Of a stretch of DNA of 64,000 nt, positions 1 to 64,000 are shown piece after piece. A model generated the notes under the pieces. It had not been told where the DNA came from. It saw nothing but the letters and a program-made list of their open reading frames with translations, and did no database searches. How positions within the stretch are numbered: position 1 is the first letter of the stretch; every line of letters begins with the position of its first letter. The stretch comes from an uncultured Verrucomicrobiae bacterium (GTDB lineage: Bacteria > Verrucomicrobiota > Verrucomicrobiia > Chthoniobacterales > JAATET01), in contig CAVRCI010000015.1 in NCBI GenBank assembly GCA_963719495.1, positions 114,948-178,947 on the forward strand, written 5' to 3'. Made by a program: the position numbers and the translations under genes.

Positions 1-1180
1 TGATTGTGAAGGTAGCTGAACTCGGAGATCGACCGGTATATGCAGTCATCATAAACCATTGTGTCACAAAAGGAAATGAATCGATGCCTCTATAAGTCGA
101 GCCGTCAGTTGTTGTCTGTCCATCCGAGTCTGCGTAGTCGACCATATTCGCCGCCAAATTTTGCAAATAGGTTGTCGGGGCCATTCCTCCGCTTCGGACT
201 GTCGCGAAATCTGGTAAATTCGTCGAGATCGCCGAACTGATTGTATTCACGGCGTCGGAGCCGGATATTGAGTCGTTTAGCGAAATCTTAGGCTCCCCCT
301 CGTTGACGAATCCAAATCCTGTCGGTATGACCGCACGCTCTTCGGTCTCAAATCCCAGGCCGGGGTAGAGGTGGAGCCGGGGGTCTTTTGACTCTGCGAG
401 TGAAGCGTCTGTTTCATTTACGACTTGAAGAGTCGTCGCAGGAGTGAGAATGATCGCTCGATCTTCCAAAACATCTTTGGCTTCGCTTTGGCCGTCATCA
501 GACCTGGCTTTCCGATCGAACAGAGAATAAAGAGCTGCGTCGGAGCGTGCATCAACGTCCCCAAGGGTCTCGGCTCGAACATGTTTGCCCGCATTTTTTA
601 AATTGCCCGCTACCTTGAGGTCGAGGTGTCCCTGCAGATCCTCGATCCAGTATGCGAACCTTCCAACCTCGTCACCATCCGCATTATCAATCGGAACCCA
701 GCGAACTGAGGGATTTTGGTTCGAGTAGTAATCGGTCTGATAGGACGGGAGATCGATCTCTGCTGAATCTGGAAAATCAGGAGAAGAAATCAACGCTTGG
801 TCTGGGAGTACGCCGGGAGGTTGTGGCGGAATTTGTCGATTTGCCCCGCTGACAAGCGGAACATATTCCACCGTTCCGGCAGATGTCCTTTTCGAAATAA
901 AATAGGTAGGCGGAGCCGCATTTATCGATGACGTGTAGTTCGTTTGAACGACCGAGTAGTCGTCGGTGCGCGTGCCTGTATTTGCCAGAAGCTCGAGTGC
1001 GTGTGCGCGACCGGCGGAAGTAGCAAGATCGGCTTGAAGAATGTTCCGGTAACTTCGAGCGGTTTTCCGTTCGACGCTCATGCTTTGCAGAAAGGCCGTT
1101 ACGATTATGGTTAAAACAACCACTGCGAGAAGGGTTGAGATAAGCGCGGATGCGGATTCGTATCTTCGGGAGCGGAACAT
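1..1180 (-). CDS. Verru_Chthon cassette protein A-like (PilX-like large pilus-associated protein), runs off window edge
   Basis: Not in ORF track; partial manual translation from ATG at 1180 gives MFRSRRYESASALISTLLAVVVLTIIVTAFLQSMSVER..., then in-frame VGRFAYWIEDLQGHLD and later LAANIVDYADSD; lies after three prepilin-type genes. Confidence 0.75.
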   Translation of the reverse strand, partial: MFRSRRYESASALISTLLAVVVLTIIVTAFLQSMSVERKTARSYRNILQADLATSAGRAHALELLANTGTRTDDYSVVQTNYTSSINAAPPTYFISKRTSAGTVEYVPLVSGANRQIPPQPPGVLPDQALISSPDFPDSAEIDLPSYQTDYYSNQNPSVRWVPIDNADGDEVGRFAYWIEDLQGHLDLKVAGNLKNAGKHVRAETLGDVDARSDAALYSLFDRKARSDDGQSEAKDVLEDRAIILTPATTLQVVNETDASLAESKDPRLHLYPGLGFETEERAVIPTGFGFVNEGEPKISLNDSISGSDAVNTISSAISTNLPDFATVRSGGMAPTTYLQNLAANMVDYADSDGQTTTDGSTYRGIDSFPFVTQWFMMTAYTGRSPSSATFTI

Positions 1181-1184
1181 ATGT

Positions 1185-2069
1185 CTAGGGTTGAATGGTG
1201 GCGGCGTTTGCTGCCGTGCCGGCGGGCAGAAAAACACGAGTTGAGAAAGAGCGTGCGTTCTCAAGATACGTCGGAGTTTTGTCAGCAATTTCTTTTTTCC
1301 AGAGGGCTTGATCATCACCCCATCGATCGGCCGTGTCCTCGTTGACCGCAATGATTAATATGTCCAGCGCATCGGGAAACGGAGTGTCGTTGTTCTGGGT
1401 AAATGGTTGGCCTGGTCGGACGGGATCACCCAACGCGTTCGTAAGTTGAATCGGCTCGATCTGGAATCTAACGATGTTTCTGGCAACCAGTTCGGCACCG
1501 GCCGGCGGAAGTGTTGCCGGATTGCCGTCTTTTAGAAGTGGATTCGTGCCTGCCTTCAATGCATCGAAAGTGTCGTCGCTGTTAACAATGTTGCGGTAAA
1601 GATTCAACGATGCGGTCCCCGTCGTCGACACCCGTCCCCAAGCAAGAAAATACCCAACCGCGCAAAGGTCGCTTTTGGCTAGAGCGGCGGAACCTGACGA
1701 GATGGGCTGGGAGTCCTCGGCCAACAACGTCATGAAAAACAGAGCGTCACCAATGTCGCCCTTGGCGGGTGATGCAACCAGCGCATCGAGCTCGGTATCC
1801 TCGACCGCGACCCTGAAAAATGCTTCATTTGGAGCGGCGTAAAGATTTTCCAAATCTGCCCCGATCAAATTGAGTGCCGCCCGCGCTTCACGGTAACTGT
1901 CCACACGACGTTCGCTCTCCCGCCAGAGTCGAGTTGCCCCATCGACCATTGAAAGAAGGATGACGAGGAGCACCGTCAGCACCGACATAGCAACGAGAAG
2001 TTCGATTAGCGAAAAACCATCTGCGCTCGGGTTACAGAGCCGACGATCGCCGAATGAATTTGCTTTCAT
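1185..2069 (-). CDS. Prepilin-type N-terminal methylation protein (Verru_Chthon cassette C-like)
   Basis: GFSLIELLVAMSVLTVLLVILLSMV class III signal; start re-picked at MKANSF. Confidence 0.8.
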   Translation of the reverse strand: MKANSFGDRRLCNPSADGFSLIELLVAMSVLTVLLVILLSMVDGATRLWRESERRVDSYREARAALNLIGADLENLYAAPNEAFFRVAVEDTELDALVASPAKGDIGDALFFMTLLAEDSQPISSGSAALAKSDLCAVGYFLAWGRVSTTGTASLNLYRNIVNSDDTFDALKAGTNPLLKDGNPATLPPAGAELVARNIVRFQIEPIQLTNALGDPVRPGQPFTQNNDTPFPDALDILIIAVNEDTADRWGDDQALWKKEIADKTPTYLENARSFSTRVFLPAGTAANAATIQP

Positions 2070-2076
2070 TCGCAAG

Positions 2077-2616
2077 CTAGTTAATAGAAACGATTGACGC
2101 GAACGAATAGTCCGTCCGACCTGGGGTGCCTGTGGCAGCGCCGACCGGAGTATGGACATTTACGGTTACCTGGGAAAGTCCATCGCGTGGCGTGTCAACT
2201 TCCCAAGAGACTTCGACGGAAAAAGCCGCGAAATCAGATCCCGTGCTGTCGGAGTTGTGGGAACCAACGAGTTCCCCTTCCTCATTGAATTCGAGGGTGG
2301 TTGATCCGTTCACAGTCAAATCAACCGCTGTGACCTCTACGGTGGTTCGATCTCCGACCGGGTCAGCGTTATCAGCTGGGAGAAACGGAGGGGTTGCTGA
2401 GAGGCCCGCGAAGGTTGTTCTAGCAATAAACGTTGCCTGTGTCTCAGTCCGACTGTCAGCGGCGTTGCTTAGAGCTACAGGCAACAGACCGAGGATGCCA
2501 ACCAACGCGAATGACATAATTCCAACGGCTAGGACGATCTCGATCAGAGAGAATGCTGAATTTAAGGCCTGTTTAGCTTTTTGCCGACTAGAAATTAGAT
2601 TGACCAAGTGCATCAC
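2077..2616 (-). CDS. Prepilin-type protein (Verru_Chthon cassette B-like)
   Basis: AFSLIEIVLAVGIMSFALVGILGLLPVAL motif. Confidence 0.8.
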   Translation of the reverse strand: MMHLVNLISSRQKAKQALNSAFSLIEIVLAVGIMSFALVGILGLLPVALSNAADSRTETQATFIARTTFAGLSATPPFLPADNADPVGDRTTVEVTAVDLTVNGSTTLEFNEEGELVGSHNSDSTGSDFAAFSVEVSWEVDTPRDGLSQVTVNVHTPVGAATGTPGRTDYSFASIVSIN

Positions 2617-3305
2617 TGGGTTGCCGTCTGAGTGACGTCAAGGGTCGCACGTCCTGTGTAGCGGGCGAAAGCAATCCGCTCGAGGCCGTTGTGTTTTTTC
2701 TGAGCTACGCGGGCCTCGTTCCCGAAATCATCGCGAACTCCTTCAGTCACAAAAAGGGCCAATGTGCCGTTGTTCGGAAACGAGATAACGCCCGTCGGCT
2801 TGAATTGAACGTAAGAAAATCTGTCTTCGTCTGAAGATGTAGTCCCGGGTGGATGAAAGGAAAAATCGGTCGGTTTGGCGGCGGTCGAAGCCGGAATGAT
2901 GGTGTTCTGCTGGCTGTAAAAGAGCGTCTTTTCTGGAAGCTTGATCCATTTTGTGAGCTGCACGTAGTCCGATCCAGCCGGTCCCGAGTCCCAAGGAAGC
3001 CTCTCTCGAACCACCATGATGGAATCAACTTCGGGAAACGCCCTCCTCCAAAGAATAACGGTGACATTCGCTCCGCTTTCGAGGGCGGCGACTCGGGCTT
3101 GTTCGAAGGTGTTCATTAGGGTGGTGACGGCTCCTTTTCTTCCGGCGGTGCTGGCCATGTTGCCGATGGCGGGGGCCAAGAGGCTGAGCATGACGACGAG
3201 GATGGCCATGACGGCGATGAGCTCGACGAGGGAAAATGCCCGGGGCCGCGGTCGGCTGGGGCGACCGGGGTGGCTGGACGAAGAGTTGGCTTTGCCGATG
3301 AGCAT
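2613..3305 (-). CDS. Prepilin-type FimT/GspH-like protein (Verru_Chthon cassette D-like)
   Basis: AFSLVELIAVMAILVVMLSLLAPA...EQARVAA; start re-picked at MLIGKAN; upstream ORF extension is antisense to the neighbouring gene. Confidence 0.8.
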   Translation of the reverse strand: MLIGKANSSSSHPGRPSRPRPRAFSLVELIAVMAILVVMLSLLAPAIGNMASTAGRKGAVTTLMNTFEQARVAALESGANVTVILWRRAFPEVDSIMVVRERLPWDSGPAGSDYVQLTKWIKLPEKTLFYSQQNTIIPASTAAKPTDFSFHPPGTTSSDEDRFSYVQFKPTGVISFPNNGTLALFVTEGVRDDFGNEARVAQKKHNGLERIAFARYTGRATLDVTQTATQ

Positions 3306-3797
3306 CCCCAATCTCTTGCCGTCTGATGGGTGGGTTCGCAAAATACAAACTGTGACAACAGTGTAACTTGCTTCGAGAGAATGTCGATGGGTGGGATGCG
3401 TCCGGGAGGCTGACGCACGAGCACGGTGGTCGCGCCCGGCGGCGCGTGGACCGGTGGAGCGCGGAAGTTGAGTGGAGGACGAGAACATGAAGGATTCGAT
3501 CGGGCGTTCTCCGGCGGATTTTTTCGGTCGGAGAACGAATTCGACTTGGTGGTGACGTTTCAGCAGTCGGCGTGCCAAGGGGGCGCTTCGGGACGGTAGT
3601 CTGGGCGGTGATCGAGCGGTCTGATCCGTCGGAATCGAGGGGAATGTCGGTTGGGACTCTCGGCGCGCCTGAGTAGCTCGAGGTGCGAACGGATTACGTC
3701 CGTTTGCCCGGGCTGTTTCGAATAAGTCTTCGTCCGACGGTCGCTGGGGAACGTCCTCACGGTGGGATCGGGCATCAAACTCAAATACGACATCATC

Positions 3798-4052
3798 ATG
3801 GGCATCATTTCCTGGATCATCTTCGGCCTCATTGCGGGGGCTATCGCGAAACTCATCATGCCGGGGAAAGATCCGGGCGGCTGCATCATCACGATGATTC
3901 TGGGTGTCGTGGGTGCGGCTGTCGGTGGATGGATCGGGACGTTGCTCGGATTTGGTGGGGTGGATGGGTTCAATATCGGCAGCTTTGGCGTTGCGGTGTT
4001 GGGCGCGATTGTTTTGCTCCTGATCTACCGCCTGGTTTTGGGACGGAAGTAG
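3798..4052 (+). CDS. GlsB/YeaQ/YmgE family (transglycosylase-associated) membrane protein
   Basis: MGIISWIIFGLIAGAIAKLIMPGKDPGG signature. Confidence 0.9.
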   Translation: MGIISWIIFGLIAGAIAKLIMPGKDPGGCIITMILGVVGAAVGGWIGTLLGFGGVDGFNIGSFGVAVLGAIVLLLIYRLVLGRK

Positions 4053-4061
4053 GGGTTGGGG

Positions 4062-4211
4062 TGCGATCCCCGCGCGGTTCTCGATGGATGGGGGGATTGT
4101 TTTTAGGTCTTCGTCGGCGGGCTCCGCGGGTCGGTTGCCTTTGGGGGTGTCGCTCCCCGGGGTGTCGCTCCGCTCAACCCCGCGCTGCCGTCGCTGGGAT
4201 ACCTTCGGCAT
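4062..4211. repeat. Palindromic REP-like element (family G, copy 1)
   Basis: tgcgatcccc...ccggggtgtcgctccgctcaaccccg...gggataccttcggca; same layout as 6441-6530. Confidence 0.5.
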
Positions 4212-4295
4212 CCTTTTGATTTGGGGAGCCTTGGCTGGTGGCGCGGCTGGTTGGATTCCACTGGCTCCTGGTGTCTGGTGGGTGAGGTGAGACGC

Positions 4296-4326
4296 CAGAG
4301 ATGCTTCGCTTCGCTCAGGATGACAG
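4296..4326. repeat. REP-like element (family B, GTCATCCTGAGCGAAGCGAAG-type)
   Basis: gatgcttcgcttcgctcaggatgaca; related copies at 14399-14575 and 40555-40627. Confidence 0.65.
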
Positions 4327-4353
4327 GTTTGGTTGAACCGCTTACGCGGCTGA

Positions 4354-5319
4354 TCAGACGTCTTTGGGGCGGTAGATGATGATGCCGGCGTGGTCGCTCG
4401 AGCCTTCGAGGTAATCGGAGATGTTGGTGTCGAGGATGACTTTGCGACCCTTTTCGCGACTGGAGGTGGCGTGAAGGATGCGGGCTCGGTCGCCGTCGCG
4501 GACGATGAGGCCGACGTGGGAGGTGTAGCCGGAGGTGTCGCGGGAGGTGATGGCGACGACGTCGCCGGTGCGGAGTTGGTTCTCGATGCCGCGGACTTGG
4601 GCGCGGGGGATGTGGTAGACGGGGAGCGCGGAGACTTTTTCCTGGATGCGGGCCATTTCGGGAAGGAGTGACCGGTCGTTGCGGAGGTAGCGGTAGCTTT
4701 TCCACATGGCGGTCATTTCGGTGATGTTGCGGCGGAGGCGGACGCCGCCGAGGTCGCGGGTGGGGTTCGTGGAGAGGCCGCGGCGGGTGTTGTCGGCGAA
4801 GACTTCTTCGAGGAAGTGCATGCGGGAGAGGTAGCCGCCGGTGCAGCGGCCGTCGCGGTAGCGTTCGAGCTCGATCATGGCGAGGAGGTCGGTGGGGGCG
4901 TAGGGCGGGGGTTGCGCTCGGAGCATGCGGGCGAAGCCGAGGGAGATCTCGTAGAAGGTCCAGCAGTCGAGGCCGGTGAAGTCGGCGGAGGGGGCTTCGA
5001 TGCGGTCGTCGATCTCGAGGGTGTAGTTCTCGTAGGGGGTGCCGACGAGGGCCTGGCCGACCTGGGCGGTGCGGGCTCCGATGGGGAGGGCGCGCCAATT
5101 CTCGCGGGTGGCTCGGGCGACGAGCCGGTCAAAGCGGTCGCGACCCTGGAAGACGGTGTCGAGGGGGAGGCGGAGTTGGGAGGGGGTGCGGGGGGTGGTG
5201 CCGGCGGTGACTTGGAAGACGGTGGGCGCGCCAAGCAGCAGGGTGGCGAGGAGAAGGAACGGTTGGAAATTTTTGATACGGGGCCGCGGAAGAATCCGCC
5301 GGGTGGCGGGAAAGGGCAA
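4354..5319 (-). CDS. DUF1460 / N-acetylmuramoyl-L-alanine amidase-like (NlpC/P60 fold) protein
   Basis: LVGTPY...GLDCWTFYE (catalytic Cys), RYRDG, SHVGL, ILHATS; N-terminal hydrophobic signal. Confidence 0.8.
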   Translation of the reverse strand: MPFPATRRILPRPRIKNFQPFLLLATLLLGAPTVFQVTAGTTPRTPSQLRLPLDTVFQGRDRFDRLVARATRENWRALPIGARTAQVGQALVGTPYENYTLEIDDRIEAPSADFTGLDCWTFYEISLGFARMLRAQPPPYAPTDLLAMIELERYRDGRCTGGYLSRMHFLEEVFADNTRRGLSTNPTRDLGGVRLRRNITEMTAMWKSYRYLRNDRSLLPEMARIQEKVSALPVYHIPRAQVRGIENQLRTGDVVAITSRDTSGYTSHVGLIVRDGDRARILHATSSREKGRKVILDTNISDYLEGSSDHAGIIIYRPKDV

Positions 5320-5393
5320 GGGACGGCGCGTCGGGTCTTGTCATTTTTCGCGGAGGGGTGGATGGTCGTCGAAACCCCCAAATTCCAAGACTT

Positions 5394-5954
5394 ATGCCCG
5401 CAGAAAATTCCGGCAACTGGCAGCTCAAAAAATACGACGACGGCGAGATTTTCGGACCGGTCAACTTCGGGAAGATCCTGGAGTGGGCGGGGACGGCGCA
5501 GATCGCTCCGCAGGACATGCTCTCGGAGGACGGTCTCGTCTGGACGAAGGCTCCGATGATCCCGGCTCTGAAGATGGATTGGATCGTGAAGCTGGACGAG
5601 GGGCATTACTACGGGCCGACGACGGTGGGGGCGCTCCTGGAGTTTTTCCAGAATTTCGAAATCTCTGAGAAGACGGTGGTGCTGGATTGTTGCTCGGGCA
5701 ACGAGATGCCCTTCGGTGACTGCACGTTTTTCCCCCGCGAGAAGGAGGAGGTGACGACGGAGGATTTGATGGCTCGGGCGCCGTCGAAGGGGATCATTCG
5801 GTTGAGTCTGCAGAAGCGGATTCGGGAATTGGAGGTGAATCTGCTCGAGAAGCGTCGGCAGGTCGATCTGGCGGCGGATACGATCCATCAACTCGAGAAC
5901 CGGGTGCGGGAACTCGAAGCGCGGCTGCGCGAGGTGCAGGGGTTCGGCGGGTAG
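5394..5954 (+). CDS. Hypothetical protein with two GYF-like repeats and C-terminal coiled coil
   Basis: DGEIFGPV and EGHYYGPT repeats; LQKRIRELE...LENRVRELEARL heptads. Confidence 0.65.
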   Translation: MPAENSGNWQLKKYDDGEIFGPVNFGKILEWAGTAQIAPQDMLSEDGLVWTKAPMIPALKMDWIVKLDEGHYYGPTTVGALLEFFQNFEISEKTVVLDCCSGNEMPFGDCTFFPREKEEVTTEDLMARAPSKGIIRLSLQKRIRELEVNLLEKRRQVDLAADTIHQLENRVRELEARLREVQGFGG

Positions 5955-6019
5955 CGGGATGGTCGGGGTCGGGTCGGGTGGGCGGCCCCTCGATTTCTGG
6001 CGAGTTGGGTTGATCGGTT

Positions 6020-6415
6020 GTGGCGCGGGTTTTTGTCTACGGAACGTTGCGGCGGGGGGAGTGTCGGGATCTCCGGGAGAACTTTGGCGGGGGCAGATTC
6101 TGTGGGCGCGGACGGGTGACCGGCGTGCTTTACGACCTCGGGGATTACCCGGGGCTGCGGATCGGAGGGGGGGGCGGGCGGGTGGTCGGCGAGATTTTCG
6201 AAGTCTCGCGGGAGACGCTGGTTTTGCTCGACCGGCTCGAGGGCTACGATCCGGCGAACGTGGCGGAGAGTGAATACACGCGGGTGCTCGTGCCGGTGGT
6301 CTGGGACGACGAGGGGATCGAGGGGTGCTCGACCTACGAGATTGCGGAGTGGCATTGCGCGGGACGTGCGCGGATCGACGGCGGGGATTGGGTGCGGCAT
6401 CGGATTGGGGCGTAG
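6020..6415 (+). CDS. Gamma-glutamylcyclotransferase (AIG2-like) family protein
   Basis: VFVYGTLRRGE, LYDLGDYPGL, LDRLEGY motifs. Confidence 0.9.
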   Translation: MARVFVYGTLRRGECRDLRENFGGGRFCGRGRVTGVLYDLGDYPGLRIGGGGGRVVGEIFEVSRETLVLLDRLEGYDPANVAESEYTRVLVPVVWDDEGIEGCSTYEIAEWHCAGRARIDGGDWVRHRIGA

Positions 6416-6440
6416 CGTCGCGTGGGGATGCGGGATGGGC

Positions 6441-6530
6441 TGCGATCCCTCCGGGATCGGCTGTTGCGGGGGGTGGGAATCCGGGGGTCTGCGACCCCCG
6501 GCTACCGTGGCTGAAATCCCTTCGGGATTT
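6441..6530. repeat. Palindromic REP-like element (family G, copy 2)
   Basis: cgatccctccgggatcg, ccgggggtctgcgacccccgg and aaatcccttcgggattt hairpins. Confidence 0.6.
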
Positions 6531-6623
6531 GACGGCGCGTTTCGGGATTTCGTTTGATCCGGCGAGCTGTGGGCACGTTGGGCTTGCCTTCGTGGGGCGG
6601 CTCCATTTTGCTCTGTCTCACTT

Positions 6624-8609
6624 ATGAGCCTAGATTTCGATTCTCTCACTTTGGCCTGCCGCGACGCTCGTGGTTTGGCGATCGACGCCGTTGTGAAGTC
6701 CTCGTCCGGCCACCTCGGTCTACCGCTGGGGGCGACGGAGATCGGAGCTGTGCTCTACGGTCATTCGATGCGGCACAATCCGGCGGACCCGACGTGGATC
6801 AACCGGGACCGCTTCGTTTTATCGGCGGGTCACGGCAGCATGTTTCTTTACGCGTGGTTGCACATCGCCGGGTATGACGTGACGCGCGAAGACGTGGCGA
6901 ATTTCCGGCAGCTGCACAGCAATACGCCCGGGCATCCGGAGCATTTCGAGACGCCCGGGGTGGAGGCGACGACGGGTCCGCTGGGACAGGGTGTGGCGAA
7001 CGCGGTCGGCTACGCGATTGCGTCGAAGCTGGCGGAGGCGAAGTTCAACACGGCGGAGCACGCCATTTTCAATCACCACGTGGTGTGTCTGGCCGGCGAC
7101 GGCTGTCTCCAGGAGGGGGTTGCGCAGGAAGCCTCGGCGTTGGCCGCACACTTGGATCTCGATAATCTGATTCTGTTCTACGACTCGAATAACGTGACGC
7201 TGGACGCGATGGGGCCGGTGTCGCAGAGCGAAGACACGGGAGCACGCTACGCGGCTTACGGCTGGGACGTGCACGAGATCGACGGGCAGGACCTCAAAGC
7301 GGTGGCGGCGACGTTCGAGCGGGCAAAGGCGGCGACTTCGGGCAAGCCACAGTTCATCATCGCCAAGACGCTGATCGGGAAGGGCATCCCGGAGGTCGCG
7401 GGCACTCAGAAGGCGCACGGTGAAGGGGGGGCGAAGTTCGCGGACGAGGCCCGGGCTGGTCTCGGGCTGCCGGACGAGAAATTCTTCGTTGCACCGGAGA
7501 CCCGGGCGTACTTTGCGAGTCACCGGGAGACCCTGAAGGCGGTCTACGATGAGTGGACGGAGATGTTCAAGGCGTGGGAAGCCGCGAACGGGGATTTGGC
7601 GCGCGAACTTGCCGACGCGAAGGCGAACAAGGTACCGGATTTGTTGAGTGTCATCCCGGAGTTTGATCCGAGCGAGAAGATCGCAACGCGGAAGGCGGGA
7701 AGCGTGGTGCTGCAGCCCATCGCTCAGGCCATGCCGCTATTGATCAGCGGGAGCGCCGATCTGCATGGCTCAACGCTGAACTACATCAAGGAGGGCGGGA
7801 ATTTCGACCGGAAAGATCGCGGCGGGCGCAACTTCCACTTTGGCATCCGCGAACACGCGATGTGTGGTGTGCTCAACGGCATCGCTTATGACGGAATCTT
7901 CCGACCGAGCGGCGCGACGTTCTTGGTCTTCAGCGACTACGCACGCGGGTCGATCCGACTGGCGGCTCTCTCGAGTCTGCCGGTGGTCTTCATCTTCACG
8001 CACGATTCCGTCGGGGTTGGCGAGGATGGTCCCACCCACGAACCGGTGGAGACGGTCGCCGCGCTTCGAGCCATCCCGAATCTCGACGTGATCCGTCCGG
8101 CAGACCCGGAGGAAACGGCCGGCGCTTTTGCGGCGGCGTTCGAGCGAGTGGAAGGACCGACGACGCTGGTGTTGTCGAGGCAGGGTGTGCCGACGTTGGA
8201 CGAGATCCCGGTCGCGGAACGCCGCCAAGGCGCCTTCAAGGGTGGTTACATCGCCAAGCGGGAACGGGGAGAACTGACGACCATCCTGATGGGGAGCGGC
8301 AGTGAGGTCCAGCACGCCATGAAAGCGGCGGAAAGCCTGGGCGATGGCACGCGCGTCGTTTCGATTCCCTGTTTCGAACGGTTTCGACGTCAATCAGAAG
8401 CCTACCAGGAAGAAGTTCTTCCGAAAGCCTGCCGCAATCGCGTGAGCATCGAAGCCGGGGTCTCGGATCCTTGGTTCCGGTTCGTCGGATTGGACGGTAA
8501 GACGGTGGCGATTGATCGATTTGGCCTGAGTGCCCCGGGTGCAACGGTGATGAAGGAACTCGGCATGACCGCCGAGAACGTCGTCGAGGCGGCTGGTTCG
8601 CTCGGTTGA
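6624..8609 (+). CDS. tkt: Transketolase
   Basis: [48 protein letters not shown]. Confidence 0.98.
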
Positions 8610-8743
8610 CGGATCGAAGCTTGGGCTGGCGCAGAGGCGGATGCCGAGGGCCAGCTCGCGTGATCACCGAGGCTCCCGGTCCTTCGACTTCGGGCTAAAC
8701 GATCGGATCGTTGTCGTGCCGGGCAGGATTCGAGGCCTCGGCG

Positions 8744-8905
8744 CATCGGTCCTGAAAAAAATGAGACAGGATTTACAGAATGATCGGGGATGACTTACGA
8801 GGCGGGGGGCGTTCACCCTGTGAGTGAGCGGGAATTTTGTTCGAAGTCGCTGAAATTCGATCCTTTCAATCCTGTAAATCCTGTTCATTCCCGGATTTAG
8901 GATGC
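8744..8905. repeat. ~160-bp MITE-like repeat with ACAGGATTT / AATCCTGT inverted 9-mer arms (family E, copy 1)
   Basis: gagacaggatttacagaa...aatcctgtaaatcctgttcattc; homologous to 11229-11400. Confidence 0.65.
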
Positions 8906-9336
8906 TTGGACTCGCCGCGCGGGTGCGATCGGAATGAGAGGGCAAGGCCCCAGCCGAGCCGTGACCCCGCAGTCCATTCGGCCGTTTTTTGCTCCACGGC
9001 GGTGAGATGGAAATCGGCTCGGCAGGAGCCTCGCCCTCCGGGTTTGGATTTTGGCTTCCCGGCGATGGCTTCGAGTCTGGTTTTTCGCGTCCTTTTCATT
9101 CTTCAGCAACTGGTGTGATACCCAACATCGCTTTTGAGGAGACTCTTTGGGCGATGGGTCTGTGAATTGATTCCCGCGCGCAACCGTTCTTCCGCTCAGA
9201 GCGCGCCACGGTCCGAACGAAGGCTGCTGGCTCTTCAAAAACTCATCGCTGGAAACATTCGTTACGTGAAAAGAAAATTGTCTTGGTTGGGGCGCTCTTC
9301 GAGGCTACAACAGTTGCGTCTCATCAAACAATTCTC

Positions 9337-9537
9337 ATGAATTCCTCACCGCCAGCGACCGACACCTCCACTTCAGCAAATCCCGGTTCCCATCCGGCCC
9401 TGACGCTATCCGTTTTTGCAGTCGTTCTGGTTCTGATCATTGGTGCCGGGAGTATGGTCTCGAAGGAGCGCAACGGTGCCGCCGCGTCGGATGAGAAAGA
9501 TCTACCAAGCCTCCTGAGCAAAATTCTTCCCCAGTGA
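9337..9537 (+). CDS. Small single-pass membrane protein (paralog 1)
   Basis: SHP-hydrophobic helix-IIGAGSMVS; similar to the next ORF. Confidence 0.6.
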   Translation: MNSSPPATDTSTSANPGSHPALTLSVFAVVLVLIIGAGSMVSKERNGAAASDEKDLPSLLSKILPQ

Positions 9538-9570
9538 ATCGATCAGCATTCAATCCGAAAACCCAGGACT

Positions 9571-9585
9571 TGGCACAGTTTAAGC
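9571..9585 (+). promoter_or_regulatory. Candidate sigma-54 -24/-12 promoter
   Basis: TGGCAC-AGTTT-AAGC with correct GG-N10-GC spacing but a weak -12 element, 44 bp before ATG 9630. Confidence 0.4.
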
Positions 9586-9629
9586 GAAGCAACTAACGTG
9601 TCAGCAAACGCAACTTAACCCGAGCTCAT

Positions 9630-9824
9630 ATGAACCAAAACAATTCCGAATCCACCAATCAAACCGTTGCCGCTTCTCATCCGCTGAAGACGATGATCCT
9701 ACTTGGCCTCACCATTGCGATGGTGGTCGGCTCGGGGAGTTACGTTTCTTCGCTGCGGCACGAGACCGAGCCGACGGTTCAGCGTGCGACCGGGCTGTTC
9801 GAAATGGTTTTCCAGAGCGAGTAG
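9630..9824 (+). CDS. Small single-pass membrane protein (paralog 2)
   Basis: SHP-hydrophobic helix-VVGSGSYVS. Confidence 0.6.
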   Translation: MNQNNSESTNQTVAASHPLKTMILLGLTIAMVVGSGSYVSSLRHETEPTVQRATGLFEMVFQSE

Positions 9825-9908
9825 ATTAAACCGGGGCATCCGGTGGGTCGTGGGGTCTCGCCGGATGCCTGTCAGGTTTGCAAGGTCTCGAATCGATGTT
9901 TCGAGGAG

Positions 9909-9937
9909 AAGGCTTTCCGCGGAAAGTCTTTTTTTTT
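9909..9937 (+). terminator. Rho-independent terminator
   Basis: aaggctttcc-gc-ggaaagtctt hairpin followed by a T run. Confidence 0.7.
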
Positions 9938-10117
9938 GCTCTGGCTGGGAGATCGATGCTGGGCAGGGGACCGCTTGCACGGTGGACGGAGGTGAGGGGG
10001 ACCGGCGGCGGCTCGGGGAAGCGCTCGCCCTCCGCTAGCGAAGGGTCTCGAGCGGTTTCCCGATGCACTCACGCGGGCGCGATTGTGGTCGCGGGGAGGA
10101 TTCGGTATCGGTAGCGG

Positions 10118-11074
10118 ATGTCGATTAGGAGATTTGGATGGGCGACCGCGGTGGTGGCGGCGTTTGGGGTGATGGGATGTGCGACGTTTGACCGGCCGGT
10201 CCCGGCGGAGGAGGAGGTCGGGCTTTCGGCGCGGGACCGGGTGGTGCGATTGCAGATCTTTTTGGATTCGGTCAATTTCGGGCCGGGAGTGGTCGACGGT
10301 CGCGACGGGGAGTTCACGGCGAAAGCGCTGGGCGAATATCGGCGGGTGATGGGGCGGGATCCGGACGTGGGAGGCGTGGTTCCGTACACCACCTATGTGA
10401 TCACCGCCGAGGATGAGGGTCGCGTGGGGGCGGCTGCGTCGGGTCCGGAGGACATGGCGACGCGGAAGCGTCTTCCCTACGCGAGTCTGACCGAGCTGCT
10501 GGGTGAACGGTTTCACACGACGGAATCGTTCGTCCGGAAGCTCAACCCCGGGGTCGAGCTTGATCGGGCCGTGGCGGGGACGCGGGTGAAGGTGCCGAAC
10601 GTGGCGCGGCCGCTTCGGGTGGCGAAGTTTCCGTCCGCCTACCCGGCGGCCGTGGCTTCCGCGGTGGCTCCCCGGCGAGTCGTGATCGATCTGCGCGAGC
10701 GGTTGCTGCGCGTGATCGGCGGGGATCGTTTGTTGGCGGTCTTTCCGATCACTCCGGGGTCGAGCGAGCATCCGGCTCCGGTCGGCGAGTGGAAGATCCT
10801 GGGCTTGGCTCCGTGGCCGTGGTTTCGCTGGGACGATGGGGTGCTCGAGCGGGGGGTGCGGACGGAGGTCGCGTATCAGATCCCGCCGGGGGTCAATAAT
10901 CCGGTGGGGATTCTTTGGGCTGGTCTGAACAAGCCCGGGGTCGGGATTCACGGCACGCCGTCGCCGGAGACGATCGGGCGCTCGGGGAGTCACGGATGCA
11001 TCCGGTTGTCGAACTGGGACGCGGCGACTTTTTACACGTTGGTGCCGAAAGGGACAGCGGTGACGATCCGCTGA
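10118..11074 (+). CDS. L,D-transpeptidase (YkuD family) lipoprotein
   Basis: GIHGTPSPETIGRSGSHGCIRL catalytic motif; N-terminal lipobox-like VMGC; peptidoglycan-binding-like segment. Confidence 0.92.
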   Translation: MSIRRFGWATAVVAAFGVMGCATFDRPVPAEEEVGLSARDRVVRLQIFLDSVNFGPGVVDGRDGEFTAKALGEYRRVMGRDPDVGGVVPYTTYVITAEDEGRVGAAASGPEDMATRKRLPYASLTELLGERFHTTESFVRKLNPGVELDRAVAGTRVKVPNVARPLRVAKFPSAYPAAVASAVAPRRVVIDLRERLLRVIGGDRLLAVFPITPGSSEHPAPVGEWKILGLAPWPWFRWDDGVLERGVRTEVAYQIPPGVNNPVGILWAGLNKPGVGIHGTPSPETIGRSGSHGCIRLSNWDAATFYTLVPKGTAVTIR

Positions 11075-11228
11075 TCGAGGATCGACACGGCGTGCGTCGT
11101 TTTGTTTGGCCGCAAAGAGGCGCAAAAGGCGCAAGAACGCTGACCCTTTCGGAGAATGGATGTCTTGCGAAGGTGCGAAGCCGTTAGGACGGAGGGGGAT
11201 AAAATCGCTCGGGGCTTGGCGCGAGGCC

Positions 11229-11400
11229 ATCGATCCCTTGAAAGGAAATTGAGACAGGATTTACGGAATTGACGGGATTACGGTGAGGATGGGTCTATCA
11301 ATTTCCCTCACTCATCGAGAATATGGGCGATTTTCCGGAAGTGACGGAAATTCAATCCTGATAATCCTGTGAATCCTGTCCATTCGCGGTTCCAGGGTCT
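11229..11400. repeat. ~170-bp MITE-like repeat (family E, copy 2)
   Basis: gagacaggatttacggaa...aatcctgataatcctgtgaatcctgtccattc. Confidence 0.65.
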
Positions 11401-11414
11401 TTCGAGCGGTAAGT

Positions 11415-12446
11415 TTATTGGATCTTGTTGAACGACTTTGGGTCGAACGCGTCGCGGACGCCTTCGCCGACGAAGGCGGTGAGGAGGAGGGTGACGAAGA
11501 GGGCGGCGACGGCGGAGGAGGCGACCCAGGGCGCGTAGAGATTCTCGAGACCCTGCTGGATCATTTCACCCCAGCTGGAGGTCGGCGGTGGGAGGCCGAA
11601 GCCGAGGAAGTCGAGGGCGGTGAGCGACGAGATGCCGCCGACGATCATGAAGGGGAGGAGGGTGATGACGGGGGTCATGGCGTTGGGCAGAATCTGGCGG
11701 AAAAGGATGTTGAAGGTGCTGGAGCCGAGGTTGCGGGAGGCGAGGACGTAGGGCTGCTCGCGGAGTTTGAAGAATTCGCCACGGAGGTAGTAGGAAAGGC
11801 CGATCCACTGGAAAATCGCCATGACGAAGAGGAGGATCGTAAAACTCTGGCCGTAGATCGAGCCCATGAGGATGACGACGTAGAGAAATGGGAGGGCGGA
11901 CCAGACCTCGATGAGGCGCTGGACGACGAGGTCGACTTTGCCGCCAAGGTATCCTTGGACGCCGCCGATCACGATGCCGAGGACGGTGCTGATCGCGGCG
12001 AGGGCGAGGGCGAAGAGCATGCAGATGCGGAAGCCGTAAATGAGCCGGGCGAGGACGTCGCGGGCGGCGTTGTCGGTGCCGAGCCAGTGTTGGGCGGAGG
12101 GCCGGTGGGGTGGCGCTCCGTCGAGGTCGAGGTAGGGGTGGAGCGGATCGTGCGGGATCGGGGGGAGGATCATCCAGCCGCCGGCTTCCTTGAAGGCGGG
12201 GTCGGTGCGGAGCTGAAGGTAGTTGGCTTCGGTGCGGTATGGGCCGCCGAAGGTCTGGCCGCTGTAGAATTTGACCGTGGGGAAGTGGAGCTTTCCTTCG
12301 TAGCCGAGGACGAGCGGGTGGTCGTTGACGAGTTGTTCACTGAAGAGCGAGACGACGAAGGCGGTGGTGAGGATGAGCAGCGACCACCACGCCCGCTTGA
12401 TGGAGCGGAACTTCCGGAATTTGTCGCGGGTGACGGGTGAGAACAC
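11415..12446 (-). CDS. yejE: Oligopeptide ABC transporter permease, YejE-like
   Basis: KRAWWSL, HWLGTD..RDVLARLIYGFR, LTALDFLGFGLPP, GEGVRDAFDP; GTG start re-picked. Confidence 0.85.
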   Translation of the reverse strand: MFSPVTRDKFRKFRSIKRAWWSLLILTTAFVVSLFSEQLVNDHPLVLGYEGKLHFPTVKFYSGQTFGGPYRTEANYLQLRTDPAFKEAGGWMILPPIPHDPLHPYLDLDGAPPHRPSAQHWLGTDNAARDVLARLIYGFRICMLFALALAAISTVLGIVIGGVQGYLGGKVDLVVQRLIEVWSALPFLYVVILMGSIYGQSFTILLFVMAIFQWIGLSYYLRGEFFKLREQPYVLASRNLGSSTFNILFRQILPNAMTPVITLLPFMIVGGISSLTALDFLGFGLPPPTSSWGEMIQQGLENLYAPWVASSAVAALFVTLLLTAFVGEGVRDAFDPKSFNKIQ

Positions 12447-12502
12447 GGGGTGGGATGGAGCGGTGAGTGGAGTGCGGCTTCGCCGATGGGTTGGGTCGGC
12501 GA

Positions 12503-12973
12503 TTACAAATCGCCGCTCCTCGAGGGGGGCCATCTTTTTGGGGTGACTTCGAGGTTCGTTTTCGCCGCTAGAGCGCGCTGGCGGCGATCGAAGGAACAGA
12601 ATTCGGTGCAACGGCATTCCAGGGCGGCGGCTACGTGGAGGATGTCGAGGCTTCGGGTGCCAATGGCGGTGGCGTGGCTCAAGGACAATTCCTCGGCTCG
12701 GCCAAAGACTTGGATCAGGTCGTAGTCGGGTAGCCTGAGGCGTCCCGCAGCGGAATCCGCAGCGACGAGCCGGAAAATTTTTCGCTGTTCGGCGGCGGTC
12801 AACTCGCCGCGGAACGTCTTGAGCCGAATCGCGGTGAGAAGCTCGATCCGATGAATGTGCGTGAACGGGAGCGGAAGCGGAGCTTGCTCGACGAGGGCGA
12901 TCGCGTGATCGGAGTCGAGCTCGTCGACATACAGCTTCACGAGCACACCGGTGTCGAAATAGGCGGTCACCAT
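12503..12973 (-). CDS. vapC: PIN-domain VapC toxin
   Basis: AYFDTGVLVKLY, RSLDILHVAAAL, SFDRRQ. Confidence 0.88.
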   Translation of the reverse strand: MVTAYFDTGVLVKLYVDELDSDHAIALVEQAPLPLPFTHIHRIELLTAIRLKTFRGELTAAEQRKIFRLVAADSAAGRLRLPDYDLIQVFGRAEELSLSHATAIGTRSLDILHVAAALECRCTEFCSFDRRQRALAAKTNLEVTPKRWPPSRSGDL

Positions 12974-13197
12974 TCCCCCCGGGCTTCGTCGATGGTCTCG
13001 CTGGTCCGGCCCGCCGCGGGTCGCACGAGGCGGGAGCGCAGGTCGGGCCAAGCGGCAGGCGAGGTTGTTCGCGGAGCGGGTGCGATGACCGCAAAGGGGC
13101 GGCCACGCTTCGTGATTTGAACCTTTTCGCCGGCTTCGATCCAACGGGAAACGAGTGGGAAGTCGTTGCGGAGATCGGCGACGGTGGCGGTTTTCAT
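12967..13197 (-). CDS. Phd/YefM-family antitoxin
   Basis: MKTATVADLRNDF...GEKVQITKRGRPFA; overlaps vapC start. Confidence 0.85.
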   Translation of the reverse strand: MKTATVADLRNDFPLVSRWIEAGEKVQITKRGRPFAVIAPAPRTTSPAAWPDLRSRLVRPAAGRTSETIDEARGEW

Positions 13198-13239
13198 ATG
13201 AGAGATTTAATCTCATTGTCGAGGGGCTGCAAGCGCGGC

Positions 13240-14247
13240 TCAATCGAAGCGGATGCGGGGGTCGATGGCGACGTAGACTATGTCGCTGAAGAGGCGGCCG
13301 ATCATGGTGAAGAAGCTGCTCAGAATGATGATGCCGAGGACGACATTGTAGTCGCGGCCGACGACGGAATTATACATGAGGAGTCCCATGCCATCGATGT
13401 CGAAGACCTTTTCGATGAGGAGGGCGGAGGCGAACATGGCGGAAAAAATGGACCCGATGCCGGTGGCGATGGGGATGAGGGAGTTGCGGAAGACCTGCCG
13501 CCACACGGTGCGGCGGAACGAGAGGCCCTTGGCCATGGCGGTGCGGACGTAGTCGCGGTTGAGCTCGTCGAGGACGCTGTTCTTCATGAGGAGCGTGAGG
13601 ACGGCGAACTCTCCGAGCATGTAGCAGAAGAGCGGGAGCACCATGTGGTGGAGGAAGTCGAGAACCTGATTGGTGGGCGAGAGGTATTCGAAATTGCCGG
13701 AAACGATGCCGCCGATCGGGAACCAATCGAGGTAACTGCCGCCGCCGAGGTAGATGATGAGAAGGGTGCCGAGGGCGAAACCGGGGATCACGTAGGCGGC
13801 GAAGATGAGAATTGAACTGACCGAATCGCGGGCCGTGCCGTGGGACAGGGCTTTCCAGACGCCGAGTGGGATGGAGATGAGATAGGCCAGGAAGAAGGAG
13901 GTGAGACCGAAGAAGAGGGAGATCGGGATCTTGCTGGCGATCACGCCGAGGGCGGGTTGCTGGTAGACGTAGCTATTTCCGAAGTCGCCGCGGACGACGT
14001 TCCAGAGCCAGGTGAAGTAGCGAATGTAGGCGGGTTGATCGAAGCCGAAGTAGGCTTTGATGTTCGCGACTTCGGCGGCGGAGATGGTGGCACCGCCGGG
14101 GCGGGACGCGGCGGCGGCGCGGACTTTGCTGATGATCTCCTCGACGGGGCCGCCGGGGACGAACTGAATGAGAATGAAGCAGACGACCGAGATGCCGAGG
14201 AGCGTCGGCACCATGAGGAGGAGGCGACGGAGGATGTAGGTGGTCAT
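13240..14247 (-). CDS. yejB: Oligopeptide ABC transporter permease, YejB-like
   Basis: YILRRLLLMVPTLLGI, QFVPGGPVE, YVRTAMAKGL, VYVAIDPRIRF. Confidence 0.88.
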   Translation of the reverse strand: MTTYILRRLLLMVPTLLGISVVCFILIQFVPGGPVEEIISKVRAAAASRPGGATISAAEVANIKAYFGFDQPAYIRYFTWLWNVVRGDFGNSYVYQQPALGVIASKIPISLFFGLTSFFLAYLISIPLGVWKALSHGTARDSVSSILIFAAYVIPGFALGTLLIIYLGGGSYLDWFPIGGIVSGNFEYLSPTNQVLDFLHHMVLPLFCYMLGEFAVLTLLMKNSVLDELNRDYVRTAMAKGLSFRRTVWRQVFRNSLIPIATGIGSIFSAMFASALLIEKVFDIDGMGLLMYNSVVGRDYNVVLGIIILSSFFTMIGRLFSDIVYVAIDPRIRFD

Positions 14248-14398
14248 TTGCTAATTTGAAATGCGGAATGCGGAATTAGAAATGAATGGGGAGTGAGGCT
14301 TCGCCTTGGGGTTGGTTCGGCAGCCGGAGCGAAGCGGAAACAGGCGAAGCCAATTGCAAATCGCCGCTCGTTGAGTGGGGCGCTCCTTTTAACAAACC

Positions 14399-14575
14399 TG
14401 TCATGTTGAGCGGAGCGAAACATCTCTGGCTTTTTGTATTTATGCGGCGTTTGTTGGAGAACCGGACGCGGGCGGATATGCGAGGGCTCTTTAAGTGTAA
14501 GCCAGAGATTGCCTTTTTGGTTGCTTGAAGAAGTGAAAGGCGGTCGATGGCTCTTCACTCCGTTCAGAATGACAG
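14399..14575. repeat. Inverted pair of family B REP-like elements
   Basis: tgtcatgttgagcggagcgaaacatc ... gatggctcttcactccgttcagaatgacag; 14503-14575 is 71/73 identical to 40555-40627. Confidence 0.75.
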
Positions 14576-14607
14576 ATTGGGGGACGGGGCGGCCTTCGGC
14601 TTTCTAG

Positions 14608-16419
14608 TTAATCCTGATAAGTGACTTGGGCGGGCTCGGCGGGGAGGTCGGTGTTGGTTTTCATCGCTTCCTTGAGGGCTGCGGCTTTCTTTTCGTCGAG
14701 CCACCAGTAGGTGAAGGCGGCGTCTTCTCGGTTGAACTTGTCCAGGACGTATCTCGGGGTGCCGTAGCGGTTCCAGTAGAGGAGGCGGGCTCCTCGGGAT
14801 TGCCACATGAGGACGAACGGGGAGATCTCGACGAGGCGGGCGTCGATCTGGCGGAGGATGTCGTTGCGGACGGCGAGGTCGGGTTCGGTCTTCTGTTTTT
14901 CGATCAGGGCGTCGATCTGTGGGTCGGTGACGCCGGAGTAGTTGCCGGTGGCGATCTCGTTGGCTTGCTCGGAGGACCAAGCTCCTTCGGGGTCGCGGAG
15001 ACGACCGGCTCCAGTGGCGAGCCAGAAGACGTCGAAGTCCTGGGTGTCGGTGCGCTTGGTGAAGCTGGCGCGGGAGACGAGGTCGATCTTCGGGCGGATG
15101 CCGATGGCCTTGAGGTCCTGAACGTAAATGTTCATGTGGCGGAGGTCTTCGCCGTGAAAGAGGATGCTGAGGTCGAAGGGCTGACCGTCCTTGGCGAGGA
15201 CGCCGTCGGCTCCGACTTCCCAGCCGGCTGCTTTCAGCAGGGCGCGGGCTTTTGACGGATCGTAAGGGATGGTCTCGATGGCGGGGTTGGTGTTCTCCGG
15301 GTAGAGGTCGGGGTAGTAGGAGTTGAGGAGGAAATACTGGTCGAACATGAGCTTCTCGTTCATGAGCGCCCGGTTGAAGACGAGGGCGAGGGCCTGGCGG
15401 ACGCGGGGGTCCTGAAATTTTTCGCGGCGGAGATTGAGGACGAGGCCCTGGACGCCCTTGGGTTCGCGGTTCTCGACTTCCTGGCGGACGACCCAGTTTT
15501 TCTGAACCTGCGGGAAGTTGGTTTTCTCGGCCCAGATCTGCGCGGTGTAGATCGGGTAGGCGTCGATTTCGCCTTTTTTGAAGACTTCGAGCATCTTGTT
15601 GCGGTCTTCCATGGAGATGAAGAGGAGGTGGTCGAAGTTGTATTTGCCGACGTTGTATTGCTTCACGCGGCCCCACCAATTGCCGCGGCGCTTGAGGCTG
15701 ATCGAGCGGTTGGTCTTCACTTCTTCGATTTGGTAGGGGCCGCTGACGACGGGGAATTCGAAGTTCTGTTTGTTGAAGTCGACGTCCTTCCAGACGTGTT
15801 TGGGGAAGGCGGAGAGGCCAGCGGCGGTCCAGAAATTTCCCCAATGCGGCTCGGTCGCGGTGATGCGGATCGTATTCGCGTCGACGACTTCGGGGCGGGA
15901 GAAGCGTGAGAGGTCGACGCGAAAGAGGGACGTGAGATTTTTCTCGTTCATGATGACGTCGTAGTAGAACTGGACGTCTTCGGCGGTGATGGGCTGGTCG
16001 TCGCTCCACCTGGCGCGCGGGTCGAGGTGGAAGGTGAAGGTTTTGCCGTCCTCGGAGGTCTCCCAGGAATCGGCGAGGAGGCCGATCGGCTCGTCCTTTG
16101 TCGAGTGGAGGGAGACGAGCGACTCGAACATGAGGTCGCAGACGTTCTTGGAGAACGAGTTGTAGTCGAGCCAGGCGTTGAGGGATTTCGGGAACGGGCC
16201 GCCCCAGGTGGCGAAGGTGCCGCCGCGCTGGGCGGTCGGGACCGCGATGGGGTCGGATTCGCCGGTGGTTTCGACCTGGACCGGGACGTCTTTGACGACC
16301 GGGGCGGCTGGCGTGGGCTGGTCGCCGCCGGGTCCGCAGGCGGCGAGGAGAAGCGTGGTGGCGGCGAGCAGGATGGGTGCGGCGTGGCGGGTCATGATGG
16401 CGGTTGGGATCTTTCGCAT
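14608..16419 (-). CDS. yejA: Family 5 extracellular solute-binding lipoprotein, YejA-like
   Basis: LAAC lipobox, GLLADSWE, ARWSDDQPITAEDVQF, SGPY, FQDPRVRQAL; start may be 16395. Confidence 0.85.
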   Translation of the reverse strand: MRKIPTAIMTRHAAPILLAATTLLLAACGPGGDQPTPAAPVVKDVPVQVETTGESDPIAVPTAQRGGTFATWGGPFPKSLNAWLDYNSFSKNVCDLMFESLVSLHSTKDEPIGLLADSWETSEDGKTFTFHLDPRARWSDDQPITAEDVQFYYDVIMNEKNLTSLFRVDLSRFSRPEVVDANTIRITATEPHWGNFWTAAGLSAFPKHVWKDVDFNKQNFEFPVVSGPYQIEEVKTNRSISLKRRGNWWGRVKQYNVGKYNFDHLLFISMEDRNKMLEVFKKGEIDAYPIYTAQIWAEKTNFPQVQKNWVVRQEVENREPKGVQGLVLNLRREKFQDPRVRQALALVFNRALMNEKLMFDQYFLLNSYYPDLYPENTNPAIETIPYDPSKARALLKAAGWEVGADGVLAKDGQPFDLSILFHGEDLRHMNIYVQDLKAIGIRPKIDLVSRASFTKRTDTQDFDVFWLATGAGRLRDPEGAWSSEQANEIATGNYSGVTDPQIDALIEKQKTEPDLAVRNDILRQIDARLVEISPFVLMWQSRGARLLYWNRYGTPRYVLDKFNREDAAFTYWWLDEKKAAALKEAMKTNTDLPAEPAQVTYQD

Positions 16420-16613
16420 GTTTGGCGGGTGGCGGCAAGGCGTTGGGGTGGGTGGGTGATTGGTGATTGGTGAGCACCGGAGCCTGGGAAGGCTCGGGGC
16501 AGACTGCGTCGGCTCTGCGACGCAGCCCGAAGGGCGAGACAAGCGGGAGCGAGCGAGTCAATGGTGAATGGTGAATGGGAAGGTGAGTTCGCTGCGCCCA
16601 CTTTGGGTTGGTG

Positions 16614-16715
16614 CGGCGGTTGGAAACCGCCGTTCCTTGAAGGGTGTGGTCGGCGGTTGGAAACCGCCGCTCCTTGAAAGGTTTGGTCGGCGATTGGGAA
16701 TCGCCGTTCCTCGAG
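16614..16715. repeat. Three tandem 37-bp REP-like palindromic units (family C)
   Basis: cggcggttggaaaccgccg-type hairpins starting at 16614, 16651, 16688; single copies near 12494, 14350 and 38119. Confidence 0.8.
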
Positions 16716-16774
16716 TGGTGGCTTGCTTTGGGGGTGGGGTGTGGTTGACTGGTCGGTTTCCACCAATTCGCCAA

Positions 16775-18094
16775 ATGAACGTTTTTCTCGAACCCAAGCC
16801 CAATTGCATCTCCACCCTCCGCGTCGAACTTCCACCCGATCAGGTGGAGAAGGAATGGCAGACGACGGCCAAGGCTTTTCAAAAGCAGGCGAAGATCCCC
16901 GGGTTTCGTCCCGGCAAAGCTCCGGCGGCCGTGATCGCGAAGCGCTACGAGGACGACATTCGCGAGGAGGTGAAGAGCCGGCTGCTGCGTTCGTCGATGA
17001 ACGAGGCGATCGCGCAGAAAAAGCTCAAGGTGATCTCGGTCGCGAAGGTGGACGACGTCGAAATCGGCGCGGACAAGTCGATGAGCTACTCGGCGACGCT
17101 GGTGACGGCCCCGGATTTCGAAGTTCCGGAATACAAGGGCCTGGAAGTGGAGATCGCGAAGAAGGACGTGACGGAAGCGGACGTCGAGGAGGCGCTCAAA
17201 TCACTCGCCGAGCAGCATTCGGAGTTCGAGACCGTCGAGGGGCGGGCGCTGGCGATGGATGACTTCGCCGTGCTCACCTACGCCGGGACGTTGGACGGAA
17301 AGCCGCTCGCCGAGGCGGTCGAGAACTGCCCGCCGCTGTTGGCCGGGAAACCGAATTGGTGGATTCGGATGGCCCCCGCGACGCTGGCACCGGGATTTTG
17401 CGAAGCGCTCGTGGGGTTGAGCGTCGGCGAAGACCGGGCGTTCGACGTCGCGCTCCCGGAGGAGTTTCCGTTCGAGCCGCTGCGTGGGAAGACCGTCGCT
17501 TACACGTCGACGCTGCACGAGATCCGCGAGCGGAAGATGCCCGAATTCGACGACGAACTCGCGTCGAAGATCGAGCCGGGCAAGACGATGCCGGAGTTGC
17601 GTGAGCGCATCAAGACGGAGCTCGACCGCTACGCCGATAACGAATTCGAGAGCGGGAAGCGGTCCGGGGCGATGAAGAAGCTTCTCGAAGCCGTGCGTTT
17701 CGATCTGCCGCAGGACATGGTGCGCAACGAGATGTCGGGCATCATGCGCGACATCGTGCAGGAGAATCAGGGCCGCGGCGTGAGTGACGAGGAGTTGCAG
17801 GCGCACGAGAACGAGATCCAAGGCGCGGCCGAGCAGACGGCGCAGGAGCGGGTGCGCTCGACCTTCGTGCTGCTGCAGATCGCGGAGAAGGAGAAGATCA
17901 CCGCGACGCAGCAGGAGCTGGCTTTCCACGTTACGCGGATGGCGGAGCGCTACCAGATCCCGGTCAATAAGATGATCAAGGACCTGCAGAAGCGGAACGC
18001 GATCGGCAACATTCAGGAGCAGATTGTGGTCGGCAAGGCCCTTGATTTCGTTGCCTCCAATGTTACCGTGCGCGAGCCGGCCACAAAGGCGTAG
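16775..18094 (+). CDS. tig: Trigger factor
   Basis: [10 protein letters not shown] ribosome-binding motif; synteny with clpP-clpX; start re-picked at MNVFLE. Confidence 0.95.
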
Positions 18095-18120
18095 GCCCTT
18101 CACTTCGAGAGACCGATTTT

Positions 18121-18741
18121 ATGCTGATACCCACCGTTATTGAACAGACTGGCCGCGGCGAACGCGCCTACGACATTTACTCGCGGCTCCTGAAGGATCG
18201 CATCATTTTCATCGGCACGGGGATCGACGACAACGTCGCGAACATCGTGATCGCGCAGTTGCTCTTCCTTCAGATGGAGGATCCGAAGAAGGACATCAGC
18301 ATTTACATCAACTCGCCGGGCGGGTCGGTCACGGCTGGGATGGCGATTTACGACACGATGCAATTCGTGACGTGCGACGTGAACACCTACTGCATGGGCA
18401 TCGCGGCCAGCATGGGAGCGGTCCTCATGGCCGCCGGAACGAAGGGCAAACGCTACGCGCTGCCGAATTCCGACATCATGATTCATCAGGTTTCGGGCGG
18501 TGCGCAGGGACAGGCCAGCGACGTCGAGCGGCAGGTCGAGTTCATGTATAAGCTCAAGCGCCGGCTGAACAAAATCCTCGCCCACCACACCGGCAAGCCG
18601 GTCGAACAGGTCGAGAAGGACGCGGATCGCGATTATTACATGACGGCGGACGAGGCGAAGGAATACGGGCTGGTCGACGAGGTGGTGCAGTCGCGTAAGG
18701 AAGTGAAGCACCCGCTGGGCGACCACAAGCCGAGCGAATAG
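18121..18741 (+). CDS. clpP: ATP-dependent Clp protease proteolytic subunit
   Basis: [32 protein letters not shown]. Confidence 0.98.
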
Positions 18742-18750
18742 GACCGATTC

Positions 18751-20013
18751 GTGGCGCGGCCGTCCAACCTCACCATGTGCTCTTTCTGCGGGAAGAGCCA
18801 CGCGGAGGTGCGCAAACTGATCGCCGGTCCCGGCGTTTACATTTGCGACAGCTGCATCACGGTCTGCAAGGGGATCCTCGATAAGGAGATCGGGGAGGAA
18901 ACGCGCAAGACGGCGGCGGCGATCCGCGTGCCGAAGCCAGCGGACATCCGGCGTGAGCTCGACGCGCACGTGATTGGACAGAACACCGCGAAAAAGGTGC
19001 TCTCGGTCGCGGTGCACAATCACTACAAGCGCATCACTCAGAATGACGGCGGAGCGGTCACGCTCGACGAGCTGGCCGAGGTCGAGATCGAGAAGAGTAA
19101 CATCCTGCTCATCGGACCGACCGGGTCGGGGAAGACGCTGCTCGCGCGGACGCTGGCGCGGGTGCTCGACGTGCCTTTTGCCATCGCGGACGCGACGGCG
19201 ATCACCGAGGCGGGTTACGTTGGCGAGGACGTCGAGGGGATCATCCTGCGGTTGTTGCAGAGCGCGGATTACGACGTGAAGCGGGCGGAAGTCGGGATCA
19301 TCTACATCGACGAAATCGATAAAATCGGACGGAAAACCGAGAACGTGAGCATCACGCGCGACGTTTCCGGCGAGGGGGTGCAACAGGCGTTGCTGAAAAT
19401 TCTCGAAGGGACGGTCTGCAACGTGCCGCCGCAGGCTGGGCGGAAGCACCCGCAGCAGGATTACATTCAAGTCGATACGCGGAATATTTTGTTCATCTGC
19501 GGCGGTGCGTTCGTCGGATTGGACAAGATCGTGCAGCGGCGTCTGGGTGCGAAGTCGATGGGTTTCCACGTGCGAGGGGGCGTGGCGGCGGACGAGGTGA
19601 GCGCGGCGGTGCATGCGGCCGAGCCGGAGGATTTGCTGTCGTTCGGGTTGATTCCCGAGTTTATCGGGAGGTTGCCGGTCGACGCAGTGCTCGATCCGCT
19701 CACCGAGGATGAGTTGGTGCAAATTCTGACCGACCCGAAGAATGCGATTGTGAAGCAATACGTGAAGCTGCTCGCGATGGACGGGGCGAATCTCAACGTC
19801 ACGAAGGACGCGCTGCGGGCGCTGGCGGCGGAGGCGGTGCGGAAGGGGACGGGAGCGCGTGCGCTGCGGGCGATGATGGAGCGGATCATGCTCGACGTGA
19901 TGTATGACGTGCCAAGCCGTGACGACGTGGCCGAGATCACGGTGAACCGGGCGGTCGTCGAGGGGCGGAAGGCTCCGATGATTCGGAAGCGGGTGGAGAA
20001 GGAGGCGGCCTGA
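18751..20013 (+). CDS. clpX: ATP-dependent Clp protease ATP-binding subunit
   Basis: CSFCGK zinc finger, [29 protein letters not shown]. Confidence 0.98.
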
Positions 20014-20054
20014 TCTAATTTCGGATTTTGGATTTCGAATTTTTATGAGAGTGA

Positions 20055-20100
20055 GCGCTTCGCGCTTTTGGGTGGTGATCGGCTGGAAGCCGATGCTACG
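20055..20100. repeat. REP-like element family D (GCTGGAAGC hairpin core)
   Basis: gcgcttcgcg...gatcggctggaagccgatgctacg. Confidence 0.8.
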
Positions 20101-20108
20101 TTGACTTC

Positions 20109-20678
20109 ATGACGGCTTTGCTGGAGACGGAGGGGGCTTTGTCAGTTGAGGAATACCTCGAAGGGGAGCTTTTTTCCGACGTCAAGCACGACTACCTCGG
20201 CGGTTACGTCTACGCGATGGCGGGGGCGAGCGATCCGCACAACGTGATTGCGATGAATCTTTACGGTTCTCTTCACGCTCAACTGAAAGGGAAAAAATGC
20301 CAACCTTTCGGCTCGGACATGAAGGTGCGGTTGCGGCAGGCCGAAGATACCTACTTCTACTATCCGGACGCGATGATCTCGTGTGATCCGACCGACAGCG
20401 GAGACGGGTGGAAGGAACGGCCGACAGTTTTGTTTGAGATCCTGTCACCAAGCACGCGTCGGATCGACGAGCGGGAAAAGCGGTTGGCGTATTCAAGCGT
20501 GCCGGGTCTGGAGGCCTACGTTCGAATCGAGCAAGACCGGGCATCGGTGACGGTGGATTGGCGGACGGAGTTCGGGTGGAAAGCGGAGGTTGCTTCGGGA
20601 CTGGACGCCGTCGTTTCGTTGCCGGGAGTGGGCGTCGAGTTGGCGCTCGCCGATCTCTACGAGCGACTCGAGTTGTAG
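20109..20678 (+). CDS. Uma2 family (DUF820) restriction endonuclease-like protein
   Basis: YAMAGAS..HN, YYPD, EILSPST...EKRLAY. Confidence 0.9.
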   Translation: MTALLETEGALSVEEYLEGELFSDVKHDYLGGYVYAMAGASDPHNVIAMNLYGSLHAQLKGKKCQPFGSDMKVRLRQAEDTYFYYPDAMISCDPTDSGDGWKERPTVLFEILSPSTRRIDEREKRLAYSSVPGLEAYVRIEQDRASVTVDWRTEFGWKAEVASGLDAVVSLPGVGVELALADLYERLEL

Positions 20679-20682
20679 GGCC

Positions 20683-21858
20683 GTGGGCGGGTTCGCTTAT
20701 TTGTTCGAACGGTTTCCGGCGTTTTCGCAGACGTTTTGTTTTCGAGAGGTCGCGGAGATGCGGCGGCAGGGCGTGGAATGTCTGGTGTCTTCGATTCGCG
20801 ATCCGGATGGGCAGACGCGGCAGGATTTCCCGGAGGAATTGACCGGACTGACCCGGTATCTGCCAGGTTCGTTCGACGAGCGGATTCGGACGGATGGGCG
20901 GTTTCGGCGGGCGGCTCGAAAGGGGCAGGCAGAGATGGAGCGGGATTGGGGCGACGTCTCGGAGAAGCGGCGGATCTACGAGGCGCTTTGGCTTGCGGAG
21001 GAATGGAAGGCGCGGAAGGTGAAGCACGTTCACGCGCACTTTGCCGGGATGGCGGCGCGGACCGCGTTTTGGCTGAAGCGGTTGGCGGGGATTTCGTATT
21101 CGTTCACCGCGCACGCGGATGACGTGTTCTGCGAGCGGGCGGAATCGCACCTGGCGGACCTGGTCGACGGGGCGGATTGGATCGCGACGGAGACGGATTT
21201 CAGCGCGCGATTTCTGCGCGAGAGATTTCCGAGCGCGGCGGGGAAGGTGCATCGAGTCTTTAATGGCATCGAATTGAAGCCAGAGCGGCGGGCGGCGGTC
21301 GCTGGTGACGAGCGACCGTTGATTCTCTCGATCGGGCGATACATCGAGAAGAAGGGGTTCGGCGATTTGATTGCGGCTTGCGAGCGGTTGGGCGAGCGGG
21401 ATTTCGAGTGTCAGATTGTCGGGCAGGGGCCGATGGAGGGGGAATTGCAGAGGCAAATCGACGCGACGGAATTGGGGGAGCGGGTTCGGTTGACGGGGCC
21501 GAAGAGTCAGAGCGAGATCGACGAGTTGCTGAGCCGGTCGGCGGTGTTTGTGCTGGCTTGCCGGAACGCGGCGGATGGGGGGAGTGATAATCTGCCCACG
21601 GTCATCATGGAGGCGATGGCGGCGGGGGTGCCGGTCGTGTCGACGCGGGTCGCGGGAGTGCCGGAGATGGTCGACGATGGGGTGACGGGGTGGTTGTTGG
21701 ATGAAGGGGACGTCGACGGAATCGCGGAGCGGGTGGGATTGCTTCTGGGCGACCGGGATGCGGCGCGGCGGATGGGCGAGGCGGCGCGGGTGGCTTGCGA
21801 GGCGCGGTTTTCGGTTGGGCGGACGGTAGGGGTGTTGCGGGGTTTGCTGGGGGTTTGA
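20683..21858 (+). CDS. Glycosyltransferase family 4
   Basis: RFPAFSQTF, HVHAHF, GRYIEKKG, DNLPTVIMEAMAAG; GTG start re-picked. Confidence 0.88.
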   Translation: MGGFAYLFERFPAFSQTFCFREVAEMRRQGVECLVSSIRDPDGQTRQDFPEELTGLTRYLPGSFDERIRTDGRFRRAARKGQAEMERDWGDVSEKRRIYEALWLAEEWKARKVKHVHAHFAGMAARTAFWLKRLAGISYSFTAHADDVFCERAESHLADLVDGADWIATETDFSARFLRERFPSAAGKVHRVFNGIELKPERRAAVAGDERPLILSIGRYIEKKGFGDLIAACERLGERDFECQIVGQGPMEGELQRQIDATELGERVRLTGPKSQSEIDELLSRSAVFVLACRNAADGGSDNLPTVIMEAMAAGVPVVSTRVAGVPEMVDDGVTGWLLDEGDVDGIAERVGLLLGDRDAARRMGEAARVACEARFSVGRTVGVLRGLLGV

Positions 21859-21873
21859 GCGGGAAAGTTCGAA

Positions 21874-21919
21874 CGCTTCGCGCTTTTGGTTTGGTGATCG
21901 GCTGGAAGCCGATTCCACG
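21874..21919. repeat. REP-like element family D
   Basis: cgcttcgcgc...gatcggctggaagccgattccacg between convergent genes. Confidence 0.8.
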
Positions 21920-21921
21920 TC

Positions 21922-22845
21922 CTAGCTGACGCAGCGGAAGCTGAGGTGGCCGGCGGAGGTGTCGGGTGTGTTGGACGTGCGGGCGGAGCAGCGGTAGCGG
22001 TTGCAGTAGCTGGCGTGGCAGAGGTAGCTGCCGCCGCGCATGGCTCGGCGGTCTTCGTGGGGCGGGTTGTGGAAATGGTCGGCGGTCCATTCCCAGGTGT
22101 TGCCGGTGACGTTGTGGAGGCCGTAGCCGTTGGGTTTGAACGAGCGGGCGGGGGCGGTGCCGCGGTAGCCGTCCTCGCCGGTGTCGGTCTTCGGGAACTC
22201 GCCCTGCCAGATGTTGCAGCGGTGTTTGCCGCCGGGGTGAAGGTCGTCGCCCCACGGGTAAAGCTGCTGCTCGAGGCCGCCGCGGGCGGCGTATTCCCAC
22301 TCGATCTCGGTCGGGAGGCGCTTGCCGGACCAGGCGGCGAAGGCCGTGGCATCGTTCCAAGTGACGTGGACGACGGGATGGTCGAGGCGCTGGAGGCGCT
22401 CGACGTCGTCGTTGCCGCCGAGGGGGGTGCGCCAGAACGCGCCGGGAACGCCAAACCACCATTCGAGTCCGGCGACGCGGCGGTCGGCGAGTTTTTTTCG
22501 CTGCGACTTGGGGATCTGACTGTGGTGAACGAAGGACCAACCGAAGCGCTCGGTCTCGGTGACGAAGCCGGTGGCGTCGACGAAGGTGGCGAAGGCGCGG
22601 TTGGTGACGGCGGTCTCGTCGATCCAGAAGGGGGCGACTTCGACGGGGCGGACGGGGCCTTCGCGGTCGGCGGGCCAGGTTTCGGGGCCTTCGGCTCCCA
22701 TGAGGAAGGAGGCGGCGGGGAGGGGCCGCATGGCGGCATGATTGGTGATTGGTGATTGGTGATTGGTGGGTGAGGCCGGCGGGGGTTGGTTGGGGGATTC
22801 GGTCGCAGGTGGGCGGGTGGGGGTGCAGCAGGTGGGGGTGGTCAT
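21922..22845 (-). CDS. Formylglycine-generating enzyme (SUMF1-type, catalytic Cys present)
   Basis: HPVVHVTWNDA, RLPTEIEWEYAARGG, RGGSYLCHASYCNRYRCSAR. Confidence 0.9.
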   Translation of the reverse strand: MTTPTCCTPTRPPATESPNQPPPASPTNHQSPITNHAAMRPLPAASFLMGAEGPETWPADREGPVRPVEVAPFWIDETAVTNRAFATFVDATGFVTETERFGWSFVHHSQIPKSQRKKLADRRVAGLEWWFGVPGAFWRTPLGGNDDVERLQRLDHPVVHVTWNDATAFAAWSGKRLPTEIEWEYAARGGLEQQLYPWGDDLHPGGKHRCNIWQGEFPKTDTGEDGYRGTAPARSFKPNGYGLHNVTGNTWEWTADHFHNPPHEDRRAMRGGSYLCHASYCNRYRCSARTSNTPDTSAGHLSFRCVS

Positions 22846-22896
22846 CGCGACGGGGCTGATCTTTGCCAATGGAGCGGGCGGATGCAAATCGGCGTT

Positions 22897-24483
22897 TTAG
22901 ACGGTCAGTTCGGAATCGTCAGCGGCGGCTGCTGCCGCTTCGGGGGTGCGGCGGCAGTGGTGGGCGGCGACGAGGGTGACGAGGCTGATGGCGGTGATGG
23001 CCGCGAGGTCCCAGCCAGGCGGGATCGTGGCGCGGCCGCCGTATTGGCCGAGCCAACTGATGGTGAAAGTCGCGGTGAAAAACGGGAGGAGCCAGGCGGT
23101 GGAGCGCCATGCCATGCCGGTGCGGGAGGCGCGGGGGTTGCGGGCCATGACGACGAGGAGGATGAAGGCGCCCGCAACGAGGATGGCGAGGATGGAGTTG
23201 GTCCGCCAGCCGGCCCAGTAGACGACGAAGTTGCTGAGGACGAATGACACGACAGCGATGGTCCGGCCCGCGGGGAGGCGGAAGGAGCGGGGGCGGTTGG
23301 GGAATTGCCGGCGGAAGGCGAGGAGTCCCATGGGGCCGAAGCCCAGGGACAGCACAATGGCGCTGGAGATCATTCCCATGAGGCTTTGCCAGCCGGGGAA
23401 GGGGAGGAGGAGAGCGATGCCGAGAACGAAGTTCAGCCAGATGCCGCGACCGGGCACGCCGTGGCGATTGAGACTAATGAGAAAGGCGGGGAAGGTCCCG
23501 TTGCGGGCCATGGCGCGTCCGACGCGGGCGGCGACGCCGGTGTAGATGAGTGCGGTGCCGCCGGGTGAGATGAGGGCGTCGATGAGGAGGACGGTTGCGA
23601 GCCAGCCGAGGCCGAGCTGAAGCGCGATGCTGGCGATGGGGCCGGCGTCGGTGTTGGCGGCGAGGGCGGACCAGCCGCCTTCGAGATCCGTGCGAGCGAG
23701 GGCGCCGACGAAGGACAGGTCGAGCAGGAGGTAGAGGACCATGCAGAAGAGGAGGCTGCCGATCATGGCGAGCGGGATGTCGCGACCGGGTCGGCGGACC
23801 TCTCCGGCGAGCTCGAGGACGCTGCGGAACCCGAGGTAGGCGACGACGCAACCGCCGCTGGCGACCGCGCCGAGGACGCCGTCGATACCTCCGGGTGCGA
23901 AGCCGCCGAAGTCGGTGAAATTTCCAAGGTCGAACCGCGTGAGCGCCAGTGCGCCGATGGTGACGGCGGGGACGGCGAGCTTCCAGACGGCGAGGGGGAC
24001 GTTGAGTTTGGCGACCAGTTCGATGCCGCGGAGGTTGAGGACGACGAGGGCGAGGAGGAGCGGAATGGCGACCGTGAGACCGGCGAGGGAGAGTTCTTTT
24101 TCGCCGTGCGCGGTGACGGTGAGCCACGGGAAAATGTCGGCCGAGTATTCGATGAGGGCGGTGACTTCGAGCGGGGCGATGGCGACGTAGGCGATCCAGT
24201 TGAGGAAGCCCATGATGAAGGCGGTGACGCCGCCGTGGGAAATATTCGGCAGCCGGGCGGAGCCTCCGGTGAGTGGAAACAGGCTGGCGATTTCGGCGAA
24301 GACCAGGCCGATGAGCAGGATGATCGCGCCGCCGATGACGACGGAGAAGACACCCGCCGGACCGGCTATTTGCGAAGTGTAGAGCGCGGCGAAGAGCCAG
24401 CTCGAGCCGACCATCGACGAGATGGCGATGAGGATGAGTTGGAGCGTTCCGATGGAACGAATCGGCCCGGTCGGGGCGCTCAC
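22897..24483 (-). CDS. APC family amino acid permease
   Basis: SMVGSSWLF, GGSARLP.ISHG, YLGFR..LELAGE; GTG start overlaps upstream stop (GTGA). Confidence 0.88.
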   Translation of the reverse strand: MSAPTGPIRSIGTLQLILIAISSMVGSSWLFAALYTSQIAGPAGVFSVVIGGAIILLIGLVFAEIASLFPLTGGSARLPNISHGGVTAFIMGFLNWIAYVAIAPLEVTALIEYSADIFPWLTVTAHGEKELSLAGLTVAIPLLLALVVLNLRGIELVAKLNVPLAVWKLAVPAVTIGALALTRFDLGNFTDFGGFAPGGIDGVLGAVASGGCVVAYLGFRSVLELAGEVRRPGRDIPLAMIGSLLFCMVLYLLLDLSFVGALARTDLEGGWSALAANTDAGPIASIALQLGLGWLATVLLIDALISPGGTALIYTGVAARVGRAMARNGTFPAFLISLNRHGVPGRGIWLNFVLGIALLLPFPGWQSLMGMISSAIVLSLGFGPMGLLAFRRQFPNRPRSFRLPAGRTIAVVSFVLSNFVVYWAGWRTNSILAILVAGAFILLVVMARNPRASRTGMAWRSTAWLLPFFTATFTISWLGQYGGRATIPPGWDLAAITAISLVTLVAAHHCRRTPEAAAAAADDSELTV

Positions 24484-25667
24484 TCGGGGAAGTAGGTGAT
24501 GGTCGAGCCAACCCAGGAGTCCGAGCCGCGGACTTCGTTGCTCATGTCGCCGGCGAAGACGCGGGGCTTGATGCTGACGACGGTCGGGGATTCGTCGTGG
24601 TCGGGCCAGAGCAGCATCACGCGGGCCTCGATCTTGCGGGGTCCGGCGGGTGTTTGGAACGCGGTGGCGAATTCTATCCGGCGCTGGAGTAGCGTGTCTT
24701 CGGGACTCCGAATCGCCGCGAGGTCCGCCGGGGTAGGGTGGATGATGACGCCCTGGCTGCTGTGGCCGAAGGTCGGCTTGAGGATCCAATGATCGAGATC
24801 GGTCGGGCCGCCGTCGGCAAAGTCCGAGAGTCGGCGCGTCTCGGGAACGTAGGGCGACCCGAGGAGCGGCATGGCGACTTTGCTGATGCGGTAGAACCAG
24901 TCGGGGTGATCGGCCCATTCGACGTCGAGGTCGTCGGTGAACGCGAACTCGAGCGTCGCGCCCCGCTCGGCGATGTCCTCGGGCACGCAGCGGTTGTAGA
25001 GCCGGTGGATGGGGATTTCGTTGCCGTCGCGGAGGTAGAACAATTTCCGCCCGCGCTGGCGGACTTCGTCGATGGGGACGAGCGGGATGCCGAGGAGGCG
25101 GCAGGTTGCGAGTTGGTCGATGTAGCCGCCCTGTTGTTCCGGGGCGATTTCGGTGAGGACGACGTTTTCGGGACGATGATCGCCGAGGACGGTGCGGGCG
25201 AAGAGAGTCTCGGCGGAGTGGCGGTCGACGCCGGGCGGGTAGGCGGTTTGGCCCGCCGGGATGGGAAGGTGGCGGCGGTAGAAATCGTCGAACAGGAGGG
25301 CGAGCGCGTTGATCGACGGGCCGCCTTGCAGCTCGATGAGCGAGAGGGAGAAGGCCCCGTCGGCGCTGGTCGTCACGGCGTAGTCGAAGACCGTGAAGGT
25401 CGGGTGGCGGGTCGGCTGGGGGGCGTGAAATTCCGGCGGGATGGAGCTTTCCGTTTTCGCCAAAAATTCCGGTCCGCGCATTTGCGCGGACAGATCGAGG
25501 GTGGTGTCGATGGCGAGGCGGCTGAGCTCGCGCGAGAAGAACACGGGTGCGGGGAGCAGGCGGGCGGGCGGCTCGATACCGGTGTAGTCGCGAAAATCCG
25601 AGATGATGGCGGCGAAGGACTCCGGCGTGGCGGCCGCGATGAGTTGCTGCTGGAGGTTGTCGTTCAT
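24480..25667 (-). CDS. ATP-grasp-like (glutathionylspermidine synthase / circularly permuted type) ligase
   Basis: FDYAV...LIELQGGPS, IHRLYNR, HPDWFYRISK, ILKPTFGHSSQGV, LLQRRIEF. Confidence 0.65.
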   Translation of the reverse strand: MNDNLQQQLIAAATPESFAAIISDFRDYTGIEPPARLLPAPVFFSRELSRLAIDTTLDLSAQMRGPEFLAKTESSIPPEFHAPQPTRHPTFTVFDYAVTTSADGAFSLSLIELQGGPSINALALLFDDFYRRHLPIPAGQTAYPPGVDRHSAETLFARTVLGDHRPENVVLTEIAPEQQGGYIDQLATCRLLGIPLVPIDEVRQRGRKLFYLRDGNEIPIHRLYNRCVPEDIAERGATLEFAFTDDLDVEWADHPDWFYRISKVAMPLLGSPYVPETRRLSDFADGGPTDLDHWILKPTFGHSSQGVIIHPTPADLAAIRSPEDTLLQRRIEFATAFQTPAGPRKIEARVMLLWPDHDESPTVVSIKPRVFAGDMSNEVRGSDSWVGSTITYFPE

Positions 25668-25675
25668 GGCGGGGA

Positions 25676-26797
25676 TCAGTCGGCGAGGTCGGCGTTTGTC
25701 CGGGCGTGGATGTCGCGGGTGACTTCGTGGAAATCGATGGTCTTGTCGTAGATGTCGACCTGGCGATCCGCGCCGGTGCCGCGTCCCTTGCGGATGAAAT
25801 CGTGGACGTATTCGACGTGTTCGCGGGAGCCGAGTCCGTCGACGACGTCGTCGATGTAGGCGAACATTCGCTCGATGAGGTCGACCGTTTTCACCTCTTC
25901 GAGAGTCTCGAGATCGATCATCGTGCCGTGGACGCCGTCGATGGAGGCTCGCCAGCGATTTTCTTCGCCGTAGGCGCGGCGGCGCGGCGGCGAGATGGGG
26001 TGTCCGGCTTTGATGTCGCGGTCGAGAGTGGCGACGAGGGCTTGGATGACGGCGGCCAGCCCGATGGTGTCGCGCCAGTGGGTCTGCGCGTCGCAGATGC
26101 GGAATTCGATCGTGGGGAAAAACGGATGAATCCGGATGTCCCAGTAGGTGTTCTTGGCGTCGGCGATGCTGCCGACGCGGACGAGGGTTTCGATGAAGTC
26201 GTTGTATTCCTCAAGGGTATCGAAGTGGTGCGGCAGGCCGGTGCGGGGGATTTGGAGAAATAGCTCGGATCGGAAGGAGCGGAAACCGGTGTCCTGCCGG
26301 TCGTAGAACGGGGAGTTCGACGAGAGCGCGAGCAGGAGCGGGATGAATTGGTAGCACCCGTTGGCGATCTGGAGGCCGACGTGACGGTCCGGCATGGAGA
26401 CGTGGACGTGGAGGCCGAAGATGACGCAGCTCCGAATGGCGTGGCGAAATTTTCGCAACATCTGGCTGTGCCGGTCGTCCTCGACGACGCCCTGTCTGCG
26501 CCAATCGGCGAAGGGGTGCGTGCCGCTGGAAGCGATGCCGAGATCCTTGCGGGCGAGCAATTCCGCGAGTTGCTTCCGCGAACTCCGTACGCTGTCCGTC
26601 GCGTCGTGGATGTTGGCGAGGACGTCGGAGGTGAGTTCGACCGTCGAGAGATTCATCTCGCGGTGGAGGTGGTCGTGGAATTCCTTGAGGCCGGTGCGGA
26701 GGAGCGGGGCGGGGACGGGTTTGAGGGCCATCGTCTTGAGGTCGACGACCGGGAATTCCTCTTCGATGCCGATGGTGTAGGGGTTGGGTTCGCTCAT
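25676..26797 (-). CDS. YbdK/GCS2-family carboxylate-amine ligase
   Basis: TIGIEEEF, GTHPF, FGLHVHV, LALSSNSPF, YWDIR..TIEFRICD; start MSEPNPY. Confidence 0.9.
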   Translation of the reverse strand: MSEPNPYTIGIEEEFPVVDLKTMALKPVPAPLLRTGLKEFHDHLHREMNLSTVELTSDVLANIHDATDSVRSSRKQLAELLARKDLGIASSGTHPFADWRRQGVVEDDRHSQMLRKFRHAIRSCVIFGLHVHVSMPDRHVGLQIANGCYQFIPLLLALSSNSPFYDRQDTGFRSFRSELFLQIPRTGLPHHFDTLEEYNDFIETLVRVGSIADAKNTYWDIRIHPFFPTIEFRICDAQTHWRDTIGLAAVIQALVATLDRDIKAGHPISPPRRRAYGEENRWRASIDGVHGTMIDLETLEEVKTVDLIERMFAYIDDVVDGLGSREHVEYVHDFIRKGRGTGADRQVDIYDKTIDFHEVTRDIHARTNADLAD

Positions 26798-26814
26798 GGG
26801 ATGATGGGAGGAGG

Positions 26815-28185
26815 TTAAGTGGTGTCGATGCGCTGGGGGATCAAAAACGAGACGCCGAGCATGAGGATGGCTGCGGCGAGGCCAACGAGGAAGGCGTTGG
26901 TGACGGATGCGGCGTGGACGGCGCCGTGGGCTCCCGGGCCGGACCCGAGCCAGATGCCCATGATGGCGACCCCGACCGACGAGCCGATGTTGCGGGCGAA
27001 GAGGAGCGCGGACGTGCCCGCGCCGAGCGTGGTTTTCGGAATCGCGCTTTGGCAGCCGATGACCAGTGGCGGCAGGCAGAAGGCTCCGCAGAGTCCGATG
27101 GCCGCGGCCCCTCCGGCCATCCAGATGAAACCCTGGTTGAGGCCGGGCGTCAGAAACATCAAAAACCCGATGACGCACCCGGTCGCGCCGATCCACGTGG
27201 TGGTGCGAAAGCCCCAGCGGAGCGCGAGGAACGATGAGGCGGACGACAGACCGACCCACACGATGCCGAGTGGCGTGAGGAGGTGGGCGGCCTGCTGGGT
27301 GCTGAATCCGGAAACGTGGCGCGCGTAGAGTGGCAGGTAGGCGACGGCTCCGTAGACGGCGACGCCGGTGAGGGCGATCACAAGATTCGACGCGGTGAAA
27401 AAGCGGATTCGGAACAACTCGAGCGGGACGAGCGGATCGGAGGCGCGGCGTTCGACGGCGAGGAAAATCCAGAGCAGCGCGGCGATTCCCGCAACGGCGG
27501 CGGCGAGGATCAGGGGATGATCGAGCAGGTATTGAAGTTGGCCGACGGCGACGAGGACACAGGCGAGCAGAGGCGCGAAGAGGGCGAGGCCGCGCAAATC
27601 CAGCGCCCGGACTTCGTTGGAGCGTTCGTGCCGGGGGACGGAAATCATGAGGAGGGCGAAGCAAAGGGCGAGGCCGGGCAGCGTGACGAAGAAACACCAG
27701 CGCCACGAAAGGGTGTGGACGAGGAAGGCGCCGAGGGCGGGACCGACGACGCTGGCGAGGCCGTTGGAGACGACGATGAGGGCCTGGACTTTGGGGCGTT
27801 TTTCCAGCGGCCAAAGATCGGCCATGATGATGGAGCCGAGCGCGGTGAACGCGCCGCCGAAGATCCCCTCGACAAACCGCCACCCGACGAGCATCGGCAG
27901 GCTGGTCGAAAATCCCGCGCCCGCCGTGGCCGCGGCGAAGCCGATGATCGAGATCGCCACGCAGACGCGGCGCCCGTGGCGGTCCGCGAGTTTCCCCCAG
28001 AGCGGGACGGAGAGAGTCATCGCCGCGGTGTAGGCCGCGAAGATCCAGCTGAACCACTGCACGCCGCCGAGTTCGCGCACGATGGTGGGGGCGGCGGTGC
28101 TGGTGACCGTCAGTTCGAATCCCGACGTGAAGCTGAGGAGGACGGCGCCAGCGGTCGCGGCGTAGCGGAGGTTTCTTCCGGGCAT
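26815..28185 (-). CDS. MFS exporter (DHA2/EmrB-QacA-like)
   Basis: GKLADRHGRR motif A, GPALG, WRWCFF, ERRASDPLVPLELF. Confidence 0.88.
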   Translation of the reverse strand: MPGRNLRYAATAGAVLLSFTSGFELTVTSTAAPTIVRELGGVQWFSWIFAAYTAAMTLSVPLWGKLADRHGRRVCVAISIIGFAAATAGAGFSTSLPMLVGWRFVEGIFGGAFTALGSIIMADLWPLEKRPKVQALIVVSNGLASVVGPALGAFLVHTLSWRWCFFVTLPGLALCFALLMISVPRHERSNEVRALDLRGLALFAPLLACVLVAVGQLQYLLDHPLILAAAVAGIAALLWIFLAVERRASDPLVPLELFRIRFFTASNLVIALTGVAVYGAVAYLPLYARHVSGFSTQQAAHLLTPLGIVWVGLSSASSFLALRWGFRTTTWIGATGCVIGFLMFLTPGLNQGFIWMAGGAAAIGLCGAFCLPPLVIGCQSAIPKTTLGAGTSALLFARNIGSSVGVAIMGIWLGSGPGAHGAVHAASVTNAFLVGLAAAILMLGVSFLIPQRIDTT

Positions 28186-29204
28186 CAGTGGGGCTTGGCG
28201 GCAGTGATCAGCGTGCTGGGGCCGATGGGCATGCCGGTGATGATCGGGTCGGCGAATCCGGCTTCGAGGAGCCAGGTGATCGCCTCGGCGCAGGTCGGCG
28301 TGGTCACCCGGTGGCGGAGGATCACGTCGAGATTGAGGAGTTCTCCTTCCGGCGGTGGGTTGTCGGGACGTTCGCGGAGGATGTCGTGGATGACGACGCG
28401 ACCGCCGGGGGCGAGGGATTCGAAAGCGCGCCGGAGAAGGGTGCGGGACACCTCGGCGGGAACGAAGTGGAGGACGTGGGAGACGAGCGCGAGCGTGTGG
28501 TCGTGACCGAAGTCAACGGTCTTGAAATCCCCATCGACGACGCGGATCCGGTCGGCCACGCCGTAGTCGGTGGCGAGCTTTCGGGCGGCGGTGGCCATCG
28601 CGCCGCGGTCCACGATGGTCCCGGTGAGGTCGGTTCGCTCGCGCGCCATGAGAAACGTGTAGTCGCCCGATCCGGCTCCGAGATCCACGACGCGCTCGTT
28701 GGGGCCGAGCTCGAGAAAGGGGAGGATGATGGGTGCTTTGAGGAGGGCGGCGGAATGGGCGGCGCGGGCGAGGGACTCGGGCGATTCGGCGACTCCGCCA
28801 CTGGGGGCGGGCGTGAAATCGGGCTGGAAAATATCCGGGAAGCGGGGGGCGAGAGCCTGCGCGGCGTGGTTGTGGGCGAGGTTGCCGGTTTGGTCGAGCA
28901 GGCCGCCGGGGATGAGCGCGGCGCGGGAGGCGGGAGTGTTGGCGTAGCGACCGGAGTCGTCGCGGGTGAGGATGGACTCCATGGTGAGCAACTCGAGGAG
29001 ACTGCCGAGCGGCTGGGGGTCGAGGCCGGTGCGCTGGGCGAGTTCCGCGGAGGTGGCGGGTGAGTTTTCCAATTCCGCGCAGAGATTGAGTTTCGCCGCG
29101 GCTTGCAGACACCAGGAGATCCAGTAAGCGGCGGAAAGGGAGCGGATGCGGAGGACCTCCGCGAGGAGTTCCTGGGAGGGAGTTTCCGGGGCCGGGTCGC
29201 TCAC
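28185..29204 (-). CDS. SAM-dependent O-methyltransferase (type 2, with dimerisation domain)
   Basis: N-terminal AAAKL...ELAQRTG wHTH, VVDLGAGSG, VDGDF, SHVLH, LAPGGRVVIHD. Confidence 0.85.
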   Translation of the reverse strand: MSDPAPETPSQELLAEVLRIRSLSAAYWISWCLQAAAKLNLCAELENSPATSAELAQRTGLDPQPLGSLLELLTMESILTRDDSGRYANTPASRAALIPGGLLDQTGNLAHNHAAQALAPRFPDIFQPDFTPAPSGGVAESPESLARAAHSAALLKAPIILPFLELGPNERVVDLGAGSGDYTFLMARERTDLTGTIVDRGAMATAARKLATDYGVADRIRVVDGDFKTVDFGHDHTLALVSHVLHFVPAEVSRTLLRRAFESLAPGGRVVIHDILRERPDNPPPEGELLNLDVILRHRVTTPTCAEAITWLLEAGFADPIITGMPIGPSTLITAAKPH

Positions 29205-30760
29205 GGATCGAGGTAGTGGTCGGGGGCGACGAAGTCGGGCATGGCGAGTCCGAGATGATCCTGGAGCACGTGTTCGGCGGTGTGGAGCGCGCCTTGCACC
29301 CAGCCTTGTTCCTGAGAAAACGCTTCGCCGCAGATGTAGACCGACACGTCGTCGAGGGGCTTGCGGATGCGGGGCATGACTTCCTCGGAGCGCTCGTGGA
29401 CGCGCCACGTGTGCCACGCGCCGCCGTAGGGATCCTGTTCCCAATCCATGTAGAGAGCGGTCGTCGGATCGGGGACGTCGATGCCGTGGATCGAGCGGAT
29501 CTGGCGGCTGGCTTCTTCGGCGAGCGTGGCGGGGACGTCGCGCGGATCAATGAGCCGGATGTCGCCGTCGCGCCGGTAGCGGACGCGGTGCGGAAACGCC
29601 TGCCGCCCGAGGAATCCGGCGAAGAAGTCGACCGATGATCCGTCGTGGTAGCCGGCCATGAGGAGCGAGTGGGTGTTGGTGGGATCGGCTCCGGGTTGCT
29701 CGCCCTCGGTGCCGAAGTAGTAGCACTGGCGGACGGGAAGATCGGTGTCGCTGCGGCCCGAGGTGATCCCGAGTTCGCGCCACCACGGGCGGTCGTAGCC
29801 GAGGAAAATTTTAGCCGCGGGCTGGGGGACGACCGCGCTGAGGTCTTCGAGGAATTGGTCGCTTTCGAAGAGGCAGCAGTCGCCGTCGAGCAGGGCGAGC
29901 GAGCGTTGCGGCAGGGCGAGGATGAGGTGCCGGGCGCGACGTTCGACGAGACCGTCGCGGTCGCGGATTTTGAATTCCATTCGCACGCCGTCGGCTTCCG
30001 GAGCAAATCGGACGAGTCGGTGGTCGAGGTTGATCCTGCCTCCCGTCGCTTCGAATCGGCGACCGAGTTCGCGGGGCAGGGCGTCGAAGCCGTCGACGAG
30101 GGTGAATTCCTCGAGGGCGACCGGGCCGAGGTGATGCGTGGCGAGCGCGATCATGTCGGAGCAATTGATGTTGGCCACCGCGCCGTCGTAGCCGGCGGCG
30201 TCGCGGATGAGGTGGACGGCTTCGACGCTGAGCGAGCGGGCGAGGAGGTCCCAGACGCCGAGGTCGTGAATCGGAATGCCGTCGAGGTGAAAGCCTCCCT
30301 TGGCCTCCTGGAATTCGCGCGGGGTCATCGACAGGCAGCCGGGCGCGATTTTGGTGATGACGTCGCGGAGCAGCGAGCGGGGCACGCGACCGCGTTCGTG
30401 GGGTTCGAGGAAATAAGGGATCTTGTCGGGGTCGGTGAAGTCCGACGCGTGGAATCGATGGCCGCGGAGGTGGCAGAGGTTGTTGTCGTCCCCGAGTGGG
30501 AACGGGCGGGCGGCGAGGCCGAGGGTGTCGACGAGACCGGTGACGAGGGTCTGGTGATTCAGGTAACGCATGCCGCCGACCTCGGCGCGGAGATGCGGCA
30601 TGTTGTCGGGGACGACGGAGTGGAGCCGTCCGCCGACGCGGTTGCTGAGTTCGAACACTTCGGTTCGCCACTCGGGATGGGCTTCGCGAAGTCGCCACGC
30701 GGCGTAAACTCCCGACACTCCCGCGCCGATGATGGCGACGTCCAGATCCTCGTGCGACAT
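29201..30760 (-). CDS. Flavin-dependent amine / L-amino-acid oxidase
   Basis: IIGAGVSG, RVGGRL, EVGGMRY, GEAFSQEQGWVQGAL. Confidence 0.88.
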   Translation of the reverse strand: MSHEDLDVAIIGAGVSGVYAAWRLREAHPEWRTEVFELSNRVGGRLHSVVPDNMPHLRAEVGGMRYLNHQTLVTGLVDTLGLAARPFPLGDDNNLCHLRGHRFHASDFTDPDKIPYFLEPHERGRVPRSLLRDVITKIAPGCLSMTPREFQEAKGGFHLDGIPIHDLGVWDLLARSLSVEAVHLIRDAAGYDGAVANINCSDMIALATHHLGPVALEEFTLVDGFDALPRELGRRFEATGGRINLDHRLVRFAPEADGVRMEFKIRDRDGLVERRARHLILALPQRSLALLDGDCCLFESDQFLEDLSAVVPQPAAKIFLGYDRPWWRELGITSGRSDTDLPVRQCYYFGTEGEQPGADPTNTHSLLMAGYHDGSSVDFFAGFLGRQAFPHRVRYRRDGDIRLIDPRDVPATLAEEASRQIRSIHGIDVPDPTTALYMDWEQDPYGGAWHTWRVHERSEEVMPRIRKPLDDVSVYICGEAFSQEQGWVQGALHTAEHVLQDHLGLAMPDFVAPDHYLDP

Positions 30761-30857
30761 GCTTCGGAGGATGCCGCAGCCGGCGGGGTGGGACAAGGCG
30801 GGAGGCTGGCGATTCGTGATTGGTTGTTGGGAAACGGTGGGAGATGTTGGCGGGCTG

Positions 30858-31451
30858 ATGAAAAGCGAGGATCTGGGCGAGGAGATTGCGGTTGAGTTGC
30901 CGGCCGGGTGGGCGGCGGGTGATCGGCCGGTGGAGGTCGATCTGGGGTGTCACCGGGGGACGTTTCTCGTGGGGATGGCGGAGCGGTATCCGGACGTTCG
31001 GTGGTTGGGCGTGGAAAAATTATCGGGGCGGGTGTTGCGGTGTCGGTCGAAGTTTGGGCGCTTGGGGTTGGCGAACGCTTGGGCGGTGCGGGGCGAGGGA
31101 TTGACGGAGGTGCGGGAAAGTTTGCCGGGTGGGTGCGTGGCGGCGATTCACGTTTCGTTCCCGGATCCGTGGCCGAAGCGGCGGCATTGGCCGCGGCGGG
31201 TCGTGAATGCGGCGATGCTGGACGATGCTTGGGAGTTGCTCGCGGTGGGCGGGAGGCTGCGATTGATGACGGATGATGCGGGTTATTTTGCGGCGATGGG
31301 GGCGTTGGTTCGGGATTTTGGTCGGTTCGAGGAGGTGGATTGGGCGGACGGGCGGGAGGTGGTGGCGACGGAGTTCGAGCGGAAGTTTTCCGAGATTGGG
31401 CAGCGGGTGTTTCGGGTTTGCCTGGTGAGGGGGAGTGCGGCTTCGCCGTAG
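30858..31451 (+). CDS. trmB: tRNA (guanine-N7)-methyltransferase
   Basis: DLGCHRG, FPDPWPKRRH..RR, TDD, TEFERKF. Confidence 0.9.
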   Translation: MKSEDLGEEIAVELPAGWAAGDRPVEVDLGCHRGTFLVGMAERYPDVRWLGVEKLSGRVLRCRSKFGRLGLANAWAVRGEGLTEVRESLPGGCVAAIHVSFPDPWPKRRHWPRRVVNAAMLDDAWELLAVGGRLRLMTDDAGYFAAMGALVRDFGRFEEVDWADGREVVATEFERKFSEIGQRVFRVCLVRGSAASP

Positions 31452-31452
31452 G

Positions 31453-32637
31453 TTACGGGCGGCGAGCTGGAAGCTCGCCTGATGCGGGCTGGAAGCCCGC
31501 GCTCCCCAGCTTGACCGCTTCGCGGTAGTGGGACTCCAGGGCGGTGATGGAGGCTGCCTGGGAGAATTTTTCGCGGACGGAGTTGGCGGCGTTTTGGGCG
31601 AGGGGTTCGTAGTTGGCGACGGTTTTGATCAAGGATTGCGTGAGGGCTTCGGAGTTACGTTCCGGGGTGAGGTAGCCGTCGTGGCCGTCGACCACGGCTT
31701 CGGGGATGCCTCCGTGTTGGGTCGCGACGACGGGGAGACCGGTCGCCATGGCTTCGAGCATGGAATTGGGCACGCCTTCCTGGTCGAGCTTGTCGGTGGT
31801 CTGGCTGGGGTGGATGAAAACGTGGGAGCGCTCGTAGAGGGCGCGGAGCTGGGGCTGGGTTTGGAAGCCGACGAAACGCACGGAGGTGCCGAGGCCGAGA
31901 TCGGCGGCGAGTTTTTCCAAAGTCGGTCGGAGCTTGCCGTCGCCGGCGATGGTGAAGGTGGCGGCGGGGTGGGTTTTTCGGAATTCGCTGAAGGCTTCGA
32001 GCGCGTGGTCGATGCCTTTCTTTTCAATCAGGCGGGCGGCTTGGACGAGGTGCCAGGCTCCGTCGGCGGGGGCGGTGCGGGGAACGAATGGGAAGTCGTC
32101 GAGGGGGATGCCGGTGCGATTGAGGCGGATGCGGGCTGGGTCGGCACCGAGCTCGACGAGGCGCTGGGCGAGGGATTCGCTGCGGGCGAGGAGGAGGGTG
32201 ACGGTGCGGAGGAGCTCGCGGAGGCGGTCGTTGTAACCGGGCTCGCGGTCGCGGAGCATGATGTCCATGCCGTGGAAGGAGACGACGGTGGGGCCGGGCC
32301 AGTGGCGGATGAAGGGGAGGAGGTGGACGCCGGTGTGGCCGAAGTAGACGTGGAGGAGGTCGGCGTGGCGGCGGGTGAGGACGGCGTCGAGCTGATCGTA
32401 TTCGCCGCGGTAGAAGACGGGCTCGAGGCGGCGGAGGTATTTTTTTTCGAAACGGGAGAGGAAATTGATGCGGGGCCGGGGGAGAACTTCGACGGCGTCG
32501 AAGGGGAAGCGGTCGGCGTGATCGCGGGATTTGGTGAGGACGAAGGTGTCGACGTCACGCAGGCCGGTGATCTGCCGGTAGATGTGCAGCATCTCGGGCT
32601 TGAGAAAGGTGGTGCAGTAGCTGGCGACGGTGAGCAT
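31453..32637 (-). CDS. Glycosyltransferase family 4 (WcaL-like)
   Basis: SFHGMD, ARLIEKKG, DQEGVPNSMLEAMATG, HGGIPE. Confidence 0.88.
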   Translation of the reverse strand: MLTVASYCTTFLKPEMLHIYRQITGLRDVDTFVLTKSRDHADRFPFDAVEVLPRPRINFLSRFEKKYLRRLEPVFYRGEYDQLDAVLTRRHADLLHVYFGHTGVHLLPFIRHWPGPTVVSFHGMDIMLRDREPGYNDRLRELLRTVTLLLARSESLAQRLVELGADPARIRLNRTGIPLDDFPFVPRTAPADGAWHLVQAARLIEKKGIDHALEAFSEFRKTHPAATFTIAGDGKLRPTLEKLAADLGLGTSVRFVGFQTQPQLRALYERSHVFIHPSQTTDKLDQEGVPNSMLEAMATGLPVVATQHGGIPEAVVDGHDGYLTPERNSEALTQSLIKTVANYEPLAQNAANSVREKFSQAASITALESHYREAVKLGSAGFQPASGELPARRP

Positions 32638-32647
32638 CGGGGGGTGA

Positions 32648-32689
32648 TGGTGAATGGTGAATGGTGAATGGTGAATGGTGAATGGTGAA
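32648..32689. repeat. Perfect heptamer tandem repeat (TGGTGAA)6
   Basis: Counted directly; fills 42 of the 74 bp between divergent genes. Confidence 0.95.
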
Positions 32690-32711
32690 ATGCGGTCGGT
32701 GGTGACTACGA

Positions 32712-33302
32712 TTGAGCGAGATGTTGGATCCGACCCCCGAGGATGAGGCTGATTTTGCGGCGATGCGTCGCGTGAAGGACGGGGACGCGGTGGCCTTCCG
32801 GGAACTCGTCGAACGGCATCAGAATCGCGTCGTTGGCACGGTGGCGAAGATGCTGGGGAACGACCGGGACGCGGAGGACGTGGCGCAGCAGGTGTTCGTG
32901 CGCGTGTGGAAATCGGCGGGGCGCTACGAGCCGCGGGCGAAATTTACGACGTGGTTGATGACGATCACGCGCAACCTGGTTTTTAACGAGGTGCGACGGC
33001 GCGACCGGGTGAAGCTGGTGTCCGTCGAGGCGGAGGAGGACGCGGTGGGGCGGCAGATCGTGGACTCTTCGGTGCGGATGGCATCGGAGGAGGTGCTGGA
33101 CGCGGAGTTGCGGGAGGCGGTCGACGCAGCGATCCGGTCGTTGCCGGAGGCTCAGCGGATGGCGGTGGTGCTGCGGCGTTACGATGGGATGCCGTATGAG
33201 GAGATTGCGGTTGTCCTGAAGACGACGGTGCCGGCGGTGAAGAGTCTGCTTTTCCGGGCTCGGGGGGAGTTGAAACGGTTGCTGGCGGTGTATCTGGGGT
33301 AG
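32712..33302 (+). CDS. ECF sigma-70 factor
   Basis: DAEDVAQQVF, FTTWL..ITRN, LPEAQR...YEEIA..L....AVKSLLFRAR; alternative ATG at 32721. Confidence 0.92.
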   Translation: MSEMLDPTPEDEADFAAMRRVKDGDAVAFRELVERHQNRVVGTVAKMLGNDRDAEDVAQQVFVRVWKSAGRYEPRAKFTTWLMTITRNLVFNEVRRRDRVKLVSVEAEEDAVGRQIVDSSVRMASEEVLDAELREAVDAAIRSLPEAQRMAVVLRRYDGMPYEEIAVVLKTTVPAVKSLLFRARGELKRLLAVYLG

Positions 33303-33325
33303 CTGGGGGTAGGGGAGAGGGATTT

Positions 33326-33370
33326 GCGCTTCGCGTTTGGGTTGGTGATTGGCTGGAAGCCAATTCCACG
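33326..33370. repeat. REP-like element family D
   Basis: gattggctggaagccaattccacg. Confidence 0.8.
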
Positions 33371-33372
33371 GA

Positions 33373-33732
33373 TTAAAATTCGGTGAAGACGCGTTTGGCG
33401 ACGGCCATGGCGTTGTAGGCGGCGGGGTAGCCGATGTAGATGGTCATTTGGATGATGAGCTGCTCGATCTCTTCCTTGGTGAGGAGGTTGCTGGCGAGCG
33501 CTCCGCGGGTGTGCCACTCGAATTGCGGGAGACTCGCCGACGTGACGAGGGAGGCGAGGGTGATGAGCTTGCGGGACTTTTGGTCCAGCGCCTCGTTCGT
33601 ATACATGTCGGCGAATCCGTGTTCGATGACGTGTTGGGTGAGCTGGGGTGACGCGGCCATGGCGGCGTCGACGCCGCCGGGGCCGAGGTGGAGGTCGGCG
33701 AGGGGTTTGCCTTTTTGGAATTGGTCGGTCAT
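33373..33732 (-). CDS. Carboxymuconolactone decarboxylase (CMD/AhpD-like) family protein
   Basis: LDQKSRKLITLASL, H..GAL, EEI......YIGYPAA. Confidence 0.8.
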   Translation of the reverse strand: MTDQFQKGKPLADLHLGPGGVDAAMAASPQLTQHVIEHGFADMYTNEALDQKSRKLITLASLVTSASLPQFEWHTRGALASNLLTKEEIEQLIIQMTIYIGYPAAYNAMAVAKRVFTEF

Positions 33733-33742
33733 GGAGTGAAGT

Positions 33743-33845
33743 GATTTTTGAACAGAAGGTCGCAAAGGTCGCAAAGAAGGGAAGGATTCAATTCAGCTCC
33801 TTCTTTGTATTCTTTGCGCTCTTTGCGTTCTTCTGTTCAAAAATC
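33743..33845. repeat. Long hairpin element with 9-mer subrepeats (family F)
   Basis: 16-bp perfect IR gatttttgaacagaag...cttctgttcaaaaatc; half copies near 35187 and 11111. Confidence 0.75.
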
Positions 33846-35183
33846 CTAGAACAAACGGGCGTAGCGGTTGGTTTCCCATTGGCTGACGGTTTGGTGGTAT
33901 TCGCGCCATTCTTCGCTTTTGTAGGTGATGAATTCTTTTCGGAGGTCGGGGCCGAGCACTTCCTCGACCCAGGGGTCGGCGGCGAAGGCTTTGACGGCTT
34001 CGTCGAGGGTGCGGGGGAGTTCGGCGATGCTCCGGGCCGCTAGATCCGATTCGCTCAATTCGTAGAGGTTGTCTTCCTGGGCGGGGCCGGGGTCGAGGTT
34101 TTCGCGGATGCCTTGGAGTCCGGCGGCGAGGGCGAGGGTGGCCGCTAGGTAGGGATTGCAGGACGTGTCGGCGTTGCGGGACTCGCAGCGGCCACCGCCT
34201 TTGGGAATGCGCACGGAATTCGTGCGGTTGTTGCGACCGAAGCTGTTGAAGACGGGGGCCCAGGAGTAGTAGGACATGAGGCCGCGGCGGACGAGGCGCT
34301 TGTAGCTGTTGACCGTGGGGGCAAAGGTCGCGCAGAGGGCGGGGCCGTGCTTGAGAATGCCGGCGATGAATTGGTAGCCGAGTTCGCTGAGGCCGAGGCC
34401 GCGGGGGTCGTCGGCGGGGTCGCACTCGAAGAGATTCGCGCCGGTGGACGGGTCGAAGAGCGACATGTTGAAGTGCGCGCCGGAGCCGGTTTTGTCGGCG
34501 AAGGGCTTGGGCATGAAGGTCGCGAGGAGGCCTTCTTCGGCGGCGTAGTGCTTGGCCATGAGGCGGAAGAACGTGAAGCGGTCACAGGTGGTGAGCGCGT
34601 CGGCGTAGCGGAAGTCGAACTCGAACTGCGAGTTGGCGTCCTCGTGGTCGAAGGAGTAGAGCTCCCAGCCGAGGGAGTCGATGGCGGTGGCCATTTTGTC
34701 GAGCCACTGGTAGCGGTCGAGGAAGCGTTTGAGGTCGTAGCAGCTCTTCTCGAGGTTGTCGTCGGGGTTTGGGATCGCGAGGGTGCCGTCGGCGTTCTGG
34801 CGGACGACGAAGAGTTCGCATTCGATGCCGAGGTTGAAGCCGAAACCCATTTCGGCGGCGGCGGCGACTTGCTTCTTGAGCGCGACGCGGGTGGAGATTT
34901 CGTAGGGCTGGCCGTGGAAGTGGTTGTCGGCGGGGAACCACGCGACCTCGGGGTTCCACGGGAGTTGGATCATGCGCTCGAGGTCGGGGACGGAGCTGAT
35001 CTCGTCGTCGTTGGGCGATTGGCCAAGGCCGTCGAGGGCGTAGCCGGTGTAGAGTTCGCTGCCGTGCGCGAAGTGGTCTAAGTGCGAGACGGGGACGACT
35101 TTTCCCTTCGGGACGCCGTGGATGTCGGGGTAGGCGCCGATGCAGTATTTGACGCCTAGTTGGGTGAGGTCGGATTGGGTCAT
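33846..35183 (-). CDS. glnT: GlnT-type glutamine synthetase-like ligase (gamma-glutamyl-amine synthetase-like)
   Basis: [49 protein letters not shown]; start MTQSDL. Confidence 0.85.
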
Positions 35184-35257
35184 GGTGATTTTGAACAGAA
35201 GATCGCGAAGGTCGCAAAGGGGGGGAGGAATGCGGGTGAGGAGCTTTAATGCAGGAT

Positions 35258-36109
35258 CTATGCCGCTTTGAAGCGCTCGCGTTGGCGGTGGGCGATCCAG
35301 CGGTTGATTTGCCAGAGGTCGGCGACGGGTTTTTGCGTGAAGGGTTCGAGGTGGAGGTAGTTGTCGGGGCCGAATTCGGGGGTGAGGGTGGAATTGGCGT
35401 GACCGGCGGCTCGTTGGGCGGCCCAGATGGTGTCCCACCAGCGGTCGTGGTTCGCGAGGTTTTCGGCGTATTCGGGGGCGCGGGGGTCGGGGACCTGGGG
35501 ACCCTGGTCGTAGCCGACGCGGGCGTGGACGTGGCGGCAGTTGCGGGCGCAGTGGGCGAGGAGGTCGGGGAATTCGTCGAGGATGGCGGAGCGTTCGGTG
35601 ACGACGCACCAGTGGCTGAAATCGCACGTGAGCGGGAGGTCGGGGATCGCGTCGAGGAGGGCGGCGGTGGCGAGGGGGTGGAAGGTGGGGCGGCCGCGGT
35701 GGGTTTCGAAGCTGACTTCTGTGCCGTGGTCGGCGGCGATGCGGGTGGCTTCGCGGAAGAAGTGGATGCTTTCGGCGAGAGGCCAGAGGTCGCTGCCGGC
35801 CATGGCGGTGATTTTGAGGGGGGCCATCTCGAGCGCTTGCTCGAGGAGGGTGCGGAAGTCGGCGAGGTGGTCGGCGGGGGTGAGGCGGGGGGCGGGGACG
35901 TATTGGCCGGGGGTGCGAATGCCGGTGGAGATCTCGGCGATGAATTCGAGGTCGGATTCGGCGACGAGACGGGTGAGCCGTTGGCGGTCGGCTGGGGTTG
36001 CCGGTGGAGCGCCCTCGATGCCGTGGAATTTGGCATCGAGGACGTCGGTGATGGCGTCTTCGTGGGTGCCTTCGTGACCCCAGAGTTGCTTGAAGAGTTG
36101 GAGTTGCAT
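35258..36109 (-). CDS. Xylose-isomerase-like TIM-barrel protein
   Basis: FETHRGR, TCDFSHW, HVHARVG, TPEFGPD. Confidence 0.8.
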
Positions 36110-36114
36110 CTTGA

Positions 36115-36846
36115 TTAGCGCTTCGCGTTGGGTGGGTCACCGGCTGGAAGCCGGTGCCACGTTGCGGCGATTCGGAAACCGAGATTGTCGGATTGGGTGG
36201 TGGTAGGTTGAGCGTCCCGGTTCGTGGCTCGGAGGAGGCGGGGGAGCTGGTCCCAGGCTCCGCCTCGGATGACGCGGTGGTCGGGGTCGCCGTTGGCGAT
36301 CCACGCGGTGCCGTCGGTCGGGGCTCCTTCGTAGGTGCGGTGCCAGGGGTCGGCGGTCCATTCGTTGACGTTGCCGTGGAGGTCGTGGATGCCGAAGGGG
36401 TTGGTGGGGTAGGCCCCGATGGGGGTCGGATGGCCCGGGCCGACGCGGTGGCCTTGTTCGCTGTAGAGGTAGTTGGCGTCGGCGGGGGTCAGGTCGGCGC
36501 CTCGGGGGTAGGCGGTGCGCTGGCCCGCGGTGGCGGCGTATTCCCACTCGGCTTCGCTGAGGAGGCGGTAGGGTTGGGCGGTTTCGTCGCGGAGCCATTC
36601 GCAGTAGGCGGTGGCTTGGTGCCAGGAGACTCGGACGACGGGGTGGTCGGGGGCGGCGGTGGGATCGTGGGTCGCGTCGTGGGCGCGGAATTCGGCGTTG
36701 GTGATCGGGTGGACGCCGAGGTTGAAGGCGGCGATCCGGACCGGGTGGGCGGGGCGCTCGGTGGCGTTGGCGAATTTGTCGTCGGGGAGTTCGCCCATGG
36801 TGAAGGCCCCGGCGGGGATGGTGCGGGTGGCGGGGATGAGGATCAC
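36115..36846 (-). CDS. FGE-sulfatase-fold protein lacking the FGE catalytic cysteines
   Basis: [31 protein letters not shown] (no CxxxxC); GTG start overlaps the Rieske stop. Confidence 0.8.
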
Positions 36847-38168
36847 CGGCGGGGGGATTGCGCGGGGGCGGCGGGGTGCTGGATGGTCGGCCAGGTGCCG
36901 TCGGCGCGGGCGGCGAGGTAGCGTTGAAACAGCCATAGGGGCATTTCGAGATGGCTGAGGCGTCCGGGCTTCGACGTGCGTGAATGGAGTCCGCGCTGGA
37001 CGGCGGTGCAGGCTTCCATGTCCTCGAGGTGAAAATCGACGAGCATTTGTTCCTGCGCGGCGCGGCGGGTCTCGTAGTCGGGGAGGATCTTCGTTTCCGG
37101 GTGGACGAGGACGGTGGTGAGGAGGCGGCTGCGGTCGGCGGTGACGGGGTCGATGCGATACCAGATCATGCGGTCGGGACCGGCGAAGAGCAGGAAGCTG
37201 GGGTAGCCAAGGCAGGCGCTCCATTGGTCGCGATGCTCCGGAGGGAGTGAATCGATGAGTGGGAAATTCGTCGAGAGGGCGGGTTCCCGCTCGTTGATCG
37301 CCGGGTCTTTGAGCGGGAGGTTGAGGGCGATGGAATGGGGGCGCTCGGCGGCGGTCCAGGCGCCCTTGGCGGGCATGATGGGTTGGAGCGTTTTTGCGTG
37401 AGTGCCGAGGTGGTGGTAGGGCTCCATGAAGTTCTCGACGAGGACCTTCCAGTTGAAATCGCAGTCCCACTGGCGCTCGATGACGATGTCCATATCGGCG
37501 GTGCGCCAACCGGCGATGTCGGTGTCGAGGTCGTCGTATTGGTCGGCGAGGGGCTCGGCTTTTCCGTCGAGGTTGACGAAGAGGAAGCCGTTCCAGATTT
37601 CGGTGCTGAAAGAGGTGAGCGGATGGTCTTCGCGGTGGAAGTCGGTGGCCTGGTGCATCTCGGGGCAACCTTTGAGGCTGCCGTCGAGGTCGAAGCTCCA
37701 GTGGTGGTAGGGGCAGAGGAAGAGGCGGGTGTGGCCGTGATCGGGGGTCACGGTGCCGCGGGGCTCGGCGGGGCCGTGGTCGGGTTCGGCGAAGCTGGCG
37801 GGCATGATGTCCATGTTGCGGTGGGGGCAGACGCGGGAAAGGACGCGGTGCTGGCCGTCCTTGCCGTGGACGGCAATGAGGGGTTCGCCGAGGAGGTCGA
37901 GTTTGAGAAAGTCGCCGGGGGCGGGGATTTGCGAGAGGTGGCAGACGCCGAGCCACTCGGGGCGAAGGACGTTCTCGGTTTCCCACGTCAGGAAATCAGG
38001 GTCGGTGTAGACGGCGGGTGGGAGGGTGGTGGCTTGGTCGAGGGGGAGGTGGGCGGTTTGGCGGACTTTTTCCAGGAGGGTGGCGAGGTGGGGAGTGACG
38101 GCTTCGCCGTTTCTGGTTGGGTCGGCGATTGCACATCGCCGCTCCTCGAGGTGGTCCGGTGTGGTCAT
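36843..38168 (-). CDS. Rieske non-heme iron oxygenase alpha subunit (choline/carnitine/betaine monooxygenase-like)
   Basis: CPHR...CPYHHW Rieske ligands; NWK..VENFMEPYHH..TH; EDMEAC..VQRGL. Confidence 0.88.
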   Translation of the reverse strand: MTTPDHLEERRCAIADPTRNGEAVTPHLATLLEKVRQTAHLPLDQATTLPPAVYTDPDFLTWETENVLRPEWLGVCHLSQIPAPGDFLKLDLLGEPLIAVHGKDGQHRVLSRVCPHRNMDIMPASFAEPDHGPAEPRGTVTPDHGHTRLFLCPYHHWSFDLDGSLKGCPEMHQATDFHREDHPLTSFSTEIWNGFLFVNLDGKAEPLADQYDDLDTDIAGWRTADMDIVIERQWDCDFNWKVLVENFMEPYHHLGTHAKTLQPIMPAKGAWTAAERPHSIALNLPLKDPAINEREPALSTNFPLIDSLPPEHRDQWSACLGYPSFLLFAGPDRMIWYRIDPVTADRSRLLTTVLVHPETKILPDYETRRAAQEQMLVDFHLEDMEACTAVQRGLHSRTSKPGRLSHLEMPLWLFQRYLAARADGTWPTIQHPAAPAQSPRR

Positions 38169-38260
38169 TTTCGGTTTTGGATCGGCTCGCTTCGCATTGC
38201 CGGGTGATGCGGCGGGACGCCGCATCTCGCACGCCGGGAGGCGTGCGCTCCCCATGCGTT

Positions 38261-39682
38261 TCAGATGAAGGTGAGGCGTTGGGCGAGGTGGGCTTCGTTG
38301 ATGGCGTAGAAGCCTTCGTTCCATTCGCGCATTTTTTGCTCGAGGTAGATGTCTTTAAAGTCGCCGAAGACGGTGTCGATGAGGGTGGAGTCTTCGAAGG
38401 CTTCGAGGGCGTGGAGCTGGGTGCGGGGGAGGAGTTTGACGCCGGAGTCGCGGAGTTCGCGGTGGGTGAGGTCGTAGCAATTGGTGTTGAGGGGAGTGCC
38501 GGGATCGAGCTCGCGTTCGATGCCGTCGAGGCCCGCGGCGAGTTGGACGGCCGCCGCGAGGTAGGGGTTGCAGCCGACGTCGGGGGCGCGATTTTCGACG
38601 CAGTAGCGGTTGAGGGGGAGGCGGAGCATGGCCGAGCGGTTGTTGCGACCGTAGGCGATCATGACGGGTGCCCAACTGATGTCGGGCATGTCGCCTTGGG
38701 CGATGAGGCCTTGGTAGCTGTTGTAGCTGGGGCAGGTGACGGCGGTGATGGCGGGGGCGTGGGCGAGGAGGCCGGCGGTGAAGTGGTAGGCGAGCTGGGA
38801 GAGGGGGATGCCGGTGCGGTCGGCGATGGGGTTGGATTCCGGCTCGGGAGCGAAGAGGTTCTCGCCGGTGGTGGTGCTGGCGAGCGACATGTTGAAGTGG
38901 TTGCCGGAGCGGAAATCGTTGGAGAACGGCTTGGGCATGAAGGTCGCGGTGGCTCCGATTTCTTCGGCGACCTGTTTGGCCATCAGGCGGAGGAAGGTGA
39001 AGCGGTCGGAGATCGTGAGGGCGTCGGCGTATTGGAAGTCGAACTCGAACTGACCGTGACCGCCCTCCTGATCGAAGGAGTAGAGATTCCAGCCGAGTTC
39101 CTCGAAGTGGCGCGACATCGGGGCGAGGAAGTCGAGGGCGTCGATGGAGAGTTTGACGTCGTAGGCCGGGCAGGTGCCCTGGTAGCGGGTCGGGGTGACG
39201 GGGCGGCGTTCGCCGGTTTCCGGGTCGACGAAGAGGACGTAGAATTCGGGTTCGAAGCCGAGGTTGAAGGTGAACCCGAGGTCGGTGGCGCGGGCGAGCT
39301 GGCGCTTGAGGATCTGGCGGCTGTCGTGCGGGTAGGGCGAGCCGTGGTAGTAGAGGTCGCCGAAGAAGTAGCCGAGCCGGGAGTCCCACGGGCATTGGAT
39401 CAGGGTATCGAGGTCGGGAACGGCGGCGCATTCGTCCTCCTGCGGACCGACGAGGCCCATGCCTTCCATGGCTCCGACGGTAAAGAGCTCGGAGCCGTGC
39501 GCCATCTTTTCGAGCGCGGAGAGCGGAGTCGTTTTCGCCTTCGGGACGCCGTGGATGTCGACGTAGGTGGAGTAGAGAAACTCGACGCCGCCGTCTTCGA
39601 GGGTGGCGCGGGTGGCGGCGAGCTTGGCGGGGTCGACGGCGAAGTCGGCGGGGACGGCGAAAGTGGGCTCGTTGGCGGACAT
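38261..39682 (-). CDS. Second GlnT-type glutamine synthetase-like ligase
   Basis: DIHGVPKAK, FNLGFEPE, DQEGGHGQFE, TFMPKPF, NNRS, ENRAPD..CNPYL. Confidence 0.85.
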   Translation of the reverse strand: MSANEPTFAVPADFAVDPAKLAATRATLEDGGVEFLYSTYVDIHGVPKAKTTPLSALEKMAHGSELFTVGAMEGMGLVGPQEDECAAVPDLDTLIQCPWDSRLGYFFGDLYYHGSPYPHDSRQILKRQLARATDLGFTFNLGFEPEFYVLFVDPETGERRPVTPTRYQGTCPAYDVKLSIDALDFLAPMSRHFEELGWNLYSFDQEGGHGQFEFDFQYADALTISDRFTFLRLMAKQVAEEIGATATFMPKPFSNDFRSGNHFNMSLASTTTGENLFAPEPESNPIADRTGIPLSQLAYHFTAGLLAHAPAITAVTCPSYNSYQGLIAQGDMPDISWAPVMIAYGRNNRSAMLRLPLNRYCVENRAPDVGCNPYLAAAVQLAAGLDGIERELDPGTPLNTNCYDLTHRELRDSGVKLLPRTQLHALEAFEDSTLIDTVFGDFKDIYLEQKMREWNEGFYAINEAHLAQRLTFI

Positions 39683-39780
39683 CTTGGGGAGACGATGCGC
39701 GCCGGGGTTGGGGAGGGGAATAGGAAGAACGGGCTACTTCGATTTATGATTTACGATTGGTGATTTATGATTGGGGTGGG

Positions 39781-40488
39781 TCAGCGGAGGGCGGTGATGG
39801 CGGCGTGGCGGTTTTCGACTCCCAGCTTTTGGAAGATGTGATCGAGGTGGTTTTTGACCGTGTGGGGGCTGATGCCGAGGATGGTGGCAATTTCGTCGTT
39901 GGATTTGCCTTCGCTGAGCCAGTGGTGGACTTCGCGTTCGCGCGGGGTGAGGGCGGCGAGGACGTCCGAGGTGAGCGAGCGGACGTGGGGAATCGTGGTG
40001 AGCGCGTTGGGTGGGCGGGGGGCGGATCGGGCGAGATGGTCGATGCCGACGACTCCGACGCAACGGCCTTCGGTGACGATGGGGGCGACCTCGCTGGTGA
40101 TGCGGTGGATGGCGTTGTCGATGGGGTAGAAGTAGGGATCGACCGCGCAGAGTTCGGCGCGCTGCCGGGGCACCCAATACCAGGAGCCGAGGCGGCGTTC
40201 AGCGTATCCGGTGACGGGGTCGAGCTTGGCGTGGCCGCGAGTGCGGTGCCAGTGGGGGACGAAGCGACCGGTGGCGTCGTGGCCGGGGGCGTGGCGGTAT
40301 TCCGAGTCGCGACCGTCGAGGGCCTCGGGTTCCCAGACGCTCCAGACGCCGTTGCAGTCCGCGTTGGATTCGAGGACGGAGCGCAGGATGGCGAGGTAGG
40401 TGGCGCGCTGGGTGACGCCGAGGCTGTGCAGATTTGCGAAAGTGGCGGCGAGCCGCGCGGCTGGGCGGTCGGTGTCGGTGGGTCGCAT
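39781..40488 (-). CDS. LuxR-family regulator with N-terminal Cache-like sensor domain
   Basis: C-term LTPREREV..WLSEGKSNDEIA.ILGISPHTVKNHL; N-term VWEPEALDGRD..GRFVPHW..WY..P..DPY..VGVVGID. Confidence 0.85.
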   Translation of the reverse strand: MRPTDTDRPAARLAATFANLHSLGVTQRATYLAILRSVLESNADCNGVWSVWEPEALDGRDSEYRHAPGHDATGRFVPHWHRTRGHAKLDPVTGYAERRLGSWYWVPRQRAELCAVDPYFYPIDNAIHRITSEVAPIVTEGRCVGVVGIDHLARSAPRPPNALTTIPHVRSLTSDVLAALTPREREVHHWLSEGKSNDEIATILGISPHTVKNHLDHIFQKLGVENRHAAITALR

Positions 40489-40554
40489 GCGTGGTTGTCG
40501 GAAGGTTTTTAGCGGGAGGCGGCGGGGTGGGTGGCGTGGGGGGAGAGTGGAAGT

Positions 40555-40627
40555 CAGAGATTGCCTTTTTGGTTGCTTGAAGAAATGAAAGGCGGTCGAT
40601 GGCTCTTCACTGCGTTCAGAATGACAG
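40555..40627. repeat. 73-bp near-identical copy of 14503-14575 (family B)
   Basis: Manual alignment, 2 mismatches. Confidence 0.9.
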
Positions 40628-40645
40628 GGGAGGTATTTCGATTTC

Positions 40646-41392
40646 TTAGGCGAGGGGTGGGTTTTCGATTTTGGCTCTTTCGAAGAGGTCGGCGAGGGCG
40701 TTTGCGATTTGGTCGAAGAGGATGGCGCCGGCTTCGGCGGTTGCGCGGCTGGGGAAGCCGGTGACGCCGTTCCGGCTGGTTTGGCTGACGGGATAGGAAA
40801 ATACGGTGTCGGCGGTGCGGTCGGGGTCGTCGGCTTCGGTGAGGCGGTCGGTGTGGACGAACTCGGGGCTGAGGTGGAGGAGGAGGTCGGTCTCGGCTTT
40901 GTTCGCGTGGAGGTCGGCGGCGTCGGCGGTGTAGGCCGCCCAGATTTCGGGCGTGAGGTTGAAGACGTTGTGGGTGGCGACCTGGAGTTTGCCGAGGTGG
41001 GTGGTGCGGATCGCGTCGACGGCGACGCGGAGGGCGGCGTCGTTGCCGAAGTGGGAATTAATGAACAGGAGCCGCGTCCAGCCAGTGGCTACGGCCCAAT
41101 CGGCGAGCTCGCGGACGGTTGCTATGAATGTCGCGTGGGTGAGCGAAAAAGTCCCGGGCCATTTGGCGGTGTGGCCTTGGGAAACAGTGTAGGCGAGGGC
41201 GGGGGCGACGGGGACGGCGAAGGTGGCGAGATCGGCGGCGGCGTGGCAGGCGGCTTCGACGATGCGACTGTCGGTGTCGATGGGGAGGTGGGGGCCGTGC
41301 TGCTCGGTGGCTCCGACCGGGACGACGAGGAGGCCGTTCGATTCCCTCTGCGCGGCGGGGATGTCGGGCCAGGCTTGGTGGGCTAGATGCAT
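40646..41392 (-). CDS. Creatininase-family amidohydrolase
   Basis: PVGATEQHGPHLPIDTD, NSHFGN, DLHANKAET. Confidence 0.9.
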   Translation of the reverse strand: MHLAHQAWPDIPAAQRESNGLLVVPVGATEQHGPHLPIDTDSRIVEAACHAAADLATFAVPVAPALAYTVSQGHTAKWPGTFSLTHATFIATVRELADWAVATGWTRLLFINSHFGNDAALRVAVDAIRTTHLGKLQVATHNVFNLTPEIWAAYTADAADLHANKAETDLLLHLSPEFVHTDRLTEADDPDRTADTVFSYPVSQTSRNGVTGFPSRATAEAGAILFDQIANALADLFERAKIENPPLA

Positions 41393-41428
41393 TCTATTTA
41401 TGATTTATCATTTACGATTGATGATTTT

Positions 41429-42322
41429 TTATTCGACGTCGTCGCCGGCGGCGACGAGGCGGATGTTGGGGAGGGGTTGATCTTCGGTGTGGGGGTGGAT
41501 GAGATGTTCGAGGCGGCGTTTGGTGGCTAGGTGGGGTCCCGATAAGAATTGCTCGGGATCGCGGGGGCGGGGGACGGGATTTTCGACGATCTCGAGGATG
41601 CGGGACGGATTGGCTCCGAGCACGAGGATGCGGTCGGAGAGGTGGACGGCTTCGTCGAGGTCGTGGGTGATGAAGAGGATGGTGACGTTCACGCTGCGCC
41701 AGATGTGCAGGAGGTAGGCCTGCATCTGCGCGCGGGTCTGCGCGTCGAGGGCACCGAAGGGCTCGTCCATGAGGAGGATACGGGGTTTGTTCGCGAGGGC
41801 CCGGGCGATGGCGACGCGTTGCTTCATCCCGCCGGAAAGCTCGTAGGGGTAGGCGTTCTCGAACTTCGACAGGCCGACGAGGTGAATCCATTCACGGGCT
41901 TCGGCGGCGGCGTCGAAATTCGATTTGCCGCCGACGGTCATTCCGAACATGACGTTGCGTTTGACCGTGAGCCACGGGAAGAGCGTGTAGCCCTGGAAGA
42001 CCATGCCGCGGTCGGAGCCGGGCCGGTCGACGGCCTTGCCCTTGAGCAGGACTTCGCCCGACGTCGGAAAGTCGAGTCCGGCGACGATGCGGGCGAGGGT
42101 GCTTTTGCCGCAGCCCGACGGGCCGACGATCGTGATGAATTCGCGGCGGCGGACGGTGAGCGAGATGCGGTCGAGCGCGGTAATGGCCTTGGGGCCGGTG
42201 CCGAAGATCTTGGTAACGCTGCGGCAGTCGAGGACGACGGGGCGCTCCTGGATTTGCGCGAACCGGGCGGCGACCTCGGGGTCGAGATCGCGGTAATCGG
42301 GGAGATCGAGGCTGCTGATCAT
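41429..42322 (-). CDS. ABC transporter ATP-binding protein (TauB/NrtD-like)
   Basis: [28 protein letters not shown]; start MISSLD overlaps permease stop. Confidence 0.92.
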
Positions 42323-43356
42323 GCTTTTGCCTCCTTGAGAGCTTCCTCGGCGGCTTGATTGAGCATCAGGCGGCGGAGCAACCCGGGCTTCGTCGACTTC
42401 ACCCACGGGAAGATCTGGCGACCGAGCCAATCGAGGAATCGGTCGAACGTGAACCCGATGATGCCGATCATGATGATGGCGGCGAAGACGTTGTCGTAGA
42501 TGCGGTATTTTGCCTGCTGGTTGATGAAGTAGGTGATGCCGGACGAAGCGCCGATCAGTTCGGCGACGATGAGATAGGTCCAGGCCCAGCCGAGCAGGAT
42601 GCGCATGTCGTTGTAGAGATCGACGGCGATGGCGGGGACGATGACGCGGAAGAGGAGCTGACGTCGGTTCGTTCCAAGTGTTTGCGCGGCTTCGACGAGG
42701 GCTTGATCGACCTTGCGCGTCGTGTTCGCAATGACGAGGACCTGTTGGAAAAACGTGCCGATGACGATGATGGCAATCTTGGGGGCCTCGTAAATGCCGA
42801 CGACGGCGACCGCGAGGGCACCGAAAGCGGGGGCGGGCATGTAGCGGGTGAAATCGACGACGGGTTCGGTGAGCCGGGAAAAAATGGGAAACGTTCCGCA
42901 GAGAACGCCGAGCGGAACGCCGATGATCGAGCTGATCGTGAAGCCCCAGAAGATGACCTGGATGCTTTGCCAGAGGCTTTCGTGCAGCCATTTTTCGCCC
43001 TTGCGGCGTGGCGGTGCGGTGAAGCTTTTGTAGAAGGATTCGACGACCTCGTGGGGCGCCGGGAGAAAAATCGGGTTGGCCGGAACGCCGTCGGCGACGG
43101 CCTGATTGGTGTCGCGCATCTTCGCGTTTTCGGCCGTGAAGACCTTGCGGTCGACGAGCGTGCCTTCGCGGAAGTAGGAGACATCACCGGGGACGGTGAT
43201 TTTCACCAGCGGATGCCAGATGAAGGGGGTGTAGCTGACGATGGACCAGACGACGAGAGGGAGGAGAAAGGACGCCCAGAGGAGCAGGGTCTGCTGGAGC
43301 GGTGGGACTTCGCCAAATGGCACGAACCAAGGTCTTCGCGGCGAGGTCGTCGGCAT
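42319..43356 (-). CDS. ABC transporter permease (TauC/SsuC-like)
   Basis: [20 protein letters not shown] loop, [11 protein letters not shown]. Confidence 0.9.
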
Positions 43357-43423
43357 GATTTTTCCTGGGCTGCGCCGAGGAGAAACGGGGATCGAACCCG
43401 TTTCTCCAACCGAAACGAGTGTC

Positions 43424-44422
43424 CTACAACTCGTTCGTGATGGACGGATCGATGTAGTCGGCCGTCGGCTCGGGGTCGGTGTAGACCTGATTCGCCACGT
43501 TGAACTCGTCGACGATGACGTTCGAGCCGTAGACCGAACCCATCCCCTCCGTCTCTTTCAAACGCTCCTTCGCCTCGTCCAGTTTGAGGATTTTGGTGCC
43601 CTCGATGAACTTCGCGTATTCGGCAGGTTCGAGGTTCACGCGGGACGCCATGATCGCGATGGCGTCATCGCGGGTGGCTGGATCGTAGAGGTAGTCGACC
43701 GCTTGATACCACACCTTGGCCACTTTTTTCCAATCCTCACGATGGGCGGAAAGGCTCGATGGGCTGACGGCGAGCACGTCGTAGATGAGGCCGGGGACGT
43801 CAGCGCTGGTGTAGATCGCCTTGGAGCCGGGGACGGCTTTGAGGGCCTGGCCGGAGTTCGGCTGCCAGGCACCGATGGCGTCGACTTCGCCGGACGCGAG
43901 CACCTTGGCGGTCTCGTTGGTGGGCACGTTGACGAGCTCCACGTCGGCCTCGGTCATGCCGTTCGCTTCGAGGGCCTTGAGCAAGAGGAGGTGGACGACG
44001 TAGCCGACTTCCACACCGACTTTTTTACCCTTCAGGTCTTTGATCGACTCGATGCCGGGCTGACCGACAATCATGTCGTTGCCGTTCGAGAAGTCATTGA
44101 TGATGATCGCGCGGCTGGGCGCTCCGGTCGCGCCGGTCACGAGCGCGTCGCCGTTCGTCATCGCGACGGCGTCGAGTTGGCCGGCGGCGAAGGCCTCCAT
44201 GGAGGGGACGTATTCGAACCATTCGAACTGAACGTCCACGCCTGCTTCCTTGAACCAGTCTTTCTGGATGGCGATTTCCCACGCGACCCAGCCCGGCCAA
44301 TCGGAGTAACCGATCTTCAATGGCTCGGCCGACGCTGTCCCGAGCAGAGCGAGGGAGGCGGCGGCGGTCGTGATGGCAGCGAGGCTGCGGCGACGGAAGG
44401 AGTTTAGGAGCTTCATGGTCAT
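43424..44422 (-). CDS. ABC transporter substrate-binding protein (SsuA/NMT1-like)
   Basis: Signal peptide then [31 protein letters not shown]. Confidence 0.9.
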
Positions 44423-44468
44423 ATTTGGATTGGGTATTACGATGAGTGCATCGAATAATACCGGTTGG

Positions 44469-44484
44469 AGCACGTGCCGTGCCA
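44469..44484 (-). promoter_or_regulatory. Sigma-54 -24/-12 promoter
   Basis: Minus strand TGGCACGGCACGTGCT, GG-N10-GC, 46 bp upstream of the SBP start. Confidence 0.7.
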
Positions 44485-44513
44485 CGGGAATCCGGGTCGG
44501 GGTTCCCAAATAC

Positions 44514-44550
44514 GAAAATGGGAGAAGCTCCGAGGAGCTTCTCCCATTTC
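44514..44550 (-). terminator. Rho-independent terminator of histone-like gene
   Basis: aaatgggagaagctcc-ga-ggagcttctcccattt long perfect stem, T-rich tail on minus strand. Confidence 0.8.
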
Positions 44551-44587
44551 TGAACTCGGACTCCGGTGGAACCGGAGGAGAGATCGA

Positions 44588-44956
44588 TTATTTCTTGCTC
44601 TTCTTGGCGGCTGCTTTTTTCGCAGGGGCCTTGGCGGCCTTCTTGGGGGCAGCCTTGGCTTTCGCGGCTGGAGCCTTCTTGGCGGCTGCCTTTGGAGCTG
44701 GAGCCTTCTTGGCTGCGGCTCTCTTAGGCGCGGCTTTCTTGGCTGGTGCCTTGGCCGCCGGTGCTTTCTTCGCCGGAGCGGCCTTTTTCGCTGGAGCCGC
44801 CTTGGCGGCTGGCTTCTTGGCGGCCGGCTTTGGAGTCACCGTTTTTTTGGCGGCTGGCTTCTTGGCTGGCGCGGCCTTGGCCACTGGCGCTTTCTTGGCC
44901 GGAGCCTTTTTAGCGGCTGGTTTCTTGGCTGCTGGTTTTTTCTTAGTTGCTGGCAT
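44588..44956 (-). CDS. Histone H1-like Lys/Ala/Pro-rich DNA-binding protein
   Basis: Almost entirely PAKK/AAKK repeats; AAAGGGGG RBS upstream; own terminator. Confidence 0.85.
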   Translation of the reverse strand: MPATKKKPAAKKPAAKKAPAKKAPVAKAAPAKKPAAKKTVTPKPAAKKPAAKAAPAKKAAPAKKAPAAKAPAKKAAPKRAAAKKAPAPKAAAKKAPAAKAKAAPKKAAKAPAKKAAAKKSKK

Positions 44957-44992
44957 TCTGTATCCCCCCTTTCGGTCCGCGAGTGCGGAAAA

Positions 44993-45033
44993 TGTGAAAA
45001 CAATGTGAATAACTCACGTTTCATTGTGAATAA
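44993..45033 (-). promoter_or_regulatory. Two consensus DnaA boxes (TTATTCACA) plus one 8/9 box
   Basis: tgtgaataa at 45004-45012 and 45025-45033; tgtgaaaac at 44993-45001; match to TTWTNCACA. Confidence 0.45.
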
Positions 45034-45310
45034 GGAGTTCACTGAAATGCGTCAACGGTTTTCTCTGGCTGCGGGTGATCATGGTCGGAATTAGATCGTG
45101 CGGAATCTGGCTGAGGCACGCGCCGCGGAATTCCCGGACTTGTGTTCGGCCTGAGTGATTCGTGGTCAAGGCGGAACAGATTTTTGCCCCGGCAGACACC
45201 AAGCGCGTCGCACAGCGACGCGGATCGAGGGTCCATTGGAGGACTCGAACCCTTCGGCGAGTTGAAGTCGGCGGTCTTGACAACTTTGACAACCGTAACC
45301 TCCTAGCAGC

Positions 45311-45520
45311 ATGAAATCCCTTACTATTGCTACGATTGATGCCCGAATTCTGGATGATTTGAATCGTCTCGGGCGGGAGGAACGGCGGTCGCGGAGTCAG
45401 ACCTTCGAGATCGCGTCGGACGAGTTTCTAAGGGGCCGCTTTCAGCCGGACAGCGAGATCGTCACGTCCGGGGGGTGCTTTGCGGGCCGATTCAATCGGG
45501 AGGAAACTTATGATCGTTGA
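45311..45520 (+). CDS. CopG/RHH-type antitoxin-like protein
   Basis: ILDDLNRL...RRSRSQ RHH pattern, C-terminal REETYDR overlapping a PIN-like start; TTGACAAC direct repeat upstream. Confidence 0.6.
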   Translation: MKSLTIATIDARILDDLNRLGREERRSRSQTFEIASDEFLRGRFQPDSEIVTSGGCFAGRFNREETYDR

Positions 45521-45554
45521 GGAGCTCACGGGCCGCGTGCTGATCGACACGAAC
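45510..45554 (+). pseudogene. Truncated PIN toxin 5' end
   Basis: MIVEELTGRVLIDTN (PIN strand 1), then sequence switches to an inverted antitoxin remnant. Confidence 0.5.
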
Positions 45555-45680
45555 TCGCGGGCTTTCTTGCAACCGATGAATTCGGTGACGGCCCGGGCGA
45601 CGGCGGGGTTTTCCTTCTTCTCGCCGGTGATCCGGGCCAAGTCCTCGAGGACGAATTCGTCCGGATCAACGGTGATTCGA
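45551..45680 (-). pseudogene. VapB-like antitoxin remnant
   Basis: RITVDPDEFVLEDLARITGEKKENPAVARAVTEF...AREF without a proper start or end. Confidence 0.5.
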
Positions 45681-46031
45681 TCGCTTGGAAATTCACCGAA
45701 AAGCATCGAATAGTCCGGAAGTTTGCTGCAAACCGAGGATTGCGAAGGCGGCTTGCGCACCGAAACCAGCGACGGAGCGCCGGGATGAGATCGAGAGCGC
45801 GTCCTGTTCGGTCGGAGAGTCGTACGAAACCCAACAACGCGTGACCGAGGGTGCACCAGGATGCCGACGACGAATCAGCGGGATCTCGCCGCGATCCGAC
45901 GGCTGTCGGCATCGGATCACCCGCTTCATCCGAGCGCCCCTTAGCCCAATAACTCACCTCCTCCCAAGTCCCCGCGGCATCGACCGATAAAACGTAACGG
46001 CCGTTACGTTTTATCGGGGGCGGATTCATTG

Positions 46032-46757
46032 CAGCAGTTTTCATTTTGGGGTAGCGGCAGACAGGGGGGAGATGTGAGAGGGTTGGAGCAAAGGGATGAG
46101 CGTGGAGTGGCCGCCGGGATTGATGGGCGGCGGGGCGGGACGGGTACAGGCTGCGCCAGCGCGGCAGGCTGACGCGCGATTGGCCGCAAGAATGGGGTTC
46201 AGTTTCGAAGTGAGGCGTAGGGGCCGATTTCCAGACCCCGGAGCAGGAAGTCCATGAGATGGTCCCAGCTTTCGAAGTGCAGGTAGGTGGTGAGCGTGCG
46301 GATGTGCTCGAAGAACTTGCGCCGAGCGCCCACGGCGGAGCGAACGAGGCGGTAGTTGCCGTCGGTGAGTTCGAGCAGGGTGTCGTTGCCGGTGTGGTAG
46401 CGCTCGGCGTTGGCGACAAGCCAGCGCGTGGCCGCGGCGATCAAAGCAGTCCTGCTTGGAGTGGCCGTCCTGCGGGACGACGAACTCCGGGCGCAAGGGC
46501 ACGACTTGGGAGTGTCCGGGGCTCACCATGACAGGGGTCAGCGCGCTGTGGTGATGCGTCGTGCATCCATTGGTGTGCTCGATGCGCGAGCAGTGCGGGC
46601 AGTGGATGTTTTCGGACTGGGAGGAAAAATACCAAGTGCCGTCCAAGGCTATGTCGTAGCATTCGCGCCACTTCGAGTGCCGCCCTCCAATTCACCTCCC
46701 CATCGAGTCAGCCGACCGCCCTCTGGAACTTCAACAATGCCAAAATGAGAATTGCTG
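46032..46757 (-). mobile_element. Internally deleted IS (ISNCY-like DDE transposase remnant) with intact terminal IRs
   Basis: 17-bp IRs cagcagttttcattttg / caaaatgagaattgctg (15/17); DGTWYFSS..IHCPHC, PEFVVPQDGHSKQDC, frameshift, AAATRW, C-terminal RRKFFEHIRTLT..F.SW. Confidence 0.8.
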
Positions 46758-46917
46758 GGATTGGAACGCGTTTTCTGGGTGGGTAGGACGCCGATTTCGG
46801 ATCGTCCAGAATTCTTTCACATCCCGCGCTCGTTTTCGCCGAGCGCGGAACGAAGTTTGGTTTTGATGGCTCAACGCCCGGCTCGGCGATACGGTTCGGA
46901 AAAACTCAGCCCTCCCC

Positions 46918-48321
46918 ATGAACTCGATTGTCCCCCCGGACCGGCGTCAGTTTCGCTTCGTCGCTCTTATTAGTATCGTCGCCACGATTGGCGGATTTCT
47001 CTTCGGTTTCGATTCCGGCGTCATCAACGGAACCGTCGACGGACTCGAGACTGCGTTTCGCTCCGACAGTGTCGCGACGGGTTTCAACGTCGCGTCGATG
47101 CTGCTCGGGTGCGCGGCGGGTGCGTTCCTGGCTGGCTGGCTGGCCGACCGTTTTGGGCGAAGGTCGATTCTCATCGTGGCGTCGGTTCTCTTCGCGGCGA
47201 GCGCGTGGGGATCGGGCATCGCGGCGTCCTCGGGGGAATTCATTTTCTACCGTGTGCTCGGCGGCCTCGCGGTCGGAGCGGCCTCGGTGCTGGCACCGGC
47301 CTACATCAGCGAAGTCTCGCCGGCGCAGTGGCGCGGGCGGTTGGCCTCGATCCAGCAAATCGCGATCATTCTCGGGCTGTTCACGGCGTTTTTGAGCAAC
47401 TACCTGATCGCGAATGCCGCTGGGAGTTCGTTGGCGATCCTGGCCTGGGGATACGAGGCGTGGCGGTGGATGTTCTGGGTCGAGCTGGTTCCGGCGGTCA
47501 CGTTCTTCGGGGCGTTGCTGTTCATTCCCGAGAGTCCGCGGTTCCTCGTCGCACGTGGCCATCGCGAGCGGGCGGTCGACGTCCTGCGGCGGCTCATGGG
47601 GGATCGCGCCGAACAGAAATACGACGAGATCCGCGCGTCGCTCGCGAACGATCACCGGCCCCGCCTCCGGGATCTCTTAGGTCCACGAGGTGTCCGGCCG
47701 ATCGTGTGGATCGGGATTGGTTTGGCCATCTTACAACAGCTGGTCGGCATCAACGTCGTCTTCTACTACGGATCGGTCCTGTGGCAGTCCGCCGGATTCC
47801 CGGAGAGCGAGGCGCTCCTGATCAACGTCATCTCCGGCGGCGTGAGCATCGGCGCGTGCGTGGCGGCGATCCTCCTCATCGACCGGATCGGACGCCGTCC
47901 GATCCTGCTCATTGGCTCGCTCGGGATGTTCGTGACGCTGGCGGTGCTCGCGACGGTGTTCGGACTGGCTGGGACGGACGCCGCGGGGAATCTCGCGCTC
48001 ACCGGTAGCGCCGGGCCGGTCGCGCTGATCGCGGCGAATCTTTACGTGATCTGCTTCAATTTTTCGTGGGGCCCGGTGATGTGGGTCATGCTCGGCGAGA
48101 TGTTTCCCAATCAGATCCGCGGCTCCGGCCTCGCGGTCGCCGGGCTAAGTCAATGGCTCGCCAACTTCGCGATCACGATCACCTTCCCGCCCATGCTCAA
48201 GGGCATCGGGTTGGGTGGGGCCTACGGCATCTACGCCGCCTTCGCGTTCGTCTCGATCTTCTTCGTCCTCCGGTTCATCCGCGAGACCAAGGGCCGCGAA
48301 CTCGAGGAAATGGAAGGCTGA
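46918..48321 (+). CDS. Sugar porter family MFS transporter (GlcP/XylE-like)
   Basis: GGFLFGFDSGVING, DRFGRR, PESPR, QQLVGINVVFYY, WGPVMWVMLGEMFP, ETKGRELE. Confidence 0.95.
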   Translation: MNSIVPPDRRQFRFVALISIVATIGGFLFGFDSGVINGTVDGLETAFRSDSVATGFNVASMLLGCAAGAFLAGWLADRFGRRSILIVASVLFAASAWGSGIAASSGEFIFYRVLGGLAVGAASVLAPAYISEVSPAQWRGRLASIQQIAIILGLFTAFLSNYLIANAAGSSLAILAWGYEAWRWMFWVELVPAVTFFGALLFIPESPRFLVARGHRERAVDVLRRLMGDRAEQKYDEIRASLANDHRPRLRDLLGPRGVRPIVWIGIGLAILQQLVGINVVFYYGSVLWQSAGFPESEALLINVISGGVSIGACVAAILLIDRIGRRPILLIGSLGMFVTLAVLATVFGLAGTDAAGNLALTGSAGPVALIAANLYVICFNFSWGPVMWVMLGEMFPNQIRGSGLAVAGLSQWLANFAITITFPPMLKGIGLGGAYGIYAAFAFVSIFFVLRFIRETKGRELEEMEG

Positions 48322-48355
48322 CGGAGGGGCGAAGGCAACCTGCCGAGAGCAAAAG

Positions 48356-48408
48356 TGCTCGAGGAGGGACTTGAACCCACACTCCTTGCGGAACCAGATC
48401 CTAAGTCT
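48356..48408 (-). other. 3' half of tRNA-Leu(TAG): island attachment site (att duplication)
   Basis: Minus strand AGA-CTTAGGA-TCTGG-TTCCGCAAGGAG-T-GTGGG-TTCAAGT-CCCTC-CTCGAGC-A: anticodon loop, long variable arm, T arm, acceptor 3' strand; no D arm upstream; integrase 54 bp away. Confidence 0.85.
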
Positions 48409-48462
48409 TCTGATTTCACTCTGTAACTTGACTCGATGGGAAAGAAATGGGAAAGATTTTGA

Positions 48463-49719
48463 ATGCCTTCTTCCCAAGCGCAGCCTCGCCGTCCCGCATT
48501 GATAGCGAACTTGCCGACGGGAGTGAACGTTTATCGTGATGGAGACGCTGGCGTTCGCGTCATGTTGGGAAAGAAGTTCACCGGCACAACTGTCGTGAAG
48601 CGGCGATTTCCGTCCCGAAAAGCGGCGAAGGAATTTATCTTTGGGCCGGAAGCGAGCAAATTGCGGGACGGGACCCCCGGGGTGGTCGATCTCAAACGCG
48701 ACCTCGGCTCGACGGGTATCGACGTGCCCAAAGGGATTTTTGCCGAAGCGATTGCCGCTTCGGATGAACTGAGAAAATCTCACGCCCCTGGGGGCCTGCT
48801 CGAGGCCGTGAGGTTCTATGTGAAGCACACCGCCACAGCCGGGACGTGGACCATTGCAGAGGCGTGGAATGCCTTGGAGCGGGATCTCCTGCGCAAAAAT
48901 CGCGACGAAAAATACCGCAACGGGCTCGGGTGGACATACGGTCGATTATCGGAAGATTTTCCAAAATCGCTGATCAGCGGCATCACGAAATCCGAAATTC
49001 TCGATTGGCTTGACGAAGAGAATTTCTCTTCCGCGACGCGAAACAACTACATCCGAGACCTCAAGATTCTGTTTAACTTCGCTGCGCGTGAGAAGAGGCT
49101 CGCTCTGAATCCACTCGCTGAAATCAGTCGCGAAGAGGTGCCCGGTGATGAAGTGAGCGTTCTTTCGATTCGCGATATCGCACGCGTTCTCGTGGCAGCG
49201 AGCCACATCCCGGAGATGAAAACGGCCACCGCGTTGAAGTTTTTCGCGGGCCTCAGGACATCAGAGGTCCAACGGCTGGACTGGTCCGAAGTCAAGTCGG
49301 ATACGATCATCGTCGCAGCTAAAAAGGCCAAAACCCGATCGAGGAGACCGGTCTCCATTTCCCGAAATTTGTCTCTGTGGTTGGCCGAAGATGCTCGACG
49401 AACCGAAGCCCCCGCCCCGACGGGCGCTGATTGGCGGCGGCACTTTGCGCTCTTGAAATGGCTGAGCGGAATCGACCCTTGGCCGAGAAACTGCCAACGG
49501 CACGGCTATGGATCTTACCATCTCGCTTTGCACAAAAACGAGAATCTAACGGCGATGGAGATGGGAAACACTCCAGATATTGTTGTGAGGCATTATCGGG
49601 CAGTGATCGATTCACCGAAAGACGTGGAGACTTTTTGGAATTTGAATCCCGGGAATATCGAAGACTTCGCTCAGCTCGACGAGGGATTTGAAGGAAGGCT
49701 TCAGCAATTTCTTCGGTAA
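48463..49719 (+). CDS. Tyrosine integrase
   Basis: FAGLRTSE (R), AKT (K), RNCQRHGYGSY, EMGNT, RHY (Y); SAM-like core-binding region ATRNNYIRDLKILFNFA. Confidence 0.92.
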   Translation: MPSSQAQPRRPALIANLPTGVNVYRDGDAGVRVMLGKKFTGTTVVKRRFPSRKAAKEFIFGPEASKLRDGTPGVVDLKRDLGSTGIDVPKGIFAEAIAASDELRKSHAPGGLLEAVRFYVKHTATAGTWTIAEAWNALERDLLRKNRDEKYRNGLGWTYGRLSEDFPKSLISGITKSEILDWLDEENFSSATRNNYIRDLKILFNFAAREKRLALNPLAEISREEVPGDEVSVLSIRDIARVLVAASHIPEMKTATALKFFAGLRTSEVQRLDWSEVKSDTIIVAAKKAKTRSRRPVSISRNLSLWLAEDARRTEAPAPTGADWRRHFALLKWLSGIDPWPRNCQRHGYGSYHLALHKNENLTAMEMGNTPDIVVRHYRAVIDSPKDVETFWNLNPGNIEDFAQLDEGFEGRLQQFLR

Positions 49720-50134
49720 TTGCGATTTGAAGTGATCGGACAGGGGTCACTTGAGACTCGCAATCTGTGCATTGGCATCCCTCCTAGTGCAGAATGTCGG
49801 GTAGAAAGCCACCGGAAACGTTGACGCCTGAAACAGATGTTCTGTTTCGCCCGCTGGATGACAGCAATTCACCCATCATCGCCAATGCTCCCGGCAAAGG
49901 TTCGATGAATCAGCTCAGGCATTAAATGTCTGACGATACCGCTTCAACGGAAGGGAGCACCGTGGCGGATTTCGCAATTGCCTTGTCCGTAAATGTTCGG
50001 AAAATAATTTTTGATTCGTGTAAGAAAATACCGATCTATAAAAGCTAACTAGTTCACGTTCAGAGATATAGGATTCATAAAAATTCTTTCGCGCCCCCTT
50101 GTCGGTTTGGTGCCATATCGGGAATCCTATCTAA

Positions 50135-50422
50135 GTGACTTCGAATTCCCAGCCCTCCGCGCCAACCATCCTTGTGGATGGTATCCGCCCGGCTGCTGTG
50201 GATAAAGCCCGCGCTGCGATCTACATCGGATGTCCCAAGCTTGTGGAACGCATGCTCTGGGCAGCCCGTCATTGCCCAAGAGATCCTTGGATCAAGATTG
50301 CGCACAACGCAGCGGGCACTCCGAAGGCCAAAACCCTAATCGATGCTCGAAGTCTCGAGCGCGCCTATCTCCGCATACTTTGCGGAGAGGAGCCACCTGT
50401 AATTGGAAAGGTAAAAAAATGA
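50135..50422 (+). CDS. Excisionase-like / small HTH DNA-binding protein
   Basis: PAAVDKARAAIYIG.PKLVERML...TLIDARSLERA; first gene of the ATGA-coupled operon. Confidence 0.55.
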   Translation: MTSNSQPSAPTILVDGIRPAAVDKARAAIYIGCPKLVERMLWAARHCPRDPWIKIAHNAAGTPKAKTLIDARSLERAYLRILCGEEPPVIGKVKK

Positions 50423-50796
50423 GTGAGAAAAATAACCCCGAATGTGACGAATGTGCGCCAGATAACTCTGAAGCTTCACCCCCAAGTAAAAATGCGAAGG
50501 ACGCGAAAGAAGCGACCGATGCAAGCGGGAAGAAAGAGAAAAGCGGGAAGACATTCGTCCGACTAGAAATCTCGAAAAGGGAGCTTGATAAGTTGGTTTC
50601 TGCCATGGAGAAGGCGATCCCGGCAGCCAAATTTGGAGGTTTGGCCATCCTCCGGAAGCGCGTTTATGACCTCCTCGAAATGGGAATCGAAGATCTCGCT
50701 TTGAACGGGTGGAAGGAAGATCGTCCGGCTCCCGAAACGATCCGGACTCCTTCTCAGCCCGCTGCTAGCGAAATCGATCAGGAGACTTCTTCATGA
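50419..50796 (+). CDS. Small hypothetical protein, RHH-like core
   Basis: ATGA overlaps at both ends; TFVRLEISKRELDKLV...RKRVYDLLEMGI. Confidence 0.55.
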   Translation: MSEKNNPECDECAPDNSEASPPSKNAKDAKEATDASGKKEKSGKTFVRLEISKRELDKLVSAMEKAIPAAKFGGLAILRKRVYDLLEMGIEDLALNGWKEDRPAPETIRTPSQPAASEIDQETSS

Positions 50797-52877
50797 GCAA
50801 ATCATTAAATCTGCATGAAATGCTCGCCCATGCTGCAAGCATTCTACATTTGCCTTACATACCTGGCCTGTTTGGCGGAGGGGCGAAAGTCCTTGTGGGC
50901 ATGTGGCTGCTCCTTTCCAGACGCCAGCCAGACTTTGCGAAAACCGTATCCGCGTGGCTAGTTGCCAATCCTCCTTCCGCTGATACCAAAGCGCCCGCGC
51001 TGGTTCTTGATCCTCTCGGCGCTCTATTCGGCAGCAGGCCGCTCCAAGATTGGGACAAATGGCGCCGGTCTCCGGTTCCGCTCCGAGAAGAAATCTATAG
51101 TCCTTTTTTCAGTAGGTTGATCGAGGCGCATCTCAAGATCGTGATCGAGACGTGCGTGGCAAACGATGTCGAGGCGGCACTCCCGCTAAAAGATCCGACT
51201 CTCGTCCATCGTCTGTGGCAGCAAGGCGTGCATCTTACGGCAATCTCGACTTGTCCAATTGGTAGCGACATCGATTCCGAAAAGGTTCGGGCTTTAGCAG
51301 TCGTATCGCTTAAAGGACCACAGCCATCGCTGCCGAAGCAGATCAATGGAAATTGGGCATCCTCGACAATTCACCGGAGGCAAGGTGGGCCCCTCGTTTT
51401 GCGGCGGCGGTATGAGCTTCTTGGTATCGACGATCCCTGCGAAGTTTCCGCAGCAGCCTATCGCTGGCTGGAGGGATTATCCAAGGGTGGCGGGGAAACC
51501 TCAGATCTTGTGCAGCGTCTCAAGGGCTATGGCAACGAAGATATCCGACTTGTCTTGAACGAAGGAGGGATCGGAGCAGGACATTTTGTGGATCTGGCTC
51601 GATCTGCGATCAATCAAGTGACCGCGCTAGGGAGTGTTCCACCAATTGGCGCCTCTGCTGCGGCTCTGATGTTTTGTGCCTTTGTCCTTCCGGAGAATAT
51701 CCGCGACGTAGAGTGCTCCGTGGCAGGAGACTGCATCATCGTCAAAAGCCCCTTGGTTGCATCCGCCGAATACCGAGAGTGGGATCCGACGTTGTTGCTC
51801 CCGCAGGCTGCTCCATTCCTCCGCGCCGTCCCAGCGGGAATCGGTCACTGCCTCACGAGACTTCAGAGTCTGCCCCCAGAACTCATTCGCCAAGAATTGA
51901 CGCTCTTTTTGCGGACAATCGATCCTGCGATGTCGATCGAGATGGTGCTCCGGTTTTTGACCAGTCAAGCATCTCTGTGTTTATCACTGCCTCGAACCTT
52001 TTCCGCGTTTGGTTTCGCCCCCGACGGCAAACCTTTAGCGTTTGGCGGTTGGCTAGCCTACGCGCGCCACGATCCGGAGTCCGCGACGCGCATGGCTACT
52101 CCATATTATGATGCAATCGGACTTGATCCGGTCCAGTTGACGGAAGCCTCAAGGGGATTAACGACGTGTGGGAGCGGAGCCGTGATGACAAACGAAGTAT
52201 CGTCTTTTCTTTTTTCAACTCTGACTGATCGACTTGCATGTGCCAATCGCGTCGAAAGTGGAGATTGTCGCCTGCGCTCTCTCGCCCGCTGGAATGGAAC
52301 CGTGGCTCTATACGCGCTGGCCCTTCAGGCACTATGCTTTCGCCGCCCCTATCCATTCGAGTTGCCCGAAGTGACAGGCGTTTCACACATTATTTCGCTC
52401 ACCCACGCAGAGCTGGAATATGAGAAAATTGGACCTCGTCGGATCTCGGTGTCGCCGATTGCCTCTGATCTCTCGCGCCTCATGTATCGTCGCTGGTCCG
52501 AGGTCTACGAGCACTTCTCGCCGGAACCATCGGCGCGCTGGCCTAGATTCTCTTGCGGAGCGTTTCTGTCGCTCCCGAACGAAAACATTCTGCCGAGAGC
52601 ATCGACCTACGCTTCTGCCCTTGAAATTACCCGGGCGCTCGCGCACGACGCCGAGTTGTGCGGGTATAAGCGACTTTTCCCCGGCTGTGCGAGGCACACC
52701 GCTGATTTCGCCCTGCGAATGGCGGGTTTTACAGAATCTCAAATTGACCTTCTCTCGGACCATTCCGCAGAGCGTAGCCGGGCGCGCCTTGGAGGAAATT
52801 CCCTGGAAGGTCCACCTTCGAGCGAGTTGCACGCTCGTGGAGAACTGGCCGTCGCCCGACACTTGGGAATTCGATGA
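50793..52877 (+). CDS. Large protein with degenerate C-terminal tyrosine-recombinase fold (no visible catalytic Tyr)
   Basis: LCFRRP, EK..PRRISV, CARHTADFALRMAGFTESQIDLLSDH; no Tyr between this His and the stop. Confidence 0.6.
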   Translation: MSKSLNLHEMLAHAASILHLPYIPGLFGGGAKVLVGMWLLLSRRQPDFAKTVSAWLVANPPSADTKAPALVLDPLGALFGSRPLQDWDKWRRSPVPLREEIYSPFFSRLIEAHLKIVIETCVANDVEAALPLKDPTLVHRLWQQGVHLTAISTCPIGSDIDSEKVRALAVVSLKGPQPSLPKQINGNWASSTIHRRQGGPLVLRRRYELLGIDDPCEVSAAAYRWLEGLSKGGGETSDLVQRLKGYGNEDIRLVLNEGGIGAGHFVDLARSAINQVTALGSVPPIGASAAALMFCAFVLPENIRDVECSVAGDCIIVKSPLVASAEYREWDPTLLLPQAAPFLRAVPAGIGHCLTRLQSLPPELIRQELTLFLRTIDPAMSIEMVLRFLTSQASLCLSLPRTFSAFGFAPDGKPLAFGGWLAYARHDPESATRMATPYYDAIGLDPVQLTEASRGLTTCGSGAVMTNEVSSFLFSTLTDRLACANRVESGDCRLRSLARWNGTVALYALALQALCFRRPYPFELPEVTGVSHIISLTHAELEYEKIGPRRISVSPIASDLSRLMYRRWSEVYEHFSPEPSARWPRFSCGAFLSLPNENILPRASTYASALEITRALAHDAELCGYKRLFPGCARHTADFALRMAGFTESQIDLLSDHSAERSRARLGGNSLEGPPSSELHARGELAVARHLGIR

Positions 52878-54607
52878 GGACAGCGCTCAATGCCGAGGAG
52901 CACAATGTTGGCTCCACGCCGAGGGATAGAGATTCGGGAAGACAAATTCTTGAGCGTTTAAGAATCGCTTCCAGCCAAGGCGATCAGCTCGCGAAGGCCA
53001 TTTTGCGAGCCCACGCCCTCTTCTTGGGAATCCTGGGGCTGACGGCACTGGCGAAGTCCAAAGGCGACCTCAAAACCCAGGCATGGCTGGAGCTTCACTC
53101 CCCTCAGGAACGCCACAAGACCGACGGATATGTCCTTCCGGTTCCAAACCTGTGGATCGATCTCGTGCCTGGTTGGCGCCGATCTCTGCGCTCGATGCTC
53201 AGCTCGGAGAAGGCGTGTCGCGAAATCCTGGAGCGATGGAAAATTGTCGAGAGTCGGCGAGTTCGAGATAGTTGGCGATGGTTCGCGAGATGTCTCGAAG
53301 CGACGCTGTTGGATGATACCCCGACGAGTCAGCTTCTCATCGGCATCGCGAATTTTCGCCGAGATGCGGCAGTTCCCGCCGTCGTCTCCCTGGATACTCC
53401 ATTTGTGAATCGAGGCGTGCGGACCGGACACGTGCGAGCTGCGTCAAACCCTCTGCGATCCGCCCTTCGGGCACGAAGGAAAGGCAGTGATGCAGAAGTC
53501 GTGATACCTACTTTTGAGGACCTCGCTCAGCTCGATGATCCGATCGCCAAGCTCGCATCGCTCTTGCTCGCGAATGAACTCTCGGCTCCCAGCGAGACAG
53601 ATCGCTCAGGCGGTCGGGCGGAGCGCTATTCGCGAGCCCAGGAGGAGGCGCTGCGCTCCTCGCAATCAGGAGATCTTTTGGAGATTTCGCCAGTGCTTCG
53701 AATCGCCTGGACTACAATCGGCACGCAATGGCCTGCGCTGCGTCCCCACTTTTCGAGGGAGGAATTGGCCCTGTTAGAGCCTGTCGTCGATCGGCCTCTC
53801 GAGGAAATCTTTATCAAGTCGCGGATGACCAACGCAGGGGCATTCAATCTAATCCCGCCCTCGCAAGCTTTGCAGCCTTACCACCGCTCTTTCGACCCTA
53901 CTGGGAGCCTCGCAGACCTCGTTCATTGGGCATTTTACCGTTTGATGTGTCGTTGTGGCTGCCGAGCGTCGGACCTGTTTTGCATCAACTCGACGCGCTT
54001 CAGTGGTGTGGGAACCCATCATATGTGCCTCACATTACCGCACACCAAAACGACAGGCCGTCGCGTCCTCCCAATCGGCGTCGCGATGCCTCCACGCGAG
54101 ATTGACCAGTTTCAGGCCCTGCTGGGCCGTTTCGAGGGCAATCCCGCCGATTGGTTTCCGCTCATCATGACAGGCGGAGCGGCGGAGCGTTGGTTGAAGG
54201 GTCCGGAACGGTGGGAGAATGACTTCGCGTATGCCGATTTCCGCCGGGCGATCGCTCCCGCTGGTATTGATTATCTTCCCACGCACACTCCTCGCCACGC
54301 GTTTGCAACTGCGGTCGGGCTCTTCGCCGCGGCCCAATTACTCGGTGATTTTGATCGTGATTTTTTCCGTATGTGGACTCAGGACCCTGCGGTCTTGGCA
54401 ATTGCCGAGTCTCATGTTCCGGATTTCCATAGGGCGCTCGACGATTCCATTCTGTTGGCGAATCAAATCATGGGGCACAAAACCCCCGCTCAGTTCATTG
54501 GCACATACTGCCATGCCTGGCCATTGATCTTGGGGGCTGCGGCGGAACGGCGCCTTCCAAATGTGATCCCATGGGCAAGCCTGCAAGCAGCTCAGGAAGC
54601 AGCCTGA
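52874..54607 (+). CDS. Tyrosine recombinase with long unknown N-terminal region
   Basis: CGCRASD (R), PHTKT..RRVLPI (K), HTPRHAFA (HxxR), IMGH, GTYCH (Y). Confidence 0.85.
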   Translation: MRTALNAEEHNVGSTPRDRDSGRQILERLRIASSQGDQLAKAILRAHALFLGILGLTALAKSKGDLKTQAWLELHSPQERHKTDGYVLPVPNLWIDLVPGWRRSLRSMLSSEKACREILERWKIVESRRVRDSWRWFARCLEATLLDDTPTSQLLIGIANFRRDAAVPAVVSLDTPFVNRGVRTGHVRAASNPLRSALRARRKGSDAEVVIPTFEDLAQLDDPIAKLASLLLANELSAPSETDRSGGRAERYSRAQEEALRSSQSGDLLEISPVLRIAWTTIGTQWPALRPHFSREELALLEPVVDRPLEEIFIKSRMTNAGAFNLIPPSQALQPYHRSFDPTGSLADLVHWAFYRLMCRCGCRASDLFCINSTRFSGVGTHHMCLTLPHTKTTGRRVLPIGVAMPPREIDQFQALLGRFEGNPADWFPLIMTGGAAERWLKGPERWENDFAYADFRRAIAPAGIDYLPTHTPRHAFATAVGLFAAAQLLGDFDRDFFRMWTQDPAVLAIAESHVPDFHRALDDSILLANQIMGHKTPAQFIGTYCHAWPLILGAAAERRLPNVIPWASLQAAQEAA

Positions 54608-54677
54608 GAGGTGCGAACCCTTAAAAAGGCCCTGATTTGCAGCCTAGAGAATCAGCGATTCCAGACTCCAATCGCAC

Positions 54678-54841
54678 CCAGCATGCGATCAGAAACTTTC
54701 TGAGCCTTCTCTGATTGCACCCTGAGGAGTCGCAGAACGGCTTCGGAAAAATTCTGATGAATCGCTGATCGGAGCCTGAACCATCTCAGATATGATTCAG
54801 AAAATTTCTGATCAGAGCCTGGCTTCCGCCTGAATGGCTGA
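54678..54841. repeat. Helically phased array: three 54-bp units each with a TCAG-N7-CTGA palindrome
   Basis: tcagaaactttctga 54689, tcggaaaaattctga 54743, tcagaaaatttctga 54797; CTGA at 54700/711/722, 54754/765/776, 54808/(819 ctgg)/830. Confidence 0.8.
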
Positions 54842-55014
54842 TTCCCCTCCCTTCCAGTAACCGCAGATATCGATGGTTCTACAGAGTAAATCGCGACTCC
54901 ACGGCCCGAAGAACGGATTTGCGATGATTTAGCCGGTTCGAGGCTGGGAGCAACCACCCGGGCTTCGAGTTTCAGTTTTCCGCCCGTGACGGTTTCAGTT
55001 TTTGCCGAGCGAGG

Positions 55015-55780
55015 TCACTTCGCCAATACATTGAGGGTCTTTGTCACAAGTGGAGCGGGCGTAATCGCATCGCCTTCTCGGAGCAGGGCATTGGCATTCA
55101 AAATGACCACCGTAGTGTCCGCAAACTGGTTGGAGGTGACCTCGACGTTCCGGCCAAAATTGCGGCCCGGATCGACTTCGAGGAAGTGAGCTTTGTTCTT
55201 CACCACCGTAGCGACTAGGGATACTCCCTGCCGGAGAATGAGGGCATTTGAGGGAACAAGGTAGGTTCTATCGGTCGGGTCGAGTTGGAAGGATGCCGTC
55301 CCAGTGAGCCCGGCCGGGATGGCGAGGTCTTGACTTTGCAAAAGAAGTTCGGTGCGCATTGTGCCGGAGGCCGCATCAAAGAGTTCGCTGGAGTGGGCGA
55401 CTCCGACGAGAATTTCCGGGCCGGGAAATTCTTTGAAGCGCACGGTGGCACGACTGTCCGGCGTCAGCTTGAGGGCGAGGTCCGGGGTGGCGCTGATGAC
55501 GAATCGGGGGGTGTCGAGTCGGTTGAGTTGGTAAAGCCATCTATCAGCCGGGGCGGCGTCGCCACGCACGAGGTCACCTCGGTCGAAATTGCGAGCCGAG
55601 ATCACCGCGTCGAAGGGGGCGCGAACGGTGAGAAACCGTTGCTGCTCGACGAGACGGGCGAGTTCCGCTTCGGCCACCCGCACGGCGGCAGCGGCTTCCA
55701 CGGCGGTGGTCGCTCTTTGCTCGGATTCTTCCGCGGAGACGACTTTGGATTTAAGTAACTGAGAGGAACGGGCGGCTCGC
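55015..55780 (-). pseudogene. 5'-truncated RND efflux membrane-fusion (periplasmic adaptor) gene
   Basis: VRAPFDAVISARNFDRGDLV, SGTMRTE, PGLTG, VPSNAL, GRNFG; signal anchor and N-terminal lipoyl half missing; no RND partner. Confidence 0.75.
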
Positions 55781-55917
55781 GGAATCTGTAAGAGACTGAA
55801 AAACAGGCATCTATGAAAATAGCCTCGTTTCGCGCTAACGTCGGCGAAAGCCTCCTGTAAATCCCAATCGTTCCGTAAAGCGTTCCGCAGTCGCGTCTCG
55901 GCGGCTGTTGTCGTAGG

Positions 55918-57516
55918 GTGCCTGACTTGAGAATGGATCAGGACTCTTTACCTACGACCTACGGAGAATCCCACGAGATCGACCAGCTTGCTGTCCGAAA
56001 ATTTGAATCTTTGATGCCGCCTTCTTGGCTTCTCAGACGGCAGCACCCCGACTTCGCAGTCGATTATCAAGTCGAGATCGTTGAAGGCGAGCCGACCGGA
56101 TTCCGTTTCGCTGCTCAAATCAAAGGCGCGCGTCATCGGGGTCGGGTCAAACTGCAACGCAAGATCTCCACGAAAACTCTGCGTTATCTCCGTGACGCAG
56201 AGCGCCTTCCTGCTTTCATTTTCCTCATTGATGTAGATCGAGGAAGCGCGCACTGGGTCTTTGCACAACAGTATCTTCTTGAAAAAGTTCCGCTCGCCCG
56301 CCTCCGACAACGAACGGTGACCGTTCGATTCAGCGAAGAGAACGACCTATCGGACCTGCAAAAGTTCCGGCAGTTCCTGATTAGAGCTGGGAAATACGTG
56401 AACGATCTTTTTCCCGGCACGCCGCTCGCGGCGATTTGCAAACGGAAAGATGACCTTGAGCGACTCGATCCGCGGATGGGGGTGACAGTTTCCATGCTGG
56501 AAGGCCGCGAGCACATCGAGATCGAGCCTCGCGAGTCCTTGTCCATTGCGAGGATTATTGCGGGAGATAACACCCGACATGCCGTCGCGGTAGATTCGTT
56601 CGTGCGACATGGTGAACCTCTGGAAATTCCACCCCAGAACATTCAGGTTGACTCACCCCTGTTAGAGGCTCTCCTCGCCGAATGCCGCGGAGAAGCGATG
56701 CTTGTGCAACCGCTGAAACATCCCGGCACGGTAAGGCTTGAGTTTGACACGAGCCAAGAGGCGAGTTCTCTACTCCACATTGATGGGAGTTGGCGGATAG
56801 GAACGGAGTCGCTGACTTTCACAGGATCACTTCCCGGAACACCGCTGACGGTAGAATCGCGGATAGTGCCGACTGACTTCGTCTCCCGGAAAGAACTCTT
56901 TGTATCCCTCGGATTCAACTGGCAGCGCTGGGAAGGTCGCAGGCTCACGGCGCTGCCGTGGTTTGCGGAGATTCAGCGATTGGTAACTCAGATAGCGGAC
57001 GGTCTGCCCGTTCGGATTTCGTGGTTCCTGGATGGAAACGGTCTATGTCAGGCCGAACTAAATGACACACCTGATCTCGAAGCGGGTATTCAGACGCTCG
57101 CTTGGTTTGGTCGATGTCGGGAAATCTGTAGACGCTTTAGGATCGACGCAATTCTCCCTTCGATCAGTCAACTCACTTCAGAGGCTCTGAGAGAGACCGA
57201 CCGTATCGCGGAACTCATCGAAGGTCGCGAGCTGCAATTCACGATCCCCCCGCAGCCATTTACGATCAATTTTTCGACCAAGACTGACCTGCCGTCGCGC
57301 AAACCGGATTCACCAGAATCTCAAACGCGGTTCGATATCGTGTCTCCGAAAGTTTTCCAGTTTTTCGGGAAGGAAATCGTTCTGCCAAATTTGAAACAGT
57401 CTTTCGAGAACGTTGAATTGATCGATGAAAAGATCGAAGGCCGAAAGGTTAGTCTGTTCTGGCAGGCTACAGCCCGTTCAATTCTCATGTATCGGTGGCT
57501 GGATGCAGAAGATTGA
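55918..57516 (+). CDS. DUF4365-domain (PD-(D/E)XK nuclease-like) protein
   Basis: PDFAVDYQVEI..TGFRFAAQIKG; TLRYL...LPAFIFLID. Confidence 0.75.
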   Translation: MPDLRMDQDSLPTTYGESHEIDQLAVRKFESLMPPSWLLRRQHPDFAVDYQVEIVEGEPTGFRFAAQIKGARHRGRVKLQRKISTKTLRYLRDAERLPAFIFLIDVDRGSAHWVFAQQYLLEKVPLARLRQRTVTVRFSEENDLSDLQKFRQFLIRAGKYVNDLFPGTPLAAICKRKDDLERLDPRMGVTVSMLEGREHIEIEPRESLSIARIIAGDNTRHAVAVDSFVRHGEPLEIPPQNIQVDSPLLEALLAECRGEAMLVQPLKHPGTVRLEFDTSQEASSLLHIDGSWRIGTESLTFTGSLPGTPLTVESRIVPTDFVSRKELFVSLGFNWQRWEGRRLTALPWFAEIQRLVTQIADGLPVRISWFLDGNGLCQAELNDTPDLEAGIQTLAWFGRCREICRRFRIDAILPSISQLTSEALRETDRIAELIEGRELQFTIPPQPFTINFSTKTDLPSRKPDSPESQTRFDIVSPKVFQFFGKEIVLPNLKQSFENVELIDEKIEGRKVSLFWQATARSILMYRWLDAED

Positions 57517-57633
57517 GCGATTTTTCAGCGTCCGCTAGGGGCGTCTACGTAGTTGGCGTGTCTCCGCGGAGATCTATGGGCCGCTCTTCCGGATGTGGCG
57601 AATTCTCCAAATTTGATATATTCCAGTCATTGG

Positions 57634-60600
57634 ATGTCGTTGCTCCCACCTATCAAAAATACGTCAGGGGAAGGCTTTGCTGTTGAAGACCGAATCGTAG
57701 CGCTCCTCGCAGCTCACATGGTTGCAGGAGTTTCATGGCAGGGGGCCGGAAACGGTGCGATTCGTGCCATTCAGTGTCAAATGAGACAAGACGGTTGGCT
57801 GTTTGATGACGTGGTTCTCCGTCTGGAGCACAACGGAATTGAGCGGAAGTGTGCATGTTCGATCAAAAGCCACGCAGTTTTTGGCAAACGCGGTGCGCCG
57901 CGGGAATTTGCAACAGCGCTATGGGATCAATGGCGAACGGATTCGTCGTCAGGTTTTCAAAGGGATACCGACTCGATTACGCTGATCTCCGCCCAACACG
58001 AGCCGGATACCCGGGAGGCGTGGTTTGGTCTCACGGACGCGGCACGGTCGATGCCACCAGAGATGCTGGCGCGGCGATGTAGAGATGGTTTGGAGTCCTC
58101 CCCGATTCGACGAGCAGCGTTTGAAAGTCTCGTTCGGGCCTGCAAATCTGGAGATCCAGCGGACATCTCGATCGATACCGCGGAGATGTTGGAACGATTT
58201 CGCCTTGTGGAGCACGACTTTCAGCATGCTGAATCGCACAGCGCGACTCACGCTATTTTGCTTTGTCAGCAAGTCCTTGCGGACGACTCCCGAAATCGAG
58301 CGACCGAACTTTGGGAAGCACTCAGCAGTCATTCTGCCGCTGTCAGGAGGAAGGGGGGATCGATAACCTTGCCAAGCCTTTTGTCGGTTATCGCATCTCG
58401 ATTTCCGTTGAAACAACATCCGCACTTTGCGTCTGACTGGTCAGCGATCCTGGCCCAAAGCCGAAGGCGAATGGAGATCTTACCGGCCAAAATCGGTGGG
58501 TTCCATCATGTCGAACGCCTAGAGCTATTGGAACGAGTGACTCATACGGCGGACGAAGAAGGAGTCGTCGTAGTTCTGGGCGATTCCGGCAATGGAAAAA
58601 GTGTGCTCGCTCGGCAATGGGCTATCTCTGGGGATGCGGTCTGGCTTCGCGCGGGCGATCTCGCGACGAATGGGGGGCTGCGTGCATGTTTTGGGCTATC
58701 GCACGGCATCTCTGAACTCTTTTCGAATGTCGGCCAGCCGATTCGCCTCGTGCTCGATGGTCTCGACAAATGCTTCGATGAGACAGCCTTCGATGAGGCG
58801 GCGCTCGTTCTGCGATCCGCTCTCGCAGCCGACTGTCAAAATCGGTGGAAGGTAGTCCTGACTTGCTGCCCCGAAGATTGGGAACGCGTGTATCGTGAAC
58901 TCATCCGCCGAGAGGTCGTCCTAACTGGGGAGAAGGTGAATGTGGGACGTCTCACCGATGAGGAGCTACGGGACGTTTGTGGAAAGGTGCCCACGCTTCG
59001 TCTGCTCGGTCAGCGTCCCCACTTGCATCCGATTCTTCGGTGGCCCAAGGCGCTCGATCTCGTGGCCTCCTATTGGCAGGCAGGCACGGCGTCGCTGCCG
59101 TGGGCGTCGGAGTCCGATTTCGCTCGGTGGTTTTGGAGAAGCATCATCTGCAAAGATGAGGTGGCGGGCATCCGTGGTCGCGTGGTCCGCAAACTCGCGG
59201 TGCAGCTTGCGGATCGCATGGCGGCGACGGTGCCGCTTGATGACTTTTCGCCGGAAGAAAGCGAAGCTCTTTCGGGGCTTGCAAAGGAAGGGCACCTTGA
59301 GGTCGATCCGAATCGGTGCACTGTCCGGTTTGCACACGAGCTTGTGGCTGACTGGGCTCGGCAGCAAGAGCTGGTAACTCGGGGCGATTCTGCCGGGAAG
59401 TTTTTGGGATCCCGCCTGCTTTCGCCCTTCTGGCATCGAGCATTGCGTTTCCACGGTCTCGATCTTCTCGAGACAGACGCGACGGCCGATTCGTGGCAGC
59501 GACTCTACCGGGTGTTTTCGGGAGCAACGTCAGGCGATGAAATGGCCCAGAATCTCCTGCTCGAAGCACCAATCTTCGCCGCACGACAGCGGGCGGTTCT
59601 CGATCGCCTTTGGCCTGCCCTCGAAGTCGATGATGGGAAACTGCTCAAGCGATTTTTGAGGCAATTTTTGCAGGTTGCCACCATTCCCGACGCCGCAATT
59701 CTCGCGAACTTCCCGGACCGTGGTGCGGAATATCAATTGGAACTGGCAGCTCGCTATCGATTGCCTTGGTGGCCTTATTGGATCGGAGTGCTTTCATTTC
59801 TCGCCGCGCACGCGGAGCGAGTGACGACATTGGCGAGGGAGGAAGTCGCCGACGTATGTTTGCTTTGGCTGCCGCTCCATCAAATGATGGACATTGGAAT
59901 GGATCACGCCGGGGCGCTCGCAATTGTCTCGGCTCGTCAGGTTTATCGGAGTGGCGAGCGGTGGCATGCGGCGCACCATCGGGTGAGTGCCGAGGAGAAG
60001 GCTTGCCAAGCGCTTCTCGCGGCGGCTCCGCAGTGTCCTGATGAAGTCACCGACCTTGCTTTGAAGTTTTGCGGACGACGTTTTCCTGATCCCGAGGAGG
60101 GTTTGCCCGGCGAGGAACACTACGCCCCGTCTCGATTTATCCCCGACCTCGGACCAGTGGTGCCTTGGCCGGATGGGCCACAGCGCCCGTGCGCTAGGAT
60201 TTTCCGCAACGCGTTCATGGATTGCAATCGATCCGCGCCGTTCCTTGAAGCGCTGCCGGAAGTCGCCGCCGAAGTGATGTTCGCAGTGTTGCTGAACCGC
60301 CCACGGGCCAATCGGAACCCCCACGATCAGCACTACGACATCGATGAGCATGGGTTCACGCGGAGCGGATTGCTGGACGATTCGTGCTTCTGGATCAGCG
60401 GACCATTCCTCACGTTTCTCCGATCGAGTCCATCGGTCGCTCTCCCGGCGATTGTGCGACTGGTTAATTTTGCGACGGACCGAGGTGCGGAGATCGGCGA
60501 AGAGATGCGTCCTTATCAAAGCGTTTCTGTTGTCGTTGAAGGGGAGACTCACGAATGGCGGGGACATCAATTTTCGTATGTCTGGCACCAAGGGCACGTT

Positions 60601-62814
60601 TTTGCACCCCGATCAGTTGGTTGCGCGTTGCTCTCACTCGAAAAATGGTTCTATCTGCTGATGGACGGGGGCCATTCGCTAGATGAGCACATTGCGTTCA
60701 TTCTTCGAGAGAGCCGATCCATCGCGCTCGCCGGAGTCTTGATTTGTGTCGGAAAACGCAAGCCTGAGTTGTTCTTGGGGCCGTTGAGACCGCTCATCGA
60801 GGCAATCGATTTCTACATGATTGAAGAATCCAATCATCGGCGCGGGGAGGACAGTTTTTCAGTCTCGGCCTTCGACGAACGATCACCAGGAGTCATCGAA
60901 GCTTGGCGTGAGTGGGTGCAAATGCCACACCGCAAGGAGAGCATTGGCCAGCTCGCACTACAGAAATCCTTCAGCAATCCAGAATGGCGGGAAATGATTG
61001 CGGAGTGCCGCGAGAAATGGGCGCGGAGGCTGGATGCTGCGACGGACGAGAAACCCGCTCCACAATGGTTGGCGCGCATTGCATCGCAATTCGATCCCGC
61101 AAATTGGCACGCCGAGCAGGATGAAGACCGCGTGCTCATTATCTACGACCCGCCAGAAGGTTTGCCGCAGCCGACTCCTCAGGAATTGGATCGGCTAAAG
61201 CGATCAGAGCTTCTGACTTTGCTTCCGTTTCGATGTTATCAAGTTCTGAACGGCGAGATCGAATGTCCCGAGGAGCAAATGGTGGAGTGGTGGTCGCAAT
61301 TGGAGGCCGTGAGGGCGTTGCCTCAGCGGGATGACGAAGAAAGTTTCCGAGACGCGGAGGATGCGCTGTCTGGCATCGTTGCAGTCGCGGTCGTGAAACA
61401 TCGTGCATGGCTTGCCGATGATCTCTCGCGGGAAAAAGAGGCGTATTCCGTCTTAACATCTATCGGTGCCAGCCCGCCGCCCAGGTCTCCCTGGTTCTCG
61501 GAAGACGACACCATGGAATTCAAATGGGATAATTTCGCTGCGTGGGCGGTGACGACTTTGTGGTGTGAGAGCCCCGATGATCCCGTTTTGCTTCAAGCGG
61601 TCGGCGCTTTATCTCTCTGGGATCGTAGTTGCGTTGTCTCGCGGGTGATGTCCATTGCCGCGGAGCACCGCGCGATTCTTAGCGAGCGCTTCAATCAGTT
61701 GTTTGCGCACGCGATTGGCTACGCAGGCGCTCGCCATCGGGCGCGGATGGAGAAGCACGAATCTACGAAGACGTTCGACCGGGACGCTTGGGTCGTTTCG
61801 CATTTGGAAAAATTTCTTTCCGGCGCAACCGACGATCTCCCGTCTAGTTGGCAAGAGCTACCAGGTCCGGCGGGAGATCTCGGTCCTACGATCGACGAAT
61901 CGGGGAGTCATCTTGATATAGCCCAACTTCTGGCCGCTTCGGAGTGGGCGTCAGATCTATCGCTTGCTCGGGATGAGGCAGAGCGCCTTCAGTGGTCAGG
62001 CATCCAGCGACAGGTCCTGTCGTGCGCCCTGGCGCGCATCGAGCATGTGATCGGTGCGAGAACCACTCCCGACCCGTATGACAGTCAGCGAGAGTATTGG
62101 CCCTATAGCGACGAAAAGCAGTTGTTGGAACGGATCGCTGTCCTCGTGGCTCGGATGAAACTTGGCGAAGATCACCAGATGTTTTGGCAGCCGATCTTAG
62201 CCTTGGGGCGAGACGGCTGTCATTGGATAGACGCCTTCAGTAGCCACTGGCTGATCGAAGCCGCCGGACATGATGAACCGAAACCTGCCTTCCTTGATCA
62301 GTGGCTCGCAATGCTGACCTTCGCCGAACGCTCTCCAGCTTGGAAAGCCAAAGGAGTATTCATCTCATCTGGACGTGATCTTTGGGATCGTCTGCTCGGA
62401 CTCACACCGTTCTCAACGGATTTCTGGATCGAGCCGCTCGCGTTTGCGGTAGAGGCCGTCTGGCCGTTCCACCAACGTTGGCTTCGTTCTCATTCGAATG
62501 CAGACCACGATGTCCGAACCTTCATCAGATTCATCAGAAATCCCGCCGCACGCCGCTTGCGAATTGAAGGACTCGTGCTGCTCCATGAAGTGATCCCTCT
62601 GGAGGAGCGGTATTTTTGGAACGAGGAGGACATCAGAGATTCGTTTGCCGGATTCCTTCAAATCTTGCAGGAAGAGCAGTGGGCTGAGCTGGCAGCAGAT
62701 TCTACCGCGCTGGACGCATTCATGGCATTCGGGTCTAAACTCGCTTCGCTTCAGCATCCTTTGGGGCGCGAAGTGCTCAGCAAGGCCGGAAATCGTCTTG
62801 GCAAATCGACCTAA
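57634..62814 (+). CDS. Nuclease-STAND NTPase, Avs/AVAST-like
   Basis: N-term TSGEGFAVED...GWLFDDVV...CSIKS; Walker A GDSGNGKS; Walker B LVLDGLD; RFAHEL wHTH end; over 1000 aa helical C-terminus; start re-picked at MSLLPP. Confidence 0.75.
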   Translation: MSLLPPIKNTSGEGFAVEDRIVALLAAHMVAGVSWQGAGNGAIRAIQCQMRQDGWLFDDVVLRLEHNGIERKCACSIKSHAVFGKRGAPREFATALWDQWRTDSSSGFQRDTDSITLISAQHEPDTREAWFGLTDAARSMPPEMLARRCRDGLESSPIRRAAFESLVRACKSGDPADISIDTAEMLERFRLVEHDFQHAESHSATHAILLCQQVLADDSRNRATELWEALSSHSAAVRRKGGSITLPSLLSVIASRFPLKQHPHFASDWSAILAQSRRRMEILPAKIGGFHHVERLELLERVTHTADEEGVVVVLGDSGNGKSVLARQWAISGDAVWLRAGDLATNGGLRACFGLSHGISELFSNVGQPIRLVLDGLDKCFDETAFDEAALVLRSALAADCQNRWKVVLTCCPEDWERVYRELIRREVVLTGEKVNVGRLTDEELRDVCGKVPTLRLLGQRPHLHPILRWPKALDLVASYWQAGTASLPWASESDFARWFWRSIICKDEVAGIRGRVVRKLAVQLADRMAATVPLDDFSPEESEALSGLAKEGHLEVDPNRCTVRFAHELVADWARQQELVTRGDSAGKFLGSRLLSPFWHRALRFHGLDLLETDATADSWQRLYRVFSGATSGDEMAQNLLLEAPIFAARQRAVLDRLWPALEVDDGKLLKRFLRQFLQVATIPDAAILANFPDRGAEYQLELAARYRLPWWPYWIGVLSFLAAHAERVTTLAREEVADVCLLWLPLHQMMDIGMDHAGALAIVSARQVYRSGERWHAAHHRVSAEEKACQALLAAAPQCPDEVTDLALKFCGRRFPDPEEGLPGEEHYAPSRFIPDLGPVVPWPDGPQRPCARIFRNAFMDCNRSAPFLEALPEVAAEVMFAVLLNRPRANRNPHDQHYDIDEHGFTRSGLLDDSCFWISGPFLTFLRSSPSVALPAIVRLVNFATDRGAEIGEEMRPYQSVSVVVEGETHEWRGHQFSYVWHQGHVFAPRSVGCALLSLEKWFYLLMDGGHSLDEHIAFILRESRSIALAGVLICVGKRKPELFLGPLRPLIEAIDFYMIEESNHRRGEDSFSVSAFDERSPGVIEAWREWVQMPHRKESIGQLALQKSFSNPEWREMIAECREKWARRLDAATDEKPAPQWLARIASQFDPANWHAEQDEDRVLIIYDPPEGLPQPTPQELDRLKRSELLTLLPFRCYQVLNGEIECPEEQMVEWWSQLEAVRALPQRDDEESFRDAEDALSGIVAVAVVKHRAWLADDLSREKEAYSVLTSIGASPPPRSPWFSEDDTMEFKWDNFAAWAVTTLWCESPDDPVLLQAVGALSLWDRSCVVSRVMSIAAEHRAILSERFNQLFAHAIGYAGARHRARMEKHESTKTFDRDAWVVSHLEKFLSGATDDLPSSWQELPGPAGDLGPTIDESGSHLDIAQLLAASEWASDLSLARDEAERLQWSGIQRQVLSCALARIEHVIGARTTPDPYDSQREYWPYSDEKQLLERIAVLVARMKLGEDHQMFWQPILALGRDGCHWIDAFSSHWLIEAAGHDEPKPAFLDQWLAMLTFAERSPAWKAKGVFISSGRDLWDRLLGLTPFSTDFWIEPLAFAVEAVWPFHQRWLRSHSNADHDVRTFIRFIRNPAARRLRIEGLVLLHEVIPLEERYFWNEEDIRDSFAGFLQILQEEQWAELAADSTALDAFMAFGSKLASLQHPLGREVLSKAGNRLGKST

Positions 62815-62828
62815 CGCGTGACGAGCTT

Positions 62829-63179
62829 TCACCGAGACTTCTCAGCTCGACAAATCCTGGGTTTGACAACCTTTCGTAGCCCTGCTTGCTCCCAGATTGA
62901 GTCTCGGAATGACCAATCTGTCACATAGGCAATGACATGGTATGCAAGTTCATGCGTGCTCGGCTGCATGTTTTCAACAATCAGGCCGAATGCTTGAAGG
63001 AGCGAGTCTGACCCCCCGCGTTGATAGAGATCCAAAACATGCACAGCGGCTGACAGCGCACGATCATCTGTGCCGGTCAGGGGGTTCAAACAATTGGATC
63101 CAAGATTCTCGCAGAGCCATTCGCGCGCTGTGAGGCAGTTAGGTTCGGACTTGCAGGTGCTTTGAGACATCATAATCAT
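62829..63179 (-). CDS. Hypothetical protein
   Basis: Globular-looking 116-aa ORF convergent with the STAND gene; no family recognised. Confidence 0.5.
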   Translation of the reverse strand: MIMMSQSTCKSEPNCLTAREWLCENLGSNCLNPLTGTDDRALSAAVHVLDLYQRGGSDSLLQAFGLIVENMQPSTHELAYHVIAYVTDWSFRDSIWEQAGLRKVVKPRICRAEKSR

Positions 63180-64000
63180 AGGTAATCCAGTTTGGGGTGC
63201 AGTTCAGCCCCATTGCTGATTCCCGAAGTCATTTTGACGGCCGGAACATCGCCTCGATGACGCAATAGTCATCGATACCAACTCAATGGTAGTATTTCAC
63301 CTCTGCACTATTGAAAAGGGGTCAAAATCAGATTTATTTTTGAGAATAATTAACAATTGCAGTCTAATCCGGATTCCGTGTTGGGCCGCCAACCGTGAAA
63401 GCGGGGCTCTTCGCTGTTTGGAGCGGGTAGCGGTGCCAATGTTGTTATGCCCCCTGATGGGGCGACAGGCGATCCCCAACGCAACGCCCTCAATTTCAGC
63501 AGTTAAGGAGTTGCGCCGGAGATCTCCTGTCGCCGGGAAGGGGTCAGCGCTTCGCGGGCAGGTTGGATTACCCTCTCCAAACAGCGAAGAACCATCCTAT
63601 TGGAGTCCGATCGGAAGACTTTGCGACCCGGTCTCTGACAGAACACACCACTTCCGGGCCCTTGGCAGGCATTTCTTCCGACAACTGATAAATGCTATTC
63701 TGCTTGAATGATCCGTGGGACGCGACGACCGAAAAATCTATGCGTTGCAGAAACCTCGAAAAGCTCCTGCGGTTCCTCTGCCCTGCCAGCGCCGATAGAG
63801 ACGACTTTTTCAGAAAAGTTACTTCGACCCATTGTAAGAACATTTCAAATCGGATAATACATAGATGCTAAGACAAGAAATCATTTTTGTTTGATGCTCC
63901 ATAAGTCAATGGAGACTTTGGAGTCAGGATGGTCCTGCGCACTTCTCCAAAACTAAAATAAACTATGCAAACAGAAGAGCACGCAAATAACAATTGGCTA

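Follow-up and report, generated by a model that had tools for sequence, protein, structure and literature searches.

A conserved pair of large tyrosine recombinase-like proteins with three predicted catalytic folds in Chthoniobacterales

The 64-kb stretch of DNA analyzed here (the window), which comes from an uncultured Verrucomicrobiae bacterium of the order Chthoniobacterales, contains two adjacent genes, termed A and B, that constitute a real, conserved and unannotated module, a variant of the multi-recombinase mobile elements. Under every explanation weighed below, B would contribute one complete active site and A would be a partner with complementary partial sites, an arrangement that appears suited to the cutting of one strand. 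As a tentative first choice, which we hold at somewhat less than even chances, we propose that A and B form a two-protein strand-transfer machine with three recombinase folds, similar to those of the SE and GInt elements, that would circularize or move its own element.

Organization of the operon and its island

The A and B genes are the last two members of a four-gene operon encoding proteins of 95, 125, 694 (A) and 577 aa (B), in which a sequence check located an ATGA overlap at each of the three junctions (50419, 50793, and 52874); the coordinates and sizes given by the original prediction were found to be exact on rechecking. The operon starts ~400 bp 3' of an island integrase, which itself adjoins a tRNA-Leu att site. 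The features of this region are as follows.

48356–48408, minus strand: att site, 53 bp identical to the 3' portion of tRNA-Leu(TAG)
48463–49719, plus strand: canonical island integrase P0005, 418 aa (PHROGs phrog_1, E 8.6e-20)
50135–50422, plus strand: 95-aa protein with an uncertain GTG start, likely excisionase-like as judged from its size and position
50419–50796, plus strand: 125-aa protein, possibly a ribbon-helix-helix-like DNA binder (a motif impression, not a tool hit)
50793–52877, plus strand: gene A, 694 aa, an N-terminal region (residues 1–257) without a fold call followed by two predicted tandem recombinase catalytic folds
52874–54607, plus strand: gene B, 577 aa, an N-terminal domain without assignment, a core-binding domain (residues ~220–310) and a catalytic domain with R364-K392-H471-R474-H535-Y545

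The intact tRNA-Leu(TAG) gene is located on another contig of the source genome (G000, C3:188198-188279), and ARAGORN found zero tRNA genes in the window. The earlier view that a canonical integrase accounts for integration into a tRNA gene thus stands with regard to the integrase and the att site, both of which are present; the tRNA-Leu itself is represented in the window by its 3' 53 bp only. Three paralogs of the island integrase are encoded in the source genome, where they adjoin tRNAs or island edges. The G+C content is 0.50–0.60 from 48 kb of the window onward vs. ~0.63 genome-wide, and the island would span at least 41 kb if the ends of contigs C15 and C3 join, as we presume. The same element, 97.7% identical, is found in a genome from another species of the genus (G435); the similarity begins at 48353, and run X1 shows loose ends at positions 48353 and 48408. 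Since the G435 copy starts at the att site and has a different flank, the element moves as one unit, integrase included. Between the two copies, the integrase gene and the two small genes do not differ, and the codon changes number 40 synonymous and 12 non-synonymous for A, and 59 synonymous and 30 non-synonymous for B. These counts, together with the identity of the other genes, indicate that A and B are probably under purifying selection, and that the A-B stretch presumably underwent an allele swap between the window and G435 copies. The Rfam search gave no match.

Several other genes were noted in the window. The region 55918–62814 is likely to represent defense cargo; its products are a 532-aa DUF4365 protein and a STAND NTPase (1753 aa) with weak similarity to Avs4 (E 4e-7); the NTPase gene is interrupted in G435 by a ~1.4-kb insertion with a 408-aa reading frame. 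The minus strand contains a 5'-truncated RND periplasmic adaptor gene (55015–55701), for which no close parent was found in the assembly, and a gene for a 122-aa Lys/Ala/Pro-rich histone-like protein (44588–44956).

Catalytic residues and predicted folds

B is predicted to belong to the tyrosine recombinase superfamily, with a core-binding domain and a catalytic fold that carries the conserved R-K-HxxR-H/W-Y residues. The profile search with B against 1.84 billion representatives gave 19 matches, mostly of 510–600 aa. Among 21 aligned homologs, R364, K392, R474, and Y545 are kept in all proteins, H471 in 20 and H535 in 18, which bears out the full R-K-HxxR-H-Y set originally read in the window protein. 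The structure model of B is confident (pLDDT 86); the top Foldseek rows are all tyrosine recombinases, though none has E < 0.001, and VIA matched the model to XerA (Z 10.4, rmsd 13.5, 235 aligned) and XerH (Z 8.7, rmsd 5.8, 259 aligned), covering B residues ~220–563. Residues 1–190 are conserved and have no domain assignment. B has no Pfam family and no plasmid match, NCBIfam returned for A and B only an unrelated row (E 0.06), and PHROGs yielded an integrase match to B at E 0.024. Word-based homolog searches identified two relatives of B and, for A, only a near-identical copy.

The A protein is predicted to contain the tyrosine recombinase catalytic fold in two copies, which correspond to the following parts of the gene.

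51564–52127, plus strand: fold 1 of A, approximately residues 258–445; Arg/His positions not conserved, Tyr423 (52059–52061) invariant
52170–52862, plus strand: fold 2 of A, approximately residues 460–690; R518, K545, R634, and H657 kept, no Tyr

The A model is weak overall (pLDDT 56.5, 8-row alignment), with most of residues 1–258 below 50 and with values of mostly 70–90 across residues 261–400 and parts of the C-terminal half. VIA with this model returned two separate ranges, 259–443 and 460–662, each matching recombinase catalytic domains. The first range matches Brujita Int (Z 7.8, rmsd 3.4, 148 aligned), XerA (Z 7.2) and XerH (Z 6.2), values that, being below 8, are weak taken singly, but many members of one superfamily match this same range; the second matches an archaeal Xer (Z 9.5, rmsd 3.7, 168 aligned). 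The internal duplication is not detected by sequence-profile comparison, and the double fold is thus a prediction from the structure model. The recombinase fold originally suggested for both large proteins was recovered by Foldseek and VIA for B, and by VIA for A, where the model is of low confidence. Their long N-terminal regions, originally described as unrecognized, are indeed without assignment in residues 1–190 of B and 1–257 of A, whereas residues 258–445 of A constitute a second predicted catalytic fold.

Homologs of A were gathered via the loci of B and aligned as 11 proteins in 12 rows, one gene being split. In fold 2, R518, R634, and H657 are present in 11 of the 11 rows covering them, and K545 in nine of 11 (read from alignment A10); none of the 11 has a His at the HxxR position or a Tyr 8–11 residues after H657. 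The missing C-terminal Tyr, for which a survey of homologs had been proposed, is thus a family trait (11/11). In fold 1, Y423 is invariant (11/11) and no Arg or His is conserved. The full catalytic residue set is therefore absent from either single fold, with the Tyr in fold 1 and Arg/Lys/Arg/His in fold 2. The description of A as a protein that keeps the R, K, RH, and H-like positions and lacks the Tyr is valid for fold 2, the HxxR His excepted, but not for the whole of A; the protein is probably not simply Tyr-less, and both of its predicted catalytic folds appear incomplete. Similarly, the proposed division into one active and one architectural subunit agrees with the complete site of B and the incomplete sites of A, but it overlooked the second A fold with its invariant Tyr423. 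The VIA alignment of XerH stops at A model residue 417, which equals XerH 340, and the catalytic Tyr of XerH is residue 344 (PMC5241119, available text); extended to this Tyr, the alignment would place the nucleophile of fold 1 at about residue 421, two residues from Y423, as an extrapolated position rather than an aligned pair. Y423 could be structural. A has no Pfam family and almost no sequence neighbors, and a near-identical protein carries a Chthoniobacterales label at NCBI. The plasmid match to the A C-terminus (E 0.1) was discarded, being antisense to an unrelated gene, and the predicted complex of B with A(258–680) scored 0.00, which is not evidence either way.

The SPbeta proteins MrpR and SroF, DNA-binding regulators or scaffolds without catalytic activity, are both among the fold matches of A (Z 5.7–5.9). 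Together with the absence of a full site from either A fold, these matches are consistent with a similarly dead A that acts as regulator or scaffold beside B, which would itself be a resolvase or invertase working alone on the excised island. We consider this explanation improbable: the invariance of R518, R634, H657, and Y423 at ~20% overall identity is hard to square with a dead protein, and small Xer-like recombinases are already present in four of 11 contexts.

Distribution and genomic context of the A-B loci

The source genome encodes two further pairs, on contigs C7 (679 + 599 aa) and C2 (724 + 574 aa), with ~20% identity to the window pair, and the A and B profiles each find exactly the same three paired loci in this genome. 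Other A-B loci were identified in G435, G446, G517, G460, and G463, and as L029, L030, and L031–L033. Co-occurrence of the two genes, originally put forward as a check, is complete: wherever upstream DNA is available (12 of 12 loci), A is the gene immediately before B, a count that excludes L032 (no upstream DNA) and includes G435, though nearly identical to the window, as well as G517, where A is split, and L033, where A is cut by a contig end. The (A/G)TGA overlap is found at eight of 10 intact A/B junctions. The family is rare: among 400 other genomes sampled from the whole phylum, none was found to contain B, and among 400 of the order B was found in seven (five clear and two weak, G406 and G716), with three candidates per genome scored in these two surveys; the G460 family yielded B in one of 43 genomes. 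The P0002, A1, and A8 patterns had no match in genomes, metagenomes, and viral contigs. A wider A family may exist, since A is nearest in the Atlas to unnamed Pseudomonadota clusters of 678–892 aa (0.98; one auto-named integrase), with recognition just under threshold. The literature covered, which mostly leaves aside subscription papers, held no description of the A-B pair or of tandem catalytic domains.

Small genes, one or two per locus, lie before A in the window and at C2, C7, G446, G460, G463, and G517. The 95-aa protein has a 36% identical homolog (E 6e-9) located 3' of the integrase of an island on contig C5; its slot is occupied by an HTH_17 gene in G460, and an HTH_17 gene is found 6.5 kb upstream in G517. 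The 125-aa protein has no Pfam match, and the proteins in its slot are connected by marginal phmmer links only (E 0.02–0.05).

With the generic recombinase profile, full-length integrases of two independent types were detected upstream at four loci, namely the window, G435, C2, and G446. The flanks examined at five of nine loci with at least 7.6 kb upstream, namely C7 (17.7 kb upstream), G517 (20 kb), G460, L029, and L031 (~8 kb each), contain no full-length canonical integrase, which could lie beyond them; a weak 280-aa recombinase-profile match is found downstream in G460, and in L029 a tRNA-Ser is located 2.4 kb before A with no integrase between. A role other than integration had been proposed for A and B, and its basis, a separate integrase, is weakened by the presence of an adjacent integrase at only four of nine loci. 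No ends of the A-B unit itself were found, the visible borders being 47- and 53-bp tRNA repeats with their own integrases; the island of C2 is bounded by the 47-bp tRNA-Met repeat 85 kb away. For the C7 copy, located in patchy sequence 3' of tRNA-Pro, the search for an empty site was without result.

Additional recurrent genes were observed around these loci. Four of the 11 A-B contexts, as well as the C3 arm, contain recombinases of ~200 aa that consist of the catalytic domain only (C7:198618-204642, C2, C3 tail; L019, L025), often with Fic-like and AAA ATPase genes. The island arm on C3 and the island on C8 each have a copy of one module that comprises a 442-aa AAA ATPase gene and its neighbors (L004:1793-4970, L006:718-5761). 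The tRNA-Met islands share a conserved gene of 636–645 aa without a Pfam match, which separates the integrase from the A-B operon and is encoded on the opposite strand (L002:10678-12612; L025:13527-15437).

Downstream of B in the window, we identified one further feature.

54687–54841, no strand assigned: array of CTGA/TCAG words with ~11-bp phasing, a candidate protein-binding site (oriT-, att- or iteron-like)

There are eight TCAGA/TCTGA words in 301 bp, a count reached by none of 2000 shuffles, and the phasing score of 8 is reached by two of 1500 genome windows; this is the only such array in the source genome. The array is absent behind nine other B genes, and the regions downstream of B have no common DNA motif, apart from a stretch of 211 bp that the related C2 and G446 loci share at 67%. 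In the window, no same-strand ORF of at least 80 aa starts within 250 nt after B.

The tRNA-Ser island of contig C5 combines a related integrase and the 95-aa homolog with a 332-aa gene and, on the opposite strand, a TrwC relaxase, and the latter two genes occupy the slot of A-B in the window island. This C5 island (L003, G000 C5:13466-18975) is an apparent mobilizable element. A single relaxase query revealed no relative of the C5 TrwC near any A-B locus. The common slot and the separate occurrence of TrwC would fit A and B as the mobilization module of an integrative mobilizable element, with B as a tyrosine recombinase-type relaxase, A as its partner, the array as oriT, and integration left to the canonical integrase. 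The available text on the MOB_M systems (SGI1 MpsA/MpsB, TcpM, MobK), compared here by description, offers a similar combination of a recombinase-derived nicking enzyme and a non-catalytic partner in an integrase-bearing island: the recombinase-like relaxase MpsA of SGI1 requires MpsB from the same bicistronic mRNA (PMC6414798), and 96% of MOB_M relaxases are found near an integrase (bioRxiv 10.64898/2026.01.13.699239). However, MpsB consists of a core-binding domain only (PMC6414798), as opposed to the two predicted catalytic folds of A. Moreover, an integrase is nearby at four of nine A-B loci, the window included, and not at the other five, the array does not recur behind the nine other B genes, and three folds seem to be above the needs of a relaxase. 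This explanation appears doubtful, but the array, the slot in common with TrwC and the precedent of MpsA/MpsB keep it close behind the SE/GInt-like one.

Satellite-like islands usually hold replication genes at the slot taken here by A-B, and A and B could accordingly start replication of the excised island or resolve it to hairpin-ended linear DNA in a protelomerase-like manner. Against the ResT/TelK clusters of the Atlas, B scores 0.94 and A scores 0.89, and the array could be iterons; however, protelomerases rank below Xer proteins and integrases for both models, self-BLAST detected no long perfect palindrome in the 450 bp 3' of B, and the contigs of four DNA runs from one study, a weak test, contain no circle or fold-back joint and no joint inside the operon. 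We regard this possibility as very improbable, and it fits less well, as does the dead regulator or scaffold, than the SE/GInt-like machine and the relaxase.

Relation to SE, GInt and other recombinase systems

In the available text, SE elements (intA-tfp-intB-srap) and GInt elements (ginABCD) both pair large recombinases with a degenerate one, and each has three recombinase-fold proteins, encoded by translationally coupled genes, all of which are needed for circle formation (PMC10214605, PMC5385486); the pairing concept thus has established precedents. According to the same sources, SE elements are known from Gammaproteobacteria only, form a strand-biased circle, leave no empty site and have ends with a 6-bp footprint (PMC10214605), and GInt elements have termini with imperfect repeats of 10–17 nt and the operon at the 5' end of the element, with one case known from the verrucomicrobium Opitutus terrae (PMC5385486). 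The A-B locus is similar to SE in its coupled operon, in that the gene for a degenerate recombinase fold comes immediately ahead of one for a large complete recombinase, and in protein sizes (538–626 aa for Tfp and 617–679 aa for IntB among the SE proteins compared). Like fold 1 of A, Tfp keeps the Tyr (6/6 copies) and has lost the first Arg and His. The differences are the two predicted folds of A, the lack of Srap and of an IntA directly before A, and tRNA repeats at the window island instead of the 6-bp footprint ends. The likeness to GInt is in three recombinase folds within one operon, encoded by two large genes at the A-B loci and by three genes for separate proteins plus ginD in GInt; moreover, in five GinC homologs a single domain holds R, K, HxxR, W, and Y.

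For profile comparison, SE and GInt genes were taken from listed accessions and their plasmid relatives, giving profiles of 4–6 sequences. A matched none of the eight SE/GInt protein profiles (best probability 1.6%; fold 1 vs. GinA 5.6%), and hhalign of A and B against Tfp and IntB gave probabilities below 1%, vs. 79–97% for controls, with shallow profiles that also missed the relation between A fold 2 and the B catalytic domain. B matches IntA and GinA via the generic catalytic domain (E ~1e-5 to 1e-4; GinA 1e-4 to 2e-5) and GinB weakly, and it has no match to IntB or GinC. Neither the Srap profile nor the GinB/C/D profiles had a match in 11 A-B contexts, and no GinD-like gene was found there. 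Thus, the A-B locus resembles the SE/GInt cores in logic and is not filed as a member of either, given the lack of Srap and GinD and of detectable orthology. As a separate observation, the profiles of the SE and GInt proteins themselves (L035–L045) pair Tfp with GinB (92%) and IntB with GinC (79%), vs. 0.1% for Tfp with GinC; SE and GInt may have one common gene order, against the published pairing.

The sizes and layout were originally held to be unlike RIT and Tn554, in agreement with our comparison. RIT elements have three recombinases of 315–410 aa, all with the catalytic Tyr (PMC10214605, Table 1), vs. two large proteins of 694 and 577 aa with a Tyr-less A fold 2; as judged by gene layout, the window differs from Tn554 (tnpA-tnpB-tnpC) in having no small gene at the TnpC position after B.

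The SE/GInt-like strand-transfer machine is favored by the gene coupling, by an integrase often being absent nearby, and by the match of three folds in two proteins to the three recombinase-fold proteins of SE/GInt. It is opposed by the missing ends of the A-B unit, by the absence of a Srap-, GinD- or TnpC-like gene after B, by the failure of profiles to connect A or B with Tfp, IntB, or GinC, and also by the poor A model, the fold 1 Z-scores below 8, a Y423 that is possibly structural and integrases possibly located beyond the flanks. In such a machine, the A-B element would ride inside the tRNA-integrated island of the window, A and B would assemble on the element ends, and B would cut one strand through Tyr545. 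A may only bind and bend the DNA, or it may provide a second, composite site, in which Tyr423 of fold 1 would enter the Arg-Lys-Arg-His pocket of fold 2. This asymmetry would give a single-strand (copy-out) exchange, with the small genes presumably acting as directionality or regulatory factors.

In Flp trans cleavage and in the heterodimeric kinetoplastid topoisomerase IB, the catalytic Tyr and the Arg-Lys-Arg-His pocket are likewise provided by different folds; in A, both halves are predicted to reside in tandem folds of one chain. It is conceivable, though on balance unlikely, that A consists of two mutually complementing catalytic folds (Tyr423; Arg518/Lys545/Arg634/His657) and forms with B a hard-wired asymmetric two-site recombinase, the core of an undescribed class of Verrucomicrobiota mobile elements.

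The combination of an active and a degenerate recombinase is already known from SE and GInt, and the distinctive property of the A-B family is the predicted double-fold protein with a Tyr apart from the pocket. The mechanism of one-strand exchange by several recombinase-fold proteins in SE/GInt-type elements is described as unsolved in the available text of PMC10214605. In the A-B family, two proteins contain three predicted folds, among which the residues are divided in a clean and conserved manner, and hence four point mutants could tell which fold cuts. The A-B pair also marks mobile DNA that is missed entirely by Pfam and NCBIfam, with three divergent copies in one genome. We propose that A and B together likely move or copy out the surrounding DNA in Chthoniobacterales.
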